Source: an uncultured archaeon
GTDB lineage: Archaea; Asgardarchaeota; Thorarchaeia; Thorarchaeales; Thorarchaeaceae
Direction of reading: 5' to 3'
DNA: 15,827 bases
Assembly (NCBI GenBank): GCA_964631415.1
Contig: CAZVZC010000044.1
Span: 1 to 15,827, forward strand
In this document: piece by piece, positions 1-15,827 of the stretch
Layout: each line of letters begins with the position of its first letter
How positions within the stretch are numbered: the stretch's first letter is position 1
Position numbers and translations under genes: made by a program
Notes under the pieces: generated by a model
Told to the model about the DNA's origin: nothing
Database searches by the model: none
What the model saw: only the letters and a program-made list of their open reading frames with translations

Positions 1-876
1 GGTGCTGCTGTCTTTGACCTTGAGCTTTGCTTTCACAGCCACCATGAGAACGACTATGAACAGGGACATCCAGTTGATGTAGCCAGTGAAGAGCCATGGC
101 ATGTTGGCGAAAGGCAACAGTCCAAATGGCGTCAGAATTGGGGGCAGGTACAGGACTGTGAAGACGAGGAACAGCGCTATCTCTCCAATGCGAATCCAGA
201 CTGCTGGCGTTCTGGTGTAGGTTTCACCATAGAGCCCCTTGTCATACTGTGCTGCCGCGAAGTAGACGAAGTAGACGGGAGCACCAAAGCTCAGAGCGTT
301 CACCAAGCATTGCGCTATACCGTAGACAGCACTGAACCAGAATCCACTCCATGCGCTCAACACCGCATCCCATACCTGAAGATAGCTGGGCACAAACTGT
401 ATCATGACTATCACGGGGAGCACACATAGAGCGATTGCCACAACTGCTCCGAGAAATGCTGCGGGCTTTCCTCCTCCCAGCTTGCCAATTCCAATCCTGT
501 AGAACACATGACCTGCGACGAACAGGCCCGCGATGACTGCCAATGGGGCTGTGATTAGGGGGAGAATGAAGAACGTGAGGACGAACGCCGCATTGGTCCC
601 ATAGAACACTCGCCATCTCAATGGGACAGCTGTAGTGGTTTCGCCAGTGAGATGTACTGCATTGGCGATCCGATAACGCTCATAGTATATGATTCCTACC
701 CACGCTGCTGAGAACACAGCAGGTGATACGAGGTAGTGGAATAGCCCGTCCAAAAGAGGGTCACCGAAAGGCGCCATTTGAAATGGCAGGACCGCTACCA
801 GCAGGAAGAAGTACACTGGGCCGAACGCGGCAAGAGCCACAGCAACCACTCGTGTCATCATCCAATCCGGACTCAC
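1..876 (-). CDS. Polytopic integral membrane protein of unknown function (partial; 3' end runs off the window)
   Basis: Not in the ORF track; translated by hand. The minus frame is open from GTG 876 (or ATG 861) to base 1: MSPDWMMTRVVAVALAAFGPVYFFLLVAVLPFQMAPFGDPLLDGLFHYLVSPAVFSAAWVGIIYYERYRIA...FIVVLMVAVKAKLKVKDSST. It has about 8-9 hydrophobic 20-aa segments, an in-frame upstream stop at 925-927 and a GGGGT RBS-like element upstream of the GTG. Confidence 0.85.
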   Translation of the reverse strand, partial: MSPDWMMTRVVAVALAAFGPVYFFLLVAVLPFQMAPFGDPLLDGLFHYLVSPAVFSAAWVGIIYYERYRIANAVHLTGETTTAVPLRWRVFYGTNAAFVLTFFILPLITAPLAVIAGLFVAGHVFYRIGIGKLGGGKPAAFLGAVVAIALCVLPVIVMIQFVPSYLQVWDAVLSAWSGFWFSAVYGIAQCLVNALSFGAPVYFVYFAAAQYDKGLYGETYTRTPAVWIRIGEIALFLVFTVLYLPPILTPFGLLPFANMPWLFTGYINWMSLFIVVLMVAVKAKLKVKDSST

Positions 877-954
877 GTTTGGACCCCTGAGGTCCCAGAC
901 CTCCGAATCGGATATATGTATGCATCATCAACGTCAGACTGAAGGTTCTCGAGA

Positions 955-1752
955 ATGAGCACGCAGGTTCTCAAACGCAAGCTCTCTGCTGCTGCTTTTC
1001 TGAGGAAGAGTCGGCTGATAGTGGGGCTTGATATAGCTGCGAATATGGCTCGCACGCCAGGAAACGATCCGCGCGCCGAGAAGGACAGACTGGAGAAGGA
1101 GGCGCTCAGAATTATCTCAGCCACCGCAGAGTATGCTGTGGCCTTCAAATTCAATCATCAGCTTGTCTTGCCTCTCGGGGTGTTCGACAGGATTCCCGTT
1201 TTGATTCAGAAGATTCATGACAACGGGCTCGCAGCAATAATGGATGCCAAGATAAACGACATCGGAAACACTAATGCGCAGATAGCGCGCTACTACTTCG
1301 ACGCAGGTTTCGATGCGGTGATTGCCAACCCGATGGTCGGTTGGGAGGGCGGTCTCGACTCCGTCTTCGAAGTCGCGCGTAAGCAGCAACGTGGTGTCAT
1401 CACTCTGTGCTATATGTCACACCCGGCAGCAAATGAAGGATATGGGCTGAACGTTGCCACGGACGAGAAGATGAAGACACACGAGCCGATGTATGCAATC
1501 TTCGCACGTCGTGCCAAGGCATGGAACGCGGATGGTGTCATTGTGGGTGCGACATACCCCGACAAGATTCGCGAGGTCAAGAAGATTCTAGGTGAGGACG
1601 TTCCCATTATCTCTCCGGGTGTCGGCGCTCAAGGAGGAAGTGCCAAAGACGCTATTGCCGCCGGTGCCTCGTATGTGATCGCGGTGAGATCCATCGTGGA
1701 GGCTCCAGACCCTGCGGCAGCGGCCAAAGCTCTTGTGACTGAGATGAGATAG
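955..1752 (+). CDS. pyrF: Orotidine 5'-phosphate decarboxylase
   Basis: Catalytic DxKxxDIxNT motif (DAKINDIGNT), N-terminal LIVGLD, VGAT and SPGVGAQGG; 265 aa. Confidence 0.96.
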   Translation: MSTQVLKRKLSAAAFLRKSRLIVGLDIAANMARTPGNDPRAEKDRLEKEALRIISATAEYAVAFKFNHQLVLPLGVFDRIPVLIQKIHDNGLAAIMDAKINDIGNTNAQIARYYFDAGFDAVIANPMVGWEGGLDSVFEVARKQQRGVITLCYMSHPAANEGYGLNVATDEKMKTHEPMYAIFARRAKAWNADGVIVGATYPDKIREVKKILGEDVPIISPGVGAQGGSAKDAIAAGASYVIAVRSIVEAPDPAAAAKALVTEMR

Positions 1753-1806
1753 AACGAGTCACGTGTTCGTTGATGTTAATACTCGGGTTGGTCTTAGCCA
1801 GCTGAA

Positions 1807-1825
1807 AAGTGTACACTTGTGTACA
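1807..1825. promoter_or_regulatory. Putative transcription-factor operator (palindrome plus direct repeat)
   Basis: Perfect 12-bp palindrome AAGTGTACACTT (1807-1818). GTGTACA is repeated at 1809 and 1819 (10-bp spacing) in the 224-bp intergenic region upstream of the aminotransferase. Confidence 0.35.
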
Positions 1826-1976
1826 TAGAGGTCGACAAAGCGGCATCATGTGCATTTCGTTGTTAGAAACGGATAAAGGAGAAGACCGGCTAACATGCCG
1901 GCCAGAGGTTCCTGCATAGACCTCACGACTCCGCTGGGGTGGCGAGTGATGACCATGTGTTTGGGAGTGAGTTGCC

Positions 1977-3248
1977 ATGGCGAACAATGAAGGCTATGCT
2001 TTCGCGGCTTGGACTAGCTTCATTGAGGAGTCGCAGATACGAGCGCTTCTGAAATACAGGGTGAAGTACTACTTCGCCGGCGGAAAGCCGGGCATTGTCC
2101 CGACAGGTGTCTTTAGCCAGATTATGGCGGACTTGGCAGAGAAGTACAAGAAGGATCCTGCCATGGCCCTTGAGGACCTGAACTACGGTCCCACTGGGGG
2201 ACAACCCTACTTCCTCAAGACCCTTGCCCGTCGCCTCTGTAACGTCAGGGGAATCCCGATTGACTGCGAGCGTCAGTGGGAACTCGTGTCTATCACGAAC
2301 GGGTCTCAGCAAGCTCTGTACGCACTCCTAGACACGCTGATTGACCCTGGTGATGTCATTATCACACCCTGTCCCGCGTATCTCGGCTTTCTCGTCCCAG
2401 CTGTGAAGCTCGGCGCCCGCGTGATCACTGTCCCCACAGACCAGAACGGGATCATCCCAGAGTATTTTGACAAGGCAATCCATGTGTCTCGGATGAAGTT
2501 CGGCAAGACCCCCGACATTCTGTACGTCGTTCCCGATTCAGACAACCCGAAGGGCACGACTATCCCTATGAAGAGACGCCAGGCCCTGTTTGACTTGTGT
2601 GAGAGTCACAACATCCTCCTGATAGAGGACTCGGCTTATGCTGAGATTCAGTTCAAGAAGAATCCCAAGGCCATCAAGACCCTTGACAAGGAAAACAGGC
2701 GCGTTGCGTATTTGGGGACTACCAGCAAGGAGGCGGCCGTGCTCAGAGTTGGCTACTCAGTTCTTCCTGACACCGTGCGGGAGCAAGTGCTCAAGGACAA
2801 GGGCTACCTAGACCTATGCACATCGAGTCTTGTGCAACGCATACTTGACGAGTACTACAGGAATCACATAGATCAGGCTATGCGAGTGGCCATCCCCAAG
2901 TACAAGGAACGATGTGATGCTATGACAAAAGCGATTGACGAGTCGTTCCCAGCGGGCACAAGGAGTGACCCGACAGGTGGTTTCTTCATCTGGTGGCAGA
3001 GTGAGAAGAAGGACTTCAACAGCAGTGAGTTCATGGAGAGAGTGGCAATGCCAAACGATGTGCTGTATGTTCCTGGAGGGCCGTTCTACCCGATAACTGG
3101 ATACACCTTGACGGAGGACGGCAACGACCTGAGGGCGAGTGTTGCCGAGCCGAACACCATGCGGATAGGGTTCTCTTATTCTGATCCTCAGACCATACGT
3201 GAGGGCATCGAGCGGCTTGGCCAGCTTCTGTCGAAAGAGCTAGGATAA
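1977..3248 (+). CDS. PLP-dependent aminotransferase class I/II (LysN/Aro8-like 2-aminoadipate/aromatic aminotransferase family)
   Basis: SQIRALLK, FAGGKP, LNYGPTGG, ITNGSQQAL, DNPKG, EDSAY, PLP-lysine motif GTTSKEAAVLRVGY and C-terminal MRIGFS; GGGAGTGAG RBS upstream. Confidence 0.92.
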   Translation: MANNEGYAFAAWTSFIEESQIRALLKYRVKYYFAGGKPGIVPTGVFSQIMADLAEKYKKDPAMALEDLNYGPTGGQPYFLKTLARRLCNVRGIPIDCERQWELVSITNGSQQALYALLDTLIDPGDVIITPCPAYLGFLVPAVKLGARVITVPTDQNGIIPEYFDKAIHVSRMKFGKTPDILYVVPDSDNPKGTTIPMKRRQALFDLCESHNILLIEDSAYAEIQFKKNPKAIKTLDKENRRVAYLGTTSKEAAVLRVGYSVLPDTVREQVLKDKGYLDLCTSSLVQRILDEYYRNHIDQAMRVAIPKYKERCDAMTKAIDESFPAGTRSDPTGGFFIWWQSEKKDFNSSEFMERVAMPNDVLYVPGGPFYPITGYTLTEDGNDLRASVAEPNTMRIGFSYSDPQTIREGIERLGQLLSKELG

Positions 3249-3264
3249 GTCTTGACCGGCTCGT

Positions 3265-4998
3265 CTAGCTCGGAGATTCCTCCGAAACGGTGAAGTTCAC
3301 GAACAAAGTCGCACCGTTCTTCATAGCTCCAGCGTATGCACGCTCATACGGGCCGAACAGATCGTGAAAGCCGGAGTTCACAGCCCATTCAATCCAGGAC
3401 CATGCTGTTTCTTGTCCTGCCTTCTCTTCTGCGTACTCGCCGAAGGCCCAGCTGAGATAGCGCTCCAGGTCAAGCTTGAGGTTCAGAAGTCGTTTTGCTT
3501 CCTCGCCTGCCGCCTTAGGAATTGTCTCCTTGATTCTCGCGAGTTCTTGGTCCAAATCCCGTCTAGTGTCTTGGATCAGGCGCATGAGTTCCCATACTGC
3601 ACCATTCAGATCTTCCGCTCTGCTCTTCCTTGCAGACCTGCCAATTCTGCCGACCAAACCAAACAGGCTTGGCGAATGAAGCACCGGGATACTACGTGTC
3701 TTCAGACTCTGTGCCAGTTGTTCATTCCACGGTGTGTTGAAGTACACACGCGGATACCGCACAAACAGTGGGAATGGGACTGACAATGCTCTTGCGGCTG
3801 GTATCACTTGCGCATAGTACGCTGTTTCTCCAATGCCTCCAATGTGTATCAGCACAGGCAGCATTGTGTCGACGATGATCTGCCTTGAATCCACACGGGG
3901 CGATATGTTCGTGGCGAAATCTTTGAGGTCTGGTCTGTCAGCCGAGGTTTCTATCTCAACATCTTGGCCGCAAGACGGGCATTTCCCTGTGATTAGTGCC
4001 TTTGACCCCTGATCCTCATACTGAAGCTCAGTCCTACTCGAATGACATGCCACATTCGTGCATTCATAGTAGAATGGTACGTACCGTGAGTCCCTTGGAC
4101 TCATCCCTGGTTTGAAGCCCGCCTTTCTTGCGGCTTCTGAGGCCGCATTATGTGCCTTGAGGAATCTCATCCGGGCTGTTCGACTGAGAAGGAGCTCCAT
4201 TCCCTTCACGAGCAGCTGTCTTACCGAGGGATCAGACGCTGGCACAAGCGGTATCCCGAGATCCTGTTCAATGTTGAACAGTCTCGCAAGCATCCTCAGT
4301 GCCCAGTTGCCAAGTGTGCTTGAATTCACGTAGGTGGAGCGAGTCAGGGCTAGACATTGCTCAAGCCGCTCCTCGAACATACTCCTATGCAGAGCCCCCA
4401 TTGACTTGAACAGTGGTCTGTAGCCAGCTCGAATGCTGTCCTCAGTCCTCGAATACCAGTCGTATCCCGGCAGCGGCAGTTTGCTCACCGGGGAATGCTC
4501 GTATCCATCGGGGACTGGGACACTAATCAGGTTCCCGTCCTGACCCGGAACGGGCGTTCTGATGTTTGTGAGTTCAGCTTGGACCGTGTCATAGTCTGCG
4601 AGAAAGAAGACGGGTGAAAGTTCCAGACCCCTGTCGTGAGCCAGTGTGACAACACGTCTGGCTGTGGCTGCCTTGTTCAGTATGTAAGCGGGCCCACCCA
4701 TCACGACGCTCTGATGAGATGCCTCCACGACTCCACCGCCCAAGCGCTCGATGGACTCCCTGATTCTAGGAGTGTAGCATCCAATCTCGCCACATACATG
4801 TGTTAGAGTCTTAGCGATGGACTCAATGCGTTCGGCACTGTGCCATGCCGCGGTTTTGTAGGCGGCGATGAGCCTTGTCGCCCTGTCGGTGATGCCGCCA
4901 ATAGTCTCAACCGGGGTGTCGTAGAGATCCTTGGCCAGTTCAGTATTCTCGCCTTGCCAGACAAATGCCTGGTAGACCTCTGCAATACTGAGGTCCAT
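3265..4998 (-). CDS. bshC: Bacillithiol biosynthesis cysteine-adding enzyme BshC-like protein
   Basis: BshC-type blocks: HQSVVMGGPAYILNKAATA (cf. QQxGLxxGPLYxxxK), PVFFLADYD (cf. PVFWxAxEDHD) and ISPRVDSRQIIVDTMLPVLIHIGGIGETAYYAQV (cf. SPNVxxRPxxQExxLPxLAYxGGPGExAYWAQL), plus a C-terminal coiled coil. Directly downstream of bshA. Start moved to ATG 4998, behind an AAGGAGG RBS that overlaps the bshA stop. Confidence 0.88.
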   Translation of the reverse strand: MDLSIAEVYQAFVWQGENTELAKDLYDTPVETIGGITDRATRLIAAYKTAAWHSAERIESIAKTLTHVCGEIGCYTPRIRESIERLGGGVVEASHQSVVMGGPAYILNKAATARRVVTLAHDRGLELSPVFFLADYDTVQAELTNIRTPVPGQDGNLISVPVPDGYEHSPVSKLPLPGYDWYSRTEDSIRAGYRPLFKSMGALHRSMFEERLEQCLALTRSTYVNSSTLGNWALRMLARLFNIEQDLGIPLVPASDPSVRQLLVKGMELLLSRTARMRFLKAHNAASEAARKAGFKPGMSPRDSRYVPFYYECTNVACHSSRTELQYEDQGSKALITGKCPSCGQDVEIETSADRPDLKDFATNISPRVDSRQIIVDTMLPVLIHIGGIGETAYYAQVIPAARALSVPFPLFVRYPRVYFNTPWNEQLAQSLKTRSIPVLHSPSLFGLVGRIGRSARKSRAEDLNGAVWELMRLIQDTRRDLDQELARIKETIPKAAGEEAKRLLNLKLDLERYLSWAFGEYAEEKAGQETAWSWIEWAVNSGFHDLFGPYERAYAGAMKNGATLFVNFTVSEESPS

Positions 4999-5014
4999 AC
5001 TATCAAGAACCTCC

Positions 5015-6178
5015 TTAGGTGGCAACTGCCTCCTCGAACACCTTCTCATACATTGGCACTATTCTCTCTGAAGAGAAACTCTCAACGACTCGTTTCCGCC
5101 CTGCCTTTGCTAGAGTCTTCCTGAGGCTGTCTTTCTCAAGAATGTCTATCACCGCTTGTGCAAACTCATCGTGCTCAAACCCCTTTGTCACTATGCCGTC
5201 GACGCCAGGACGTACGAGCTCTGGAACGCCACCGGCGGGAGTCGTGACTACTGGGACGCTACATGCCATGGCCTCAAGCAGGACCAGCGGCATGCCCTCA
5301 AGAGTGGAATTGAGGAGGAACGCGTCTGTTCCGCAGAATATCTCCTGCATGTTTGTCCTGACGCCAAGCAGATGCACGTTATTGCATAGGTTGAGTTTCT
5401 CGATTCTCCTCTCCACTTCAATGCGTTCTGGGCCATCCCCCACGATTATGAGTCGGGAGTTGGGGATCTCATTGACCACAATCCGCATTATCTCAACGAG
5501 GTCAGTCACACGTTTGACCTCCCTGAAGTTGGAGATGTGTAGTAGCACCTTCTCTTCGGGGTCGATGGTTTCAGCATCCTCTCCCCTTCTCATGCCAACA
5601 CAGCCGGCTTCCACAGTCAGCCTGCAGTTGTCAAGAGGCTGAAACTGCTTTGTGTCAATGAAGTTTGGCACGACGTGTATCTCCCTCTCAATCCCGAGCC
5701 CTTCGTACGCCGTTTTCTGCAGAAACTGAGACACAGCCGTCACTGCGTTTGCCTTCTCTACTGTGAACTTCACCACCGGCTTGTAGGCCGGGTCCAGCCC
5801 GAGTGTATGCACATCTGATCCGTGAAGAGTCACGAGGTATGGCAACCCGGATATCTCTCGCGCCATGTATCCCGCCATGGCGTGCGGAATCGCGTAATGC
5901 GTATGAAGCAGGTCGAGATTCGCGTCCTTCTTCACCTTCAAGATCTTTGAAGTCAAGGCCATCGTGTACGGAGGTCCTATTGCGCTGAATAGTGGATAGT
6001 CGAACCTGTCGACAAGATCGACGTAGATTCCTCTGGGCTGTTCCCACGTGAGAGCGAAGGGCCGCTGATATGTGATGAAATGGATAGAATGTCCTCTCTG
6101 GGCGAGATGCTCACCCAGTCGAGTCGCTAGAGAACCAGAGCCTCCGACTCCAGGATAGAGGTTGACACCAATCCTCAA
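5015..6178 (-). CDS. bshA: N-acetyl-alpha-D-glucosaminyl L-malate synthase BshA (GT4 glycosyltransferase)
   Basis: Family-diagnostic motifs: IGVNLYPGVGGSGSLATRLGEHLAQRGHSIHFITY, HTHYAIPHA, TLHGSDVHTLG, VTAVS, NFID, HISNFREVKRV and GT4 EGMPLVLLEAMAC. TTG start. Confidence 0.93.
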   Translation of the reverse strand: MRIGVNLYPGVGGSGSLATRLGEHLAQRGHSIHFITYQRPFALTWEQPRGIYVDLVDRFDYPLFSAIGPPYTMALTSKILKVKKDANLDLLHTHYAIPHAMAGYMAREISGLPYLVTLHGSDVHTLGLDPAYKPVVKFTVEKANAVTAVSQFLQKTAYEGLGIEREIHVVPNFIDTKQFQPLDNCRLTVEAGCVGMRRGEDAETIDPEEKVLLHISNFREVKRVTDLVEIMRIVVNEIPNSRLIIVGDGPERIEVERRIEKLNLCNNVHLLGVRTNMQEIFCGTDAFLLNSTLEGMPLVLLEAMACSVPVVTTPAGGVPELVRPGVDGIVTKGFEHDEFAQAVIDILEKDSLRKTLAKAGRKRVVESFSSERIVPMYEKVFEEAVAT

Positions 6179-6297
6179 GGTACTTCACTCGATAGCCGCG
6201 TACTTTTCTGTCCCTTTAAGTGAACTGGTAAGCTCAACGTGAGGCCGGCCTGAGGTCTGTCCAAACGTTGATTAGACAGCTGCTCCTCGGCGAACTC
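6179..6297. promoter_or_regulatory. Divergent promoter region between bshA-bshC and bshB
   Basis: About 120-bp head-to-head intergenic region with an AT-rich TTTAAG element at about 6215-6220; exact promoters not resolved. Confidence 0.4.
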
Positions 6298-6966
6298 ATG
6301 ACTGGCTCTTCCCAAGACTCCATCCTTGTAATCGTGGCGCACCCTGATGACGAATGCCTGGGTGCTGGCGGCACTATAAGGCGGCACGTCGATCAAGGTG
6401 CCGATGTGGACGTGCTTGCTCTGACGGGGAACGACACCCGAAACAAAGAGCTACGGGCAGCTTGCCGCCTATTAGGAGTCAGGGAGGTCTATACGAGCGT
6501 ACGCGACGATTTCGCGATCGACTGGTCATTGGGAAAGGAGATAGTTCAGGTGATTCTGAAGAGCAGGCCATCAACAGTAATAACACACTCTGCGGATGAC
6601 TACAATCGGAATCATGTTCAGTGTGCTCAACTAGTCGCGGACGCCATTGAATGGGCGTCGCATACAACAACCTTTGAAAACGCCCATCGGGTGAGAAGGA
6701 TCTACGGCATGGAGATCAACAGCCTGCACTCGCAGCCTCATGTCTTGATGGACGTTTCTGAGTCCTTTGCCACCGCAGTGAGTGCCCTCAAGGAACACGA
6801 GTCACAGCTGGCAAAGGCTGACGCGTTCTACGTGAGGTTCTATGATGCGAGGACTCGTCTGCGCGGCATCCAAGCCGGTTGCGAAAGAGCAGAAGCCTTC
6901 ACTCTATCGCTTCCGACACATGCAGGCCCTTTCTATACCGTGAATGCTGTCAAGACGCTCATTTAG
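6298..6966 (+). CDS. bshB: PIG-L/LmbE-family N-acetylglucosaminyl deacetylase, putative BshB
   Basis: ILVIVAHPDDE Zn-binding motif, GGTI, LTG...R..E...A...LG, RPSTVITH, HESQ and AEAF; divergent from bshA. Start placed at ATG 6298. The family call is strong; the BshB role is inferred from context. Confidence 0.8.
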   Translation: MTGSSQDSILVIVAHPDDECLGAGGTIRRHVDQGADVDVLALTGNDTRNKELRAACRLLGVREVYTSVRDDFAIDWSLGKEIVQVILKSRPSTVITHSADDYNRNHVQCAQLVADAIEWASHTTTFENAHRVRRIYGMEINSLHSQPHVLMDVSESFATAVSALKEHESQLAKADAFYVRFYDARTRLRGIQAGCERAEAFTLSLPTHAGPFYTVNAVKTLI

Positions 6967-6979
6967 GCAGTTTTTCGAA
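6967..6979 (+). terminator. Possible archaeal oligo(T) terminator after bshB
   Basis: TTTTT at 6971-6975, just after the stop codon, in a 13-bp convergent gap. Confidence 0.3.
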
Positions 6980-7405
6980 TTACCCACTGCCCTCGGGGCC
7001 GGTGTCTGTCTTCCTTCTCCTTGCAGTCAGCAATGACTTGAGCTCACCCATGAGACCTCCGCCTCCTCCTGCGGCTGGCGCTGGAGTTGGGGCCTTGGCT
7101 ACAGGTGACCTCGCAATGCCTGGAGAAGCGGCGGCGCCTGATGCTCCCATTTCGAACCCAGCTGACGGTCCTGCCGTTCTGGCGCTTGCCATCCTGCTGT
7201 CGAGTTGACTGACGCGGGAATCAAGTGCCCCCAGCTTGGTCTGGACATCAGACAAAGCAGTCTGAAGATCGGCGATCGCGGCCACAAGCTTCATGGTGAC
7301 AGTGGAGACGACCGTTCCTAGTTCACGCAACTTCTCTTCACTAGGGTCTTTTAGCGCCCACTCGAAGTCTTCCATGATTCCCAATTCGTCTTTCTCTTTA
7401 GGCAT
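6980..7405 (-). CDS. Small coiled-coil protein with Pro/Ala/Gly-rich linker and C-terminal WH2-like/Ena-VASP FAB-like motif; candidate actin regulator
   Basis: Regular 4-3 heptads (L40 I44 L47 L51 V54 L58 L61 V65 L68 M72), low-complexity linker (aa 73-112, SPVAKAPTPAPAA) and C-terminal GGGGGLMGELKSLLTARRRK. It has an ATG start and its own TATA box. The CDS is well supported; the function is inference. Confidence 0.8.
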   Translation of the reverse strand: MPKEKDELGIMEDFEWALKDPSEEKLRELGTVVSTVTMKLVAAIADLQTALSDVQTKLGALDSRVSQLDSRMASARTAGPSAGFEMGASGAAASPGIARSPVAKAPTPAPAAGGGGGLMGELKSLLTARRRKTDTGPEGSG

Positions 7406-7446
7406 GGCTCAGACCACTCTTTCAGGCCGCAATCGGACGTTTCTGC

Positions 7447-7452
7447 TATAAA
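7447..7452 (-). promoter_or_regulatory. Archaeal TATA box for the 141-aa gene
   Basis: TTTATA on the minus strand about 42 nt upstream of ATG 7405. Confidence 0.5.
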
Positions 7453-7565
7453 GATTGCCCGCATATGGAGCAATGTATCACAGGCTTGGGCCTCGACTCC
7501 GCGCAGGGCACAATCGACCGCTAGTCGGCTGTGTGCTTGTTACTTTGCCATCGCCGACAGGATTG

Positions 7566-8942
7566 TTAGCCTGCCGTCTGAATCTCTGCTGTCACGACCG
7601 CCTTGGCCCTTCTCATAATGGTCTGGACTCTCTGGCGCGTTGGGGCTTCACATGTGATTCTGATCACTGGCTCCGTACCTGACGGTCTGACCAAGACCCA
7701 ACCCTGTTTCAGCGATACGCCGAGTCCGTCAACAGTGACAACATCCACAACATTGCTGAATACTGCAGGTAGACTCTCTGTAAGAGCCGTCATGACATGC
7801 GTCTTCAAGTCGTTTCGGCAGTCGAGCTTCGTCTTGGAAAGTGGGTACTCAGGTATGGCTTGTATGATCTCGCCGAAGCTCTGTTCCTTGTGAGCAATGA
7901 GCTCCAACACTCTGCAGGCGGCCAAGAATGGTTCTGGGGCAAGATGAAACTCAGGGAAGATGAAAACACCGCACGCCTCGCCGCCAAGCAATGCTCCGGT
8001 TTCTCTCACCTTGATAGCCACCTGTATGTCACCAACAGGAGTCCTGATAGTGCGTCCTCCTGCTCTTTCCACTGTTTCATCAAGCACTCGAGAGCTGTCT
8101 ACTGTGGTCACAATCGTCTTGTTGGCTGACGCCTTCAGTGCCTGAGCCGCAAGAAGAGCAATGGTTCTGTCACCCCTCACGACCTGTCCCGCTTCGGTCA
8201 CGAATACGACCCTGTCAGAGTCACCATCGTGCGCCACGCCCAAGTCCGCATCCGTTTCCTTGACCATGCGCTTGAGGTCTCCAAGGTTTTCGTCGTCAGG
8301 CTCTGAAACACGACCTGGGAAATGCCCATCTGGCTGGCCATTGATCGTGATCACCTTACATCCAAGGTTTACCAGTAAGTATGGTGTCAACACACAAGCG
8401 GCTCCATTGCCAGGATCGACTACGACCTTTGCAGCCCTCTTCCTTATTGCCTCGGCATCGCACCTTGATATCACCGCTTGAATGTGTTCTGACACAAATG
8501 ATTCCACGGCCTTCTCACTGCTGAGTTGGTCCCATGCTGCCACCCTGAACTTGCGCGAGTTGTAGATTCCTTCGAGAGTCGATTCTTCCTCCGGCGTGTA
8601 TCCCATGCTGTTCTTGGACCAGAACTTCACACCCGTGTACTCGGGCGGATTGTGTGACGCCGTGATCATGACACCGGCATCGAACCCGTGGTTCAGCGTC
8701 GTATATGCGAGGGTGGGTGTTGGCAGCATTCCAGCCCTGGTCACTATGGTGCCTGTTGAGAGAAGACCAGCAGACAACGAATCAGCTACCATGCGGCTCG
8801 TAGTTCGAACGTCCTCAGCCAAGACAACACTTCCCCCTGTTAGATACGTGCCCAAGGTCTTGCCAAGATTCAGGGACATCTCAAGATCAAAGTCTGTTCC
8901 GTAAATTCTCCTAACTCCCGTGGTTCCGAACAGTCTTCCCAT
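7566..8942 (-). CDS. glmM: Phosphoglucosamine mutase / phosphohexomutase (PGM/PMM family)
   Basis: LFGTTGVR, phosphoserine loop TASHNP, metal loop DGDSDR, sugar loop GGEACG and RPSGTEP. Start moved to ATG 8942 (MGRLFGT) with a GGGAG RBS. GlmM versus PMM/PGM specificity is uncertain. Confidence 0.85.
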   Translation of the reverse strand: MGRLFGTTGVRRIYGTDFDLEMSLNLGKTLGTYLTGGSVVLAEDVRTTSRMVADSLSAGLLSTGTIVTRAGMLPTPTLAYTTLNHGFDAGVMITASHNPPEYTGVKFWSKNSMGYTPEEESTLEGIYNSRKFRVAAWDQLSSEKAVESFVSEHIQAVISRCDAEAIRKRAAKVVVDPGNGAACVLTPYLLVNLGCKVITINGQPDGHFPGRVSEPDDENLGDLKRMVKETDADLGVAHDGDSDRVVFVTEAGQVVRGDRTIALLAAQALKASANKTIVTTVDSSRVLDETVERAGGRTIRTPVGDIQVAIKVRETGALLGGEACGVFIFPEFHLAPEPFLAACRVLELIAHKEQSFGEIIQAIPEYPLSKTKLDCRNDLKTHVMTALTESLPAVFSNVVDVVTVDGLGVSLKQGWVLVRPSGTEPVIRITCEAPTRQRVQTIMRRAKAVVTAEIQTAG

Positions 8943-9073
8943 GACAGGCTCCCTGACCAGCCTCCATGAAGCATGAAAGAAAAAGCTGCCTACATATCTG
9001 CCCGCAATCGTGGCCGGCATAGGGATATATGACTACATTCACTGATGATGGAGTATCATCAGGACGTGGGTCT

Positions 9074-9871
9074 ATGCCTTTCTTTGACTACCATGGTTCG
9101 AAGCTGCATTATGTGGACCACGACAGGCGGAAAGACAAGAGAAAAGGGCTCACTCTTGTCTTCGTGCATGGTGCCGGCTCGTCACACATCATCTGGACTC
9201 TGCAGAAACATGAGTTCTGCTCGACAAATAGGGTTGTAATGCCTGACCTGTCGGGGCATGGCGCGTCCGACCACGTTGAGGGTGAGGCGAGCATCGAGGA
9301 CGGCTACACCTACGAGATTGCAGCGCTGATAGATTATCTGAGAGTAAAACGCTTTGTTTTGATAGGGCATTCCATGGGCGGAGGTGTCGTCATGTCCTAT
9401 GTGCTGCATTCCGGGTTCCGCCAGCCGCGGGCCATTGCTCTTGTGAGTACCTCAGCAGACCTTGATCTTGCGAAACTGGCACCCGGTATGGCGATTGAGA
9501 GCGTGGAAACCGAACTGTTCATCTTGAAGAGCAGGTTTACTGGCGACCTGTCAGAGGCCTATGCGATTAAGCGACTGGACGAGGAGATGAGAAGGGAGAA
9601 TCCCCAGATGCTGCTCCGTGACCTGAGGGCGTGTGACAAGTTCGACATCTCCAACAAGCTTGACATGGTCAAACTGCCATGTCTGGTGATTCATGGCCAG
9701 ATTGACCATGTGATTGCGCCTGGCCTTGCACAGAAGCTTGTGAATGAACTCCCGCGTGCAGACATCGCCTTCGTCAGGGGGGCAGATCACATACCCATGC
9801 TCGAAGAGCCTGAAGAGTTCAACAGGCTACTAGCCAAGTACGTGCGCTGGGCAGAAGCACGCACTGCATGA
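9074..9871 (+). CDS. Alpha/beta-fold hydrolase
   Basis: FVHGAG oxyanion loop, DLSGHGAS, nucleophile elbow GHSMGG, Asp in HGQIDHV and His in GADHIP. Start likely ATG 9074 (the ORF extends to 9029). Confidence 0.92.
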   Translation: MPFFDYHGSKLHYVDHDRRKDKRKGLTLVFVHGAGSSHIIWTLQKHEFCSTNRVVMPDLSGHGASDHVEGEASIEDGYTYEIAALIDYLRVKRFVLIGHSMGGGVVMSYVLHSGFRQPRAIALVSTSADLDLAKLAPGMAIESVETELFILKSRFTGDLSEAYAIKRLDEEMRRENPQMLLRDLRACDKFDISNKLDMVKLPCLVIHGQIDHVIAPGLAQKLVNELPRADIAFVRGADHIPMLEEPEEFNRLLAKYVRWAEARTA

Positions 9872-9987
9872 CAGTCACACAGAGCTTTCCTCTCTTGTCC
9901 CGCGAAATGGTTATTAGAAGCTACAAACCCCACCCTTCAAGACTATTTCCGCGGCTGTATCCGCACAGAGAACCGGGGTAAACTCAG

Positions 9988-10548
9988 ATGAGCAGTACGT
10001 ATGACCGACTGTACAAGATAGTTGTGCTAGGTGAAGGTGCTGTTGGCAAGACTGCAATCGTGACCCGATTCTCGCACGGCTTTTTCAGGACTGACTACAA
10101 GACCACGATCGGCTCTCAGTTCGCCGTCAAGAACATCGACATCAAAGCGAGCGAGGGGCAGAGGCTCACGGTCAAGCTACAGATATGGGACGTGGCTGGT
10201 CAGTCGCGTTTCCAGATCCTTCGACCGATGTACTACCGAGGTGCAAGTGGAGGAGTTCTCGTCTTCGATGTGACCCGACGTCGCACATTCATCGTGCTAC
10301 AAGAGTGGCTAGATGAGCTTCATAAGGCCATAAACAAGGACATACCGCTTGTCCTTGTGGCCAACAAGACAGACCTTCCAGACCGTGTCGTGACGCCTGC
10401 AGAAGGCAGGGAGTTCGCCGACAAGCGACGAATGCCCTATGTCGAGGCTTCTGCAAAGACCGGAGAGGGAATAATCGACATATTCGAGGAGCTAGCAAAG
10501 ACTCTGGTTGAGGAACGTGAGGAAGGCAGTCACTGGGAAACGCAGTGA
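9988..10548 (+). CDS. Rab-like small GTPase (Ras superfamily; eukaryotic signature protein)
   Basis: G1 GEGAVGKT, G2 YKTTIG, G3 WDVAGQ, G4 NKTD, G5 EASAK; RabF-like motifs IGSQF, KLQIW, RFQILR, YYRGA and LVFDVT; no C-terminal cysteines. Confidence 0.96.
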   Translation: MSSTYDRLYKIVVLGEGAVGKTAIVTRFSHGFFRTDYKTTIGSQFAVKNIDIKASEGQRLTVKLQIWDVAGQSRFQILRPMYYRGASGGVLVFDVTRRRTFIVLQEWLDELHKAINKDIPLVLVANKTDLPDRVVTPAEGREFADKRRMPYVEASAKTGEGIIDIFEELAKTLVEEREEGSHWETQ

Positions 10549-10625
10549 GCGGACCGGAAGCATCTTCTTAGGTTCACCGTAGAGGCCAGACGCAAGTTGC
10601 ACCATCTCCAACTGGGTCTTGAAGA

Positions 10626-11207
10626 ATGACTAAGCCTGATGAGTACTACGCAGCAAACGTCCTGCCTCCTATTGCGTGGGCTCTTGATCTCTACTTCAAG
10701 CAGGGACTGCGTCAGAGGGAAACAGGCGTTGTCGAGGTCATCTTTCCTGCTGGAGATCACAAGGTGGCACTATCGAAGAAGGGCAATCACGAACTCGCTG
10801 TATGGCTGTCAAAGCAAGATATGCTTGTGAGGGCCCGTTGCACCTACGACAAGAGCTGCAGTTTCAACAGTGACCGAGTCGACGCGCGGGACCGAGAGGC
10901 TGTCAAGAGTCTGCCTTGGGACAAGACTGACCAGACGAGGTTCTTCAAGGCAGTTCGCGACTGGTTGCTTCGTCTGGACTTCGATTTCACCACTCTCGTC
11001 CGAGCTCTTGTCACGGTCTGCGACAGAAAGGTGGAAACACCTCTCACGACTCGGTATGGCAAGACGTTCGACAAGTTTGACGACTATAGACGCCACAAGT
11101 GGCCTGAAGATGCTACCCCTGACAACAGGCCCCGTCTCTTGGAGGAGGTCCTGTTTAGGGTCGCATTCTGGTTTCAGACCGCGGCAGACGTACGCGCTTT
11201 GAAATAG
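10626..11207 (+). CDS. Hypothetical protein (193 aa, soluble)
   Basis: ATG-started ORF that fills the gap between the GTPase and kinase genes, co-oriented with both, with globular composition; no family recognised. Confidence 0.8.
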   Translation: MTKPDEYYAANVLPPIAWALDLYFKQGLRQRETGVVEVIFPAGDHKVALSKKGNHELAVWLSKQDMLVRARCTYDKSCSFNSDRVDARDREAVKSLPWDKTDQTRFFKAVRDWLLRLDFDFTTLVRALVTVCDRKVETPLTTRYGKTFDKFDDYRRHKWPEDATPDNRPRLLEEVLFRVAFWFQTAADVRALK

Positions 11208-11275
11208 AGGGCAGGCTTCTGAACACTGATAAGGCGCCCATGTTCGACATTAGGCGTCGACAGGTTGTGATCTGG

Positions 11276-12397
11276 ATGAACATCGGTCTGCTTGTAAACC
11301 CAATAGCCGGCATGGGCGGCCGAGTGGGACTCAAGGGGACCGACGGTGTGGTCAAGGAAGCAATCAGACGGGGAGCGAAACCAATTGCTCCGCGGCGGGC
11401 GCGCGAGTTCCTGGAGGCGCTGAAGTCGTCTAGAGTTCCTGATGTCAGTCTGACAGCCTGCCCTGGGCCAATGGGTGCAGGTGTCTGTCGGCAGGCAGGC
11501 ATCAAGCATGATGTGATTGATGTGGCCATCGGAACGGAAACCGCCTCCGAAGACACAGTGCGTTGCGTGAAGGCCCTCTACAAATCGGGTATACGTTTCG
11601 TTGTCTTCGTGGGAGGGGATGGCACTGCCCGCGACATTCTTGATGCTGTCACCGAGGATGACCTTTCTGATCTGATGGTTCTAGGCGTACCATCGGGGGT
11701 GAAGATGTACAGCGGCATCTTCGTTGTGAATCCGCGGGATGCAGCCGAGGTCGTCAGGGTGATGCGCGAAGGCAACACGGGAACTACGGAGTTTGAGGTG
11801 ATGGACGCTGACGAGGATGCCATCAGGCAGGACAAGTTTGTTGTGCGCCTGTATGGCTATCTCAGGGGCCCCTCAGTCCCGGCACGATTTCAGGGTTCCA
11901 AGCAGATCAGTGCGGAGACCACAGATGAGCATGAGGCACAAGAGGCCATTGCGAAGTATGTTCTCGAAACGCTTCCAAAGGGAGCGACTCTCATTCTAGG
12001 TCCTGGAACGACTGTCAAGACGCTTGCAGGGCTCCTTGGAGTGAAGAAGACCACTCTGGGTGTCGACCTGTACCAGAATGGCACCGTTCAGAATGACGTG
12101 AATGAGTCCAAGATATTGGACCTCATAGAGGAGTTCAGCAACGTGTGGATCATTGTTTCCCCAATAGGTCATCAGGGAGTCTTGTTCGGCAGAGGGAACC
12201 AGCAGATAAGCCCGAGAGTGATTGAGAGAGCAGGTAGAGATCATATACGAGTTCTATGCACGGTTTCGAAGCTTAGGGGTATCGAGGGTGAATCACTGAA
12301 GGTCGACACCGGTGACCCTTCCGTAGATCAAATGCTCAGAGGCTACATGAGAGTCATCAGTGACTATGGTGAGATACGGCTGGTGAAGGTCGAGTAG
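11276..12397 (+). CDS. ATP-NAD kinase family protein (predicted polyphosphate/ATP-dependent NAD kinase, AcoX-like)
   Basis: IGLLVNPIAGMGGRVGLKGTDG, GGDGT motif, GVPSGVKMYSG, LGPGTT, TLGVD, GRGNQQISP and VDTGD. Start likely ATG 11276. Confidence 0.9.
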   Translation: MNIGLLVNPIAGMGGRVGLKGTDGVVKEAIRRGAKPIAPRRAREFLEALKSSRVPDVSLTACPGPMGAGVCRQAGIKHDVIDVAIGTETASEDTVRCVKALYKSGIRFVVFVGGDGTARDILDAVTEDDLSDLMVLGVPSGVKMYSGIFVVNPRDAAEVVRVMREGNTGTTEFEVMDADEDAIRQDKFVVRLYGYLRGPSVPARFQGSKQISAETTDEHEAQEAIAKYVLETLPKGATLILGPGTTVKTLAGLLGVKKTTLGVDLYQNGTVQNDVNESKILDLIEEFSNVWIIVSPIGHQGVLFGRGNQQISPRVIERAGRDHIRVLCTVSKLRGIEGESLKVDTGDPSVDQMLRGYMRVISDYGEIRLVKVE

Positions 12398-12433
12398 AAG
12401 CACGCAGAGTCACCCAGAGCTGCGATCGCTATC

Positions 12434-13801
12434 TCACTTCGTGACTTCCTGCAGGCACTCCTCGAACACTTCAAGGACCCTATCCACCTGTTCCTCCGTG
12501 ATTGTGAGAGGTGGTTTGATCTTGATTACATTGCGAAGGTCATAGCCCCATGGTGAGAGGTTCGGCATGTTGTAGTCGAAAATGACCCCACGCTTCCATC
12601 CTTCCTGAATGAATGAATATGCCATCTCGACCCCTGGTTTTTTCGACTTGGGATCCTCAACAAGCTCAATACCCTTGTATAGTCCCGGACATCGAACGTC
12701 ACCAATGACTGGGTATTTCTCCTGAAGTTCGAGAATTCCTTTCTTGATTTTCTCACCAAGCAGCTTGCTCCTTTGTAGGAGGTTCTTACGCTTGATGATC
12801 TCGATGTTGACAAGAGATGCCGCAAACATGACTGGATTGGAACCGAACGTCGAGTGTTCCTCAGACTCAGTGAACCCCACTATGTCACCACGTGTAAGAG
12901 TTGCACCCATCGGGACACCGCCGGCAATTGCCTTGGTCAAGCACATGACGTCCGGACGCATGTTGTGCAGGTCAGACGCACACCACTCACCTACTCTACC
13001 GAAGGCAGTCTGTGCCTCGTCGAAAATGAGCAGTGCATCTATCTGTTCACAGATCTCCTTGAGCGCCTTCAGGTATTCGGTATGTGCTTCGATATGTCCA
13101 CCGGGTCCCATGATTGGCTCGACGATTATCCCTGCTACGGGACCAGTGGCGCCGTGCATGATGGTCTGTTTGACAAACTCCGCGCATACTCCTGTGCAGT
13201 CTTCTTTCTCCCTGTCATGGCCAAGGTAGCATCTGTAGCAGTATGGATAAGGGATCTTTACAAAATGCTCTCTCCCGAAGCCGAGAAAACGAGTTGCTGT
13301 AGGCATGTATGCGCTGGCACTCGTGGTCGCGAGCGAGGAACCATGGTAAGCACGCCATGCCGTGATGAATGTGTCCGCATCCTTTTTCCGCAACAGTGCT
13401 ATTTTCATGGCGGCCTCAACCGATGCGCCTCCGCCCATGTTGTTGAAGCTCGCCCGAGGCATCTTGAACAGCTTCGTGATCTCGTTCAGCAGCTTCAACC
13501 TGGGAACAGTTGGGAATCCGTATCTGACATGTGAAAGACGCTGCATCTGGCGGGCCACAACGAACGCGATGTCTGGGTCACAGAAGCCGATGTTCAGAGT
13601 CCATGCCTGAGAGGTACAGTCTATGTACTCGTTACCCTTGGTGTCTTTCACGACAGCTCCACCGGGTTCACCCTCAAAGAGGATCTTGTCTTTCAGCGGT
13701 GTGAGCGAGTGCTCCTCTGCCTCTTTGGCCTCCTCGTCAGTGATATCGGATATCATGTCTTCAATCTCTTGTTCTGTAAGAGTGACAGGCTTGAGCCTCA
13801 T
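12434..13801 (-). CDS. Class III PLP-dependent aminotransferase (GabT/AGXT2-like)
   Basis: DTKGNEYID, SVEAAMK, AYHGS, EPIMGPGG, FDEAQTAFGRVG, PLP-lysine TKAIAGG, STFGSNP and IKPPL; AGGAGG RBS before the ATG. Confidence 0.94.
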   Translation of the reverse strand: MRLKPVTLTEQEIEDMISDITDEEAKEAEEHSLTPLKDKILFEGEPGGAVVKDTKGNEYIDCTSQAWTLNIGFCDPDIAFVVARQMQRLSHVRYGFPTVPRLKLLNEITKLFKMPRASFNNMGGGASVEAAMKIALLRKKDADTFITAWRAYHGSSLATTSASAYMPTATRFLGFGREHFVKIPYPYCYRCYLGHDREKEDCTGVCAEFVKQTIMHGATGPVAGIIVEPIMGPGGHIEAHTEYLKALKEICEQIDALLIFDEAQTAFGRVGEWCASDLHNMRPDVMCLTKAIAGGVPMGATLTRGDIVGFTESEEHSTFGSNPVMFAASLVNIEIIKRKNLLQRSKLLGEKIKKGILELQEKYPVIGDVRCPGLYKGIELVEDPKSKKPGVEMAYSFIQEGWKRGVIFDYNMPNLSPWGYDLRNVIKIKPPLTITEEQVDRVLEVFEECLQEVTK

Positions 13802-13908
13802 TGTCAGTTCCTCCTAGGCAACGATTTCTCACTAGATGCTTCCTAAGTATTAACTCTGATGGACTAAGGTGCACAACATACTAGATGTGCCGAGCACGTT
13901 TCACATGG

Positions 13909-14910
13909 CTAGCCATGTTCCTGATGCCATCTCTTCAGAACTCGCATGGCCCTGAGAGTCACCCACTTCGATGGCTGGTTCTTCGTGTCAATGTTGCACA
14001 GCATCTTGCCATTGAAGGTGTTCTTGAGTGCCCACTTTCCGTGAGGTCCTTGAGCCTTCTCTACAAGTTCAACGGCATCGGACATCCTTTCGTCATGTGC
14101 GCCCAGCCCAGTCAGTACGTCCAGCACTTCAAGAACGTCCGATTGATAGAACAGAGGAAAACCGAAACGCTTCCATCCTGCCTTTTCCTTCCTCTCACCC
14201 TTTGGCCCACGCAGGTACTTGTACACTTGGCTAGAGAGGATAGATTCTACTTCCGCTTGGATGACACCACTGACTTCAGCAGATCGGTCTTTCTTGGGGA
14301 TCATGGATAGGCCCTTCAGGGCTTTCACGGCTCCCATGTAGCAGTTGACAGGGAAGACCCTGTTTTTGTCAATGGGATATGACCGACACCGCCATCCGTA
14401 GTCCTTCGAATGGTCATTGACCAGGAACTGGATGAGTCGTTTCGTATGAGCATCCTCGAGATAGCCGAAGTGGAGTAGGTAGTAGAGTATGTTTCCATCC
14501 AGACAACACCCGTCTGTCATCGTGCTCGCCTTGCCTTTCTCGGTCTTTGGCATATGGAAGTGAAAATGACCCGAGTCGAGCTGGGAAAGGAACATGTACT
14601 CCACGCCGCGTCTTATGGCAGTAGTCGCTTCGGCCCCGAGCTCTGCGAGAATCAGCAGACTGTGCGTGCTTGCTGTGTACTTCGGCAGATACATGCTCTC
14701 CCTGTTTTCCCAGTGTCCCTCGGGCTTCTGAGCCTTGAGAATAGCCTTGACACATTCGGACTTCATGACCGCATTCTGAGCCGCGACGACTTCTGCATCA
14801 GTCCGTTTCCTTCCTCGAAGCTGCTGGAGGGCCCAGAACCGAACGCTTGGGTTTTCCTCCTCAAGAAGCCAATCGACTAACTGGTCATCGACTTTCTTTG
14901 TTGCGCTCAC
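13909..14910 (-). CDS. Prenyltransferase/squalene-cyclase (QW)-repeat alpha/alpha-toroid protein of unknown function
   Basis: QxxxGxW-type repeats (QKPEGHW, QLDSGHF, QGPHGKW), N-terminal WLLEEENPSVRF, FGFPLFYQSDVLEVL and C-terminal PSKWVTLRAMRVLK; GTG start with GAGGTG RBS. Confidence 0.8.
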   Translation of the reverse strand: MSATKKVDDQLVDWLLEEENPSVRFWALQQLRGRKRTDAEVVAAQNAVMKSECVKAILKAQKPEGHWENRESMYLPKYTASTHSLLILAELGAEATTAIRRGVEYMFLSQLDSGHFHFHMPKTEKGKASTMTDGCCLDGNILYYLLHFGYLEDAHTKRLIQFLVNDHSKDYGWRCRSYPIDKNRVFPVNCYMGAVKALKGLSMIPKKDRSAEVSGVIQAEVESILSSQVYKYLRGPKGERKEKAGWKRFGFPLFYQSDVLEVLDVLTGLGAHDERMSDAVELVEKAQGPHGKWALKNTFNGKMLCNIDTKNQPSKWVTLRAMRVLKRWHQEHG

Positions 14911-14963
14911 AGTTATTCACCTCTAGTATGGCATGGCGGTTCCCGCACGGTGGCAGGCTCAGA

Positions 14964-15827
14964 CTACAGCTCGAACCCGGTCCTGCCGCCACCCCACGAC
15001 TCCATGGCGATTCTCAGTTCCTCGTGCTCACTTGCATACTGGCTCACTGGAATGCCCTTCATCTTCGCTTCAATCGCCTGTCTGAAGGCCGTCGCACCAG
15101 CACGTGGACCCTTCGGGTGCGCATGGATTCCTCCACCAGAGCCGATCACAATGTCCGGACCCAGGTCGTCCATCACTTCCTCAACCATGCCAGGAGATAT
15201 GCCGCCACTGGGCATTGGGGCTGTCTGGTCAATGTGCAGCAGGGGCATCACCATCTCATGTGCCATACCGAGGTATCTCTCCTTGAGTATTGGCGCTTTG
15301 CCATATGGTGCGGGAAAGACTGTGATATCCGCACCACAGATCCTTGGTAGCTTACCGATGACTAGGTTCGAGGCAATGCCTGTGATTGGTGACTCATAGA
15401 GCGCGCCAGCGATGTCCATATGTGCCAGTACAGGCACCTTCGTCGATGGATCTTCGCAGACAGCTTGGAATGCGGAATAGCCCACAGCGAGGAAGTTGAT
15501 CATCAGCGCGTTTGCGCCCCACTCCTGTGCCTTCTCGGCATTTTCAAACAGTCGGGTTATGCTGTCTGTTATGTTTGCGGTATAGAGGGTCTTCTCGTTC
15601 TTCTCTGCATTGGCCCTGTCAGCGGCCTCCATGAACAATGGCACGCGTTCGGCCAGAGTGTTGTAGTCTGGGTTGGCTAGGAGTTCGTCGTCCTTGATTA
15701 TGTCTGCTCCGCCTGCGGCGGCCTCATAGAAGAGACCCGCACCCATTTTTGCATGGGTATACACACATGGTTTGATCATGTTGTTCAAGAAGGGACGGTC
15801 TTTCACTCCAGTTAGTTTTCGCAAGCC
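14964..15827 (-). CDS. RuBisCO-like protein (form IV, RLP), partial; 5' end lies outside the window
   Basis: GADIIKDDE RuBisCO motif, IKP, YTANIT, PMPSGG and GSGGGIHAHPKG. It lacks true RuBisCO residues: KPC instead of KPK, HMD instead of HRA, and GADITVFPAPYGK instead of GxDxxHxGTxxGK. The frame is open to the window edge. Confidence 0.92.
   Translation of the reverse strand, partial: GLRKLTGVKDRPFLNNMIKPCVYTHAKMGAGLFYEAAAGGADIIKDDELLANPDYNTLAERVPLFMEAADRANAEKNEKTLYTANITDSITRLFENAEKAQEWGANALMINFLAVGYSAFQAVCEDPSTKVPVLAHMDIAGALYESPITGIASNLVIGKLPRICGADITVFPAPYGKAPILKERYLGMAHEMVMPLLHIDQTAPMPSGGISPGMVEEVMDDLGPDIVIGSGGGIHAHPKGPRAGATAFRQAIEAKMKGIPVSQYASEHEELRIAMESWGGGRTGFEL

Follow-up and report, generated by a model that had tools for sequence, protein, structure and literature searches.

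Many eukaryotic cytoskeletal proteins have Asgard ancestry, and elsewhere in the archaea Arcadin-2 of Pyrobaculum (Thermoproteota) regulates crenactin by means of a C-terminal peptide. A complete Arp2/3 complex is not known from Asgard archaea. In the literature consulted, the regulators named for Asgard actin are profilins and gelsolins only, and no formin-, VASP- or WASP-type factor for elongation, bundling or tethering is described alongside them (10.1101/2025.11.30.690169; PMC9433394). Asgard gelsolins have WH2-like LKKT motifs (PMC9433394), and Loki profilins have been reported not to bind the polyproline of VASP (PMC8410842). In human VASP, the F-actin-binding (FAB) segment corresponds to residues 259-278 (PMC10340426). 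Our literature search found no account of an Asgard factor that resembles VASP, formins or WASP, nor a paper that describes the protein family reported below.

The locus of interest lies in a stretch of 15,827 nucleotides from an uncultured Thorarchaeaceae archaeon, hereafter the window, for which a first-pass annotation had proposed a minimal Ena/VASP-like actin regulator. The gene is a minus-strand ORF at 6980..7405 (ATG at 7405, TAA at 6980-6982, stop codon included in the coordinates), and its translation reproduces the 141-residue protein of that annotation, which we designate P0001. It is present in one copy in its own genome and has orthologs in 80 of the 85 genomes of the same taxonomic family. 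An archaeal TATA box, TTTATA(GC), is located 41 nt 5' of the start codon at 7445..7452 on the minus strand: the element TTTATAGC shows no variation among the 12 upstream regions that were aligned for Thor orthologs of several genera, although its flanks have diverged. As far as upstream sequence can tell, an independent promoter is well supported, in keeping with the TATA box that had been assigned to the gene. About 10 nt before the ATG, most rows of the same alignment share a partly conserved GGAG/GGGG/GTGG column, in which the purine-rich GAGTGG of the window (7414..7419, minus strand) is a possible ribosome-binding element. The gene is flanked by a PGM/PMM-family mutase upstream on the same strand and by a convergent PIG-L deacetylase, and all 29 Thor loci examined have this arrangement.

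The PIG-L deacetylase (6268-6966, plus strand) is itself part of a bacillithiol-type thiol biosynthesis cluster that adjoins the P0001 gene at 3265-6966 and also comprises a BshC-like gene (3265-5049, minus strand) and a GT4 glycosyltransferase (5015-6178, minus strand). Elsewhere in the window, a Ras-family small GTPase (168 bits; 9988-10548, plus strand) is followed by a 193-residue ORF (10626-11207, plus strand) that has no match in Pfam or NCBIfam and could be a partner of this GTPase. Opposite the linker and tail of P0001 runs an antisense ORF (6879..7208, plus strand) of 109 Pro/Ala-rich residues, which in all likelihood merely mirrors the GC-rich linker-coding strand and is a putative non-gene. 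The window belongs to a genome of 2.16 Mb, 85% complete, whose products include gelsolin-domain proteins and a eukaryote-like actin that scores 443.8 bits on the Pfam Actin model. Of the three cytoskeletal components that had been expected of an Asgard archaeon, actin and gelsolins are thus present; the search for the third, profilin, is uninformative because the Pfam profilin model gave zero matches not only in this genome but equally in every control genome.

The structure predicted for P0001 by AlphaFold2 from a 38-sequence alignment consists of a short helix (residues 3-19), a long helix (residues 23-77, pLDDT ~95), a disordered stretch (residues 78-117) and a final helix (residues 118-134). 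The N-terminal conserved module (aa 1-39; 7289..7405, minus strand) comprises the short helix, which is followed by a kink at P21, and the beginning of the long helix, and its invariant or near-invariant alignment columns follow the pattern DELGIMEDFEWALKDP...RELG.VVST.T.KL. The original description of this part as an acidic N-terminus falls short in naming acidity alone: residues 6-40 are conserved like the tail, with a pairwise identity within Thorarchaeota of ~75% versus 79%, and F14 is invariant across the phylum. The heptad coiled coil (aa 40-72; 7190..7288, minus strand) is part of the long helix, and the hydrophobic residues 40, 44, 47, 51, 54, 58, 61, 65, 68, and 72 form an unbroken 4-3 spacing of ~5 heptads; together with the high pLDDT, this bears out the regular coiled coil that had been read from the letters. 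Its sequence is variable (37% identity within Thor) with the heptad pattern kept, and such a stalk would be expected to oligomerize. The linker (aa 78-117; 7055..7174, minus strand) is rich in Ala, Pro, Gly, and Ser and, at a pLDDT below 50, is predicted to be disordered, as had been surmised; its length and sequence vary among relatives. The poly-Gly lead-in to the tail is indeed present in P0001 but is not conserved, varying among relatives. The C-terminal amphipathic basic helix LMGELKSLLTARRRK (aa 118-132; 7010..7054, minus strand), which is indicated both by conservation and by the AlphaFold2 model (block mean pLDDT of 82 for residues 121-130), lies in the motif GGGGGLMGELKSLLTARRRKT at nt 7007-7069, exactly where the latter had been placed. 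Within this tail, E121 and K123 are invariant and L122 and R129 near-invariant across the phylum, and the consensus reads [LIM]-[MQ]-x-E-L-K-x-[LA]-[LF]-x-[AK]-R-[RK]-[RK].

This architecture recurs throughout much of the Asgard phylum. A single-sequence search of 5.8 billion proteins yielded 19 homologs of 103-163 aa, of which the named ones are Thorarchaeota, and an HMMER scan of 1.8 billion representatives returned, outside the family, nothing but repetitive coiled-coil proteins. At a cutoff of E<=0.01, a family profile, which scores the window copy at 207.7 bits, has matches in 297 of the 400 Asgard genomes searched, although the faintest matches may reflect coiled-coil noise; full-length matches (E 1e-8 to 1e-15) are found in many other Asgard families, including three single-contig genomes. 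The 26-column tail profile alone still finds the family in 282 of the 400 genomes, mostly with one copy each. When profiles of the tail plus linker and of the N-terminal module were used separately to look for longer proteins, the best 120 of 232 and the best 120 of 176 matches, respectively, were all small stand-alone proteins, with no new fusion partners among them. The named proteins among these matches belong to Thor, Loki, Promethearchaeota or Hodarchaeota, save one tandem pair. It had been stipulated at the outset that a motif common in actin-less prokaryotes would speak against an actin-related function; because the named matches are Asgard, this one oddly named pair apart, no such spread is seen. 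The pair in question, P0046 and P0144, resides on an 11431-base contig filed under the bacterial name 'Candidatus Deferrimicrobium sp.', which is probably a mis-binned Asgard contig, and a second tandem pair of family members occurs in an Asgard genome of our set (G124, locus L040).

Distant members have a common layout: a [DE][DE]F helix, a P-x-x-E-[KR]-h-x-x-h-x-[DE]-h-h segment, a heptad coil, a low-complexity linker, and a C-terminal helix. We delimited the family by the [DE][DE]F helix, the heptad coil, the low-complexity linker, an end helix of the form hh-x-E-L-K-x-h-h-x-x-R, and a length of 120-190 aa. P0001 displays these features and can be aligned over its full length with members of the Thor and Loki types, and on sequence grounds it can be assigned to this pan-Asgard family, which we label 'EEF-helix / coiled coil / Pro-rich linker / ELK tail'. 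In comparisons of Thor with the other lineages, identity is 49% for the tail and 17-34% for the other parts, which is the pattern of a constant tail behind a varying linker that the first-pass annotation had anticipated. Searches of Pfam, NCBIfam, PDB sequences (with the single sequence and with the tail profile), and the ESM Atlas, as well as Foldseek on the AlphaFold2 model, produced coiled-coil noise or the family's own clusters only. The label PARG_cat_N on one protein, P0154, was rejected as it stems from a duplicated fragment. The family is not a universal companion of Asgard actin, because five well-assembled genomes of the families f4, f8, and f29, each with an actin at 380-455 bits, yielded no member with either the full-length or the tail profile; homologs in these families may be too diverged for detection.

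The relatives differ considerably in the arm that precedes the tail and in the proteins into which the module is built. P0001 has no run of four or more consecutive prolines, which agrees with the initial remark that it has no true polyproline run, and runs of at least five prolines are absent from all 29 Thor copies versus 8 of 20 copies of other lineages; runs of at least four occur in 11 of these 20 non-Thor copies, directly before the tail. An example is APPPPPGRTPGSPPPPPGRAPPPPGR in the member from a low-GC Loki genome of 6.0 Mb (G138). Only ~15 places in this genome encode five consecutive prolines or glycines, and runs of at least five prolines are found in only four plausible proteins, among which the family member has the most tracts. 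Two further small proteins of the same genome carry P6 tracts (L105:1752-2270:+ and L109:1700-2341:-) and have no match to the family; the former also combines a coiled coil with a C-terminal helix, and its candidacy as a relative was rejected at an hhalign probability of 2%. Both are possible profilin ligands.

In other genomes, the C-terminus of long Arf/RagA-Gtr1-like GTPases (417-476 aa) is extended by the whole module, from helix and coil to Pro-rich arm and tail (L059:139-1566 and L062:328-1578, both on the plus strand, and L065; genomes G281 and G170). Lokiarchaeum ossiferum has 27 paralogs of this long Arf-like GTPase family. A partial tail is located inside an LRR protein. A 310-residue protein (L061:1318-2247:- in G128), for which Pfam gives no informative match, contains three tail-like helices, one N-terminal (MMNELKGLFSRYK), one internal (SLRTALMMELQRLFAARRQ), and one C-terminal (RSLIEELRLFFARR), and the arrangement of these helices in series is reminiscent of tandem-WH2 proteins. 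The tail is found on no gelsolin-domain ORF in the six genomes G000, G135, G138, G143, G170, and G182. An ORF of G143 that ends in ...APPPPGSAPKSPQTLRGGMTEELKTLFSKTKEEETVE (L073, plus strand, 2255 to the end of the locus) lies directly downstream of a two-domain gelsolin gene; it matches the tail only weakly (10.8 bits) and may run past the stretch analyzed.

The proposal of an Ena/VASP-like function had been derived from the resemblance of the tail to the FAB segment of human VASP, whose sequence had been given correctly (PMC10340426). The two align gap-free, and the spacing is identical in the Loki-type tail, IM-x-ELK-x-LF-x-KRKK. On a weighted PSSM of 14 core columns, VASP FAB scores 16.5 bits versus 30-40 bits for family members. 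A score of at least 16.5 bits is reached by random 14-mers at a rate of 6e-7 to 1e-6, by shuffles of the VASP peptide at a rate of 2.2e-4, and by 3 unrelated windows in 1.0 million six-frame ORF windows of the organism's own genome. Taken as one comparison specified in advance, the match is striking; taken as the best outcome of an open-ended comparison with all known motifs, it is only suggestive. Because three unrelated windows of the own genome equal or exceed its score, VASP would not stand out in a scan of a whole proteome, and several equally good matches would be expected from a scan of the human proteome. The FAB resemblance of the tail, gap-free and at ~1e-6 per window but not unique within a proteome, is real, if modest.

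Other known motifs are further removed from the tail. A profile comparison with WH2, which had been suggested as a check, gave no support: hmmscan of the tails of the window copy and of a Loki copy finds no Pfam WH2 match at E<=10, and a search of the tail profile against all PDB chains likewise yields nothing at E<=10. With the human N-WASP sequences (PMC5609757), the WH2 scores -11.9 bits on the tail PSSM, and the C helix was rejected as a counterpart at 3.7 bits. The pattern L[KR][KRH][TV] / LKK[TV] occurs in only 1 of 49 family members and the pattern [DE]xxLxxRLxxL[KR] of MIM1, the MIT-interacting motif of ESCRT-III C-termini, in 0 of 49. Moreover, a Pfam scan of P0001 gives no family at all at E<=0.01, hence no EVH1 (WH1), for which the 39-residue helical N-terminal module would be too short, and no VASP_tetra, the coil of P0001 being N-terminal and built of ordinary heptads; a second motif that could serve as a GAB (KLRK/WH2-like) site is not seen in P0001. 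Scan and motif patterns therefore agree with the initial statement that EVH1 and a separate GAB motif are lacking. The designation as an Ena/VASP-type regulator, however, is not sustained: P0001 is not a member of Ena/VASP because it has no EVH1, no GAB, and no VASP tetramerization domain and because the order of its modules is reversed. By analogy, P0001, which we place outside both the Ena/VASP and the WH2 families, would at most function like the FAB-plus-oligomerization part of EVH2.

Direct information on a family member comes from a 2025 preprint on L. ossiferum that reports 16 proteomes and a lokiactin co-immunoprecipitation (10.1101/2025.11.30.690169). The latter enriched lokiactin, five gelsolin-homology proteins, a profilin, and an Arf GTPase, and its authors note that the method under-represents membrane-associated proteins (10.1101/2025.11.30.690169). 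The masses of three ORFs of the Loki genome G138 (36.62, 29.91, and 38.12 kDa) correspond to those published for gelsolins and the 'Arf' (36.6, 29.89, and 38.1 kDa), which identifies this genome as L. ossiferum B35 or a near-identical strain. By ORF masses and gene order, its family member (G138:C1:2628799-2629257, 152 aa, 16.14 kDa) was assigned to GNAMCCOK_02219; the anchors are the upstream gene (24.03 kDa versus 24.01 kDa for tag 02218) and an ORF 49 genes downstream (53.86 versus 53.82 kDa for tag 02268). GNAMCCOK_02219 was quantified in 16 of 16 proteome columns; its log2 intensity averages 18.47, and its position in the sorted table suggests an abundance rank of ~400-500. In the lokiactin co-immunoprecipitation, it is missing from the ratio-sorted rows down to log2 -1.06, a range beyond which lie 841 lower or unquantified rows. 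Because it is present in all proteome columns and absent from the co-immunoprecipitation rows above -1.06, the Loki ortholog is expressed and, in the conditions used there, not lokiactin-enriched. This result counts against a stable, stoichiometric association of the ortholog with actin; a weak, salt-sensitive or membrane-proximal interaction would be compatible with it. The co-enriched 'Arf' is L100:1174-2160:- (38.12 kDa), which belongs to the same long GTPase family as the fusions and is without the tail.

The gene directly upstream of GNAMCCOK_02219, GNAMCCOK_02218 (L042:3193-3810:+), encodes a 206-residue protein with an Elf1-like zinc ribbon that was modestly enriched with lokiactin (log2 1.36, adjusted p 0.034); an Elf1-like gene has this position in three Loki loci of family f21, and homologs occur in seven loci. 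Recurrent neighbors of Loki-type copies are Elf1-like, radical SAM, eRF1-like, hexapeptide transferase, and molybdopterin enzyme genes, and none of the recurrent neighbors of the Thor or Loki-type copies examined is cytoskeletal. With the Loki ortholog absent from the co-immunoprecipitation rows above -1.06 and the neighborhoods devoid of cytoskeletal genes, the actin filament binder of the first-pass annotation is to be regarded as a candidate only.

The architecture argues for an oligomeric tether with flexible arms that presents several partner-binding helices. The N-terminal helix and the coiled coil of ~5 heptads would form an oligomeric stalk, from which each chain would extend a disordered arm of ~40 residues bearing the amphipathic basic end helix. 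This helix would dock onto a conserved protein surface, with actin as the likeliest single partner: several weak filament-binding helices per stalk would provide avidity and thereby tethering or bundling, comparable to FAB plus tetramerization in Ena/VASP, and the PPPPP tracts that immediately precede the helix in Loki-type members could additionally recruit profilin-actin. We put forward this small cytosolic coiled-coil tether, with actin as its most plausible partner, tentatively and at clearly less than even confidence. It is favored by the tail being the part best conserved between distant lineages, with acidic and basic invariant residues flanking L122, by the FAB-like pattern of this tail, the polyproline tracts of its relatives, the confinement of the family to Asgard archaea, and the fusions to GTPases, by the actin and gelsolins of the own genome, and by the co-purification of a tail-less paralog of the fusion GTPases with lokiactin. 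Against it stand the co-immunoprecipitation result, a FAB score below the range of 30-40 bits of members, the missing WH2 match, the non-cytoskeletal neighbors, the actin-bearing genomes of other Asgard families without a member, the reported failure of Loki profilins to bind VASP polyproline (PMC8410842), and the lack of polyproline in P0001. Because of the co-immunoprecipitation result, the uninformative neighborhoods, and the modest statistics, we do not rate actin higher than this.

Similar weight is due to the same tether with a different partner, in which the end helix would bind a conserved non-actin protein, namely a small-GTPase or membrane-trafficking component or another housekeeping complex, and the protein would be an adaptor unrelated to the cytoskeleton; this, too, we consider possible at less than even confidence. 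The fusion of the module to Arf/RagA-like GTPases would fit such a partner, as would the absence of the Loki ortholog from the lokiactin rows above log2 -1.06, the neighborhoods without cytoskeletal genes, the actin-bearing lineages without the family, and a VASP resemblance within proteome-scale chance. However, Pfam, NCBIfam, PDB, atlas, and fold searches point to no specific alternative, no member has the MIM1 (MIT-binding) pattern, and the layout of polyproline plus helix is typical of actin-assembly factors. The end helix could instead serve to target membranes, like the amphipathic helices of MinD or FtsA, and the basic tail would then hold a peripheral coiled-coil scaffold on acidic lipids. 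The tail is amphipathic with a net charge of +3 to +4, its HeliQuest-type factor D of 1.3-1.6 is near the lipid-binding threshold, and the under-representation of membrane-associated proteins in the co-immunoprecipitation (10.1101/2025.11.30.690169) would fit the ortholog's absence from the enriched rows. We nevertheless deem this unlikely, as the hydrophobic moment is modest (0.32-0.35), the mean hydrophobicity is low (~0.2), and the motif is near-identical phylum-wide with an invariant Glu and Lys, whereas lipid-binding helices tolerate substitution. An invariant Glu and Lys in a modestly amphipathic helix (moment ~0.33) therefore point to a conserved protein partner rather than to lipid.

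A separate issue is whether the likeness to eukaryotic factors reflects convergence or common descent. That the family is a very remote true homolog of the Ena/VASP EVH2 or of the actin-binding region of the WASP family would accord with the gap-free alignment of VASP FAB, with the polyproline directly upstream of the tail in Loki-type members, and with the established Asgard ancestry of many eukaryotic cytoskeletal proteins. Yet a match of 14 residues and 16.5 bits is too short to establish homology, matches to EVH1, GAB, and VASP_tetra are lacking, the modules stand in the opposite order, VASP has Asn where the family has the invariant K123, and neither the N-WASP C helix nor WH2 matches the tail PSSM, so that we hold common descent to be very improbable. 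The actin tether can also be taken to its furthest form, in which the family would be an Asgard actin-assembly or bundling factor: its ELK helices would hold or bundle lokiactin filaments, the PPPPP of Loki members would feed in profilin-actin, and the whole would be a minimal pre-eukaryotic counterpart, possibly an ancestor, of the Ena/VASP and WASP logic. In this far-reaching version the proposal is decidedly doubtful.

The described regulators of Asgard actin being what they are, the family is one of few concrete candidates for an elongation, bundling or tethering factor, because it is conserved, expressed, and Asgard-specific and combines a putatively oligomerizing coil with proline-rich arms and a near-invariant end helix. 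If actin binding is true, multivalent actin regulators of the proline-rich-plus-helix type would predate eukaryogenesis; if the partner is not actin, the family would still represent a new adaptor module of the Asgard phylum, one that Arf/Rag-like GTPases have incorporated as well. The co-immunoprecipitation result tempers the actin reading.

Compared with known systems, Arcadin-2 resembles P0001 in being a small archaeal protein with a short C-terminal helix, which in its case regulates an actin homolog; it differs in coming from another lineage and in having no coiled coil with a Pro-rich arm, and the PDB-wide profile search (E<=10) reveals no sequence similarity. The WH2 motif (PF02205; N-WASP, WAVE, WIP, thymosin beta-4) likewise consists of an amphipathic helix and subsequent basic residues after a Pro-rich stretch, whereas the spacer between helix and basic cluster is much shorter in the family. 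The C helix of the WASP family, in human N-WASP ...GIVGALMEVMQKRSKAI... (PMC5609757), shares GA[LI]M-x-x-[LM] with the Loki-type RGAIMGELK, and some Loki members continue after the tail with an acidic run, KRRTDDDDDD, that recalls the WASP C+A arrangement but has no conserved Trp; the C helix itself reaches no more than the 3.7 bits given above. A parallel is also provided by the Ena/VASP EVH2 (PMC10340426): here as there, an amphipathic helix with a basic tail, hh-x-E-h-x-x-h-h-x-+-+-+-+, is linked to a coiled coil that presents, or in P0001 would present, several copies of it, and is preceded by a Pro-rich region, which is represented by PPPPP in Loki-type relatives and accompanied by a poly-Gly lead-in in P0001. 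The coil of P0001, in contrast, is N-terminal, while that of VASP is C-terminal and right-handed, P0001 has neither an EVH1 nor a G-actin site, and the invariant K123 of the family is replaced by Asn in VASP.
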